From Piedraia hortae CBS 480.64 (taxonomy: Eukaryota), in the NCBI GenBank assembly GCA_010093745.1, contig MU005962.1, positions 1 to 64,000 of the forward strand: a stretch of 64,000 bases of DNA. Reading direction: 5' to 3'. A program made the position numbers and the translations under genes. The notes under the pieces were generated by a model, which was not told the origin of the DNA, ran no database searches, and saw only the letters and a list, made by a program, of their open reading frames with translations. Below, piece by piece: positions 1 through 64,000 of the stretch (its first letter is position 1; each line of letters starts with the position of its first letter).

Positions 1-859
1 AGAGATTTGTATGCAGGTACACATCTGCTCACAATTATAATAAGATTCGCCGTCCAGGATGGCAGTTGCGGACGAATCTTGTCCATATTTGAGATTTTCG
101 GCCGTCAGCTGAGACACAACTTATCAGCGCTCTGGGATTGTGGCCAAGGGAGAATAAGATCTTGCCATACGACGGCGGAGCTCATCTCTGGCACCTGGTC
201 GAAGATTAGTAAAGCCTTGGTGAAGATAGTCATGGTATCGTTACGCGGGCTTTGATCCCCCCCGGAGGGCTTCCCACAGCCTCGCGAGACCTGGTTTAAG
301 GCACTGCCAGAAACCTCTAGACCTGAAAGGTCTGGAGGTTTGGGGCCGGTCGCGCACGAGCGCATGGTAATAGCGGGGGTGAATGACTTGCAGAAAGGAG
401 AAAGGCATTGGGACGATGCGGGTGGGTGGAGAGGAGGGAAGACATCTTTGGTGAGAAGAGAGGATGGTCGTTCAATGGGCTTAAATGGTGGTTAAACACG
501 CTAGACAAATGCAGTCGTGGAGAGTAAGTCGCGTTGATAAGGTGTGGCACTTTGGAGGGAAGGAAAACTGTCGGACGAGAAATTGTGATTGCAAAAGGAA
601 GCTGAAGTAGTAGATATTGTTGAGAATGCGGGTCGCGCTAGGCCTGCAGGATGAGCAGGGCGAGCAAGGACGGAAGGTGAGGTGAGCCTCAAAGAGAGTA
701 GAGTTTGGAAATCACAACGAACAAGGAAGGCACTGTACGGGACGAAGAATTAATGCATAGCATCATTGTACACCGCCCAGGTTACCAAACTGCTACATCT
801 CATAAGGTAGTCGTAACGATTCTTCTAATGTAGCCGAGATTAATTTACTATGTTCTGAT

Positions 860-2767
860 TTCCAGACCAAAGGGGGCTCCGGTAAAGTCGGCTCCAAGCT
901 ATTTCTCACGAGTCCGAAACCTTTATCGGTCACACTTTGCAACAAAGCCAACCGCTACAGATTGAAAATGTACCCAAGTTAACCACGTGACCAGTTTTGA
1001 ATCTAGCGACTGGTGTCCCTCTAAAACCACTTTTGCTATCGCTTCTTCCAGTCAACCATTTGAGCAGCGGTCGGGTTTGAATGAAAGACTAGTCAAGTCT
1101 GCATCTGGCTGCCGAGCCAACAGTCAACCAAGCAAACTCATTCTCAAATACCCAAATCACGTTTCCTAGACTTCGGTCTTTTCGGTGCTCGCGGTGGAAA
1201 TCCATTGTAGCCTTTTACTCAACTTAAACGGGAGCAAAGTTTTTCCAGTCTCGCCTTCAACATTGGACACGTAGGCCAGAAGAAACTAAGTCCCTTGGTC
1301 CAGAAAACGGTTGACAACCTGCGAACCTGATGACATTTATCGTTGATGCCTTCATTATTTGACAATCTATGTATCGATTGGTGGTTGTGCAGAGCTTGGG
1401 AAGCCAGACTTGTCTCGATGGTCAAGAGGACAAAGAACTGGTGTGTTAACTATATGCCCATGCCCCAATAACAAGTTTTATCAGCCGTGATGGTTATACA
1501 AATCTCCAACACGGACATGAATCGGACAGTCAACACGGAGCGGAACGATTCAATCGTAGCAGATCCGCAAATTTCGTCCACTCAATCAATAACTTTACCA
1601 GCACTTCTCTTTAAACAACTGGCTCAGTCTAAGCACTCATCGGTATATGTACCATCCATAACCCTTGATCCGTCACGTACGGCCATAGGTTGCAGAAAAC
1701 AGAGGATCCCGTCCGCTCTCCTGAACTTAAGCTGCAAACCGGCGGATTAGTACTACGGTGGGTGACCACGTGGGAATCCCCGCTGCTGTACGTTTTGTTT
1801 TTCTTTTTTGCACCTTTGTCTGATTTTCACAAGGCGTCTCTCACGGATTATAATCCTAACGTGTTGATTGACGTATGGAAAAACGACGGTGTATCCTTTC
1901 TCATTGTTCTTTCTGCCTTCACGGGCGTACGCCCTCATTGCCCTCTAACGCAAGATATAGAACGGGGAAAAAGAGCTACATGCAGGGGAAAAGTCCACGA
2001 GCTTGTACCGCTCTAAAAGGATGACGGATGGGGATAGTTACTAGTTCTAAGAACCAGTAGGAGAGCTGGAAGGGACACAAAATTGAAGCATTCGGAGAGA
2101 GAAAATAAAACACTGCTTGCGGTTCGTAAGACGGTCAGATCTGGGCTATTGATCTGGAACGTGGAGTTCTGCGAGAAGAATTCACGGGTCATACGGAAAA
2201 AAAATCTGCGATATAGCGATTTCTCCAGATGGGCAGAACTTTGCATCGGCATGATTGGATAAGACAATAAGGATCTGGGGACCGAAGTCACAAACCCCGC
2301 TGGTACTGAGCTCTGAAAACGGTGTGTCTGAGGCATGTTGCTCCGCAAACGGCTGGATGTTTTACATTGGTGACAGCATGGATAACATATGTGAATGAGA
2401 CATTGAAAAGACGAGCATTGTGCGCACACTCGCTGGGGGCCTCTATGGTGGTTCAATACTTATCGATGGTCGCTTTGTGTCGTCAAGGTTCATGCCTGTT
2501 GTGGACAGGTTAGTAGCCAACGAAGCCACCCAGCCCCAAATGCAGGCAGACCCTTCGGCATCAACGAAGTCCACTTCGATGTTCGAAAGCCGACAAATCT
2601 GGGCCTTAGACCCTTCTAAACAGTGGATCATTGTCAATGGTCGGAAGATGTTCAAACGCCCTGATCAGCTGCAAATATCTGGTTGGTTCTCGTGCGGTCG
2701 AACGATGGCTTTTATCAACAAAGAGACTGGTTTTACTGTTTTATATTTCACGGGCAAAGACTTTTGA
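860..2767 (+). pseudogene. Degenerate WD40-repeat gene whose C-terminus resembles the tail of fungal NACHT-WD40 (HET-E-like) proteins
   Basis: Frameshifted WD motifs: ELEGH..ACGS*DGQIW (~2060-2145), FTGHTEK-ICDIA-SPDGQNFASA*LDKTIRIW (~2180-2280), GQRTGVLTICPCPNNKF (~1428-1480); tail IWALDPSKQWIIVNGRKMFKRPDQLQ..TMAFINKETGFTVLYF* (2420-2767). Many stops and frameshifts; no NACHT domain seen. Confidence 0.6.
1581..2114 (+). repeat. Near-identical direct repeat of 30464-30996
   Basis: By-eye alignment shows only about a dozen differences, mostly transitions, over ~530 bp; ORFs 1690..2016 and 30572..30760 begin identically. Confidence 0.95.
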
Positions 2768-3274
2768 ATAAAATTGCACTTGTTCAAATCTGCAACGGTC
2801 CCAATTCCTTTTCTGAGCGATAAAATGAGTCAGTGTCGCTTCGAAGTTTCTTCCTTGAACCTGTCGTTAGGGTCTTTGCGAGGAGAACTGCAATGCAATG
2901 CGCGCTAAGATCATCGCAGTCAGATCATATGAAAAAGGGTCTTGTGGAATTTCTTCCCAGGTAGAGGAAGATACTAGTCCACTGCTGCGTTGCGATGTGA
3001 CAGTCTCCACGCTCCGTGGCAGTGATGGCTAGACGTGTGCTGGATCGGTGGGTTGGCAAGCGAGCGATGGTTCTAAGACGGGGGGAATGTAGTTTCTAGG
3101 CCGTGGTGGAGCGTGGGCTGGGCAGGTTGAGTAGAGACGTGGGACTGCGAAGAGGGTAGGTTTGCGAAGCAAATTAAGATTGTCGTTTGGTATGAGGGGA
3201 TCCACTGGACGTTGCGCCTTTGTCGTCTGTGGAGGTGGATGGACATGTTTTGTGTAAAGGTGGGTGCGCCGGGA

Positions 3275-4702
3275 TGTTGGCATGAAGTCTCGTTGCTATC
3301 AGTGTATGATGCCACTGCGCGACACCTCTTACACCAGCAGCTGCACCCTAGGTTTTGTCCTCACAGAGTTTTCCCTCAGGGTCATGTCGCATGCGACATG
3401 GTGAATGCGCCCTGCTACTGTTTGAGGTGAGTCATGGAGTAAGACTGCATGCTGACAGTCTTACTGCATGTATAACCACTTGCTCACGGTCATACAATTG
3501 ATGACTCTTCATACGAGGCTACGCACGAGCCTTCCAGCCCAGGATATGTTCTCTGATGTTCCCTCGAAGACATACTTGTATTCACTCATAAAACACATCT
3601 CTACTTTCCATCCATCGTTCTCACTCGTACATACTATCTGTCTTTTCACGGGATTCGATGTTCATTTCCCGTGATCGGCATTTGCGCAAGGATTTAGAGA
3701 GATTTGTGGTGATGAGCTCTGTCTGGAATTTCACATCTGAACGCCATACAGTTTCCGGAACCTTAGTTGATGGAGCTTGGACATTTGTCCTTTAGGGGAG
3801 TGTTGAATCAAAGCTTTACGGACGGGATACAGATATTACGTAGCGTTCGCATGACTAGTTCTTCAAACTTTAATTCAAAAATCGTGGTGTACGAATGACA
3901 AACAGCGAACGAATTGATGCGCCTTCCAACGCTATACATAAGGTGGTCGGTCTAGGCCTTGTCAAACTCGAGTACATTGTGAGCAGTTTTTGTATACTTG
4001 ACGATATCACCACACATAAGACAGTACAGCGATCGGCTTGAGGGTTGAGCAGTGTGGCATGACACCGTGAAACTCTTCAGCCGAGTGCAGCATTTCCTCG
4101 ATTGATTAAACAGAATCCGTGCTTCATGGACTCTAGAAGCAATTTTTCCACCTTTTCCTTTCTATCCCTCTTCTTTCCACATGGTGACTAAAGCTTCCTT
4201 GAACTTATTTGAAGGGAGAAAAACGCACATTATCACTTCCGGTGTCGCATGTCAAAGCAGATGTCGTAGAATTGCATGATTCGTAGGTAGGATAATAGTA
4301 CTTGCGGTCCATCGCCACGCTAAGGTAACACTATCATCTTGTAGATATTTAGCTCTCGTGGGTGAGAGTGCACAGCGACCCGAAGAGGGCGGAGCGATAG
4401 ACGGAATCAGGGACAGGAAAGATGTAGATGTATGTAAGTCAAAATACCAGTTGCAGTATGGTAGTGTGAATGACTATGTGTCTCTATAAGGGGACGTCCA
4501 GAATGAAAATTCTGTTCCGGTGGGCCGGTGACGTCACGTCGTACACTAGCGGGGCGTATTCACCATGTCACATATGACATGACCCTGAGGGAAAACCTCT
4601 GTGAGGCAAAAACCTAGGGTGCAGCTGGTAGTGTAGGAGGTATCGCTGACTTGCTATGCAAGTGCCCTGCATACGCGCTAGCGGCGATGCTTGAATCCAA
4701 CA
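3275..4702. mobile_element. Non-autonomous long-TIR DNA element, TGTTGG...CCAACA (Ginger-like candidate)
   Basis: Imperfect inverted repeats 3275-3421 and 4543-4702 (core CAGCTGCACCCTAGGTTTT..CCTCACAGAG.TTTTCCCTCAGGGTCATGTC); minus-strand interior has KSFTVSCHTAQ and NPQADRCT, weakly like Gypsy-type integrase motifs; no clear TSD. Confidence 0.7.
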
Positions 4703-5490
4703 CATCTAAATCCTCATATGTATGGATACTTCTTCCAGCCAGACACTTGTACAATTAACGGTGTCAGATTTGCATTGACATATCATCTATTGTGAAACCA
4801 GGAACGAAGCAGACACTTATCTCATTCGCCTCTTCCCTAATCTCAGAAGAATCAGGAGAGGGTATTTTGGAAGTAACGATTAACAAATCAATCAAGTTGG
4901 TGTCGTCGCGCAGCCGTGACTGGTCCATCAGATCATGGCCTGCCTTCAGCGTCCTGTAAGCACGATTCAAGCCTGTGAGCCCGTGATTCAGGTCGAATAA
5001 CATTGATTCCTCAAATCAAGGGCGTCTGCAGTGAGATCTTCTATGAGGAAGAGAGATCCTCAGGAGTAAGAGAGAGAAAAGCACAACCAAGGCGATGCCT
5101 CCGATCCACAGGGGATCGGTCCCTATCTAATTGAAAGTATATACCAAACAGAACGAAAGGTGCGATGCCTGCATCGCGTCGGCGGACGAAACGTGGGGAG
5201 ACAAGGATGTCCCTGCCATCAATGTCATAGGCTCCGACAGTCACCGTCCTATCTTCCAGCGGATATCCAGACAAGCCGCCTCAATGAGGCTTAATAGCTA
5301 GGTGGAGACAGATATCTTGACTATGCTCCCAGCACGATTGTTCTTGAAACTAATTGTCGAGCTGCGGAGACTACCGTCCGCCGTCCAGCACGATGAGATG
5401 GGTGTCTTGGGTGGACTTTGTCCGCACTTGGTCTTCGCATATGAGACAAAGGTGTTATCATGGCACTGAATGACACGACTAGGAAGTCAC

Positions 5491-6155
5491 ATGGTGCGGC
5501 TCACCTAGTCGATGCAACCAGCCCCTTTTCGCCTATAACCTCACAACAAAAGGCCCTCGTCAATCAGTAGTCTAACAGTACGAAGTATTCTTCCGATAAT
5601 GCTAAATAGAATGAACATATTCATCGCATCGCATATGCAGAGTTGGAAAAGATCATTCGAAAACAAGGCGTTTGACGGACTTCGGACCCGTTCCGTCTGG
5701 CTTTGAAAGCTGCTATGTGTGTGTATTCTGTTTCACGATAATAGACGCGTAAATACGTACACATGGATGATAAATTCTGTCGGAAATGGCCCGCAGTGCC
5801 TCAATGTCAGGATCTCAGTCACACCTCCAATCATGTGGCCTCGTCACGGCCCGTAAAATACTACAACATCGAGACACTTGCCCTTTTGGTCTTCACGCGT
5901 TGTACTAGTCTTTTAGCCAGTATAGAGTAGCGCACACCGCTTAGCTCCGTCCCTTGTGCCTTCCGGCCTCTCAGGCCTGGCATCAAGCCACTTTTTTCCG
6001 AATGATGTCCTTCAACGCTTCGTATGCGGTGTAATGAAATCCTATTCGGCGCTATCAGGGGTACCTGTTGTACTGTCGAATTCTTAATTAATGGTTTGGT
6101 TGTGAAGTTATGGGCAAAAACGGGTCAGTTGCATCGACTAGGTGAGCCGCACCAT
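5491..6155. mobile_element. MITE / internally deleted Tc1-mariner-like element
   Basis: Perfect 28-bp inverted repeats ATGGTGCGGCTCACCTAGTCGATGCAAC (5491-5518) and GTTGCATCGACTAGGTGAGCCGCACCAT (6128-6155). If the termini are TGG...CCA, the right flank is TA and the left CA (mutated TA). No intact ORF. Confidence 0.8.
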
Positions 6156-6646
6156 AGATTAAGTTAGTGAGGTGATTCTCGCTAAAAGGGGGCACCGGCA
6201 ATGTTACACAAGTGCGTCATGCTGCAGAGTAAACCTCTTGTCTGTTTCGAATACCAGCCGTCAGCTGAGTAGTCTACCTAGCCGCGGGGATGGGGTGTTT
6301 GTAGCCAATGAGAAGCCGCTTATACGTTACTAAATAAATTAGCCACGTAAAATATCAAGTAGGAAATATTACCCCTAAGCGATGGCAGTCACTAGTAAAT
6401 CTAGTAGATAATAGAGTTAGCACCTGAGATCATTAGCGTTTGAAAAGATCATATTTGCTGAGGGTTGATTTAGAGGATTAGGTAGTCTAGAACAATGTAG
6501 ACCTTGTTTCTTTAGCCACAAACCGGTAGCTGATCCCGTGCAGTGACTGTTTGATATAGTAGTTTATCTGGGGCTAGAAGAGATAGCGACTACATGAGCA
6601 GGCAGTGGCTTTTCGAGATAGTGTCAAATTTGCGGCTAGTCAGGAC

Positions 6647-6725
6647 AGCGGCTAATGACGACTTAACGGCTAATTACGACTTAGTGGCTAATTACAACCA
6701 AGCGGCTAGGTACGACTAAGTGGCT
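6647..6725. repeat. Subterminal tandem repeat, ~18-bp unit GCGGCTAATTACGACTTA, ~4 copies
   Basis: AGCGGCTAATGACGACTT AACGGCTAATTACGACTT AGTGGCTAATTACAACCA AGCGGCTAGGTACGACTA AGTGGCT; shares the TAGCCGC core with the TIR. Confidence 0.8.
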
Positions 6726-7548
6726 GCACACGGCTTTGCTGTTCCAGGTCGGCTCCCAGAATATACGTTCTAAAAAACTTGTTGAGGGGAATTGGAGATA
6801 TATAATTAGCAAATATAGCACTCTCTAGCTGCGGCTATGCAGCCACTATTCCGTGGTTGTCGCCGAGAGGCCGCCAATAAGCCATAAGAGGTCCTGACTT
6901 GCCTTGAAGGACATCCAGCCCCATCATCATCCAACGAAAGTCCAGTTCGTCGGGGAAGAGGTATTCCTTGAACAGCACCAAGTCAGATAAAGTGAGCCTC
7001 CAAAGCTCTATGCACCCAGGCTGCGGGACCTGCAGCTTTCAGAAACAAGGTATAACAATAGCTAGTGGATGTAAGCTGATGTCAATTAGAACTCAGGGTG
7101 TCATACCTCGAATTTGAGAATATGCTGAGTAGGGCAAGCACAAACGGCTGAGATGTCAGCATGCACGCAAAGCGATGCGGTGGCCGATTGGATTCATCTG
7201 CGTACAAGTTAGAATGATGTTGCCACAAATACAAGCTGGCATACTGTTCACTGGACTCTATTTGAGTCCGAGATCGAGAGCCATATCTTTGCGAAGTTTC
7301 CATGGGAAATGTTCAAATAAGGAGCCAGTGTGCAACAGCGGAGAATCTATTTCAGACCTTGCCGGAATTGATTTCGCTTGAGATGATCCTGGTTCGGCGG
7401 TGCATATCGCCTTCCCTCGTAAGCCGACCACACTTCATCAACGAGAGAAACGAGTAGCAACAGAAGCATCCAAGCCCAGAGCTCCAGCATGCAGATTCAA
7501 TGACGACCTTTAAATACGGCTCAATATTCCTAATCCGTTATTTTATCA

Positions 7549-10500
7549 TTATATGAACTGGATGTTCCAATCTACATGCAATAAATCCGACGAGTCTGCC
7601 TGTTCCTCCATCGCTCCACTGACATCATCCATTGCAATGGGTATGGTGTAAAGCCGCTTGCTGTGGGACGCCGGCAAACCAATGATCCGAGCCTCCATGG
7701 CCACGAGTTGGCGTATTGGGCAGCCAGTAATCGGGTCCAACTGCCCGCAGGGATGAGACACTGTATCAATGACGCGGAGGAAAATTCTGGCGTCTCCACC
7801 GGGATCCCGGTAGGTGAAGATCCTCTCCACCTTGCCGATCTGATCGTGGTGGAAGCGAACAAACTTACCACGGTTCAGCGTTACACGTTGCTCGAACACC
7901 CTAGAGAGTTATTAGTACTCCACATTGACATCCCCCCCAACAGCATACACTTACGGATCGGTGAAAGACGTCTGCTTGTACCAGTGTATAATGCTGCCAG
8001 TCGTCATCGTGCCAATTCCAATGTCGATGCCGTAATTCCCTCGGTAGGCTTTGCAAGGCGGAGCTTGAAGTCGGCAGGCATCTTGGAGTCTTTGACCGGT
8101 AGTTTGATGCTCGCGCAGAATTCTTGCTGGAGGAGGTCGGAGACCGCGGGCCGCAAATGGGTAGCCACCTCCCTACAATACACCATCTGCTCCAGATTGT
8201 GCGTCAGTAGCTGCTCCGATTTAGGCAGCATCTTCCGGAACAGATCTGGCACGTCCTAGTGCAGCTGGCGAGCCATGGCGGTGAGCTCGGAGCGCTCGCT
8301 CGCTAAGGATCCACCCAAAACGTGCCGCATCGTCATCCCAACTTGCATTCGCACGAGCAAGCCCCTCTCAGGACGCAGAAAGTTGGTGGCCTGGACGAGG
8401 TGTTTAAAATCCATAGAACCATTAGTCAAGAAGCCTTTTGCGATGGAAAAAAGGGGAGCCAACCGGTGCTTATCTTCACCCATCAGGGCGTTGCAAAGCC
8501 AGACAGAGCCATATTCGGCCGCTTGCTCGGCATAGTGCAACCCGATGTGCACATTTGGACGCTGGACGATTCCATGCCATTCCTTTGAACGTAGAGTGCT
8601 GGGGCTGGTTCCCTGGACAGTCGTAGACTCGCGGGAGCGGGGGTTTCGAAGGGACGCCAAGGCGGCGACTTCAGCGATGGCTTGAAAGAAGCCCCGACTC
8701 TCCAGGATCTTGTCGTGTAGCTGGGCCAAGTCCCAGCGCGCAATTTGTATGACATCAGCTTAACATTGGTATCGGCAACAGCGGAAAAAATGTATGTATT
8801 CATCATTGAAACAGTAAGGGCTCCGGGTGCCAACCCGATTTTCCGCTCGATGACACGCATCTGCCCGCCGAACTACTATATCAAGGGTCAGCATTTGCTT
8901 CTGGGTGCCAGCTTTGCACACGTACCTCTTTCATGGCCTCGGCGAAATGCGGCAGGATATGCTCGTCCCTGAGCCAGACCCGCAGAAGGGCAAGCGCAAC
9001 GATCGACCAGCGACCGTGCTCTAACAACGAGTAGTGTCCGAGATATCGCACCGGATTTTGGAACTTGATCCACCCCGGAGGGAAGGTGACCTTCCCAAGG
9101 CGGTCCTTGTATTCCGCGAGGGCTGATGGGATGAGGGCGCACTCCTTGAGCAGATGATGCATGAGGTTGGAGATGCCATTCAGCTCGGAATGGGCAGGGT
9201 CGGCCGGCGTGGCGAGGTGCAAGTCCAACGCCGGCGCGAGACGAGACAGAGGGACATCGTCGTCGTCGCACAGTCCCGTATATTTACGATACTTCTGGCT
9301 TTAGGACTTCGTTGGCAGGGACCGCATGTGTGCTCGCATGGCCTTAATCTCGTAATGGCATCGTGGACGAGCTGTGGTGTTTAGCCCGCGGTTGCCGTCT
9401 TTGGTGCTGGCAAAACACTGTCGGCAGCCGTAGATTGCATTGTGGGAGAGCATATCGCAGTTCTTCTGTTGCTGCGGAGTGTCTCCAAGAAACGCAAAAA
9501 CAAAAGCGAATACCGTCGTTTCCTGGCCGATGTTCAGCGTGCCGCCTTCTTCAAACTTGCTCAGGGCCGGTCCGATCGCGTCAACGACATCCTTCAGACT
9601 AGAACCAAGAGGGCCCATAGTTAGGGGAGTGACGTTTGTGCGGCGGTTCCGCTCCACCGTCCCAAGGCTCGCGTTCATCAAATAATACGCCAGTAAAGAC
9701 CGACGCACATTCCGGTATAGCCCAAAACCGTCGATGAACGCAAGCAAATGGAGGGACACGATCGGACCGGAGAGCTATTTGAGAAGCCCTTCGCGACCAT
9801 ATGTTTCCAGCTCTAGTTGGCCGCGTATCGGGTTTGTTAAGGCGAGCGGGCGCAGCTGTTCTGCTGGCTGGGGATTCGCGTTGTACACCCGCCGCACGAA
9901 GTGCTTTGCTGTGTCAAGTCCGCAAGGGAGCATCTGGGGCTTCAGCTCTTCCCTCATGCCGTACCCGTGGTGTTGGATGATGTGGTCGGCGCATGGGCAG
10001 ATGGCGGACTCTTAAATGTGACAGCTATGACCCTCCTCCAAGAAGAGCCCCTTGGAATGGGCGGGGGGTATGAAACGCGACTGAACATCTTGCGGCAGTT
10101 CAGTCTGGTGCAGGAGTTTTCGCACCTGCAGAGCAACCGATCCAGCAGGCCCTCCATGATGGCGCTCGGATCGGTAATCCAGCCCACCGCCATGACCTGA
10201 CCCAGGTGCAGCTGCGGCGAGTGCTCGCTTCGGCAAACACAACCAGAAGAGTTACACCGGAACTCAACGAAGTCGGAAGGAAAGATGGGTTGACCTGCCC
10301 TGGTATAAGCTCTGGTGTCCGGCGTCCCACCTGCCGAGGGATATCTCGCAACGTGGCCTGATGTGCGAACCGAAAAGAGCCATGCATGAGACTCCCAGGC
10401 CTCTTTTGGAGTGTCCACGAAGTGCCCAAAGCCAGTGTGCATCTTGCGCGTGACTCTTAAGACGAAAGGATGGCTTTGAAGAGGTCTGCTGGCTCGAAAA

Positions 10501-11224
10501 AGTAAATATCAGCTTCCCGTTCGGTCGCTGATGATGAAGATGCCGGCGTTTGTGTGGAATCTAGCTGGATAGTTTTCTGGCGTAGGCCCACCAGCGGCAT
10601 GATCAGGCTCAATCGCTTATGGTACTGGTCGTGTGGGACCAAAGTTGATGTATCCGGTGCGAAAAGGGCCGACCGGGGCGTCAGAGAAGGCGGCATTTTT
10701 GGCATTGCAGAAGTAAGTCCCACAGTTAATGAAGGCTCATCTTCATCGCTGTCGCTTTCCACGTCAGAATTTGAGACTGTGGGCTCATCGTCTATTGGCT
10801 CTACGACAGGGGTTTGTTCCCCAGTCCCATTTTCATCCGCTCAGCACCCCCAAAGGAAATTTGTCAACGGTTCGGCATGCTCTCTATCATCCTGGAGGAG
10901 ACGTGAAAGCTCCTGGCGCAATGCCTCTGGCTCAGAAACTTGATACGACGTTGATATCGACTGGTTTTCTTTCGCATCACCTGCATTGTCTTCCACTGGT
11001 GTATTCAACAACTCGTCGATAGGGAAAGACAGCTGCTCTTCATTCTAAGCGGGGGGTTCATTGTTCGGTGACAATGACCACTCGTCGTTGGATTGAACCG
11101 GTTGCTGTCCACCTGTAGAAGCGGGATCTTCGGAGGTGGGTAACCGCGAGTGACCTTCAAACCGTCGTCGCTTTGGCGGTCTTGGACAGTATCAGATGTT
11201 CCACAATCGCTTGTACTTGCGCAT
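7549..11224 (-). pseudogene. Disrupted CACTA/CMC-like DDE transposase
   Basis: Consecutive minus-strand fragments: MHTGFGHFVDTPKEAWESHAW; LAFIDGFGLYRN (D1); FLGDTPQQQKNCDMLSHNAIYGCRQC (D2 plus CxxC); TPADPAHSELNGI (DxxH); LMGEDKHR (E); ends LLHVDWNIQFI*. Multiple frameshifts and stops; start approximate. Confidence 0.75.
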
Positions 11225-11537
11225 ATTTGCTTGTTTCTCGTTTGACGTCTATGTGGGTAGATGAAAACTACGGATAAAACAGTTGCCAGTGTTCAAGAAA
11301 AGTTGAGGAACTGGATTCTGTTACGAATAATTGAGGAACTCGATTCACTTCATACTATGACATACCATGAAGACTGGGCAAGCGAGGCAGTCTTGAACCC
11401 TTTTGGGACGTGGGAAAGCTGCGGGGATCCCGCCTGGATATCAAACGCGCATTGGTAGAATCTCGCTTCCCCGCGTTCCGAAAGGGTTTAGCTCGGATTG
11501 CCACTGGCCAACAACTTCGCTCTCTTCATACACAAAC

Positions 11538-11609
11538 TCACCACAACCTCACCACAACCTCACCACAACCTCACCTCAACCTCACCACAACCTCACCACA
11601 ACCTCACCA
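11538..11609. repeat. Minisatellite (CTCACCACAAC)n, ~6.5 copies
   Basis: Read directly; lies just upstream of the ATG at 11630 inside the transposon. Confidence 0.9.
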
Positions 11610-11629
11610 AAACCCCAAAATAACACCAC

Positions 11630-13228
11630 ATGTCTAACACTCACACGCCCGAAATAGTCGAGCTTGTAAAGCTGCGTAGGCAGGTGGCCGAACAGCAGTC
11701 CCAGGGAGAAGTGTGTAGACGCCGACGAGATTCGGAAGATGAAGAGGTATGCTACGATTTTCCGTCCAAGTCGTGGGCGAGCGACTAACAGTTCACAGAC
11801 AGAGGCTAGTGAGAGACACGCAGCACGTGCAAATGACATCTTGTCGGAGGGGTGAACCTCCGAGGACTAAAGGGGAGCGAATATTGACGACAAAAGTTTT
11901 CACTCAACTTTTAGTGAAAAAGTGGATTTAGATGCCTATATCTATATGAGGTGAGGTTCGAAACCTTCCCCACACTACCTCAGTCTAACCGCATTCGCCA
12001 GGACAACGTCAGCGAACCATGCTCTTAAGCATGAACGAGACAATGACCCGTCCCAGGGAAGACTTCCTCTATAGAGGTGAAAACCCTGAGAAGTTTCGAC
12101 TCCTATCTACAGTTGTGGTCATGGTAGGTGCCACATCCTTCTGACACATCTCGAATGTTCGCGCCATGCAGCGCGAGGCAAATTGGCACGCCTTCTTATA
12201 CGGGTCGAAGGTGGGCCTGGACACCATCATTCAGAAGCACATGGACCCATTGTCCATTGACTCAGAGGCGCTAGCATTGATTGTGGGCACCATGTAGAGA
12301 CATCAACGTAGTTGCCTACCCTACGCGGATACCGACCAGCACGTCGCTCTTCAACCTACAGCAGCATAAGGCCTACGCTAACGGCATAACATTAAATAAC
12401 CACATGACGTTACGTAACATCTGTATAGACTACCGTGACGCAGAAGGTGTGTCGTGGGTCAACAGCGCTGCGCCCGAGATGAGTGCTGCGGCCTCGGACG
12501 ATCAGGTACCCTGCATGAACAACTTCATGAACGTGATCGGTCATGCCGGTGACGATGAGATCATCTGTTTTGGCGTCCATGAGTGCACAAGCGCCGTCGT
12601 GTGTTGACTAAAACTATCGAGTCGGCACGACGCACCGTTGAGCTAGGCAGGTTGTGGACGCCCGTAGGCTGCCAGAGATACAGCCGGGATGGCAAAGGCA
12701 CGTGGTGGACTTGTGAAGTCACAGCGGCGAGACGGAGGTCGTACTTCGTGGAGAGGTGGGAGCCGAACTTTCTTGCCTGCTGGAAGCCGATGAGGGGCTT
12801 CCTTGACATTCAGCCGTCCGCGAACAAGGGCAAATGGTTTCTTGAAAGTAAGTTCGCATTCCATCATGTACCAGCATATGACGCTGACGAGCTTCAACGG
12901 CCATTTATTGGAGACGCTACGATATGTCTGCGCGTGCCAAAGGTACGCGTCGTTCCTCGCAGCCAGCCGCGGGAGACAGTCTGGCGAGGACTCGGAGGAG
13001 GAGACTCCCGCAGGCTCTTCGACGGTCCAGGACAAGACCGCGCGGGACAAGCGGATGGCGGCCTATGATCAAATGTTCGTGCAGGACATGATCGTCAATT
13101 CCGGCCTGAAACGGTCAAACTTCACCGATGCCCAGGCCCGTGTCATAGGTCAGAAGCACAAGCCTGTCGAGGACAAATCTGTCCATTCGCGCATACAGCG
13201 CCACATGAGGCCATCACCGGAGGATTAA
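11630..13228 (+). pseudogene. Second (accessory) gene of the transposon, unknown family, interrupted by a solo LTR
   Basis: ATG 11630 (MSNTHTPEIVELVKLRRQVAEQ..), intron GTATGC...CTAAC...CAG; frame continues across the LTR once it and one TSD are removed (ANDISNVRAMQREANWHAFLYG); later pieces are ORFs 12281-12607, 12583-13068 and 12803-13228. Confidence 0.6.
11842..12146. mobile_element. Solo LTR (305 bp), TSD CATCT
   Basis: TGTC...GACA termini; CATCT at 11837-41 and 12147-51; homologous inverted copy at 27786-28092. Confidence 0.92.
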
Positions 13229-13369
13229 TAGTCATCCACTGCCGTTCGTAGAATGCCACCTTCATGTCCCTGAGTTTTCGCGAAACAATCCTGCGCAGCA
13301 TCATCCTTCGACTGTGACGACGTTCCAATGGCGTGAACTGATGATACTGAGCTCCAGTCACGTGCCAAT

Positions 13370-13880
13370 AGCCATATGCCGCTTAGTCACCACGTCATAC
13401 TTAGCCACTTGGCCGTACATAGCCGCTAGTTCCATTTAACCGCTAATCACTTTTTCAGCTGGTATAAAGTCTCTACCAAGCAGACAAGCCGTCAAACTTG
13501 ACTTTAGGTGCCAATACAGTCAGTAATAAGCCATTTAGCTGGTAGATTTCGCTTAGCCACTAAACTCATTTTTAGCTGCTTTTAAAGTCACTAATAAACT
13601 AGATAGCCGCTAAATTTGTCTTTCACTGCTCACCAAGTCACTAGTGAGCTACTTAGCCAGTAGATTCCACTTAACTGTTAATCTCAGATGAAGCTGCTGA
13701 TGAAGGTTTTAGACAACACGACAGTCGCTATGCTAATCTTATCGCCTTGCCAGTTGCTTTCTAAATGAGTCGCTAGTATTTCTAGCTGCTTTGTAAGTAA
13801 TGCTGCTAAGTTATTGCAGCCATTTTGAAGACGCTATTCGTGTTAGTGGAATCCTAAGTGCTACGTTGAGAATTAGCCGA
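13370..13880. repeat. Right subterminal repeat array of the transposon
   Basis: Recurring TAGCCGCT / TAGCCACT / TAGCTG / AGTCACTA motifs mirroring the left end (6300-6860). Confidence 0.7.
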
Positions 13881-13959
13881 CCGCAAAAACCCCACCCCCG
13901 CGGCTAGGTATGATGTATATATGGCAATACATCTCTGCATGATCTGTCCGTTCTTTCCG

Positions 13960-14700
13960 GCTTCAGATGAAATGTATGATTCAGAGGCTGGGGCAAGTTA
14001 TATTTGGTGGAAATATTCGATGAATTGTTCACCCCTGTCAAATAAAGTGCGAGCGAGGTCGCAGAATCTTGGCGTGTGACGGCCCGCGCCGAGCCGTTGA
14101 CTAGATCGACATCCTTCAAAAGGAACCTGCCAAGTAATGGCATGATCTGAAGGCGAATTGTTCTTTTATTGGCTCGCATAACTACAAGAACAGCTTCTAG
14201 GTGACATTGCGGCTCTCGTTTTCTTCTACAGTTTCGCCTTGGCCGCGACAACAAGTGACCTTTCACGGATGCAGTTGAATTCACGACTTGACGGCCGTCT
14301 GGCATGCATCGCTTGCGAGGGTCATTCCCCAGCTGGCCATAATACTGCTGCGCATCCCGATCATGTTCAGCACCGCAGCAACAAGCGACCATAACATACC
14401 CACGGCACCAGGCGAAAGAGGCCGGAAACTTCATCGTGAACCTCCTGGGCCGTGCAAAGGATGCGGACGCAGACACGACGACAAGGGCTTGGCAACGGAC
14501 TGGCGATACTGAAACAGATTGGTTGCGGCCTGGGGAAGACGCAGGACGATATGACGTAGATGCTGCTGTGGACGAGGGCCATGTTTGCGGATAAGAGGGA
14601 AGCGAAGGAGGTGGAGTCAGACTACATGAGCCCGAAACGAGCAACGCCAGCGCTGCCGGACCTGTAACAGTTGCGGCCGTCGCACAGGGGTGGCGGGAGA
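13960..14700 (+). pseudogene. Degenerate duplicate of the MGM1 promoter and 5' coding region
   Basis: TCTTGGCGTGTGACGGCCCGCGCCGAGCCGTTGA matches ~36438-36471; TAVWHASLARVIPQLAIILLRIPIMF matches MGM1 TTVRHASFSRVIPQLAMKLLRVPAMF; frameshifted and truncated before the GTPase domain. Confidence 0.88.
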
Positions 14701-14889
14701 GGAGAGTAAAAGGTACGAAGGCACGGCGGCCGGGGACGTGGAGCTGATGTAGTTGCTTGATACGGCCATCAGGTTTTACGTTTGGTCCAATGATGTGGAA
14801 ATTATTAGCATATCGTGTGACCATGCAGTGCACAACCTTTAGAGAGGCGGGGCTTGGACATACTTCTGGCCCACAAGCGTCTGACAATC

Positions 14890-15100
14890 CATCTCAACCT
14901 GCAGTAACTTCGATGTCTTGTCCAGGGTGACCGTTGAATAGCTCGCAGCCTCCAATTACCTGCCCATCAAGTGACTCGAATAGGCAGTAATGTCTCCTTG
15001 TTCCTCTCCAATGGTGGAGAGGGGGGAAGTTCAGCCCAGGTACCGTAGAATAGTCAGCACTTCGGTCCCGGGTCAACAGATTGAAGTCGCTCAGCACCAC
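14890..15100 (-). pseudogene. Possible LINE endonuclease fragment
   Basis: VLSDFNL resembles the APE-type xGDFN motif; otherwise weak. Confidence 0.3.
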
Positions 15101-15360
15101 ACTTGCTTATTAGAATGAGAAAAGCGCTATTAAGATTCGACCAAGACAACCGATCTAGGAGCTGCATTGAAAACTTCTTTTCCGAATCAAGAATTATAAA
15201 AGTTTCAGTGCACACCGCAAGAAAGACCGACTTGAAGTGGACCATTCATCACAGACAAACAAAGCTAGAATATGTTGAGAGAAAGGATAACAGACCGGGG
15301 AGAAGCAAAAAGTGGATATAAAATGGAAACTGTAGCCGCCAAACGCCATGCAACCGTTGA

Positions 15361-16024
15361 CTAACATGAACATCCCTGATCCCGATCGCCAATGTTAATC
15401 GGGATTGTCTCTGGAAAGTCGGGGTTGAAGTCCTGGCTTTCGCCCTGTGCTAATGCGTTCCTTGCAATAACTACGGGTGTTAGTATACAGTCTTTCGCTT
15501 TGTCGTGGCAACTCACCTTCAAAGGCTTGATCGACATTTGTCGCCTCCTTCGCACTCGTCTCAAAGTAAGGTATACCGCCCTTTGCCTGACAAAACGCCG
15601 TTGCCCTCTTGTTGCTCACGACGCGCTTATCGCCGCCGACATCAACTTTGTTTCCTAGCACAACAAAAGGGAAGCTTTCTGGATCCATCGGACTAGCTTG
15701 GACCAGGAACTCATCCCTCCAGCTGTCCAGCGTGTCGAAGCTCTTTGCGTTGTTAACGTCGTACACAAGCACACAACAGTCCGCGCCACGATAGAAAGCA
15801 ACACCAAGCGATTGGAACCGCTCCTGTCCCGCCGTATCCCACAACTGCAGCGTTACAAGCCGGTCGTCGACCAGGACCTCCTTTGTCAAGAAATCGGCGC
15901 CAATGGTGGCTTTGTACGAGGCAGAAAACTTCTTGTTGACGAATTGGTTCATCAGACTGGTCTTGCCGACACCAGAATCGCCCAGGATAATAACCTTGAG
16001 CAGAATCTTCTTGCGCGAGGCCAT
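15361..16024 (-). CDS. YPT7: Rab7-family GTPase
   Basis: [24 protein letters not shown] motifs; one intron 15471-15516; C-terminal CSC prenylation motif. Confidence 0.97.
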
Positions 16025-16140
16025 TGCAGTCAATGTTGTTGGTGATGATGAGGTCGGCCGTGACCGGGAGGGGTGAGGGGCTACGGAACGGCCCGGGGGA
16101 AATACGGTCCGGGCCGGCCACTATATTAGTTAGAATTCGC

Positions 16141-16800
16141 TCACACATCATCTAGCCCCCTCTTGCTCCATTCCCATTTCCAGAAGCTTATGCCGGGAAA
16201 TGTTGCTACTACCCTCCCGGTGATTAATGCCAAAGGCAAGGGGCCATACATTCTCGAGTCACGGCTCCATGTGAGATTATCTCCTGTCACCCAGCAATGG
16301 CCTTCTGGAACCTGCAGCATTTTATTTCGGCTTGAATTGCCAACCACAAAATCCCCCGGCATCCCAATTACCCGCTTGAGCGCGTAGTCGCCTTCTCGCA
16401 CGGGATGCTTGAACGTGACCAAGTCTCCAATACCTACTCCCCGTCCTCGTCGCTCATACTTGCTAATGACTAGTGCCTGTCCTTCGGGAGGGATAGTGGG
16501 CAGCATGGAAATTCCCCATGCCGGCTCGATGGAGTAGACGTATTCGATAAAGATGTGAGTCCCAGCCAGTACTGCCAGGGCAATCTGCCAGTTGATCAGG
16601 CTGGACTTGGATCGGATTGTAGCCAGTGTTCTTTTGAGCTTCAAGAGGAGATAGCGTTCCGGGGAAAGCGGTGGCTCTGGAGAAGATTCGGGTTCGAGTT
16701 CGGGCCTCCTCGGGCCTGGTCTAGAAATTCTTTGGTGGTGCTTTGGTTGAGGAGGCAAACGCGTCGAGTAGAGCCTTGACTGGCGAACGATGCGCCGCAT
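16141..16800 (-). CDS. IMP1: Mitochondrial inner membrane peptidase subunit 1 (S26)
   Basis: GISMLPT (Ser), LKRVIGMPGD (Lys), VPEGHCWVTGDN, SRDSRMYGPLP; presequence-like N-terminus. Confidence 0.9.
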   Translation of the reverse strand: MRRIVRQSRLYSTRLPPQPKHHQRISRPGPRRPELEPESSPEPPLSPERYLLLKLKRTLATIRSKSSLINWQIALAVLAGTHIFIEYVYSIEPAWGISMLPTIPPEGQALVISKYERRGRGVGIGDLVTFKHPVREGDYALKRVIGMPGDFVVGNSSRNKMLQVPEGHCWVTGDNLTWSRDSRMYGPLPLALITGRVVATFPGISFWKWEWSKRGLDDV

Positions 16801-16934
16801 AACGATTCCTTTGTCCGTACGATGACCGACGCGCGACGCACGGCCGTGTGATTTGTCACAAATTGCACGTGATGCCTCCCTTCAGGATCCGTCAAGCCGA
16901 CCAAGACGCTAGTGTTTGCGACATTGGCCATGTA

Positions 16935-18476
16935 ATGCCTCTGACATCTTTCAACGAGCTGCCGACACATGCATTAGGAGCGTCGACGTCAGATAGACGA
17001 CGCTTCCGGGTGCGGTGGGTGGAGCGCAAGTGCTGCCACTTCCTGGCGCATTTCCCGCTTCTTATCGTCCATGGCCTTACGGCCTGGGCCATCTGGGTCC
17101 ACCTGAACATTGTATTTCTCATGGAATCATCGCCATGGCACATTACCGAAGCTGTGGTCGGCTTCGCGCTGTATCTCCTGTCTAATGTCTCCTACGCTGT
17201 CGCCGTCTTTACCTCTCCCGGAAGCCCGCTGGATCCGCGATGCGACTGGAGCAAGACGTCGAGAGGAGGATATGAGGGTTTGCCAACGCACCAAGATGAT
17301 GATGATGATGATGGCTACAAGACCGATGGTATGACGACGGTGACGGCCAAGAATAGCTCCGGCAGGCCGCGGTACTGCAACAAATGCCAGACTGTCAAGC
17401 CAGACAGAGCCCACCACTGTTCGTCATGCGGCCGCTGCGTCTTAAAGATGGACCACCACTGCCCCTGGCTAGCAACATGCGTCGGGCTGCGCAACTATAA
17501 GCCCTTCCTCCTCTTCCTCATTTACGTCAGCTGTTTTTGCTGGGTATGCCTTATCTCCTCAGGCTCCTGGATCTGGGGTGAGGTGGGTGAAGAAGTGCCA
17601 GCGGAACAAGGTATCAACGCTGTCAACGCCGTCATGTTGGCTGTCCTCGCACTCGTTATTGGCATAGCCTTAACGGGCTTCACAATCTGGCACATATACC
17701 TCGCACTCACCAATCAAACCACCATCGAATCACTTGAAAAAACTCGCTATCTGGCGCCATTCCACGAATCTTCTCTGCCGCATCAAGATTCCGATGATGT
17801 GCCGCTCGCGCAGCGTGTGAAGGAAATCCATGCAAACGTTATTCCCGGTGTAACTCGCCCGGAAGAAGGTGAAGCGTCTTCGCCCAGCCGTAGTCCCGCC
17901 GCGGATAGTCTCCAGCGTAGCTACGCATCTATGGAAGCGAGGCGCGATCGTGAGCGTTACCGTTCGTACCAAGACGAGCTCGACAGCGAGGCGTTGCCCA
18001 ATGCCTTCGATCTCGGTTGGAAGCGGAATCTCCTGTCTATTTTCGGAGCGAAGCCGCTCTTTTGGGGTCTACCAGTCTGCAACACCCCAGGTGACGGCTG
18101 GTCGTGGCCTGTGAATCCGTCTTGGATTGAGCTTCGCGCAGAGTTGGCCCGCACACGCGCACAGCGCGAGCGGGAAGAAAACTTTTGGTCTTGGGCGGAC
18201 AGCGACTCTCTCCGATCGTTTGCGGGTCCAAGGTCCCTAAGATGGACCCCCGGCAGGGGCTTTGTAGACGTTGCCGCTGCATCAGCTAAGCCGCCCAAGA
18301 TGCAGGCTAGAATAGAACCGCATCCCATGGGCCCTAAACGCGAAGGGGCCGCCTCAAAATCCAACAAGAGGATTCAGGAGGAGAATTGGAATGATATTCC
18401 CGACAATATGCTTGTTCCTCCGGTAAGGGCCTCCTCGGCCAGGAGCCCGAGTCCGACTCGTTGGAAAGGCGATTAG
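16935..18476 (+). CDS. PFA3: DHHC palmitoyltransferase, Pfa3-like
   Basis: CNKC..KPDRAHHCSSCGRCVLKMDHHCPW, four TM segments, NQTTIE, NAFDLGWKRN; intronless; start chosen at first plausible ATG. Confidence 0.9.
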   Translation: MPLTSFNELPTHALGASTSDRRRFRVRWVERKCCHFLAHFPLLIVHGLTAWAIWVHLNIVFLMESSPWHITEAVVGFALYLLSNVSYAVAVFTSPGSPLDPRCDWSKTSRGGYEGLPTHQDDDDDDGYKTDGMTTVTAKNSSGRPRYCNKCQTVKPDRAHHCSSCGRCVLKMDHHCPWLATCVGLRNYKPFLLFLIYVSCFCWVCLISSGSWIWGEVGEEVPAEQGINAVNAVMLAVLALVIGIALTGFTIWHIYLALTNQTTIESLEKTRYLAPFHESSLPHQDSDDVPLAQRVKEIHANVIPGVTRPEEGEASSPSRSPAADSLQRSYASMEARRDRERYRSYQDELDSEALPNAFDLGWKRNLLSIFGAKPLFWGLPVCNTPGDGWSWPVNPSWIELRAELARTRAQREREENFWSWADSDSLRSFAGPRSLRWTPGRGFVDVAAASAKPPKMQARIEPHPMGPKREGAASKSNKRIQEENWNDIPDNMLVPPVRASSARSPSPTRWKGD

Positions 18477-18633
18477 AATAGGTAATGTAATCTTGATGGG
18501 TGATACTCTTTTATTCTTCTGGAATGCTCTGTACCTGTGGTAGATAGACAACGGGTCTTTTCTTTGTGCAGATGTCATTTGCTGTGCACGAAATGCAGAT
18601 GAATTTTCGCCCGCGTCTCGCATTTTCTGATGC

Positions 18634-18660
18634 AAAAAAAAAAAAAAAAAAAAAAAAAAA
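18634..18660 (-). terminator. Poly-T Pol III terminator of the tRNA (A run on + strand)
   Basis: About 27 A on the + strand, ~15 nt downstream of the tRNA 3' end. Confidence 0.6.
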
Positions 18661-18674
18661 TAGAAAAAATATAC

Positions 18675-18789
18675 TACGAGCGCCCGGGCTCGAACCGGGG
18701 GTCTTCTGTGCGCTGACAGGAATGAGCTTCAAGTGAACCCGAAGCCACCTCTGTTAGACAGATGTGGTAACCAACTGCACCACGCTCGC
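18675..18789 (-). tRNA. tRNA-Val(AAC) with 41-nt intron
   Basis: Acceptor GCGAGCG/CGCTCGT, D-arm TGGTGCAGTTGGTTACCAC, anticodon stem TCTGT/ACAGA with loop CT-AAC-A, intron at the canonical 37/38 position, T-arm CCCGG-TTCGAGC-CCGGG. Confidence 0.93.
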
Positions 18790-19472
18790 TAGTTATATTA
18801 TTACGACAACGTAAAGCAAATTCATACATCGTGCGCACGCGGTAAAACTTTCAAGATAATGCTTTGCGACTCAACAAACAACCTCATCGCTTTACTGGTT
18901 CAGATCAGATGCGAAGACGCGCAATCGAATCATCCCATAACCATAAAGACCAGATTCGTATACGTCTAGAGGAAAATCCTATCAAGAGACCAAGTACATC
19001 AACCGCATTCGCACTCATTGCCTTCCGACCAGCTTCAGCCAAAATAGCCAATGAGTGTACGCTGGAACATCCACTTCCCTCAAGGGAAATAAAGAGGCCC
19101 TTGTCTCAGCTTAAACTTAAGATGAGACCGAAACTTATGCAGTCTCGCTGCCAGTAACGGCGCATCACTCAAAGCTCAGTTCACAGAAGTAGATTTATTC
19201 AAGGTCAGCACGCATGCAGGTGTAACTTCTTCCCCTGAACTTGGGCACGGCAGGCGCAGAGCAGCGAAAATTTGTACATTCGCCTCGAATCTGTGTGCTG
19301 ACTGATTTCAGTTGATTGGACGCACTGTCCCAAAAGCTTGCACTCGTGCAGGTGAATGTCCACTTGCTGTAAGATAAACACTCCACCAAGCGTCACTTTC
19401 AGTTTTTATGCGTTGCCCAGTGACGCCTTCAGCATAACATGAGCGCAGCTGTCTTTTGACAACATCCGTAAC

Positions 19473-21107
19473 ATGGACACTGAAATAACCGACCCCGACA
19501 CGCTCATGTCATCTCCGCCGTACTCCCGCTCTGAGGGCCCGACGTCCGACCCATCTTTGCCTGAGTTCGCGTCGCCCGAGTCTCCTTTTCGTCCGCTTTC
19601 ATTGGAATCGCCGGCTTCGACGTATGCGCCCTCGCCCGCCGTGCAATTGTTTCTTAATGACACTGCAGCCTGGGATGCGTTGGAGCACCAAGGATACCCT
19701 TCAGGGGATAGCGTTTATGACACCTCGTCCGATTCGTCGGTCAGTTCTTCCGAAGATGACTACGTTCATGAATATGCGGCGGAGCTCATGGAAAAGGTAC
19801 CGCGTCCGACCAGGACCCTATGGGAGTAAGTCATCTTGAGTGTGTCTCGTTCATACTAATGTAGTCGTGGAGTTCGCATAACCACTGGATCTTTGACCTC
19901 TTTCGGGTGCCAGGCTCCCCACATGGAGTGTTCATATATGTCATGCACGCCGACTTTGAGCGGGCTCTCCGCGGCGGGCCGGCCAAGGTTAAGGCCCATT
20001 GGTCGGAAGAAAGAAAGGCCAAGGAGTATGCGCAGTTGCTTATGGAGGCTTTTGTCGTACAGCGCACGTGTCCGCAGCCGGGGCTTGGGCATTTGCTGCC
20101 AATGAATATCAACAAGATCGCTCCCTGGACCTGGGCCACTTCGAATGAAAGGCTTGCCTCCGCCATCAGAGGTCAAATCGAAACAACCTGTCTTGCACCG
20201 GAGCTGAAGGTCATTGGTCGCCCTTCTGTGATCCAAGCAGCTTTCTTTAACGATGCATGGAACACGATCAAACATGCGCTGACCACAGCTGTGCCCACAG
20301 AGGGGTTTCCCGCAACCGAGTGCTATGTCTGCACGCGCGGAGCCAAATATTTCCGCCTCAAAACATGTGCCCGTTGCTTGGAGGTGTTTTATTGCTCGAA
20401 AGTCTGTCAGACATGGCATTGGGCTGCTCACAGAGCCACTTGCTCTAACGTCCCGGCCATGAAAGATGCGGTGATGCAGGTCACCACAATTGCGCCTCAG
20501 CAGCTTGTTCCGCAAGAGCTTACGTCGTGGCTGAACTTTGATATGCTGGCGAATGCAGAGCGAGTGGGCTCAGTGGACTTTGTTCGATTCTTGTAAGACC
20601 CACCCTTACAAAAGGCATCCTCAGCTGACACCACAGTATAGCTACCCGTTGATTCGCCGCCTGGTGGTTACTGGCCATGACACGACCGACAACATGATAA
20701 TGCTGTTTGGCAGGTCGTGGCGTGAGGCAATCGGGCCTATTTGGAGCGACGTCCGCTTGCGAGCCTTGCTCAAGGCGCCTGCTTTCTCGGTTGAAGCTTT
20801 GCAACAAGCCATCATGGATTCCGGTACACCTCGTGACGCTCCTCGTCCGCCAACAAAGCAGGAACGATCGAGAATGCGCTTCGTTCTGGAAACGGAAGAC
20901 TTTCTGCGTAAACTCTTGGATGGGCGGAGAATTGTCGAAAGAGACGACTTGGTAGCGATGATGTTGCAATGGACCACTATCACGTGGCCTCGATGCCTTC
21001 ATGCTTTGAACATAGCGCTGCTGCGTATGTGTCCTGGTGAGATCGATCTTCCGGATGACATGCTGGCGATCAACGACTGCCGTTCAAGGGGATTCGCGTC
21101 AACTTAA
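19473..21107 (+). CDS. MYND-type zinc finger protein (3 exons)
   Basis: CYVC..CARCLEVFYCSKVCQTWHWAAHRATC; introns 19826-19872 and 20593-20641 restore one frame (acceptor choice inferred). Confidence 0.75.
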
Positions 21108-21663
21108 GCCAGAAGTGATCGAAGGGGTGGGTTTACTGCGGGGAGTAGCAGGCGTTTGTTGCATACTGGCGGTATACTGGTAGACACTCCGTAGCAATTC
21201 CTCTGCCTGAGATGAATCCTGGTTCCCCTTGTCCACTCCAATTAGGTTGGGATGTGCAGCGGAACGTCTCCGCCCCATGCAACCACGCAATCTGCTTCAA
21301 CGGCATGCTATACCAGTATCTTCTGCTATAAAGCTCAGATACCTCCCTTTTGCATATTATCTATGACATGATAATATACCCCATTCTAGCCGACATCTAG
21401 CTCGTTATGTATGCCACCCTCGCGGCCAACTGAATGCGGAAAGCAATGGACAACATTCATTGCCACTATAGCTAGCAGGTGAAGAACTGAAAGAAAAGCG
21501 CAACCAAGCGCTCCAATTTAAACCTATAGTATACAGTACATAGTCCATTGCGAAACCCAGAGAACTGCCCGCCTACCGCTTGACCAAACACCAATTTCCA
21601 ATCCCGACCCGTCCCGACCCAGCACTCTTAACGAAACCAGGCCACTGAACGAATTGAAATGCC

Positions 21664-22118
21664 TCAATTCTCCTTCCCTTGCTCCCCTTCGCCCGTCTTC
21701 TCCTGCCCGGCCTTGATTTGAATCTCCAAGGTGTCCAATCTCCGGGACATATCATCAACTAAGTCACGCCATCAATATCTACGCAAGGGGAAACAAAAGG
21801 GGCAGAATCATACTCTTCCCCAAGATCTCTCCAGACAACCGACCAAACTTAACGGTGAGGTGGTTCAGCAAATCATCGATTTGGGAGGACAGCTCCGACT
21901 GCTCTGTTGCTGCATCGGGAAGAGGATCCTTGGCTTTGGCTTCTGTAGGTTGTACGCTTGATTGCGTTGGCGTCTGGGCATCCTTGTGTGAATAGCTCGT
22001 TCTTGGACCATTGGATTTGCATGGGGTTTCGAACCTTGAGGTGTTCATCTTCTGCGGCAGAGGAATCGTTCAAATTCAGCTGGTCGACTTTTGCGGAGGC
22101 GGAGAGAGCCACTGCCAT
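21664..22118 (-). CDS. Heat shock factor binding protein 1 family
   Basis: ELSSQIDDLLNHLTVKFGRLSGEILGK / DDMSRRLDTLE coiled coil; probably two introns, boundaries of the first uncertain. Confidence 0.85.
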
Positions 22119-22728
22119 GTTTCAGACTGGGGTTGGTAGTGGTCTGTAAACACAACATGCACGGGTATGGCAACCGGTTATTCTTCGGCTAAATATTGCG
22201 GAGAGGAAGATGGATACGACTGCAGATGGAAAGCAGGGACGGATATGGGCTGACATAGGCGTACGATGGGAGAGGGATCTACGCAAAATGCAGGAAAGCA
22301 GAATATGGAGGGTAAGTCTTACGAAGAGCTTGAGCTTGAAGGGGGGATCGAGTGTGGCCCATTCAATAGTAGATGTGATGGTCTAAAACCACCACTTCCA
22401 TTCCTCTCATGCTCACCCACAAATTATTCAGTCTCACTGCCCAGTTCTGCTTTCGTCAGGTGAAGTCGTCGTCCCCACTATGTATTAGCGGGTCTTTCGA
22501 GGTTGACTTCGCCCCCTTCACTTAGAGATCCTGGAGCAAGCCTGTTATCCGGAGCATGTCATAGCAGCAACTATAACGAAATTGCAAATCACCTTGACAC
22601 TGACCTTCGCTGAAATGTGATCAGTATCTAGCGTCGGATCGGCTCTTCCTCGGCTGCCCGCGAGTCATTTGACACTTGCACTTCGACAAAAAAAAGTGAG
22701 AGCCACTTTGATTTAACGACATCGCAAC

Positions 22729-24009
22729 ATGGCAAAAGGAAGCAAGCTAAAGGCCGCATTAGACCGCCATCGCGGGGTTCACTATGAGCTTCAGCGTCAG
22801 AAGAAGCTGCAGAAGCAAGCACGAAAGCGCAAGCGCGCCACCGACGAGGAAAAGCCCGATCGCGTTGCAGAGGAATTGGCGGCGGACGTCGCTGAGGCTG
22901 ACGAGTCAGCAGACGGCTGGCAATCGGACGAAGAGGATAATGAGGAAGGGAGTGTGGCTATGGTAGATGGATCGTCCAGCTCCGAAGAGGACGAGGGCGA
23001 CGAAACATTCTACACCGCATTCGGAGGCTCGCCGGAGAAACAACTCAATGTATATGGTGGTGCCTGCCAAGGGCAAAAGGACGACGAAGACGACGAGGAT
23101 GATGAAGATGCGGAGGGAGGCATTCCCCTTTCCGATCTTGAATCTCTCGCCTCTGAAGATCGCGACGACCTCATCCCCCATCAGAGGCTGACAATAAACA
23201 ACACAGCCGCCCTACAGCGCTGTCTCAAATCCTTCGCCTTACCCTCTTCCCTACCCTTTTCGGCTATGCAGGTCGTAATGTCCTCAGAACCGGTGACTAT
23301 CAACGATGTAAACGATGACGGCGAACGAGAAAAAGTCATTACAGCACAGGCACAATATGCCGCCAATTACGGACGCGCAAGGCTCAAGGCTGAAGGCGTT
23401 CCTTTCACGCGGCCGAGCGACTACTTTGCGGAAATGGTCAAGACCGAAGCACAAATGGGTAAGATCAAGGACAAGATGCGCGAAGATGCGGCCAGGAAAC
23501 AAGCTAGCATAGATGCGCGAAAGCAAAGAGATCTGAAGAAGTTTGGCAAGGCAACCCAAGTGAGCAAACTGCAGGAGAGAGCACGCGAGAAGAAGGAAAC
23601 GTTGGAAAAGGTCAAGAGCCTTAAGAGGAGTAAGTGCTACAGGCTGAGGATGAATCTTCCCTGCTAACCACGTGTGTCTACAGAGCGCCAAGGTGCAGAT
23701 CTCACAACGAACGAAGAGGAGCTCTTTGATGTCGCGCTGGAGGATGCAGCCGAGACTCAGATAAAGAATCGTGAAGAGCGTAGAGGTAAGGCTCAGATCC
23801 AGCCACACGGCAGGAGTCAGGGCCAAGGGAAAGGAGCAAAACGCCAGAAGAAGGACGAGAAGTTTGGATATGGTGGCAAGAAGAGGTTTGCAAAGTCGAA
23901 TGATGCTCGCTCGGCCGCCGATGTAAGCGGGTACAATCCTAGGAAGATGAAGGGCAAAAAGGACACGAAAAGACTAGGCAAAAGTCGAAGAGCAGCGAAG
24001 CAGAAGTAG
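22729..24009 (+). CDS. EBP2: rRNA-processing protein Ebp2
   Basis: RPSDYFAEMVK, RDLKKFGKATQV, KDEKFGYGGKKRFAKSND, RLGKSRR; intron 23630-23683. Confidence 0.95.
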
Positions 24010-24504
24010 AGTGTGACCATGATACGTGTGCCATTGCGTCTGGGGCTTTCCTGGTTATCATCTCCATTCTTTCCACCACATCAGTTCGACCTTGTGATGC
24101 CGCGTAATCCTACTTAGACCTCCTAAATTTGGTCTCTACTGGTTGTCCTTATCAAAGGTCATCGGCCGACCGTGCATGCATAATTTGCAGGAGCAGCATG
24201 AGTGGCACTCAGTGGTTGAATGATCGCTGCAGCTATTCCTGAGTGTATATACCCGCCAGCTTGCCCTTATAGATGATACTGTCTGAGGTACATTACAGAG
24301 GTTTTTTTTTCCGTAAAGAAGCTCCGACTATCCAGTATGCGCCATAGTAATCATATTCGACGGTATTGTGTAGGTAATAGTGGTAAAAGTCTGGCAGAAG
24401 GTTAGATGATGTCATACCTAGCTTCCCCACATAGTCGTGTGTGCAACATCCACACATCCACACATCCACACATTCACACATCCTAAAGAACTAATTACAA
24501 CAAA

Positions 24505-25161
24505 ATGATGCTCACAATGCTCTGGCTACTATCAGTTTTAATGGCTAGCGTAATACTGGCCTCCTCACCCTCTAGAGGAGAAACGAACGACCAAGTAGCC
24601 GTACCCAGCCATAAAGGACTTTACTTTGGATACGGCTCCAATCTATGGCGTACGCAAATGGAGCAACGCTGCCCCACATCTGAATTTCTTGGCATCGCAC
24701 GTCTGGATGGCTATCGCTGGATCATCAACAAGCGAGGGTACGCCAACGTGGTGCAGTTTAACCTCACAGACCCTCACACGGGATACCCCACGAACGACAC
24801 TACTGACAACGATGTAGTCTGGGGCGCTGTCTATTACTTAAACAAACAAGAAGAAGCGAAATTGGATCGTGAAGAGCATGTCCCGTGGGCATACACCAAA
24901 GAGTATATGCCGGTGAAGTTTTGGCCGAAAAATACAAGAGAGCCGAGCATTAAAGACCTTCCAATGTTGGTCTATATAGATCGGAAGAGAGTCGTTCCTG
25001 GCAAGCCAAGAAAGGAGTATCTATATCGCATGAACATGGCCATCAGAGATGCGTTGCAAGAGAGGATTCCGAGGAAGTATGTGGACAAGTATCTGAGAAA
25101 GTATATTCAGGAGGATTGGTGGAGATGTGACAACCCATGGCGCTACCCGTGCAATATCTGA
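24505..25161 (+). CDS. Gamma-glutamylcyclotransferase-fold protein with predicted signal peptide
   Basis: LYFGYGSNL, MEQRCP, VWGAVY, LDREEHV, PRKEY motifs; hydrophobic N-terminus MMLTMLWLLSVLMASVILA. Confidence 0.85.
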   Translation: MMLTMLWLLSVLMASVILASSPSRGETNDQVAVPSHKGLYFGYGSNLWRTQMEQRCPTSEFLGIARLDGYRWIINKRGYANVVQFNLTDPHTGYPTNDTTDNDVVWGAVYYLNKQEEAKLDREEHVPWAYTKEYMPVKFWPKNTREPSIKDLPMLVYIDRKRVVPGKPRKEYLYRMNMAIRDALQERIPRKYVDKYLRKYIQEDWWRCDNPWRYPCNI

Positions 25162-25223
25162 TAGATAGTTCACGGTAACGAAGAAGTGGGCAGTACGCCG
25201 GGCTCACGGACTTACGGCTAGCG

Positions 25224-25736
25224 ATGGACATCACTGTTGAAAGTATAGGAAGACGTCGCGCACAACAGGAGACGATGAGCGGTTGCGCCCACTTCTTAAC
25301 AAGATGGCGCGCCCGGATACAGTTCCTTATTTTTGATTGTTTGTCTATAAGGGACCTAATGTTGTCACAAATATATAAGATACCTACAACTCTACTTGGA
25401 CGGAAAGTAACTGACAAATTCTTCCTCCACTTCGCTGGAGAAGTATTACCCACCTCCTTACTCATTTAATCTGTCACGAAAACCTCTCAGCATCGATCTA
25501 TTGAAATGCCATTTGCTCTTTTACCATCTTCTTGGGCTCTGAAAGACATTGAAGCGTATGGGGATGCCGAGACATTTTTAACAATTCTTTGTTTCTTGGC
25601 CTACAATGACATTGTCTTTTCTAAGAAGACATCTTCCGACTCATGTCATACCATTGACAAAGGAAGAATGGCCTTGACCTTAGTGACAAGGCATTGTGAA
25701 TACGTTGACATTGTCCCTAGGTCAGACGTGCTATAG
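25224..25736 (+). pseudogene. Possible F-box gene remnant
   Basis: RIQFLIFDCLSIRDLMLSQIYK resembles the F-box consensus; ORF broken. Confidence 0.3.
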
Positions 25737-25916
25737 CAACAACACATCAATAACGCGGTGGTGTTAATTCATTGTGAGTGCCATCCTCAGCAATATAAGC
25801 ATGTTCCTAAAATCCTCTTCCAGCTCAAGCAACTTCCTACCTCATATCGTTCCCCATCATCATACCAACAACACTCATTTAACTTCTTTCTAATACTACC
25901 TGTCCTACTATCAACG

Positions 25917-27254
25917 ATGAATGCATCCAACAGAAGTGAAGCGGGAAATGACAATGCCGAAGGCCCCCAGAAGCAGTCGGAAAACTTCGATCCAACTTTG
26001 AACGACAGCGCAATGGACTTCTCGGACATTGACTGGAATGATCCGTTCCCAGGTCTCGACCTTCAACCATCAGCTGATGGCTCGGACATAGACACTGAAG
26101 GCATTCGTGAAGCTATCGCCTCGTTTGGCGCTGAAACGGCCAACGGTGACAACCAGAGCAATTCTATTGAGGGTCTAAGCCAGGGCTCTGAGTTACTATT
26201 CGACCAAGAGATGAGCAATGCGTCTGAAAACCAAATGCAACAGGCAATCCCAGCCGGTAGTCAGTCTCAGGAGCCCCTTGCTCAGCAGAATTCTCCAAGT
26301 GGACTAGACAGACCCGGACTCGCACTCCCGAAGCCCCAGCATGCAAACGCAGTGGACGCATCTTTTGCAGTTGGCCCTGGAGTCTCGAAGGAACACACGT
26401 TTCCCCAGCTTCCGATCTTTGAGCTCTGGATCGCTGCTGGCGGTCACCACCAGGTCCAAATTCCCAATCAGCCGGTGCATCCACCTCTACCCACATCGGC
26501 GAGATCGGCTCCGTATTCTCACACCCCTGCTCCAGCCAGCAACAATGCCGCCCATTCGGCACCCAGGAACCGCAAGAAGCAGGAACGGCCCAACATCCAC
26601 GCTTGTCCTTGGAGATGCCTCGACGAGAATGGCAACATCCGTCGCTTCAACTGCGCCCATAACGTTGCTCAGCACGTCCGAGCCAAGCACACTCACGAAA
26701 AGCCCCACAAGTGTCACCTATGTCCAGACCACGAAGGGTTCAGCCGCCCGGGGTGTTTGTACCGCCATCAGCGCCAGGTGCATAAGATGGAAGTCGTCAT
26801 CACTCGAAAGACGCGCAACCGTGTGCATATCGATGTGCCACCTGAGAACCAGGACGGTGATGACGGTTTCACCGGTCCAGCCAACGTCCCATACCAGACA
26901 GCGCCACACTCTACCATGCAGTACACTGCCAACACAAATCCTCCCGACGGGTACGGTTACCCCCATCATGATACGCAGATGCAGGGATATACGCAGGCTG
27001 TGCCTGTCCAGTACCCCACTCACATTGCCTACCCTGCCCAATCGTCTGGCATACAGTTTGATAACTCTTCCCAGGCAAGCCCGGACGCTGCCATCCAGTA
27101 TTATCCCCAGGAGCAGGACAACGGACGAGTTCCTGCGGCCGCTGGATTCACAATGGCTGAACAGATTAGCCAGAGTATTGAACAAGCGATCATACGCGAA
27201 ATTCGCGAGAAGCAGGCCAAGGACGTGATTTCGATTGATCCCAGGCTGCTTTGA
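25917..27254 (+). CDS. C2H2 zinc-finger transcription factor
   Basis: CPWRC..HVRAKH, THEKPH linker, CHLC..HQRQVH; acidic and Q/P-rich flanks. Confidence 0.85.
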   Translation: MNASNRSEAGNDNAEGPQKQSENFDPTLNDSAMDFSDIDWNDPFPGLDLQPSADGSDIDTEGIREAIASFGAETANGDNQSNSIEGLSQGSELLFDQEMSNASENQMQQAIPAGSQSQEPLAQQNSPSGLDRPGLALPKPQHANAVDASFAVGPGVSKEHTFPQLPIFELWIAAGGHHQVQIPNQPVHPPLPTSARSAPYSHTPAPASNNAAHSAPRNRKKQERPNIHACPWRCLDENGNIRRFNCAHNVAQHVRAKHTHEKPHKCHLCPDHEGFSRPGCLYRHQRQVHKMEVVITRKTRNRVHIDVPPENQDGDDGFTGPANVPYQTAPHSTMQYTANTNPPDGYGYPHHDTQMQGYTQAVPVQYPTHIAYPAQSSGIQFDNSSQASPDAAIQYYPQEQDNGRVPAAAGFTMAEQISQSIEQAIIREIREKQAKDVISIDPRLL

Positions 27255-27785
27255 TAGTCCTGAAAGGTCGGGGAAAAGGTTTGATGGAGGAACTGGAATT
27301 TGAACGAGACTGGGGATTGGAAACGGACTGGTATTGGCTACCACCGGTTTTACATATATTAGGCTCGTATTGCTAGTTCATGAGTGTAGGATGCTGTGAT
27401 CTTCTGAGAAATAAATTTGCCAGAGAGAGCACTGATTGGCTGTCAACTGTGAGAATGAAACAAACGTGACGATATCAATGACATGCTGCAGATTCTGGCG
27501 ACTCGACCAAGGTAGTTGAAGCAAAGAGAAAGGCTTCAACATCAACATGCAAGAACGTCATCGCACCAAGGCGACCCATGAGAATTAAACCACCCTTACT
27601 AAATAGAGAGTTACTTAGGGTTTAATAACAGGTAGGTCCCAACACTGTACACAGAAAGAATGGAAGAATTGGACCGCCTGACATTTTCTGAACTGAACGG
27701 TGAACTACTACATCGCTTGCAAACCCACTCATTCCTCAAACCTACTTGGCATTTCTGCATGAACCTTCTGCCATGGTTGAGTGAC

Positions 27786-28092
27786 TGTCAGAAGGATGTG
27801 GCACCCACCATGACCAGAACTATAGATAGGAGTCGAAACTTCTCAGGGTTTTTACCTCTATAAAGGAAGTTTTCCCTGAGACGGGTCATTGTCTCGTTCA
27901 TGCTTAAGGGCATGGTTCGCTGACGTTGTCCTGGCAAATGCGGTTAGACTGAGGTAGTGTGGGGGAGATATCGAACCTCACCTCATAGATATAGACATCT
28001 ACATTTCACCTTCTTCAGTAAAAGTTAAGTGAAAGCTTTTGTCATTGATATCCACTCCACTCTAGTCCTCAGAGGTTCACCCCCCTCCGACA
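27786..28092. mobile_element. Solo LTR (307 bp), TSD GTGAC; same family as 11842-12146, opposite orientation
   Basis: TGTCA...CGACA termini; GTGAC at 27781-85 and 28093-97. Confidence 0.92.
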
Positions 28093-28829
28093 GTGACCTA
28101 TTACCCACAAACTTGTAACTCTTCACGTTCCGATTCATCCATTGAAGTCTTTGCCCCTTTGACGGTTATTTCGCTCCTGTGCCTTTTGGCCATCCTTATA
28201 CTAGTCTGTGGCTTTTCTGACGGTCGAACTGTCGGGCGATCCAAGAAAATTCGCTGGGTGTCCCGGAGAGCCTCCCACAGCTTGGCCCTGTATATCTAAT
28301 GTCCTTCGGGAAACTTTGCTCAAGCCTCCCCAGTTTTGGTCCACTGCTGCGTCTTTGTTCTCCTCTGGGGACTTATCTTCCACCTATTATCGAACTCGGA
28401 GCCTGAACTATCCAAGCCGCGCGGCAGTGCGTGAAGTTCTCTCCGGCGGGCATATCACCCTCCAATACCAGCTCCGGAGGGCGCCCGGGTAGCCCAGCAG
28501 TACCATCCCTAGTAGCCCTCGAAACCTGAACTGTCGAAACCGTGCCTCCAAGGGATTTCTCCCGATAATAATACCACCATCTTCTTTCTCAGTAACTCGT
28601 CGAGATCTGAACAACCGGAACCATACTGCTCACCTAGAGATCTTCACCTGTGGAAATCTTATCTTCCACGACTTGACTCGCTGCTGCATTGCTTTCCTCC
28701 TGGGAAGGCCCACTGCCCTCTTCTTCTCCCTCCCCGAGAATCGTTTCGAGAACATGGGACTGCGTGATACCTGCTGGTCCGGGAGTTTCTATGCATCTTG
28801 CAGCATTGATCAGTGTTTCCTTTCAAGGT

Positions 28830-30996
28830 CTAGAGGCTTGGGGCCTGTGGCACAGAGGCGCTTGGCAATGATGGGCAAGAAGAGTCTCGGGATGGCAAGA
28901 AATGAGGAGGGAAGACAACTTTAGTGAGAAAAGGAAGATAGTCCTTGAATGGACTTAAATGGCGGTTAAATACGCTAGACAAGCTCAGACACGAAGAGTA
29001 AGCCGAGTTGGTAGGGAAGGGTGCTTAGGGAGGGAGGAGCTGTGCCGGACGAGAAGATGTAATTGAAGGCATCATAGAAATGGAAACTGGGTTAGCAGAA
29101 ATTGTTGAGAGATGCGGGTCGCGCTAGGCCTACTGTGCAAACAGGCATGGAAGATGGGGTGGACCTCGGGCCGAGCCTAAGAGGGTTGAGTTTTAAATCA
29201 CGACGAAAAGTGAAGGTGCAGTGCGGGGCGAAGAAATGCAATGCATAGCATCCGAAAAATCTGCTGGATTACCAAGCGATACTGCTACACCTTATAAGGT
29301 GGTTGCAGCGATCCGTCTAATGCAGGTGAGATCGATTTGCCATATCTCAAACTTTCACGCCAAACCAAAAGTCAATATAGTCGGCTCCAGGCTATCCTCC
29401 ACGACTTTTTCGACCACTCTCGGCCATACTTTGAACCAAAACTCAATTTTACTGGTTGAACTTATCTCTATATCAACCACGTAACCAGATATGTATCCAG
29501 CAACGGGGGCCACCCCAAAACTTCCTGGGCCATCGATTCTTCCAGCCAACCATTTGAGTCCAAGTTGAGTCTGAGTAAAACACCAATCTTCTGGTTCCAG
29601 AAGCAACAATCACCCAAGCGGCATATTCCACCCAACCAGACGATGGTTCACAGACTTCAGTCTTCTCGGCGTCTATAGTAAGAGCCACATGTGATCTTCT
29701 TACCCGCGAGCAACCCGTTTCAATATCGCTGGGCACGCCAGCCAAAGATGATGAGACCCGTGGTGTATAAACCGAATCACAATGCGCAAAATTGATGATA
29801 TTCATGTTGGCATGAAGTCTCGTTGCTATCAGTGTACGATGCCACTGCGCGACAACTCTTACACCAGCAGCTGCACCCTAGGTTTTGTCCTCACAGAGTT
29901 TTCCCTCAGGGTCATGTCGCATGCGACATGGTGAATGCGCCCTGCTACTGTTTGAGGTGAGTCATGGAGTAAGACTGCATGCTGACAGTCCTACTGCATG
30001 CTGACAGTCTTACTGCATGCTGACAGTCTTACTGCATGTATAACCACTTGCTTACGGTCATACAATTGATGACTCTTCATACGAGGCTACGCATGAGCCT
30101 TCCAGCCCAGAATATGTTCTCTGATGTCCCCTCGTAGATACACTTGTATTCACTCATAAACACATCTCTACTCTTCATCCATCGTTCTCACTCGTACATA
30201 CCATCTGTTTTTTCAATTCATTGCTGATTCCTAATTTCACTTCACAACCTATGTGATTAAGCGGTCGTGCAGAGGTTAGAAATGCAGACATGGGCCTATC
30301 ACTATTCATGAATGTAAATTACCAAGTGTTTCTTGCGAAAAAAAATTGTCAAAAGACCAACCCTCTTGCAGCAGATGGGTTGGTCCCAAAGCAGGAAAGT
30401 TATACAACTCATTCCACCATCTACATTCAAGCCTATATATAGCGAATCTGCAGAATTTCATCCCTCAATCAATGACTCTACCAGCACTTCTCTTTAACAA
30501 CTGGCTCAGTCTAAGCACTCATTGGTATATGTACCATCCATAACCCTTGATCCGTCACGTACGGCCATAGGTTGCAGAAAACAGAGGATCCCGTCCGCTC
30601 TCCTGAACTTAAGCTGCAAACCGGCGGATTAGTACTACGGTGGGTGACCACGTGGGAATCCCCGCTGCTGTACGTTTTGTTTTTCTTTTTTGCACCTTTG
30701 CCTGATTTTCACAAGGCGTCTCTCACGGATTATAATCCTAACGTGTTGATTGACGTATGAAAAAACGACGGTGTATCCTTTCTCATTGTTCTTTCTGCCT
30801 TCACGGGCGTACGCCCTCATTGCCCTCTAACGCAAGATATAGAACGGAGAAAAAGAGCTACATGCAGGGGAAAAGTCCACGAGCTTGTACCGCTTCAAAA
30901 GGATGACGGATGGGGATAGTTGCTAGTTCTAAGAACCAGTAGGAGAGCTGGAAGGGACACAAAATTGAAGCATTCGAAGAGAGAAAATAAAACACT
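28830..30996 (+). repeat. Diverged direct paralog of ~320-2114 (WD40 pseudogene and upstream region)
   Basis: Shared anchors: TTAAATGG.GGTTAAA.ACGCTAGACAA, ATGCGGGTCGCGCTAGGCCT, AATGCATAGCATC, AGTCGGCTCCA.GCTAT, TTCTTCCAG.CAACCATTTGAG; near-identical only in the last ~530 bp. Confidence 0.85.
29805..30215. mobile_element. Truncated left arm of the 3275-4702 TIR element
   Basis: Starts at the same TGTTGGCATGAAG terminus and matches 3275-3648; the 19-bp unit ACTGCATGCTGACAGTCTT is present three times here and once in the first copy. Confidence 0.9.
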
Positions 30997-31564
30997 CTAA
31001 CATGTAATTGCTGCCATGGCGTTCACCACTTGTCGAACAACTGGCCTGCATACGGCACCGACTTGGGTGCGAGTCATACCCGGTTCAAGAATCCAATGCC
31101 TGGAGTCTTCTGGCTATTGCTGACGGCCTTAAGCCATCCAGTGTTTCAGGTTCAGTCCCTGACATATTGTTGTCGAATCTTACTTCACCAAATTACTCTG
31201 CCCTCAATCTACTATGTCACCTAGACCATGTCCCCACGGTATATGGATGCCCCTGGTAGCAATATGCCACCCCGATGTAAAAAATGTCGCACTCCTCCTG
31301 GCCAGGCAGCACCTCAAACGACTGGCCTGTCAATGAGGAGCCGCCGGAGTGTAGAATACCGGTTGGCGAGGGATGTGGGTACCCGCTGGACAGGAAGGGT
31401 CAACGCTCTGGGCTTATGACGATGGAGGAAAGGAGCCATACCATATTTTACACTGTCGAAGCTCAGAGATCTGGACGAAGTCCAGTAACACCTTGGAGAA
31501 GACAGTAAGGGTATCGCCTCTTTTTGCTTGATATCATGCAAAGCCTCCCACAGCTTTGTAATAT

Positions 31565-31653
<89 letters not shown>
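31565..31653. repeat. (TAA)~29 microsatellite, the 3' tail of the LINE
   Basis: Read directly; abuts the TSD. Confidence 0.95.
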
Positions 31654-31655
<2 letters not shown>

Positions 31656-34600
31656 CAATTACAGTGCTATATGGATCTCTTGCGGGTCTATGAACACTCA
31701 CACGACTATGATGCCGCGAGTAAAATTCCACCCCAGGCCAGAGGTAGGGGTTTCGAAAACCTCGCATTGACCCTTGATTTTCTATTATCATGATCTTGAG
31801 CCGGTAAAACCATTCCACAACTGTCAATGCTTCCCTTATGGTGGAGAAACTATTATCGTACGCTTGGAAGCGCGTTGAACGCCTCCCACCCCTCCATCTC
31901 CTCATCCTCATTTTCCACCGCCACCCGGAACTGATCCAGCAGGCCGGTGCGCAGCAGCCATCTGGCCGCATACCCGGCTTTGTCCTCGGCTTGCAAGATT
32001 CCGCGTATTCGTGTGGTACCGGTGTTTGCCAGTAGCCACTGGCGGGCTTCGCGTAACGCCGAGCAGAACCCTACAACATGGTCTATGGTCTGTATTTGTG
32101 GACCACATGTGCACTGGGGGCGTACCCCTGGGACGCCTATCCTCGCGAGCCAGTCCCGCAGGCCAAGCACCTCGGTTCTGAGAAGACACAGCGCAGTGGC
32201 TTCATGTTTAGCCAGGCCATCGTATAGGTCTACCTGTTTCTTCTTCCATTGTCCCTGCCAGGTAGCCGCGGTTCGCCCCGGTCTATTTGCCTTCTCTCGT
32301 CATCGCTCCTCCCACTTGGCGTCGAAACACGCTTCTATAGTGTTTGTGTGTTCGTTGTCCCTCATTCTGCTTGCCACCAACCGCGCATCTATCCGTGCAG
32401 CCGACATGGTCGTATCCGGTTGTAGGGGGCACTCTCGGTGCCTTCTTCCTCTTGTTCTGGTTGCTGAACTTTATACCTGCTGTAACGCAGTGCTGATACG
32501 TTTTTTGACATCGTGCATTGCGGTTTGGCCTGCTCTTTCGATCGCCAGTTGGTGCAGATAGATGTCAAGCAGTGCAATGTCGGCTTCATGTTCTATGGCT
32601 GCGACCGGTATCCTTTTATATGCCCCCGTAATCTTGCGAATGCACCGGTTCTGGACCTTCATTAATGGCCTCAGTGCCGACTTCGCCATAGGCTGGCCCA
32701 CCTTTCCTTAACGATCACAACTGAGCTCCGTAAACCATTATCGTTCTCGCCACGGCTGTGTACAATATCCCAGACATTTTTACTGACGGCCCCCAAACCG
32801 ACGACGTTATTCGTGCCATAGATTCGAAAGCTCGCAGTCCCTTCTTTGCCGCCCGCGCTATGTGGTCCTTCCAGAATAGGGCAGAATCCAACCTTACGCC
32901 CAGCACACGTAGCGAGTCGACCAGTTTAACGTCATTTCCTTGAATTTGGATAGTGGACCTGAGGTCTTCGGTGATCCGTCTTTTCTTGGTGAAATGGATT
33001 TGTCAGGTGCAAACTTGACACCATTTCTCTTGGCCCACGCAAGGCATTTCTCGTGTGTTTGCGTCAATCGCCTGCAGTTGTCTTCAGCGCTATTGCTCCA
33101 TGCGACTAGGGTGGTGTCGTCCACAAGCCCGAGACCCAGTAAATTGTCCTCCACCTGCTCGAAGGCGCTCAGGAGATCCGAGATGAAGAAAATGAACAGA
33201 GCGGGCGAGAGGGTTGACCCCTGTTGGGTCCCAGTGGTGGCGCAAAACAACTGACTCTAATAGTCGGAGAAGGAGAGCTTGGTTCTACGACCAGTCAAAA
33301 ATGGCTCTACGATGCCGACCACCCACGGGAAAACCCCTTTTGCCTCCGTTTCCTCAAGAGCCGTTCATGGGAGAAGTTATCAAAAGCCCCAGCAAGGTCC
33401 AAGCCCAGCACGGATACAACGAACTTTTTGGCCTGCCACGCTTTTTCTATAGACCCCGTTAACAGTTCAAGCGCGGAGAGGGTAGATCTCTTCTTTTGGG
33501 CACTCATTTGGTTCCACGGAATTAGTCCCCGTTTTTCAGCATCTTGCGCCATGCGTGTCGCGATCAGTTTTTCGATGAGTTTGGCGAGGGTCTTCTCGAG
33601 CGCAACGGGACGATAGCTGCTTGGCAGCAAGTAGTCCTGTTTTTTGTCCTTACGGAGAACCACAGTGGTGGACTCTTGAGGATGTCGGGGAGCTTTACCT
33701 ATCCTGAATAGCACAGAGACATTTCTTGCCAGGCCTGGTGCGATTACATCCGACAGGGCTTTCAATGCCTTATTGGGGATCATGTCTGGCCCAGGGGCTT
33801 TGCCATTCGGTAACGACCGTATCACTGCACCTACAGTATCTCCTCCTTAGATACTTCCGTAGACATTTCGAATCCGCCTTCATTGTCGCCGGCGATGTCA
33901 CTTAGATCGGCTTCTCCGCTCGGTGGGAAGAATTTCGAGGCAAGTATATCCGCCTTTTGTTCCAAGTCATTGGTCGCCTTACTGTCAGCATAACGCCTGA
34001 GATTTGGTATTACAGCTGCTCCCGCCTGGGCACCGAGGTTCTTTCTGCTCCATTTGCTCATTATCCACAGGCACTTGTTCAACATACCTTTGTCGTCCCT
34101 AGCGTTCCAGCAAACTTTCTCCACCTTGTGCGGCCGTTGCGGCGTACCTCTCGATCAAGGGCGTTACGATTTATCTTCCACTCTTCTTCATCTTCGGCCC
34201 TTCCGTGCCTGCGAAACCTGTTTCGAGCCCGCCGGGAATTTGCCAGTAGCTCCGAAGCTCTGGGAGATCATTCAGGCCGAGACCTGTCGCATGGCTGTGC
34301 AATCTTGCAGTGATTTTTCAGCGCTTCCACGATAGTGCCCAATAAATTTTCAATCGACACTTGAGAGTCTTCGTTTTCCCACGTCTTACACTCAATCTCC
34401 CTACTGATCTCCTCCCATGGTGCGCACTGTATTTCAAATCTGCCAGAGATCCTCGTCCTGAGGGCGGCTTCCGCAATTTGTATCTCGATAGGGAAGTGAT
34501 CTTCCAAGGATACCCACTTCGGCCGAGTCTTGTACATAGTCACTCTCCTAACAACATCTACAGACAAATCCCAGGTCGATTGTACTGTTGCGTTGGCCGC

Positions 34601-35775
34601 GCTTCCGTGTTGGAATCCCTCCCTCGTTGAGCACCTGGAGACTGCGACAGTCCATTTCCACAAGGAGATGATCTGACTTTGGTTCCCTTGCTGTTCCTGG
34701 TCTCCCCAAGCTGGGTGGTGACAACTGAATTCTCCAATTACCAGTACACTTTCATTTGCGATTTCCTCCAAAATCCCTTCGAGTGTTGTCCATATCTCGA
34801 GTCTGTTTGAGACGCAGGTCCTACTGGGTTGTACACATTTACTATATGGAATGGCCCTCGGTGGGTGCTGAATCGGATGTGCTTCACGTGATCTGATGCC
34901 CGTTTGAAGTTGCCAGTCCGTTAATTGGATCTTATCATATAGCAGGATTAGCGTTCTTATACCATAGTGGATCGGGCGAGCGGATCGATAATTTTTGGTA
35001 TGTATGTTGTGTTCCTCTCCGTTATCATTAGCTCTTATATAGCCAGTATCGGCTCCAACGAGTCGAACACCTCTCTAGCGCATCTATTATTGGCCTTTCC
35101 ACAGTTATATTGTAGTATCGTTGTTCCTAACACTGAGTAGGAGTATTTGCCATGTCCACGTTGTTTGGTTTGGTTACAGCGTCGCGTTGGTCCCCCGACC
35201 CTACCCCAGGTTGACCAGGCGCTGGAGTGGCCGGAGCGGGGGCACTCCTTATGCGCGCAGGAGGTGCAAATGTAGAAGGCACGGGCAGGGTGGATGGTGT
35301 AGCACTGGGTCGCGGCTTAGTGACGGGATCGGCACCCGCCACAGCAACTGCGATATGTAATGCCCCAGCAGCAGTTGCATTCAAGAATCCTGGTGCACGC
35401 CCATGAGTACTCGGTGAGCTGGCCAGGCCGAAGATGTTGTCTAGGGTGGAAAAAGGTAAGGACAATTGTGTCTGGCCCTTGGCCCTGGCCGCCGTTGTGG
35501 AGCCGACTGGTTTGTCCGGTGCGGCGTGCTTACGTTTCCGTGAGCCGCCCTTTAGCCCGCCATGGTGATAGGGCTTTCGAATCGCGTTAACTTGGGTCTA
35601 CACAGCTTCCGCTAGCTTCCTATAGCATTTTTATTTTGATGCGTTTTAAGTCTATATATGTCCCTATGGAGCGCTAGACGGAGTATCAAAAATTCTCGGC
35701 TTTCTATAGCACGCAATGGCGAGAAAGCTGTTCCCAACTAAGGGTCACGTGACCAGGATTGTTATCTCGTTCCAG
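31565..35775 (-). mobile_element. Tad1-like LINE, degenerate, ORF1 largely missing, 13-bp TSD
   Basis: TSD AGCTTTGTAATAT (31552-64, 35776-88); endonuclease IGEFSCHHPAWG, DHFPI; RT KAPGPDMIPN, YRPVAL, LDLAGAFDN, GTQQGSTLSPALF, LVDD; C-terminal CTCG..HVVGFC; 3' (TTA)n tail. Confidence 0.93.
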
Positions 35776-36526
35776 AGCTTTGTAATATATTCCTCTGGGA
35801 CATCGTCTATCTTTGTCCCGGGTGGGTCTAGAGTTTCGGGGTTCCGGGAGATATACGTGGAATGGTGGCATGAGAATGTGAGGAAGGGGGGGTGGGCGAG
35901 CAAGAAGGATCTTGAGCTTTTGTCAATCCAGCTCCGTACGAGATCTCCTTCCGATGTGCAGAAGTGGAAGATGGTCTTGGAACGTACTTAAGTTATGATC
36001 GGCAACATTTGGCAGGAGCAGCCATGGGGGCTAAGGAGCATTAGGAAGAGATGGGATTTGGACCGCAAGGAGCTACTCAGGACGAGAATGTGCAGGTTCA
36101 AGCGTCCAAGTATCGGGCGAGGACCAGTTGTCAGACACCTGCCGAAGGTAGATAGGGCGCCGGATTTCCTAGGGGTTTTACCTCATTGAGGATGTTTCCA
36201 TGGGGGCATGGACACGTTACAGGACGTCGTCATTGCGAATGTGGATCGGGTCATGCCTCAACGTGGGGGTAGTCTTGGCACATCAGCCTCCCTCTCACTT
36301 TAAATGACAACACGTGCATGTTTGATCTCAAAAGCACCAGCTATCTGTTTCCAACAACTTTAGATGTAAATAGACTTCACAGATTGGGGCAGATGGAAAC
36401 AATCGCTGAATCATAAAGTGTGTGCGGGGCCAGAAAGTCTTGGCATGTGACGGCCCGTGCCGAGCCGTTGATTAGTCATCTCTTTGACATCCTCTGACAT
36501 AGAAACGGCCGCCCTCAAGCAATGCC

Positions 36527-39259
36527 ATGATCTCGAGGCGAATTGCCCTTGCATCGGCTCGCGGACTTACAAGACTGAGTTCTGAGCGATATGCGGCGCG
36601 GACGTTCTCGTTCTCCTCCACAGCTTCGCCTTGGCCGCGACGACGAGTGCCGGACTACGGGCGCAATGGAATCCATAACTTAACGACCGTCAGACATGCA
36701 TCTTTTTCAAGGGTTATCCCGCAACTGGCCATGAAATTGCTGCGCGTCCCGGCCATGTTTGGCGCCGCAGCAATTGGGGGCATCGCTTATCTGCAGTACC
36801 AGGCAACGCAGGCCGGAAGCTTCATAGTGGATCTCTTGGGCCAGGCAAAGGATATGACTACAGGCGCGGCAACTGGGGCTTGGCAAGGTGCTGGCGACGT
36901 TCTGGCGCAGATGGGTCGTGGCCTGGAGAGGACGCGGGACGAAGTGGCGCAGATGCCGCAATGGATGAAGGCCGTGTTTGCGGGACAGGAGGATAGCGAA
37001 GGAGGTGGAGGCGGGCCCAATGAGCCCAAAAAAAGCAATGTCGGCGCTGCCGGATCGGCGACGGCTGCGGCCTTCGCTCTGGGAGCGGGAGGAGAGGAGG
37101 ACAAAAGAGATGAAGACACAGCGGCAAGGGACGACCAGATGATGCTGCTGACGCGGAAGATGATTGAGATTCGCTCGTTGCTTCAGACAGTTGGCCAATC
37201 GGAGTCAATGACGCTGCCGTCAATCGTTGTCATTGGCTCGCAGTCGTCAGGCAAGAGTTCAGTGTTGGAGGCAATTGTCGGCCATGAATTCCTCCCCAAA
37301 GGATCAAACATGGTCACGCGACGGCCAATCGAACTTACTCTGGTCAACACGCCGGGCGTCGAGTCCGAGTATGGGGAATTCCCGGCCATGGGTCTCGGAA
37401 AGCTCACAGATTTCAATCAAATACGGAAAACGCTGACCGACTTGAATTTGGCGGTACCCGAACAAGAGTGCGTTTCTGACGAGCCAATTCAACTCCGCAT
37501 CTGTTCCCCCAATGTGCCTGACTTGAGCCTCATCGACCTTCCCGGATATATTCAGGTTGAGGCCTTTGACCAGCCAACAGAACTCAAGACAAAGATCCAA
37601 AGTCTCTGTGACAAGTACATACAGGCGCCCAACGTCATCCTCGCCATCTCGGCTGCCGATGTGGATCTGGCCAATTCCACTGCTCTCCGGGCTTCTAGGC
37701 GGGTAGACCCCCGTGGCGAGCGCACCATTGGCGTTGTTACCAAGATGGACCTTGTCGAGCCCTCTCGAGGCCGACAAATCCTATCAGACCGGAACTATCC
37801 GCTTCGTTTGGGATACGTCGGAGTTGTGTGTAAGATTCCGTCCGAGAGCAAGTCTCTATTCAATCGCGCATCCACAAACATGCTCAAATCAATCACAAGA
37901 AACGAAAAGTCCTACTTTGGGGCACATCCTGAGGATTTTGGCCCCGACTTGGCGGTCGGCACCACAACTCTGCGCAAGAAACTGATGCACGTACTTGAAA
38001 ACTCCATGTCTGCAGCGCTGGCTACGACTAGCGAAGCCATACACCACGAGTTGGCCGAGGCAGCATATGAATTCAAGGTGCAGTACAACGAAAGACCTCT
38101 GTCTGCGGAAAGCTATCTTGCTGAGAGCCTCGACGCTTTCAAGCACTCGTTCAAAGACTTTAGCAGTTCGTTTGGCAGAAAGGAAGTGAGAGAACTTGTT
38201 AAGCGGGAGTTGGACCAGCAGGTCCTTAACATCCTGGCCCAGCGCTACTGGAACCGACCCGTGGAATCGTTGGAGCCCATTGATCCTCCGAACTCTCCAG
38301 AACCAATGGATGGCCTCCCAAAAGCAGATTTACAGAATCCCATATGGCAGATGAAACTCGACTCGAGCACCTCTACCCTCACCAAGCTGGGCATAGGGCG
38401 TTTGGCAACCAGCGTCATTGCACAGGCGCTACAGGAAAACGTGCGTCAGCTGCTGGAACAGAGTCGATTCGCCAAACATCCATTCGCGGTGCAGGCGATA
38501 ACGCAGGCGTCGGACAGAATTCTACAAGAGCTTGCGTATGATACATCTGATGAGCTGGAGATATGCGTCAAGCCGTACAAGTACCGAGTGGAAGTTGATG
38601 ATCAGGAGTGGAGGCGCGGACGGAACAACATCACAAAGGCGCTTCAGAGCGAACTGCGTGAGTGCGAAGCCGCAACAACAGTCGTGGAAGAGGAGATTGG
38701 TGGGCGGCGGCGTGCGGCGGACGTCATGGCGTTCATCGACCGTGTACGCAATGGGGAGGTTGTGCTGGAAGGTGATGGAGGAGCAGCCGGGGCCGGCGGC
38801 TTCAGCGCATCGCTGCTGGCCAAGGGCCGCGAAGCCCTCTTCCTGCGTGATCGGGCCACCCTCCTCCGTCTGCGTCTTGCAGCAGTCACCAGCCGCAAAT
38901 GCGCCAACAGCGCGAACCGCACACGATGTCCTGAGATCTTCCTTGATGCCGTCGCTGATAAATTGACGTCAACCGCTGACCTCTTCCTCGATGCGGAACT
39001 CCTTTCAAAGTTCTACTATCAGCTCCCGCGCACCCTGGAGAGGGAGTTCAGGGAACTTGATGAGAGCACAGTGGAGCGGTTTGCGAGAGAGGATCCCAAA
39101 GTCAAGAGGCATTTGGATGTGGTCAGGAGAAAGGAGTTGCTGGAGAAGGTGTTGAAGGAGATGGACGGGTTGAGATTGCTAGAGGCCAGGGAGAAGGCAC
39201 GCGGTGTTAATGCTAGAGAAGAGAAGCGGAAGGGGGCGAGGCGTAACAGTTTTCTTTAA
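36527..39259 (+). CDS. MGM1: Mitochondrial dynamin-like fusion GTPase
   Basis: GSQSSGKS, TRRP, DLPG, TKMD motifs; presequence and hydrophobic segments; intronless 910 aa. Confidence 0.97.
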   Translation: MISRRIALASARGLTRLSSERYAARTFSFSSTASPWPRRRVPDYGRNGIHNLTTVRHASFSRVIPQLAMKLLRVPAMFGAAAIGGIAYLQYQATQAGSFIVDLLGQAKDMTTGAATGAWQGAGDVLAQMGRGLERTRDEVAQMPQWMKAVFAGQEDSEGGGGGPNEPKKSNVGAAGSATAAAFALGAGGEEDKRDEDTAARDDQMMLLTRKMIEIRSLLQTVGQSESMTLPSIVVIGSQSSGKSSVLEAIVGHEFLPKGSNMVTRRPIELTLVNTPGVESEYGEFPAMGLGKLTDFNQIRKTLTDLNLAVPEQECVSDEPIQLRICSPNVPDLSLIDLPGYIQVEAFDQPTELKTKIQSLCDKYIQAPNVILAISAADVDLANSTALRASRRVDPRGERTIGVVTKMDLVEPSRGRQILSDRNYPLRLGYVGVVCKIPSESKSLFNRASTNMLKSITRNEKSYFGAHPEDFGPDLAVGTTTLRKKLMHVLENSMSAALATTSEAIHHELAEAAYEFKVQYNERPLSAESYLAESLDAFKHSFKDFSSSFGRKEVRELVKRELDQQVLNILAQRYWNRPVESLEPIDPPNSPEPMDGLPKADLQNPIWQMKLDSSTSTLTKLGIGRLATSVIAQALQENVRQLLEQSRFAKHPFAVQAITQASDRILQELAYDTSDELEICVKPYKYRVEVDDQEWRRGRNNITKALQSELRECEAATTVVEEEIGGRRRAADVMAFIDRVRNGEVVLEGDGGAAGAGGFSASLLAKGREALFLRDRATLLRLRLAAVTSRKCANSANRTRCPEIFLDAVADKLTSTADLFLDAELLSKFYYQLPRTLEREFRELDESTVERFAREDPKVKRHLDVVRRKELLEKVLKEMDGLRLLEAREKARGVNAREEKRKGARRNSFL

Positions 39260-39680
39260 CTCGCATGTACATATCAGTGGCAGCGTTTACATTGGTATAC
39301 CCCGGCATTTGCTCTGTCGCTGATTTGACCGAGAATGGCTTGCTCGAGCTCATCGTAGGACTCTCAACGTTATTAGACTTCTGCGGCAGTCAGGTTTGCA
39401 ATTTACAGGGCAGGTAGACGGCACGGCGAGCAATCAAATGCTACTGATATTGGAAGCTATCTAACAACCTATTTGTATCATCGATCTTGCTATGAGGGTT
39501 CGTGCAACCATCAACTAACGTTATGTAGAAACGGTCTTTGATCATGAGAAGGCTTCTAGACGGTCAGGCTCGAAAGATGTCGAAGCTTTATCGCGCTATA
39601 AACGGCCTGTGATCCAGACAAATGGAGTCCTGGTGGCGCATCTGAACAGGTGGCACTTTTGCACAACGAACTGCGCAAAG

Positions 39681-41427
39681 ATGGACATTGAACTGTGGGT
39701 ATACGATCTCAGCCGGGGCCTGGCCAAGGCGATGAGCAGGCAATTCCTCGGGATAGCAATCGATGCCGTGTATCACGTAGGTGATTACAAGATTCCCAAG
39801 CCAAGAAAAAGCATCTCACATACAGGTTCAGACTTCATTAGTCTTCAATGGTATCGAGTACTTTTACGGCGCTGGAGTGCAGACCTGCTACCCAGGCACT
39901 TCGCACCATGGACAGCCGATGGAAAAGATTCAGATGGGCAGCACACAGCTGCCTTTGGAGGTCATAAACGACTACCTCGAGAGCCTCAAGGCCATCTACA
40001 CGCAGGAGAGCTATGATCTGTTTGCACACAACTGCAACAACTTCACGAACGACTTTGCCATGTTCCTCGTCGGAAAGGGCATTCCGCAAAACATTACAAA
40101 TCTGCCCGAGCGGGTGCTGGACACACCGTTTGGTCGCCAACTCAAGGACCAGATCTCGGTGAGTATGAAGGGCGTTACGCAGGCTCCCGTGCCCCCTCAG
40201 AACGTGCCCACACAACCAGACAAGCCCAGGTCTTCCGGTCGATATGGTCGACTAGTCAAGGTCGACTCCACCAGCTCTTTACAGAAACATTTGAATGAAG
40301 CATCGAATACGGCGGCCGTGGTTTTCTTCACCTCAGCCACCTGTCCGCCCTGTAAGATAATGTATCCCGTGTATGATGAGTTGGCGGAACAAAACCCACA
40401 GGTACTATTTCTGAAAGTCGACCTGACCGAAGCCAGGGACGTCGGCTATAGCTACTCAATCAGGGCGACGCCGACGTTCTACTCGTACTGCAAAGGAGTG
40501 AAAAAGGACGAATGGAGCGGTGCTGATCCGAGGCAGCTAAAGGCCAATGTGGAACGGGTAATCAACGAAACTTTCCCGCCTCATGCCCATCTGAGACTGA
40601 AAGTGCCGACCTTGCAATCTGGGTCGCTGAAGCCCGTGGTTTACTCAAAGGTCCCGCCACTGGAGAAGCTGCTCGGATCGTTGGGGGATCTCGGTGGGGA
40701 TAAGGATGTTCTGGCGCTGGTGGAGTTTGTCAAGGCCAGGTCCCAAAGTCCAAAGGATGCACCGCTCCCTGATCTTCAGGGCATCAGTGAAAGCTTCTAC
40801 AAGAAGATGATGACGTTACCTGTCGGAGTGCAATTTGCAGCCGTGGACCTGCTACGTTGCGCCATGGTTGACCCAAGGGTAAGCGGCTTCTGTGCGGAAG
40901 ATGCTCCTGGACTCATGTCGACCATTACATCCTACGTGAACGGATTGGAAGACTGTCCACGCAATCTGAGGCTTGTGACTTTGCATCTCTGCTGCAATGC
41001 TTTTTCTTCACCGTTGTTTGCGACTGAGGTTAGGAAGACGAGTAACCAGCTCGCGTCTGTCCTTACACAGGTAATTGTGACTTCTCTCCTAGAGACATCG
41101 CACTCGGTAACGAGGGTCGCTGCAGCCACCCTGGCTTTCAACCTGACTACTAGCAATTACATCTGTCGTCGGGAGCAAGGTCACGAAGGGCTAGCAGAGG
41201 AGCAGCAGACGGAGCTAGCCGTGTGCTTGTTAGAAGCGATGGCTACAGAAGAAAATGCAGATGCAGCCAAAAATATGCTGCTGGCGCTTGGCTATCTGGT
41301 ATATTGTGCGCCCGAGGGAGGCGAAGTGCTAGACGTTTGCCACGCCGTGGACGCGCGTGCGACGGTGAGGAAAAGCAAAGGGCCGGAAGCCCTCGCTCGG
41401 GAGGTGTCGTCGCTGTTTAACGAGTAG
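39681..41427 (+). CDS. PPPDE (DeSI) peptidase - thioredoxin - PUL domain protein
   Basis: VYDLSRG..VYH/TS, YDLFAHNCNNF (His/Cys dyad), CPPC thioredoxin motif, helical C-terminus; intron 39777-39831. Confidence 0.9.
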
Positions 41428-41584
41428 TTGCTTTTGCATCAAGTGTTATGTCTAGGTTGGCCCAGTTGTGTTCTATATCTGGGTACATCAAGGTGTCGTC
41501 CGCATGTAGAATGGCTTCAGCCACCTGCATGCCCTAGATAGCTGTCAACTCCACTCTGAAACGCCCTCCCGGAGCATTACCCGC

Positions 41585-43252
41585 ATGCCCAGTGACCTTC
41601 GCAAATCCAGCACCTCGTGGTCATACAGGCGTCAGTCTTCAGCATCGAAACATCGGCGGACGGTTGGCGGCGACGCAGCAATGCGGGAGAAGGTGAATTC
41701 AGCATGGCGGAACCAGAGCCAACGAGCGCGGTACATCAAGACGGGGTGCATAGTATTCTTCGTCGTCCTGGTGCTCTGCTACATTGTGCCTGGCCGCTCC
41801 GAATCGGCCGCGCGCGTTCCAAACCTCGGGACACGGCTGAGAGGCGGCGACGTGGCCTCAGACCCGTCCCTGGCCACGCCAAAGTGCTCCAAGAGCTACT
41901 CTAAAGACAAGCCGCTCGTCCAGTATGCGCTCATGATCGACGCCGGCAGCACCGGCAGCAGGATACATGTCTATCGCTTCAACAACTGCGGGCCGACGCC
42001 TGAGCTGGAAGACGAAGTGTTTGAGATGACGGCCAAGAAGGAAGGCGGCAGCGGCCTCAGCAGCTACGGAAGCGATGCGGAGGGTGCCGCCCGCAGTCTG
42101 GACCCGCTGATGGAGGTGGCGATCAAGAGCGTGCCGGCCAAGGTGCGCAAGTGCAGTCCGCTGGCGGTCAAGGCCACGGCTGGCCTACGGAAGCTCGGTA
42201 CAGAAAAGAGCGAGGCGATACTAAAGGCCGTTCGGCACCGGCTGGAGACGCAGTATCCGTTCCCCGTAGTCAGCGAGGAACGGGGCGGTGTTGAGGTTAT
42301 GGATGGCAAGGACGAAGGCGTCTACGCCTGGATCACGACCAACTATCTATTGGGCAAAATCGGTGGTCCAGACAAGACGCCTACGGCTGCGGTGTTTGAT
42401 CTCGGCGGCGGCAGCACGCAGATCGTCTTCCAGCCTATCTTCAAGGGCTCTTCATCGGGCGGAATGCCGGAGACGATGAAGGAGGGCGACCACAAATACA
42501 AGTTGTCCTTTGGCGGTCGCGAGTTTGAGCTCTACCAACACTCGTACCTTGGCTATGGGTTGATGGAGGCGCGCAACAACCTCCACCGCACCGTCGTACA
42601 AGGACTGTATGAAAACCACGCAGATACGTCGAGTCAGTGGCTTAACGAGCCCATTGCAAACCCGTGTCTGCACCCGGGAACTAGCCGTCAAGTCAAGGTT
42701 GCTCTCGAAGACAACCACCCACTTGGCAAGACGGTCACGGTGAATATGACGGGACCAAGCAAGGGCTCCCCGGCGCAGTGCCGGGCGCTCGCGGAGAAGA
42801 CTCTGAACAAGGAAGCAGCCTGCGCCATCGCCCCGTGCGCTTTCAATGGCGTGCATCAGCCCGCGCTGGAGAAAACGTTTGCGCGCGAGGATGTTTATCT
42901 GTTTTCTTACTTCTACGACCGCACCCAGCCGCTTGGGATGCCCGAGTCATTTACTCTTCGCGAGCTTCATGAACTGACTCACCGGGTCTGTCAGGGCAAG
43001 AGCAGCGGGGCGTGGTCTGTGTTTGAGAGCATTCCCGGCGCCATGGACGAGCTTGACGGACGGCCAGAACATTGTTTGGACTTGAATTTCATGCTTGCCC
43101 TGCTTCACACGGGCTACGACATGCCCATTGACCGAGAGGTGAAGATTGCGAAGAAGATAAAAGGCAACGAGCTTGGCTGGTGTCTGGGCGCAAGCCTGCC
43201 GTTGCTGAGCATGAAGGGCAAGGGCTGGGAGTGTCGGATTGAGAGTGTTTAA
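41585..43252 (+). CDS. GDA1: Golgi guanosine diphosphatase (apyrase family)
   Basis: IDAGSTGSR, KATAGLR, DEGVYAW, DLGGGSTQ, GWCLG; single N-terminal TM. Confidence 0.95.
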   Translation: MPSDLRKSSTSWSYRRQSSASKHRRTVGGDAAMREKVNSAWRNQSQRARYIKTGCIVFFVVLVLCYIVPGRSESAARVPNLGTRLRGGDVASDPSLATPKCSKSYSKDKPLVQYALMIDAGSTGSRIHVYRFNNCGPTPELEDEVFEMTAKKEGGSGLSSYGSDAEGAARSLDPLMEVAIKSVPAKVRKCSPLAVKATAGLRKLGTEKSEAILKAVRHRLETQYPFPVVSEERGGVEVMDGKDEGVYAWITTNYLLGKIGGPDKTPTAAVFDLGGGSTQIVFQPIFKGSSSGGMPETMKEGDHKYKLSFGGREFELYQHSYLGYGLMEARNNLHRTVVQGLYENHADTSSQWLNEPIANPCLHPGTSRQVKVALEDNHPLGKTVTVNMTGPSKGSPAQCRALAEKTLNKEAACAIAPCAFNGVHQPALEKTFAREDVYLFSYFYDRTQPLGMPESFTLRELHELTHRVCQGKSSGAWSVFESIPGAMDELDGRPEHCLDLNFMLALLHTGYDMPIDREVKIAKKIKGNELGWCLGASLPLLSMKGKGWECRIESV

Positions 43253-43525
43253 TCTATAAAATGTACCATCATCACTTTGCCATAAAGAGTTCTGCGTTGG
43301 GGTGGGGCCCCCATGTTGATGGAACGAGCAGCCCGATCAGGTTAGCGCCAACTCATAAGCTCCAACTTCACCTCTGTGTCGAGTCAAAAAAAATGTCAGG
43401 CTGATGCAAGACACCTTCCCTTTCTCAAGTCCTTGACGGCCGGTGACGGCAAGACCCGCACCTGCCTAGTCACGGGCCTTGGCAAAAGCTGTCCTTGACA
43501 ACGCACAACTCTTCTCCCAACAAAA

Positions 43526-45761
43526 ATGGCCTTTAAAGACTGGGCAACGTCGGAAGGCCTGGTGTACACGGTGCCATTGTCCGAATTTCGCAACCGCATC
43601 GTTGCAATTGAGGCCGATGACTACCTGGACGGACTGCTGAGTTCACAGGAGCCGCTGCGGCCTGCACTGGGAGGGCTTCCTTTTACGCTCAAATCGCGGG
43701 TTGACGATGACCTGAAGCGGTTCAAAGAAGCCGGAATCATCCCGTGGTTCATCTTCTCCGGAATCGACCTGCCTGTGAACCATGGTCTCTCGTGGGAGCG
43801 GAACGAGGCTCTCAGAAAGTCGGCGGCCCTGTCCGATGTGAGTTCGTTAGGGAGAGTTGCAAATCAGGACTGACGGCGTCTAGGCATGGGCGACATACAA
43901 CAGAGGCAGCGGAGACGAATCGGTCTCGCTGTTTGGCACTGCGTATAACTATAACACGTATAACATCTCACGCTGGCTCATGTTCTACCTGTACAGGGCC
44001 GGAATCTTCATTCAAGTTGCGCCGTACGCGGCGGCTGCCCAGTTGGCGTACATGAAGGAGATCAGGGAAGTTGATATGGTCATGGGCTCGCCTTCCATGT
44101 TCGTTTTCGGCGTGGATAAGGTCATGATCCGCGTCAACTGGGAGACGATGCGCGCGGTATGGGTAGACATCAAGAACTGCCTCAACAAACTTGGCATGGA
44201 GCGGGAGCAGTTCAACGACTTCTTGTTGTTGTCGGGCTGCAGCATTCTCTCGCCTCTGATCGACGAGGTGCCCAGTGTGTTGAGGATGCAGATGACGCGG
44301 GACCTCATGGCTCGCTATAACAACGACGGCTGGCTCACCTCTTACAACCGAGGCGAGAACTACGTTGATGCATATCAAAAAGCCGTGTTTGCCGTCAAGC
44401 ATGCGATCGTTTTGAGAGTTTCTGGAGCGATTGAGCCCAAAGACGCGGAAAAAATGCCCAAAGACTACCACGAATTTCTCGGTGCCAGCATGCCGCCCGA
44501 GCTGATGTTCTACATGACACGCGGGCTTATCAGTCCGAGGCTGCTTGACTGGCGCTTGCGGGCCGAATGCATCGAGATGCCGCCTTTGGACAGCGGAGAC
44601 TCTGACACGTATCACAAATTCGTGTCGCAGCAGATGGTACCGGCCAAAACCCAGGTGCTGCTTACGATGACCTCGTGGTTGCATAGGTATTTCCACAAGA
44701 GAGACGTGAACTTGCTCTGTTGGTTCAGCGAGGAGAAGAAACCGCTCGGGCTTCCGGAACTTCTGCCAGTGACGTTTGACTGCGATAGATCTTGGCATGT
44801 CCAGAGCAAAGACATCGACGCGAAGCCGTGTCTCGGCAATATCATAACCATGCTCGGGAACGACGAGGACGCTCGCAAGACCAAGACGTTGCGTGCAGAA
44901 GACAAACCTGGGGTGCTGAGAGAGCCCAATGAGCTCACGTTTAATACCATTGGCAGGTTCCTGCAAGCGTCGGAATACGTCGACAGCGATCACGTTCTGA
45001 CGGCCAAGGGCAGGGCGTACAAGGCGTCACTCGAACGTGCCAAGAAAAATGGGCTGTTTGAGATATGCGAGACGCGGAGCGAGGTTGAAGAGGCGCTCTT
45101 TATCTGCATAGAGCTGCAGCAACATGGTCTCCTCCACAGCGAGCCCTTGTTCCAGAATCCGCCTTACTCAGGCGTTCCCTTGCGCGGGTCTGATGCCGAC
45201 AAGGCCAATGCTCTGCTCGTTGCCAGAATCGCATGTCTTGCGACCTTCCACCACCGCCCCATCGGATACACAGGCCCTCTCTCGCGCAACCTCTTGGCAT
45301 ACCACCAGATGGTGGCCGTGGTGAGGCAAAGCCTTCGCGATCTCGCAGAGGTTCAAGCCTGCAGCATGTACGCATCTGGGGCAGTAAAGCGCGGACAGGG
45401 CATCCACGTTCACAGCGACCTTGCAACAACCCTACCTTTCGAAAACGAGCCAAACCTTGGAATGGCCCTTGTCGTCAAGATGTACCTGGATGAGATTACC
45501 TGGGAGCAGGCGTCGACGGCGGAGATTGTGAGCAAGTGGTTTTGCCATGCGACTGACCCTGAGAGAGATCTCGAGCGAGTGTGGAAACTCTGGGATGCGG
45601 TAAGTTTTGAGGAAGAGTGGCTTGCATTGTGCTAATGCTTTTTTTTTCTTTTTCTTAAGGTCAATGCTGGTGTTCAGGCGGGCAGCAACCAGAGTCTGCG
45701 TCAGCGGTTCAGCAGCGCGGACGAGTGGCTCAAACGGAAGACAGAGAAAGTGTCTGAGTAG
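43526..45761 (+). CDS. MKT1: Mkt1-like XPG/PIN-fold post-transcriptional regulator
   Basis: EPLRPALGGLP, VAPYAAAAQLAY, YTGPLSRNLLAY; introns 43838-43883 and 45600-45659. Confidence 0.85.
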
Positions 45762-45904
45762 TTTCTCTGGAAAGACTTGGCTTCGGTCGTGGTAAGACGC
45801 TGCTCCTGGAATACCTATTCTAATAGTAGCCTTCTGTCAGTGGGAACTCCTGGACAGAGCTAGACGCAGTCTATAGTGTACCACTACCATTCGCGGGTAG
45901 CATG

Positions 45905-46791
45905 TCACCATGACGTCCATTCATTTCCCCCTTCCAACCCATACCCTCCCCTCCCTTGCATCCGCATCTGGGGATAAGTCCTCATCTCTCCCTCCTTCCC
46001 GTCTCCCGCGTCCTTTCTTTGCTGATAATCCTCCTCTAACCAACCCAAAACCAACCCTCCCAGATCAATTCGTTCATCACACTCTCCCCACCACCTCACC
46101 CGTCCCTTCCGCAACCTCACAACATAATCCGCCCAACCCTGGAGCTGATCAAACACATTCGTAGCATAAACGACAGAACAATCCCTCCTCAGCGTCTCTT
46201 CTTTCAAAAAGTCCAGCAAACGTTTCCGCATAAGGATATCCAGATCTGCCGTAACCTCATCGAGAAAGAGAACAGTAAAAGGCGGAATAAGGCTCAGAAG
46301 AAGCTGCACCCTTCGTTTCTCCCCCGTCGATAGCCGTGCCAGATGCCATGTCGTAGGAACAGAAAGGAGTTTGAGCAACATACGGGTTCGATCTCGAAGG
46401 ACGCCTTTCCCTGCACTATCCCCAACGCCGTGTAACGTCTTCAACAACGTAGAAACAGAAACATCCCCCGCAGTGGCCGGATCAAGAGCGAACTCGAGGC
46501 CCACGTACGTGATCCCCTCTGCGTAGCTACCGAACGGGTCTCGGCCGCTGACAGACACGCTGCCGCGCGGGGAGAGGGATTTCCCCGCTAGATGGCGTAG
46601 GAGAGTTGTCTTACCCGCTCCATTCGCTGAGTTGGATTAGACGCACACTATCTAAGGCTGCTGGCGCGTTCCTTACCGCCGACGAGGAGGGTGCGTGATT
46701 TCGCGGGCAGGGAGAGGGACACTGCATGTAAACCTGGCGTGCCGTCCGGGAAGGCGGTCGTGAGGGAGGTTGAGGCAATTGTTGATGTCAT
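45905..46791 (-). CDS. CAF16: Soluble ABC ATPase, Caf16-like
   Basis: G/ANGAGKTT Walker A across intron 46627-46676, LSTGEKRRVQ signature, LDEVTADLD Walker B; ATN replaces the usual ATH H-loop. Confidence 0.85.
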
Positions 46792-46803
46792 TACCTTGGG
46801 TGT

Positions 46804-46888
46804 GGGGGGGGGGGGGGGGGGGGGGGGGGGGAAAGACTCCCTCTTATTTCCATCTCTGATATCTCCCTCTTATCTCCATCTCTGATAT
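46804..46888. repeat. G28 run plus 26-bp tandem duplication in the CAF16/MOD5 divergent spacer
   Basis: G 46804-46831; CTCCCTCTTATYTCCATCTCTGATAT twice (46837-46888). Confidence 0.9.
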
Positions 46889-46901
46889 CGCTCGTATAAC
46901 A

Positions 46902-48162
46902 ATGTGCAACCCAAGACCAGCAGCTCTCATCGCCATAATCGGCTGCACGGGGACGGGCAAATCCGACGTACTCCCTCCTCCCCACGTAATCATCATCAAA
47001 GCTAACCAAGTCCGTGGAGCTAGCAATCCACCTCGCGCAGCGGTTCAATGGAGAAGTTATCAACAGCGATGCGACGCAGCTGTACCACGGCCTCCCGATT
47101 CTGACGAACAAGCTCCCTCGTTCGGCGCAGCATGGTATCACGCATCATTTACTCGACTGCATCCCTCTGACCTCCCCCCCGTGGGTGCTAGGCGAATACT
47201 GCTCCCGCGCGAGGCGGATCATCGATCAAATCTCCGAGCGCGGGAAACTGCCCATTCTTGTTGGGGGGACGCATTACTATATCCAATCTTTACTGTTTTC
47301 GAATGGGACGGAGGGGGAGTTGGATGCGGAGGACGATGGGCGAGAGGCGCGTGCGCACGATGACTATACCCCGACGAGCGCCCTCTTAGCAGAGCTGCAG
47401 GCTCTAGATCCAGTGCAGGCAGCGAAATGGCATCCTAACGATAGACGGAAGATTCTAAGAAGTCTGGAGATTGTGCGTGCGACGGGACGCCCGGCGTCGG
47501 ATATCTACTCCGCGCAGACTACGAGTCCGGTGTACGATTCCCTTGTTCTCTGGCCACATGCGAGGAGAGAGCCGCTCCGCAAGAGGCTTGATGCTAGGGT
47601 GGGAGACATGCTCCGTCGCGGGCTGATGGACGAGGTTAGGGAGTTGGGGCGCTTTGCTGATGGGAGGGATACGACGAGAGGGATCTGGATTGCTATTGGG
47701 TTCAAACAGTTTTTTCCGATTGCGAGAGAGGGGAGCCAGGATGAGGCGGTTCTAACTCGCGCGGTCGAGGAGACGCAGTTCGCTACAAGACGGTACGCCA
47801 AACGGCAGGAAACGTGGATCCGGGGCAAGTTCTGGACAAAAGTGAACGAGGCACGGATGAGGGACAAGTTCTTTGTGCTGGATTCTAGCGATGCGCAAGG
47901 CTTCAGGGACGAGGTTTGTGGCAAGGCCGAGGGGGTTGTGGATGCGTTTTTGAAGGGAGAGGCTTTGCCGCAGCCGAAGAGTCTCTCGCCGTTTGCGGGG
48001 GAGGTTTTGGCTGACCTGGGAACGAGGGAGGGGAAGGGCAGGAAGGAGGGGAAGAATCACTGCCCTGCTTGTAACGTTACGTGTGTGGTAGAAGACCAGT
48101 GGAAAGCTCATTTGAGGAGCAAAAGACACAAGAAGTTGGTTAGTCTGGCATTAAGGGAGTAG
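46902..48162 (+). CDS. MOD5: tRNA dimethylallyltransferase
   Basis: GCTGTGKSD/LA, EVINSDATQLY, VGGTHYY, AIGFKQF, TRRYAKRQ, C-terminal Zn finger; intron 46968-47019. Confidence 0.95.
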
Positions 48163-48167
48163 TCCCG

Positions 48168-48713
48168 TTACAGCGTCCCAAAGGCCCGGTCCATTGCGGC
48201 CCCGAGATCGTCGACCTGCGCCTCGGCTTCCTCCTCCATCTGTACCGGTTTCGCTTTGATCTCCTTCTTCTGTGTCGTCTTGGTGTCTGCCGGCTTTGTC
48301 TCTACCGGTTCGGGCTGCAAGAGGTGTGTCTCGCTGTCCAGCCAGCCCGGCGCCTTGCGTCTCTTCTCAGCCAGATCGCGGTCGTGGATCTTCTTCACCC
48401 ATTCGCGCGCCTTGGCGTCGGCGTCGGCTTGCGTCTTGTCCAGCTCTGTCAGCAGCGCCTTGTTCTGCGATGCGATAGCGCTGGGATGGGCCGAAAAGCC
48501 TGAGGCAGACGTCACATAGGCTTCGCCCACGGCCGACGGCGGCAGCGTCGACGGGAGAGAGGTGTAGGTGTGCGGCAGCGTCGGCGGCTTGGGCAGATCA
48601 ATCCGCGGGTTAACCGTCAGTGGAATCTGGCTGAGCAGCGGATGGATGCCTTCACCGTTAACGTAAAAGAAGAGAAAGCTGCTCGGCTACTGATACATAC
48701 GTTCGTCGTGCAT
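48168..48713 (-). CDS. Hypothetical protein with coiled coil
   Basis: ATG 48713, intron 48650-48700 (GTATGT..AAG), MHDERIHPLLSQIPLTV..EKRRKAPGWLDSETHLLQP..LGAAMDRAFG*. Confidence 0.8.
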
Positions 48714-48732
48714 TGTCACGGTGGGGGGTTTC

Positions 48733-49508
48733 CTAGATAGCCACCACCAGCACCAGCAGAATTATGAGCACAAAGATGAGGCCACCGATGCATAACGTCG
48801 ACCAGCGATCTGTCAATGTGTCAGTCCGCCCACTGTGTCGTGTCGTTCCCACGCCTCACCTTCGTTGTGTTCAATCACGTATTTCATGCCCTTGAGTCCG
48901 CGCTGCAGCTTCCCTCCAACGCGGTCGGCGATGTTCTCCGTATCGTCCAGTAGATCGGCCTGTTCCTCCAGCTCGCGTCCCATGGCGTCAGCTTGCATGC
49001 GCAGCACGCCGACGCTGCTGAAGACGCCGTCGAGCGCGTCATCCTGCTCGCGCATGAGCTTCATCTGCCGCTGCTCCTCCCATGCGCCGTAGTCATCGTC
49101 GTCGTCGTCGTCGTCGTCGTTGCGGCCTGCGAGGGGGTCTCCATCCTCCACCGTCGGCTTCGCTGCCGCTTTCTGAGCGTCTTGTCTATGCACCGTCGCG
49201 TCCAACTGGTGATGCATGGCGTCCACCTCGGTCGCGACGTCGGTCACCAGCTTCCGCCGCCGCTCCACCTCCTCGCGCTTCAGTCCATAGCGCGCCGGAT
49301 CGCCCTCGACCGCCTTGACGCTGTCGACCAGGTCCTGCAGATCCGCGCCAAGGTCGACAAGCGTCGCTTCTAGCTCCTGCCGCGCCTCAATCAGCTCCGG
49401 CGAGTTTGTTGCCGAAGATCGAATCCGCAGGTACGACTGCAGCTGCGTTCGGCTTTGGTCGAGTAGGTTCAGCAGGTCCTGCTGTGCTGATAGGAACGGG
49501 TCGGCCAT
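48733..49508 (-). CDS. TLG1: Qc-SNARE syntaxin-6/Tlg1
   Basis: DPF N-terminus, SNARE motif EQDDALD..MGRELEEQ, intron ~48811-48859, C-terminal TM. Confidence 0.92.
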
Positions 49509-50519
49509 TGTGTTGGGTCGTTGAGTGGCACTCCGCGGGAAATGTCTCCTAATGGGCACTACCCATTCTCTGCCTTCCACCCTACCAACACGGTTCAGAA
49601 TGCTGGGACAATGGACAACTTTTTTTTTTTCTAGAACTGATCTGTTTACGTGGGGCACGATCTGCATCTAGATAGCCTATGGCGAAACGACACTCATTGG
49701 ACCAATCCTTGGCCGTGGACAACGATCTTCCCAAAGGTTGTCAGCGTATTTCCTCGAGTCTGAGACCAACGAATCCTGCTGTCTTCTATCGTCTTCCAAA
49801 AAAGTCCACGTGACCACTAGTACACCTCGGTTCTCCTTTTCCGCCTAGACGATGAATCAACTCCCCTCCTTGCCTCCACAGTATGCAGGCGAGATCTAAA
49901 CGAGGGTTGCACGTCTGCGCCTGTGGCATCCCCTGATGATTTGCCCGTTGACGAACAGCGGCGTTTCCCATAAGAGAGCCATGCTTTTCTACCGCTTAGT
50001 TCTCTTCATGCCAGCACCCACCTGCACCATCCCCAGATGAAAAAACGTAAGAATCGAAACAAGATCCGCGAAACCGCACAAGATATCTGGCCACTGACTA
50101 GGTTCCTTTCAAGCATCCTGGGCTGTGTGCATCATTGCAGGCACACATGAAGGCCGTCCAGACCCGGCCGTTGTGCAGCATTTTGTACAGGGATTTGTCC
50201 AGGCCTACCAGGCCCGCGGTGGGGACGTCCGCAACAAGGGCCCGGTCGTGTTCACGTGCCGGGGCGTAGACGATGGCGAGGCTGTTGCACGGTGTTAGGT
50301 GGGGTCCCACTGTGATGAAGGCCGGGGATGGGGACCTCGGCGGCTTGTATAATAGACAGAAACCCCAAGGGATTTGGGAGTACGTAGGTGGATGTGACGG
50401 CAGCTGAACCGGAGAGTTCGATACATATGGCATCTCCCACGAACGATTTTCGGTTACCTGAGCCATGCGTCACCTTGTCAATAAACACTCAAGGGGCCTC
50501 TTCACACAGTTCGTTTACG

Positions 50520-51650
50520 GCCCTGTCATGGCAATTGATGCAACTTTGACATCCTCGACACTCCTCGCTTTTTCCGGCGCTATCTCGATCCCACAGCCAA
50601 CCTACGTGATGGGCGACAAGAAGCAATGGCGAGACCGACCTCCTGCACGTCAGAGAACTCCGTTTTCATTATGGCGAGCGTCTAATATCGAGCCGCGAGA
50701 GCTAGTTTTGGTGCACGACGCTGGGGAATACCGTCATTTCCTCCTTTTCCTTCGCCAAGGCAATACCAAGACGCAGGCACATTTGACCATCACCAAATAT
50801 CTCACTCTACTCGGTAATGCAATCACTCAGGACACGAGATCATTAGCCTTGCGCCATGCACCTGAGCGGGTTCGGTACAGGACGTCAGGCGCCTTAGAAT
50901 AGCAGAGAATTGTTCAATTTAAGGCATGCAGCATTAAGGAACGTGATCGAGCAGGTCAATGGGTCGCTGAAGAAGCCCTGCCCTCGGTGGAAGGGAGGCA
51001 GGATCTTTCTACAATGGTGCAAAAGGATCTTAAATTGACAAGCATCACGCCGACATCCTTGGGCGGGCTGGTGTGAATATCTGCCTGGGATGAGCTCCCG
51101 GATACGCCATTCCGTCGCGGGGTGTGCGGAGGCAGAGAAATTAGAAAGTTGAGGAGGAAAAGTGCTGACCCACAGGTAGGCCCAGAGGTGGTACTTGTCA
51201 CCTTGTCTGCACGAGTGGTAGGCTTCGGTGGTATTCAATGTAACTGTTTCGTGGAGTTTTGAGCGTCGTCTGGCCCCGGAGCATCAGAAAAAAATGATGA
51301 CATCTCTAGGTAGGCTGAACGGAACATATCCAGCACGTCATGCAACGCTAGCTTTGGAAATACGATGGGGCATTGCATAGGCCGAAGGGTGGAACCAACT
51401 GCCCCAACAAGCCGTGGTGAGTGATGGACGCTATTTTCCATTGATCGCCTTCGGCGATCCGGGTTCTGTTGAACGTCGCTATGATGCCCAGTTCGAGTAT
51501 CATTGAGCCCTGCCTGGCGTCATGGATCAAAGACAGAGGAAACCTATTCCGTAAGGTGACTGCGTTGAGACCTCTGTAATCATGGCGTATTCTCATTCCA
51601 TCGTCGATATGCCGGGAGGACATGTACAAGACAGCCTCTTTCCCTGTCTC
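50520..51650 (-). mobile_element. Degenerate Ty3/Gypsy pol fragment (RT, RNase H, integrase Zn region)
   Basis: DYRGLNAVTLRNRFPLSLI, RIAEGDQWK, PFGLCNAP; CRGCQSC-like remnant near 50550. Confidence 0.8.
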
Positions 51651-51659
51651 CAAGGAAGC

Positions 51660-53363
51660 ATGTGCTGGGTTTTTGTGGAGTCTTTTAGCTTGCGACGGAG
51701 GGCTGGCTTGGAGTGCCAGAAGCACAGATGGTGATAGGCCGTTGGCTAAGTCCTTTCGCAGCGGAGACCTCTGCCTGGTCCTTGTCCGTCCCAATAGAGA
51801 TCGACCCGAGGCCTGCAGGCTTCAGTGGACGCAGAAAATCTATCATGATCTTCGTTGTGGCACCGGCAGTGACATCCCCCTACTATATGCATGCCCATCT
51901 GAACTTGGCAAGGTTAGGCATGTTCATCATGGCTTTGGCGACCGCTTCGTATGTGGCCTATGATTTGGGGGTGTCCGGGAAGGACCATACGCCCGTGGAC
52001 ACAACGGCAGGCTTCTTCACGAAGCAGTACCTTAGCGGGATCCCGGCTCCATCCAACTCGGCCATGATGGTGTAAAGATCCATGCCTTTGTTATTTGTGT
52101 CATATGTGACATCCATGACGACTTCTTTCGTCTGGTGGGCCAGCTTGCGGACGATTACCTGGTGATAAAACACCATCGTCGTGACCCTTTCGGTTCGATA
52201 TGCTCATCTGGAATGTCGGGAACCCGATCTATCGCAACCCGTAGCATTCTGAGGTGCTCCTGGGCCCAGTAGCGGTAGATGATTTAATGAATGCGGTCTT
52301 TTACCGACCCTTCGACATGACAGAAACGTGTTAAAAGCCGTCTTGCCGGTCTAGGAAGGCGTACAACGAATGTGCGGCGGCGCGTTAAATTTTGACTGAG
52401 ACTCTTCGGAGTGGGTAAGCGTCTCGTTTGGTGATGCAGTTGAGAAAGCGGTAGTCACAACACATCTGAAAATTCGCTTTTCCGCTGCAGCTGCCTTTTC
52501 CGGTGTCAGCACTGCGGCGGAAGCCCAGAAACTATTGCTCGTCACTGCTGTGTCTACTAGCCCCGCGTGTATGGATCATGAATGCCTCCTCAACTCTAGT
52601 TTTCCAATGTGTGGTGTTTGGTAGTTCGGCATAAAGCTACATCTTGGGGTAGCTTCTACTGGGGGTGTATCATACGGTCGATGGTGTTTATGCCGCAATG
52701 TGATGCTTATCTGACGTTCTTCAAGGCTGAAATGTATCTTCATGTAGCTTTGACAAAGCTCTCCATAGTATATCTATGCCTTGACCTTTGCCTGTCGGTG
52801 GCGAACGCGCGATTCATCCTGGGAGCATCTGTACTCAAAGCTGCCCCAATTATCTAATTTTGCACAGCCACAGCGAGTGAATCGAAAGCCTCCTTTCACA
52901 CGGAGGAGATGCACAAGCTCCTTAATTGCTGTATGAAGCGACGCTTGGTCAACATCTCCGCCCCGAGAATATGTCAGCTGGTCACGGAATTCAGCAGGCA
53001 AAGAGTCATATAGAAAGTATCCAGTGATGTCCAGAAATTCCTGCTGATTCTAAAATGACAATTAGCCCGCAGGAAGTCTAAGACCAAAAGCTACTAGCTT
53101 TCCGGAACGTTCCACTGAATTGTTTTATCCAAGAATCCGTTCCGATCGTCGTAGAAAGAGTCGCTTATACGCTTCTTTCCATGAACACGGCACAATTTCT
53201 TCGGTCGTCCATTAGCGAATTTGTCGAAGTCGCTTGCGTCTTTCCAAGCTTTATCAAAAGGACACCTCCTACAAAACAGCTTGGTGCCACTGGAGGGATC
53301 ATCGGCTGCCACAGTATTAGCTGATGCATTATCTGTCATGTTATCAAGCGTTGAGGTCGACAT
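51660..53363 (-). mobile_element. Degenerate Mutator (MULE) transposase, 3'-truncated
   Basis: MDVTYDTN..LYTIMAELDGAGIPLRY (D1), GTDKDQAEVSA (D2), LCFWH (CxxH); N-terminal CRRC..CRVH and FEYRCSQD; no TIR pair found. Confidence 0.8.
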
Positions 53364-53489
53364 GATGGGCATTTGTAGCAATGCAAAGGAAAGCGTGAAA
53401 TTTATGTGCGATAAGAGGTTAGTTTGAGCTAAAAGTAGACGTCACGTGAGGTGACTACTCGCCCACCAGGAATTTTACTTGTTACATCG

Positions 53490-55760
53490 TCACGAAATGA
53501 CACTATCGATTTGATCGCCAAAAGAACGATCAATGATGAAATCAATGCAGATCTCTACCAATGCCACCATTGCCCAAAATATCAAGAGGTTTGAATACCA
53601 GCCACAGTGTCTGCAATTGACAACTCTGGTGGCTATGGTGAGGACTCCAATGACTGGAGTGGAACAAAGATCATTGGCAGGTGTGTGGGATATCTGGCCA
53701 CAGCGAATTCCTTGATCTGGTCTCCACACACCTGTAGACACATGGATACTGCGGATCCTTGATATAGTGCACACAGCTCTTGCGCCAGATCAATCTGCTA
53801 TATCCAAGTTCGGCTTTCAGATGATTCAACACGGAAAATGGTACAGAAATCGGCGGGACCGCACTCCATCAGTTTGCGCAAGAGGAAGGCACCAACATCA
53901 CATCTTCGACTTCAAGAAAGTCCACGCAGAATCTTCTTGCTGATGTTAGCAATCACATAGCGTGCAGATTGGATTGCAGGCTGCCAATTTACGGTAAGGT
54001 GAGCAAGCGTCTGTGACCCTATGCAGTGCATACTACAATCATGCTCTTGAAATCAGGCCTTCAGAGACGCTTCAAAGTAAGTCGCCCTACCAATGTCTTG
54101 CCGGAGGAGAGAACTTGTGAACCCAAGATACCATTCTTGGGATATTTGAGGACTTATGGGTGCCGTGCATTCGTATCGGGCCACAAATTAAAGCAGAGTG
54201 AGAAGGTCTATGGGGTGTCACAACCGGGGAGACCTATCGGATACGAAGGGACAAACAACTATAGATGTTTGTATACACTGCCTGGATGCCTGCCAACCAT
54301 CATGATGTCTGCAGCACGAATGTGACCTTCGATGAGCCGAAAGCTGGCGTTGGAGGCGAGTTGGAGGACTTGACTGATGAATGCTTAACACAATTACAAA
54401 CCCACATCAACAATCAGGTCTTGAATGCCTGTACGTGGAAACCGGTGTGAGGCCAAAAAAGATCTAGGAGGATTGGGAGATGGCAGTACCAGAACTTGGT
54501 CGCAGCCCAGCAGTAGCTCCAACAAGATCGACTTCAGAATTGAGTCTGTACAATGCTTTGAGAAACGGCCTGTCCGTGGATTTTCTGAGCCCTCTATCAA
54601 GGCTTGCCCGCCCAAAACTGGAAGCGTGGAAAGAAATCAAACATTGGGATTGGTTCCAGTTCCACCAGAGGCCAACATTATGAAAGAACGTTGGATCTTT
54701 TAAACAAATGATCACGGAACGACATACGACATACATACCACGAGATTACGGATAAAATTGGCCTATTGGCTACAAGATGAGAGTTTTATTCCTACTGCAT
54801 GATACAAAAGGAACGAGCACAGCCATCTGGATTGGTTCAAGGCACGTTGGGTAGCACTTGGTTACTCCCAGATCGAGGACATCGATTACGACAAAGCCTA
54901 TGCCGCAGGGGCAAAAACGTCTTCAATCCGCACCATACTCAACACGACCTTGAGTGTCATCAATTTGATGTTTCTACAGCCTTTCTGCACTTACAAATCA
55001 CAGACCAAGTCATCCACATGGAGCAGCCCCATTGTTTTGCCGTCACAGCGCCATGATATACATGAGTAGAAAACTAAGCCCAGCGCATCAGAGATACTCC
55101 GCCCAAGAAAGGAAAATGCTTGCGTTGGTGACTGCCCGTGAACACTGGACCCATTGACTGGAACGAGCTGATGTTGTCGTGGTTACGAATCACGACAGAC
55201 TTCTCCTGTTCATGACGAAGCAAGAGCAGCCCAAATGAATGCTTCGCTTCTTGGACAGAGTACAGCACTTCGGCGTGCAAATCAAATATCGCGAAGGAAA
55301 AGGGAGTATCCTCGCAGACTTCTTTTCGCCTTCGCGATGTATGGTTGGTATGTAGGATACCAGAGCTACCCGTTCATCAACTGCAGGGGAGGGTTAGTAC
55401 CTTACTTTGAAACGGGAAGACCGGGCATTGAGATAGACTGTTCAGCATCGGAACAGGCTGCTATCGAATTCGAGCAGGTTGATGTGACTTGCCATGAAAA
55501 TCCGCCCAGACATCACATTTGCATCGGGAAGTTTTCGAGATATATCCACAAACCAATTGAAAGCGCATGTTAGTGCGACTAGTCATGCCCTCCGTTACCT
55601 GAAAGCCACAGCAAGATATGGCATCGCCTTAAGCGGAGATGGAACCCGAAAACTCGACCTCACAGACTACGCAGACGCATCGCATACAGACTATGCGGAC
55701 ACTTGTCGTTCGTAAAGTGCATATGGGTGTATCTACACAAGCGATTTCCCCGGAATTTTT
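53490..55760 (+). mobile_element. Degenerate Ty1/Copia pol remnant (integrase, RT, RNase H)
   Basis: YLRTYGCRAFV, IGYEGTNNYR, NVTFDE, LVPVPPEANIMKERWIF, KARWVA, CHQFDVSTAFL, RPDITFA, ALRYLKAT, YADAS in Copia order. Confidence 0.88.
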
Positions 55761-55928
55761 CTGCGAAAAGTAGTGCCCACTCTTTGCACTAACTTTTGCG
55801 TCAAAAGGTTCCCCATGTGTTTCCGCTGGGTCACCTAGGCAGTTTCTTGAAAACCGTCCGAATTTTTTCCTCAAACCTTTTCAACTTTTACCATCAGCTC
55901 AACCACAACAAGAGCAACACTCACAAAC

Positions 55929-56410
55929 ATGACAAACGAGAACGAACTTGTAGCCCAAGCCGCACAAGAGAGGCGCGACACGTGGGAGCAGCAGCAGGCA
56001 GATACTGCCGCAAAGAAAGCAAGGAAAGCTCGAGAGAAGGAGACAAGAGAAGCGTGCCGCCCGAGGCCAGCAAGACCTGGACGCGGGAGGAAACGATCCG
56101 TTTGATCGCCCTCCGCGAGCAGATGCAGCCTCTCTTCGCGGCTGTCGACGAGGGCGGCCAGGGAAACTGCTGGCAGACGCTGGCGGATTCCTATTGTGAG
56201 GAGCACGAGACGAAGAACAGAGCCGGCAAGGGTGAGTCAACTGCTTTCATTTTCGTTTTACATTCTAACCAAAACCTCCAGTCTAATACGCCGCGATGGC
56301 GAGCAAGTGAACCTCACTCAAATTTGAGTACAAGCATTGCGTTAACGCCCAGGACGACGGGAATGGGCACAGCCGGCATCCCCATATTTGGCTTCGTGAA
56401 GGACGTGTAA
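55929..56410 (+). pseudogene. Myb/SANT (trihelix)-like gene fragment, frameshifted
   Basis: KTWTREETIRLIALREQM..F..NCWQTLA; intron-like GTGAGT..CTAAC..CAG at ~56232-56281. Confidence 0.55.
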
Positions 56411-56619
56411 TGGGTCATGTATATGTACATGCCGGCTGGGGGGCCCATCGCCTGGAAACCTGGGCGATTCCCGCTCGTCGCCCTATCTCTTACGGTGTCA
56501 AAGTACTGCACCCTCACACGCCCATTGAGGAGAGGGTCGCCGAAGGATTTTTCCCTTGTACCCAACCCTCGGACGAGGAGTATACTGACAGTGAAGAGGA
56601 AGCGCAGTTCGATCCAGCC

Positions 56620-57225
56620 ATGGACGCCAAATCCACCAACTACGAGGTCTCCTCTGAAGGAGGACAGGCCTTCGATGGCAAGACTGACAAGCTACCTGCG
56701 TTCCTCATGCACATGCGATTGAAGGAGCTACTAGATAGTGACCTTAGGGACTAGGCCATCAAGTGCGCGTACGCGGCTAACCAACTTCGGGGCCTAGCCC
56801 AGGAATGGTTCGTGCCCACAGCACCCCGCCAGCCTCAGCTCTTACAACGATGGAGCGCTCTTGAGGCGGCTCTCGTTGAAGTGTTCGGAGAAACCGACAC
56901 GGTGCGCCGCCAAAGGACCGAGCGCCAGATCATGCAACTTAAGCAGACCTCTACGGTGTCCCAACTGGTGGCTGAACTCGAAGGGCTCGCCGACCAACTA
57001 AACTGGCCCAAACAGGCCCGCCGCGCCGCGTTCCTGAACGCCCTCAAGCCAACTCTCAAGGCGGAGCTCTATAAGCGGCCGGAGGACAGTTATGCCGTCC
57101 TGGAAGAAGTGGCCCGCCAGATGGAGGCAGCGGCAGCCTTGTCCTCGGGACCTACGCCTCCCTCGCGTCGGACTCGCCGAGGAGGAAAGAAAGGCCGGAA
57201 ACCCATATGCCACCGCTGCCAACCG
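56620..57225 (+). pseudogene. Ty3/Gypsy-type gag (capsid plus broken Zn knuckle)
   Basis: FDGKTDKLPAFL, QLRGLAQEWF, WSALEAALVEVFG, LKQTSTVSQLVAEL, FLNALKP, CHRC; in-frame TAG at 56752. Confidence 0.75.
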
Positions 57226-57229
57226 TTAC

Positions 57230-57560
57230 GCTCCCGCTTCTGTATCATCCCCTTGTGAGCATAGCGGCCAAGAGGCACGTTTACTGGGGGAACTCAAGTT
57301 TACAGACCCTCAATCACTTCAACGGATTGAGATGCGAGTGCGGCTGCCACAAACAAGATGCACCGCACATACTTCTCCACTGCCCCCAGCATGCGTGGCA
57401 GAAGAAAGCTCGCGAGATCATGGCTGGAATTGGCCTTTATCTGCTGGAAAGTAATGATGCCGTGTACGTAAACGAGAAAAAAGATTTGATGGCCGCATCT
57501 CATGTGAGGAGATCTCATTTAATTAGGGGACAAGGATTGAGGGACTTGAGAAGAATATAA
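57230..57560 (+). pseudogene. 3' fragment of a LINE ORF2 (CCHC)
   Basis: CECGCHKQDAPHILLHCPQH, same motif type as in the 31.6-35.8 kb LINE. Confidence 0.55.
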
Positions 57561-58213
57561 CTAATATCAATGGACAAAAAGGACAAGGTGTATGGATGAT
57601 ACAATTTGCCTGCAAAATGAAGCGCGAGGCTGTTGAAAATGCGAGCTGATCTTCCGATATGTCTCGAAGTACAGGTCTAAGGGCGCTGAGCGCCATGGGA
57701 CTGGTGGATTTAGAGTCCTAGTTTGTTGCCTCACCATCAGTGTTGCTGTGTATTTTCGTAGCCCAGTTGCTGTGCAGCTGTTTTCTATATATCGCTTCTT
57801 CATCCTGTTTGTTTAGTACCACTCCTTCGTCAGGAATAACAGCGACAGATGGAAATAATCTCACTCTCAGTGTCATATCAGCTGCCGCTTAGATGTTAGG
57901 CTTGTTTGCGGTTTGTTTGAGACCGTACGTTGATTGCCTGTTTCCACGCTACTCACGTAATCCCATCATTTCCGACACCAAAGAGGAACCGGGGGTCCTT
58001 GAACGCTTCCGTTCACCTTATGCTACGGTCACAAAAAGCTTGACAAAAGTGGGCGCCGTGAAGACGTCAAATCGGGTTTGGAAATTCCAGTGAAAGCTCA
58101 TCAAAAAAAAAGTCCACCCAACGAGGGACAACCAGTAAATTCCATCGACGAAAATCAATAACCAGAAGTAAAGCCACCTTTTCTTTGCCGTATAGTCCAC
58201 ATTAAACATCAGC

Positions 58214-60045
58214 ATGCAGCGTCAACCTCGCGGCTCAGCCCAGAGTAGCGTAGAGCCAATTGGAAGCGGAGTACCAAAGACCACGTCCCTCAATCTAACT
58301 GTCCCGTCATGGACACCCGTGTGAAGTACCGATTGGGATTCCCGACTCTCCTGGTAATGCCTGTCGTTACGACGGAAGTATAAGACCACAGATATCCTGC
58401 AATTCCCAACATCCTGTCACAAACACACGAGATCATTTCTGCCCAGACACTCAGATTCATGGGCACTCCTCGTCTGGCTCGCAGACGGCAGCTGCATCAG
58501 CCGCCTACTAATGGGTGTTCTGACACTTTTGATCTTGGCCAGGGATCTAAACTCACCTAGATCACCTAGAAGATGGGAGGAAGTCGTGAGAAGCCAAAAG
58601 GGCACCGAAACATCCACGTCAAAGTTATCGATGCTAATGTTGAACTTTGGGGCTTTGGGACAAGAGCACTTTCCCATGACGAGTATGCCGTGATTGAGGC
58701 CTCGAGGACCGTCGAACAAAGTCTATTTTCGATTATACAAACCCAAGCATGGCTATCGGTGGACCTGCTGTGGAGATGTCTGGCTGGTCTTGACGACAAA
58801 GATCCCTTTGCTCCAACCATCGTCATAGCTGCTTCCGATGCAGATACACCTGACGAGCTTGACGCCGGACCGTTACACTGAGGTTGAGGGCAATGGGAGA
58901 CAGGCTTTGCCTACTCCGTTCATTACTGCTGCTGATTGTTTCCGGCCACTGCGTATGGGAACATCAATAAGACTTAGCGGTGACAAAAGCGCTCCGGCAC
59001 GCTGGGCAGCTTTTTCCGGTTGGGAGACAACTCTGGAAAGGACCTGGGGCATTTCGGACTGACGAATCATCACGTCTTGTTTCATAAATCCGTGTACGCA
59101 GGTACCAATACCGCGACAAACGCTCCGATTCCCCCTGGCCATCAACTCCTCGCCAATGGATCATTGGGCATTGTCAGCCAATCAGATGAGGACCATGATC
59201 TGTTCGTGGCCTATTGGGAGCATTCCGTGATAAGAGGACTGCAAGATTTACAGAATTGGAATTCAGCATAGATCCCAGATACGTAACACCAAATCAAGCC
59301 TTTGAGCGGAACTCTCTCCAACGCACGGAAGGGGAGGTTCGAAATGAACTTGCCGCTGCGAATATAGTAAGGCCCATTGGGACGATCTTCGCTGGGTCAG
59401 GTTATCGCGCACGTCAGAACCCCTTGTTTACACCAGTCCAATCTTCCACGATCAAAGACACAAAAAAAAGCTCGGCTCAACAATTCCGAGGCTGAGAGAG
59501 ATTGTCCGGGTGCTGAACAGCCATGGGCTCTCGATTGGTGCCTGGTTTAACTGGTCTTACCATCAGAAGTCAGCGTAACTGTTCCCCGCTAGAGCTGGTT
59601 GGTCAATTTAGACTCCGTCAGTGATGTCGATATATGGAAAAGGCTCTTGGCAGGTCATACCTACTCCGTTGCAAAGTACGGACGTAGCTAAAAGTGGACG
59701 ACCGACCAGATCAATGCAGTTTGTAGCTATCGAAACCTGCGAAGCAATAACGGCAACTTGGCCCTGGGTTTTCTCGACGCTTCGCAGAGTCGACCTGCCT
59801 TGTTTTGGGGCATCATATATCTGCAAAACGAGCCAATGCTGCTGTTGAGCGGAGACTCTGGTAGCTTAATCTTGTTGAACGAATCACCAAGCTCAAGCCT
59901 TTCGGCCAGTGTCGTTGGGTTGGGGTTCGCCGGCGATCCCTTTACTAATGTCTCAAGCATGGTGCCCATAGATCTGGTCATCAAGTAAATTGAAGAGGCT
60001 TGCAAGGTGAAGGTAGTTAGCCCAGTATTTGTTGGTGATGCGTAG
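58214..60045 (+). pseudogene. Trypsin-fold serine protease pseudogene (Ssy5/Nal1-like family)
   Basis: Triad motifs across frameshifts: GLTNHHV (H), ALDWCLV (D), VAKSGRPT, SGDSGSLI (S), VVGLGFAG. Confidence 0.75.
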
Positions 60046-60718
60046 ATGATTGTGGGTAGAAAGCCGTAGCAGACAGAAGCAATTGTCCTTCCGCGTCTCT
60101 TGCTGATTAAAATGCGTTGTAAACTTGTCAGAGGCCTGCTAGTAAGTAGTGAAGTCTTATAGAGGTGCAATTTCCCTCTGGAAAACCAACTTCATGTCTT
60201 GATGTTATAACTGTAGGAACGTCTAGAGACGTCGTCTGCCATGTATGTACGGCCTGCCATGCTTTACCGATAGTCGATGGCATTTGAACAGGCGGACTCC
60301 ACCTCTGACTTTCACTTTGATTACCCGTCTCATGACCAAAATGATCCGAGTGGTATAGTTACCCCAAACTAAACCGAAACTTTCATTCAGAGTATCACAC
60401 TCACCACAGAACAACCCATGAAAATATCAGAAGACCATCCACAAATGATGGTGCACGTAGCAACGTCGCTGAGCCATGTCCGCAGCCTAATGTCACATCC
60501 ATGAGAGATAGCATCTTCACCTAAACCTTTCTCACCCTACTGTACAAACCCTGCCTCTCTCTCGCACCAAAAAAAGTCATCCACAACGTCAAACCCAAAA
60601 GGTGCTATTTACCCTAAACTGCCCCACAACTGATAAGCAATCGATAGATACGCGGGGTACATGCTGTAGATCTCTACTCCAGTACAGTCCCGCAAACCGC
60701 AGCATCCCTCACCACAAG

Positions 60719-61210
60719 ATGAGCGCATCAGCCTTCTTCTACGGCACCCTAATGTGCGAGCCCGTCCTCTCACGAGTTATTGGTCGCGATGCATCTACCC
60801 TCCCCCAACACAAAGCCTTACTCGAAGGGCACGTTCGTAAGAGGATTAAGGGGATGGATTACCCCGCCGTTATTAAGGCTCCGGAAAATACCGCGAATTC
60901 AGTCCTGGGAGTTTACGCCTCGAGTCTAACAGAGATGGACATCAAAAGGTTAGACTTATTCGAAGGGGAGGAATATACTCGGCGAAATGTTACAGTGAAG
61001 TTGCTTGAGGGGGATGAGAAGACTGTCCAGACGCAGACATACATTTATAAAGCCACGCCGGCTGATCTCGAGGAGGGTGAGTGGGATTTTGAGGCGTTTA
61101 AGCGGGATAAACTTGACATCTGGGCTGGGAAGAGCGCAGACGGGGGCGAGGGGACTGGAGGGAGGGGGATTGGGGGCGATATATGGACATCTGTATCTTC
61201 ATCTAGATAA
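60719..61210 (+). CDS. AIG2-like / GGCT-fold protein
   Basis: FFYGTLM, DYPAV, LDLFEGEEY, EWDFEAF. Confidence 0.9.
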   Translation: MSASAFFYGTLMCEPVLSRVIGRDASTLPQHKALLEGHVRKRIKGMDYPAVIKAPENTANSVLGVYASSLTEMDIKRLDLFEGEEYTRRNVTVKLLEGDEKTVQTQTYIYKATPADLEEGEWDFEAFKRDKLDIWAGKSADGGEGTGGRGIGGDIWTSVSSSR

Positions 61211-61211
61211 A

Positions 61212-61992
61212 TTATGCTTTTCCATCTTCGAGGGTAATTGTTGGGGTATCTCCGTACATGGCGAATTGCAAGCCTAGTAAGGCGTCGCACACAGCTTGAA
61301 ATATGGCGCAGAAACGAAAAACCCATGGCACGGGCTTTATGAAAAGGTAGGATAGTTTGAAGGCGTCGCCGACGACCCAGTTGGCTAACACGGAGAAGCG
61401 AAAGCCTTTGCACGAGCGCAAGCGGCGGTTTTGTAAAATTTGTGGTACGGGGAGGATGGCTTCTATTCCCAGTGCCACGAGACCTTGGAGCGATGTGTAT
61501 GCTGTGCTGTGGTTCCCCATCAGGAACTGAAGAACGGCTAACGCCGCTGTGTAGCTGCCGAGAAAGTTCCAGTAGGGACGCTGCGCGGTCCATCGCCAGA
61601 AGGAATATGGGCGGGAAGATGTCCTTGGTCGGAGACTACTGGATGGCAGAGTCGGCAAAACAGAGGTGCGGTTAGCCAGCGCGACGTGCAGGAGGATGAC
61701 CTGCACGATGCACATAAGTATGGCTTGCAGGAGGAGCGGCGTGTCAAAGCGTGAGCCCAGCCAGTAGAATAATCTGAGGTGTTCATGGTCAATGACCATG
61801 GAGGAGACCTCGAGATGGGTCGAGGACTCACTTCAGGATCGAGGATACGAGCATGATGAGCGGAATGTCAAGCGAGAAGCCCGCAGACGACCGCGTACGG
61901 TGGATGCTCCATATCTGATCGGCATACGATGTGATGGGAGACGATACTATGAATATCGGCGCAGTGTGCGTGATGAGCCATCTGAATGACAT
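61212..61992 (-). CDS. PQ-loop repeat membrane protein (Any1-like)
   Basis: SPITSYADQ..GFSLDIPLIML, EAILPVPQIL..SCKGFR; intron 61774-61831. Confidence 0.88.
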
Positions 61993-62243
61993 TGTTCAAA
62001 GGTGAGGTTGGTGTCAAATCCCGTCTGATTGGTTACCGGGATTGCGCAGATGTTCTGATTGGCTGGACGAATGGGACCTTGCATAACCGTCATGCCATAG
62101 GTGGGGGTACCCACGTTGATCCCAAGCGAGGCGACTGAACTTTACAAAACGCCGATGCCATGGTCAGATGAAGGGTGTAGAGCTTTGAAAACACTAGTTA
62201 TATCCCACAACTTGCAGGCATTCACCATTAATCGCTGTGCCGG

Positions 62244-63929
62244 CTACATATAATGCACCTTATCGTTTTTGCTCCATCTTCTGAACGTCTTGCCGTAAAA
62301 ATAAAACACAAAGCCAAATAGACACCATAGAACCAGCAGGCACATGTTCGTCATGATGGGCGGGATATAGCCATGTTTCTCTAACCACGGGACAAGGAAC
62401 TCGGAGAACCCATAGCCCCAAACATTTTTGTTCACAGTGACAGCAACCATGACTGAAGCTGCAACTGGCTTGTACGAGTCGACGCTGTATGTCGTGACAA
62501 TGGCAGGCAGAGCGGTGACCTGGATGCCAACGCAGGTGTAGCCTACGACAACGATGATGGCCCAGTGCCACTTGTGCTCCATGCCAAATGCAACGATGAA
62601 GTTGCTAAGAATCATGATGAGGACGTACGGGATCATGGTTGGCAACCGCATTTCCGGCTCACGAACGCCTGCAGAGGGTCAACCAACTGCCAATAATAAA
62701 TATCGAGAGAAACTTACCGTTGTTCTTTCGCGTTGCGCGATCGCTAACCCAGTCTGACAACGGACCAGCTGTGATCAAACCAATCATGGCTCCGATCAGG
62801 ATTGCAAAGTTCGTGAAGCCAATGGTCTGCGCGCTGAAATCATACGGAGGCGCAGCGAAATGGTGTGACTGGGTGAGATTGAGCGTTAAGAGCACGCTGG
62901 CAGCCCATGAGCTCACAAAGGCAGCGAACTCGACGATGGGAAAGGCAAACATCTTCCACGGCGTCCAGAGTTCGATGCCGATTGCTTTTAATGGGTTCTC
63001 GCTGGGAGAGTATATGCCCCATTGCTTCTTTCCGGGATAGCCTTTGTTCAGAAAAGGATCTTGGTCTCGAGCTGCGGCATGGTCCGAGGTTTCAAAGTTC
63101 GCGTCGTTTTTCTCGGTTGCAGGGGTTTCATCAGGATGTGGGCGGTGCCATTTGGTCTCGGGAAACATGAAAATGACCATGAGAAGTGAAACTCCGATCA
63201 TAGCAGTGTTCAGCCACCAGAAATTTCTCCACCCAACGTGCAGCGAAACAGAACCAGAGAGAATTGGCCCAATCATGAGCGAGGATAGGTAGAAGGCCCA
63301 ATACATCGTCATCCAGAAACCTCGGTCATGCAGAAAGAACATATCCGAAATGACGGCGGGCTGGATACTCTCACCCGGTCCAGCTGCGATTCCGTTGAGA
63401 ACACAGGCTCCCATGAAGCTGCTGTAGTCCGTGGCCACGGCGCGCCAGATGGATGAGACGAAGCATAGGAGCTGGGAAAATATATAAACCGGTCGTCTTC
63501 CAAACGCCGTACTCAATGGTACCCATATGAAATTGGAGAAGCCCAGAACGAGTACAGCAACACCAGTGAACTTGATGACTTCTGCGAGGCTGGAGTGAAA
63601 GTCTTTCATGTACAAGGGAAACATTGGCGCCAGCGCCAACGGTCCCAGGCCTTGAGTAAAGGAAACCGTCGTGGCTGCTACAATACACATAATCTTCCAC
63701 TTGGGGCTCCAGTTACTTTCCCCAAATCAGCATCGCATATGCGAAACCAAAAGTTGACTCACAGAGGATCGTGCGCATCGTCGGACGGTTGCGGTACCAA
63801 AACATGGGAGCCGCGCTTGACAAAGTGAACGTCACCGACATCAGTCATGATTTCTGTGCCGGGCAGGATCTCAGCATGGAGCTCCTGCTCCATGCGGTGC
63901 AGCTTCTCGGCATCGTAGTTCATCTCCAT
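62244..63929 (-). CDS. MFS transporter (Hol1-like)
   Basis: LVPQPSDDAHDPL, FGRRPVY, DMFFLHDRG, GWRNFWW, REPEMRLP; introns ~63717-63762 and 62669-62717. Confidence 0.92.
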
Positions 63930-64000
63930 CTTGGCGCGAGGGAACAGAGAGCAACGGAACGAGAAGGGCGCGATAAGAAAGAACGTAGAAGACGAGGCTT

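Follow-up and report, generated by a model that had tools for sequence, protein, structure and literature searches.

The stretch of DNA analysed here, 64,000 nucleotides of contig MU005962.1 of Piedraia hortae CBS 480.64 ("the window"), contains one copy of a DNA transposon of the cut-and-paste type. The unit spans positions 6277–13908 (7,632 bp) and carries two divergent genes between inverted ends. Its features, each with the evidence that defines it, are the following:

6275–6276, TA, left flank, putative 2-bp target-site duplication; the bases outside are GTC / TGA, without a longer direct repeat
6277–6301, plus strand, left terminal inverted repeat, starting CCTAGCCGCGGGG (arm pairing, tip-pattern search)
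6277–6840, left subterminal array with eight TAGCCRC sites, three tip-oriented and then five inverted (motif scan)
7552–11200 (start at ~11200 approximate), minus strand, transcribed transposase pseudogene with a predicted RAG1-like core (tblastn homology)
7552–8052, minus strand, BAH-like C-terminal coding remnant (aligns to residues 1053–1208 of homologue P0012 and 1058–1197 of P0021)
7901–7954, minus strand, transposase intron, 54 nt, GT..AG (spliced RNA contigs)
8411–8463, minus strand, transposase intron of 53 nt (GT..GG) that immediately follows GEDKHR; its junction shifts the frame (spliced RNA contigs)
8876–8925, minus strand, transposase intron, 50 nt, GT..AG (spliced RNA contigs)
11630–13228, plus strand, second, divergent gene, a transcribed pseudogene with ATG at 11630 and stop at 13226–13228 (spliced RNA contigs and profile match)
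11747–11798 (GT..AG) and 12848–12899 (GT..CG), plus strand, introns of the second gene (spliced RNA contigs)
11842–12146, nested 305-bp high-copy miniature transposon in exon 2 of the second gene (5-bp duplication CATCT at 11837–11841 and 12147–12151)
13380–13908, right subterminal array with four inner TAGCCRC sites and further, looser TTAGCYR sites, all in the orientation opposite to the tip (motif scan)
13884–13908, minus strand, right terminal inverted repeat (arm pairing, tip-pattern search)
13909–13910, TA, right flank, putative target-site duplication (arm pairing)

The two arms (6275–6301 and 13884–13910) pair over 27 nt (93%), a pairing composed of a 25-nt repeat in which 23 of 25 positions match and of the TA on each side. 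A 20-nt tip pattern occurs at two places in the 64 kb, both of them element ends, where 0.02 occurrences are expected, and none of 100 shuffles contained it twice or more. The motif TAGCCRC has 21 sites in the whole window (12.0 ± 3.7 expected), eight of them in 6279–6837, five in 13402–13906, one internal (8162) and seven across the remaining ~56 kb; the inner sites at either end point opposite to the tip orientation. Imperfect terminal repeats of ~25 bp, TA on both sides and TAGCCRC arrays near both ends, all claimed in a preliminary description of the sequence, are therefore borne out.

Decay and transcription of the two genes

The transposase stretch matched by tblastn covers 7552–10837 on the minus strand and continues further upstream, with 36–52% identity to 23 proteins (E ≤ 1e-3). 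The remnant retains the motif order FIDGFGLY ... GDTPQQ ... CRQC ... DPAHSE ... HIGLH ... GEDKHR, with catalytic codons near 9730–9732 (D), 9481–9483 (D), 9415–9426 (CxxC), 8535–8549 (HxxxH) and 8475–8477 (E), confirming the D..D-CxxC..DxxH..E order previously read on this strand. The N-terminal alignment is ~46 residues short, so that the conserved GLWC..SR..Y motif seems lost. After splicing, the gene still contains about nine stops or frame changes: in-frame stops TAG at 9775–9777 and TAA at 9301–9303, further stops at the 8926/8875 exon junction and near 8253–8255, and frame changes near 10455, 10190 and 8740, at the 8464/8410 junction and near 8052–8070. Two sequencing runs contain the stretch, neither recorded as RNA; X2 was taken as RNA from its spliced contigs. 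One RNA contig of 2906 nt matches the transposase gene with 0 differences, and both genes of the element are transcribed and spliced despite their decay. A Rab7-like gene lies about 1.5 kb from the pseudogene pair.

The divergent second gene of the preliminary description is supported by plus-strand spliced RNA contigs and by a profile built from the second gene of relatives, whose matches at 12583–13065 (E 6.5e-8), 12145–12294 (E 0.009) and 12794–13225 (E 2.1) are the top three of 1688 window ORFs. This homology was detected by profile search only: word-based protein searches with the second-gene ORF of the window and the second protein of relative locus L004 as queries gave no match, neither did tblastx of 11200–13908 against all 54 relative loci, and tblastn of P0170 against the window returned chance matches elsewhere only. 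The gene is common to nine of the 54 relative loci and the window. Its protein model is poor (pLDDT 58), all-helical and without a recognisable family; DUF6532 (ESM Atlas score 0.93, 144–146 shared features) was rejected as lying below the level that true members typically reach, with 0 of 17 rows in Pfam. In the window the gene is interrupted by the 305-bp miniature transposon, which has a read depth of ~3460 vs ~11 and a second copy at 27786–28092 (89% identical, duplication GTGAC).

The element had been described as complete; both genes are broken, and completeness is therefore limited to the ends. Judged by its sequence, the copy is not autonomous: it is genetically dead and structurally whole. 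It would supply neither protein, and would be movable only if intact copies elsewhere supplied both.

Transposase family, predicted fold and described systems

The profile search for the transposase recovered 3542 cluster representatives at E ≤ 1e-3, 933 of them at E ≤ 1e-30. Eight of the ten looked up have named hosts, all of them Pezizomycotina: Morchella (two), Hyaloscypha, Xylaria, Zymoseptoria, Annulohypoxylon and Chaenotheca; Aureobasidium is also among the hosts of homologues. Residues D125, D208, C227, C230, H535, H539 and E559 (numbering of P0051, an intact relative) are each kept in at least 90% of 89 sequences.

Sequence methods give no link between this family and any named transposase. 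Comparison with the Pfam profiles Transposase_21 and Plavaka, suggested in the preliminary description, yielded nothing beyond Plavaka at E 0.12 in one of 11 homologues (P0019), which is also the only Pfam match of any kind in these proteins; the ORF pieces of the window and the read-through core gave no usable Pfam match. Transposase_21 (PF02992) is unmatched at E ≤ 10 in the 11 homologues and P0001 and at E ≤ 0.1 in 13 ORF pieces of the window, Transposase_23 and Transposase_24 are unmatched in the 11 homologues, and the family profile retrieved no RAG1 among PDB sequences, where it gave a chance match to PrsA (E 0.15).

The predicted structure of P0051 (pLDDT 90.3, pTM 0.90) points to a relationship at the level of fold. 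Of the Foldseek matches listed, all 32 placed higher than rank 45 belong to RAG1 or RAG-like proteins (best E 6.8e-7), and HzTransib has an E of 2.9e-3. VIA aligned residues 112–615 of the model with mouse RAG1 587–1008 (Z 15.4, rmsd 4.2 Å, 373 residues), and the core with BbRAGL (Z 14.0) and HzTransib (Z 12.6). Residues 646–837 of the model resemble the BAH domains of ZMET2, DNMT1, ORC1, TNRC18 and BAHCC1 (VIA Z 9.0–10.5, 109–125 residues, rmsd 2.7–4.3 Å; Foldseek E 2.7e-3), a likeness of predicted fold; Pfam BAH is unmatched at E ≤ 10 in the 11 homologues.

The D, D, C(2)C, H(3)H, E order together with the RAG1-like predicted fold supports a place for the transposase within the CACTA/Mirage/Chapaev/Transib/RAG1-like group. 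The earlier assignment to a CMC-type but non-canonical family agrees with this, given that Transposase_21 is unmatched, the ends are not CACTA and a 3-bp duplication is absent. With RAG1, Transib and ProtoRAG (9jpu, 6dbo, 6b40, 6pqx) the family shares the core fold (~373 residues, Z 12.6–15.4) and has D, D, CxxC, HxxxH and E in matching order and spacing; it differs from them in sequence, at about 10–12% identity, and in having no RAG2-like partner but a fused BAH-like domain and an unrelated helical second protein. Transib elements make 5-bp duplications and have CACGGTG ends. Short terminal repeats, ~500-bp subterminal arrays of short motifs, two genes and a CMC-type motif order recall CACTA/En-Spm (TnpD plus TnpA), whereas the CACTA tips, the 3-bp duplication and the Transposase_21 match are lacking here. 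Plavaka (PF18759) is likewise a fungal lineage of the CMCT clade, that is, CACTA/EnSpm-Mirage-Chapaev-Transib including Plavaka, ESTA and Lanisha, and PlavakaA makes 2-bp duplications (PMC12730594); however, its described ends differ, and 10 of the 11 homologues have no Plavaka match at E ≤ 10.

Among the groups described so far the nearest is ESTA, the EnSpm-like transposons that make TA duplications (Kojima 2025, PMC12730594). According to the accessible part of that paper and its supplement, ESTA elements have consensus lengths of 7–14 kb and occur in rusts (Pucciniales) and Agaricus bisporus. The present family resembles them in its TA on both flanks, multi-kilobase length, fungal host and a transposase recognisable by RAG1 likeness at the structural level only (HHpred there, Foldseek and VIA here). 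It differs in its hosts, which are Pezizomycotina, and in its ends: the 70 of 88 ESTA occurrences accessible all begin CAC (CACCACGG, CACCGCGG), whereas those here begin CCTAG or CCTTAG. Of the suggestion that ends and TA target might both be undescribed, the second part falls, since with ESTA published TA targeting in the EnSpm-like fungal group is already known; the first stands as far as these 70 occurrences go. The accessible part of the ESTA description mentions neither CCT(T)AG ends nor an ascomycete range, a BAH-like domain or the second gene, and a literature search on RAG1-like CACTA elements in Ascomycota found nothing on this family. Transposase fusions named in the accessible part of 10.1101/2021.11.30.470311 involve Chromo and PHD, and no BAH.

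Ends, TA flanks and competing readings

The termini of the CMCT clade are 5'-CA..TG-3' in most cases, with duplications of 2 to 5 bp (PMC12730594, accessible part); these termini are absent from the window element, whose tips are CCTAG...CTAGG, and from the relatives, which have CCTTAG tips. Relatives from metagenomes end in CCTTAGCGG. An end scan that did not require TA gave 18 matches, six of which are inward-facing CCTTA[GC]CGG just outside the transposase match, and TA precedes six of these six, among them both ends of L015 and, in L002, the right one. The TA flanks noted for the window copy thus recur in relatives. At its left end L002 reads CCTTAGTGG, again after TA, and L004 and L021 are 93–96% alike up to the tip and diverge beyond TA. 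CCT(T)AG tips are present in at least eight independent relatives and are therefore not a private mutation. Unpaired TA+CCTAG candidates in L006, L007 and L013, which came from a TA-requiring pattern, were left out of the counts; the alignment borders of L001/L039, L035/L041 and L006/L042 have no recognisable tips at their ends.

The best explanation, which we hold to be probable, is a dead copy of a two-gene DNA transposon with a DDE transposase of the RAG1/Transib/CACTA-like group (the CMCT clade), from a family widespread in Pezizomycotina to which ESTA is the nearest described group. Counting against it are ends that depart from the CA..TG habit of the clade and the lack of a sequence-level link to any named transposase. 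The reading that competes most seriously with the TA duplication places TA inside the terminal repeat (5'-TACC...GGTA-3'), in an element that makes no duplication or whose duplication has since been erased. TA is self-complementary and the repeat extends through it to 27 nt, and its presence at all CCT(T)AG ends seen is no less compatible with a fixed terminal base pair. Moreover, an empty site, sought as a joint across 6276/13909, was found in neither of the two sequencing runs that contain the stretch, so that TA as a duplication stays inferred. The distant relative L047 is flanked by TA on one side but by CA on the second; this asymmetry counts against a TA duplication, yet it is also what a mutable flank would show. 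According to the accessible part of PMC12730594, TA duplications are a feature of the nearest lineage described. No direct repeat, whatever its length, lies outside TA in the window, L002 or L015. The reading further implies transposition with no target duplication, which is rare among DDE transposases. We regard it as improbable.

Far less probable still is an origin from canonical CACTA/En-Spm or from Plavaka by mutation of the tips. Such an origin would fit the En/Spm-like combination of subterminal arrays with two genes, and the weak P0019 match to Plavaka, but the tips recur in the independent relatives, the flanks are a 2-bp TA and not 3 bp, Transposase_21, _23 and _24 are unmatched, and Plavaka ends are TGT..ACA or CATCA..TGATG in the accessible part of their description (PMC12730594). 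Membership of one of the classical superfamilies that target TA, either Tc1/mariner/pogo or the Harbinger-related PHISTA, would account for the TA flanks, and Harbinger-type elements have two genes too, but we can practically dismiss it: the predicted fold matches RAG1, RAG-like proteins and Transib and not Mos1, Tc or IS5-like cores, Pfam DDE_1, DDE_3, HTH_Tnp and DDE_Tnp_4 are unmatched in the 11 homologues at E ≤ 10 as well as in the window pieces, and the C(2)C and H(3)H motifs that lie between D and E are characteristic of CMC/Transib (PMC12730594, accessible part).

Proposed mechanism and significance

For a dead copy of a RAG1-like two-gene transposon, the following mechanism can be proposed. 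The transposase, perhaps assisted by the second, all-helical protein, would bind the CCTAGCCGC tip together with the TAGCCRC arrays of either end, pair the two ends and excise the element. Insertion would take place at a TA, which a 2-bp staggered cut would duplicate, and marked chromatin may be chosen as the target through the BAH-like domain. Array binding, the 2-bp staggered cut and the parts played by the BAH-like domain and by the second protein are what we infer from the features above. A more specific version, in which this is a dead copy of an unnamed Pezizomycotina-wide RAG1-like lineage that jointly has CCT(T)AG tips beside TA, breaking the CA..TG rule, a BAH-like chromatin reader and a conserved helical second protein acting on the subterminal arrays as a new accessory factor, is tentative and, as a whole, rather doubtful. 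Under this joint version the fused BAH-like reader may, by analogy, be the counterpart of the reliance of RAG1 on the PHD finger of RAG2.

The copy itself is debris, with no effect on its host beyond a transcribed pseudogene pair. The family comprises hundreds to thousands of ascomycete sequence clusters and has no Pfam model, and domain-based censuses of fungal transposons therefore miss it; in the accessible part of one such census (PMC5751038), CMC elements were assigned via Transposase_21/23/24 and Transib was reported missing from fungi. It would carry the newly named RAG1-like group that targets TA beyond basidiomycetes into ascomycetes, with different ends. Some natural copies are intact, such as the L004 type, which has an open transposase frame of 1190 aa (up to where its last long exon ends) and an open second frame of 416 aa; in such copies, target choice by a RAG1-type core, a BAH-like reader and an accessory protein can be tested.

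Terminal repeats and TA flanks

An inverted-repeat search over 5800–14400 returned 6275–6301 paired with 13884–13910 (27 nt, 93%) as the longest match, and inspection of the sequence delimits 25-nt terminal repeat arms (CCTAGCCGCGGGGATGGGGTGTTTG versus CCTAGCCGCGGGGGTGGGGTTTTTG) with TA immediately outside both. A 20-nt tip pattern has two sites in the 64-kb window, both of them element ends (0.02 expected), and a count of at least two was reached in none of 100 shuffles. The window has 21 sites of TAGCCRC, a motif contained in the tip.

Distribution of TAGCCRC sites in the window
6279–6837, left end: 8 sites
13402–13906, right end: 5 sites
Element outside both end arrays: 1 site
Other ~56 kb of the window: 7 sites

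From each tip inward, the sites stand first in tip orientation and further in are inverted, and thus both ends are built alike. Repeat search, tip shuffles and motif counts agree with the ends, TA flanks and arrays of the preliminary description.

Scanning metagenomes with a family profile yielded 54 loci carrying relatives' transposases. A tip pattern free of TA (CCTT?A[GC]C[CG]G[CGA]), run over these loci, gave 18 matches, six of which (L002 right, L004 right, L015 left and right, L021 right, L045 right) read CCTTA[GC]CGG, face inward and lie just outside the transposase match; the remaining 12 are within coding sequence or far off. TA precedes all six tips. The ends of L002 (CCTTAGTGGAG... 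and CCTTAGCGGCGGG...) pair across 6.5 kb with TA on both sides, as it also stands on both sides of the 4.9-kb L015 element. L004 and L021, from one metagenome, are 93–96% alike as far as 28 bp from the tip, and both carry CCTTAGCGG-TA, past which the sequences diverge. A second pattern, which demanded TA and is therefore biased on the TA question, added L031 left as well as L036 left and L026 right, whose 34-nt tips are identical. L047, at 29% identity the most distant locus, carries 26-nt repeats that start with CTATARC and are flanked by TA on one side and CA on the other.

Because the window, L002 and L015 contain no direct repeat of any length beyond TA, we favour a 2-bp TA target-site duplication. 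The same finding makes it improbable that TA is instead the outermost base pair of the terminal repeat, a reading with which the lack of an empty site in two public sequencing runs of the organism (X1, DNA; X2, read as RNA) would agree.

At L002, a perfect 40-bp direct repeat (7125–7164 and 13704–13743) lies around the element; it consists of a 38-bp near-palindrome plus TA, in the layout X-TA-[element]-TA-X-TA. A target duplication of 40 bp would be very unusual, and a tandem or foldback repeat may have been the element's insertion site. Among the other loci, L039 derives from the L001-type element by internal deletion, L001 1785–5350 being absent and both sides 91–95% identical, and L024 equals L022 at 100% identity except for 165 bp (L022 6158–6322) that it lacks, possibly through a deletion or because they form an intron.

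DNA depth is 11.6 over 9271–11105 versus 11.3 in the unique flank, and this copy is therefore single. Contigs of the sequencing runs reveal a few diverged copies elsewhere in the genome, one with 26 differing positions over 8559–8906 and another with 25 nt in place of 6656–6962. The right flank is, by eye, gene-dense over 15395–18476, and its GTPase gene lies ~1.5 kb from the element's right end.

Right-flank features, assigned by eye
15395–16120, minus: Rab7/Ypt7-like GTPase
16141–16881, minus: mitochondrial inner-membrane-protease-like frame
16803–18476, plus: DHHC palmitoyltransferase-like frame

Transposase family, fold and hosts

Minus-strand stop-to-stop frames across 7549–10840 contain FIDGFGLY, GDTPQQQKN..GCRQC, PADPAHSE, RPNVHIGLH and GEDKHR, and tblastn with four homologues places the gene at 7552–10837, its frame shifting along the length. 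P0001, the core obtained by reading through 8884–10011 with X in place of two in-frame stops, retrieved 23 longer proteins (E 4e-110 to 2e-47, 36–52% identity), with Aureobasidium melanogenum among the hosts; none of the 23 has a precomputed Pfam domain. Searched against 1.84 billion proteins, a profile of these homologues gave 3542 cluster representatives at E ≤ 1e-3, of which 933 reached E ≤ 1e-30. Ten representatives were looked up; eight bore names, all from Pezizomycotina, with Morchella snyderi (2), Hyaloscypha variabilis, Xylaria nigripes, Zymoseptoria tritici, Annulohypoxylon truncatum and Chaenotheca gracillima among the named hosts.

By sequence methods, the family is tied to no named transposase. 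The window's transposase pieces had no Pfam match; 11 full-length homologues searched against Pfam at E ≤ 10 gave Plavaka in one (E 0.12, 12.1 bits versus a cut-off of 26.3) and no further transposase family, and the 23-homologue profile did not find RAG1 among PDB sequences. In an alignment of 89 sequences, numbered after the transposase of an intact relative (P0051), D125, D208, C227, C230, H304, E306, H535, H539, E559 and H562 are each conserved in at least 90%. The conserved residues thus form the motif set D, D, C(2)C, H(3)H, E, which in the available text of Kojima defines the CMCT clade (CACTA/EnSpm-Mirage-Chapaev-Transib; PMC12730594).

An AlphaFold2 model of P0051 built on this alignment (pLDDT 90.3, pTM 0.90) was compared with the PDB by Foldseek, and all 32 matches listed above rank 45 were RAG1 or amphioxus RAG-like proteins (best RAG match E 6.8e-7, ~545 columns); HzTransib followed with E 2.9e-3. 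With VIA-align, model residues 112–615 superpose on mouse RAG1 587–1008 (Z 15.4, rmsd 4.2 Å, 373 residues), and the model reached Z 14.0 with BbRAGL and Z 12.6 with HzTransib. The aligned mouse range includes D600, D708 and E962, to which D125, D208 and E559 would correspond by order and spacing. Motif set and fold support the superfamily first proposed in its broad sense, as CMC/Transib/RAG1-like, and not as canonical CACTA.

Model residues 646–837 align with the BAH domains of ZMET2, DNMT1 (BAH1), ORC1, TNRC18 and BAHCC1 (VIA-align, Z 9.0–10.5, 109–125 residues, rmsd 2.7–4.3 Å), and Foldseek matched the ORC1 BAH to the model with E 2.7e-3; Pfam BAH had no sequence match in the 11 full-length homologues. 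A coding remnant of the BAH-like domain is still present at 7552–8052 of the window. The transposon fusions listed in the available part of one survey are to Chromo and PHD (10.1101/2021.11.30.470311).

Transcription and decay of the two genes

X2 yields contigs that show no differences to the window but skip five pieces of 50–54 nt.

Pieces skipped at X2 contig joints (introns)
7901–7954, minus
8411–8463, minus; acceptor GG
8876–8925, minus
11747–11798, plus
12848–12899, plus; acceptor CG

Every piece starts with GT and has a branch-like motif (CTAAC, CTAAT or CTGAC), and the DNA run X1 contains none of the five joints. We read X2 as RNA and the pieces as introns, and therefore both genes of this same copy are transcribed and spliced. 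Two of the five acceptors are not AG, and these joints, of which that at 8411–8463 shifts the reading frame, may represent splicing at decayed acceptor sites.

The spliced transposase is still without an intact frame.

Stops and frame changes in the transposase (minus strand)
near 10455: frame change
near 10190: frame change
9775–9777: stop TAG
9301–9303: stop TAA
8926/8875 exon junction: stop
near 8740: frame change
8464/8410 junction: frame change
near 8253–8255: stop
near 8052–8070: frame change

Since its N-terminal alignment is ~46 residues too short, the family motif GLWC..G.SR..Y appears to be lost as well. The element had been called complete; its ends are whole, but the frame stays broken after splicing and the transposase is a transcribed pseudogene. 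In the family protein alignments, the A1 consensus stops at GEDKHR and many predicted homologues stop at profile position 861; a window intron falls exactly after GEDKHR, and database models ending there probably reflect an unrecognised intron.

The divergent second gene carries an insertion of its own.

Second gene and 305-bp element
ATG 11630, stop 13226–13228, plus: second gene from RNA joints, introns 11747–11798 and 12848–12899
11842–12146: 305-bp miniature inverted-repeat element in exon 2 of the second gene, 5-bp duplication CATCT
27786–28092: second copy of the 305-bp element, 89% identical to the first, duplication GTGAC

The 305-bp element (ends TGTCRGARGG...GACA) is carried within the transcript; a stop lies five codons into it, and the frame is broken again downstream, between ~12297 and 12583. 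Its contig depth is ~3460 versus ~11 for unique DNA, so that the genome probably holds hundreds of copies. Another repeat, ending at 4702 (window ≤4500–4702), is of very high copy number (depth 5000–7000 in X1 and X2); many contigs join it to 11841–11843 or 12146, and at other places in the genome it thus seems to lie frequently beside the 305-bp element.

A conserved frame upstream of the transposase is common to nine of the 54 loci, divergent in seven (L003, L004, L005, L016, L022, L035, L036) and on the transposase's strand in two (L002, L031); in L004 it is open over 416 codons (protein P0170). L015, with room for just ~0.7 kb, gave no match. The nine-locus profile matched window ORFs 12583–13065 (E 6.5e-8), 12145–12294 (E 0.009) and 12794–13225 (E 2.1), the top three among 1688 and in colinear order; this makes the second gene of the window a decayed representative of an accessory gene specific to the family. 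For its protein, no Pfam family matched, word-based searches gave no homologues, a DUF6532 lead is weak (Atlas) and without confirmation by Pfam, and the model is all-helical at low confidence (pLDDT 58). By analogy with En/Spm TnpA, it might bind the subterminal arrays. Just upstream of the ATG, between the two divergent genes, 11525–11612 holds a tandem 11-nt unit (CCTCACCACAA-like, ~8 copies).

Relation to ESTA and to fungal censuses

As described in the available text of Kojima (2025; PMC12730594), ESTA (EnSpm-like transposons with TA duplications) encode transposases with HHpred similarity to RAG1 and with the C(2)C and H(3–4)H motifs in common; the 70 listed occurrences, out of 88, all start with CAC (e.g. 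CACCACGG, CACCGCGG), with Melampsora, Puccinia species, Austropuccinia or Agaricus bisporus as hosts. In contrast, the present family has CCT(T)AG tips and ascomycete hosts, both absent from that text's description of ESTA. The initial suggestion that a TA target might be undescribed has been overtaken, because the same text reports TA targeting for the nearest lineage (PMC12730594). Compared by description, the family may be a branch of ESTA, which is slightly less likely than not, or a sister lineage.

According to the available text of a Pfam-based census of fungal cut-and-paste transposons, CMC is assigned via Transposase_21/23/24, RepBase fungal CMC are confined to Basidiomycota and Mucorales, and Transib is missing from fungi (PMC5751038); a family without Pfam matches would escape such a census. 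This particular copy is ordinary debris; the tips, host range, BAH-like domain and accessory gene make the family worth cataloguing.
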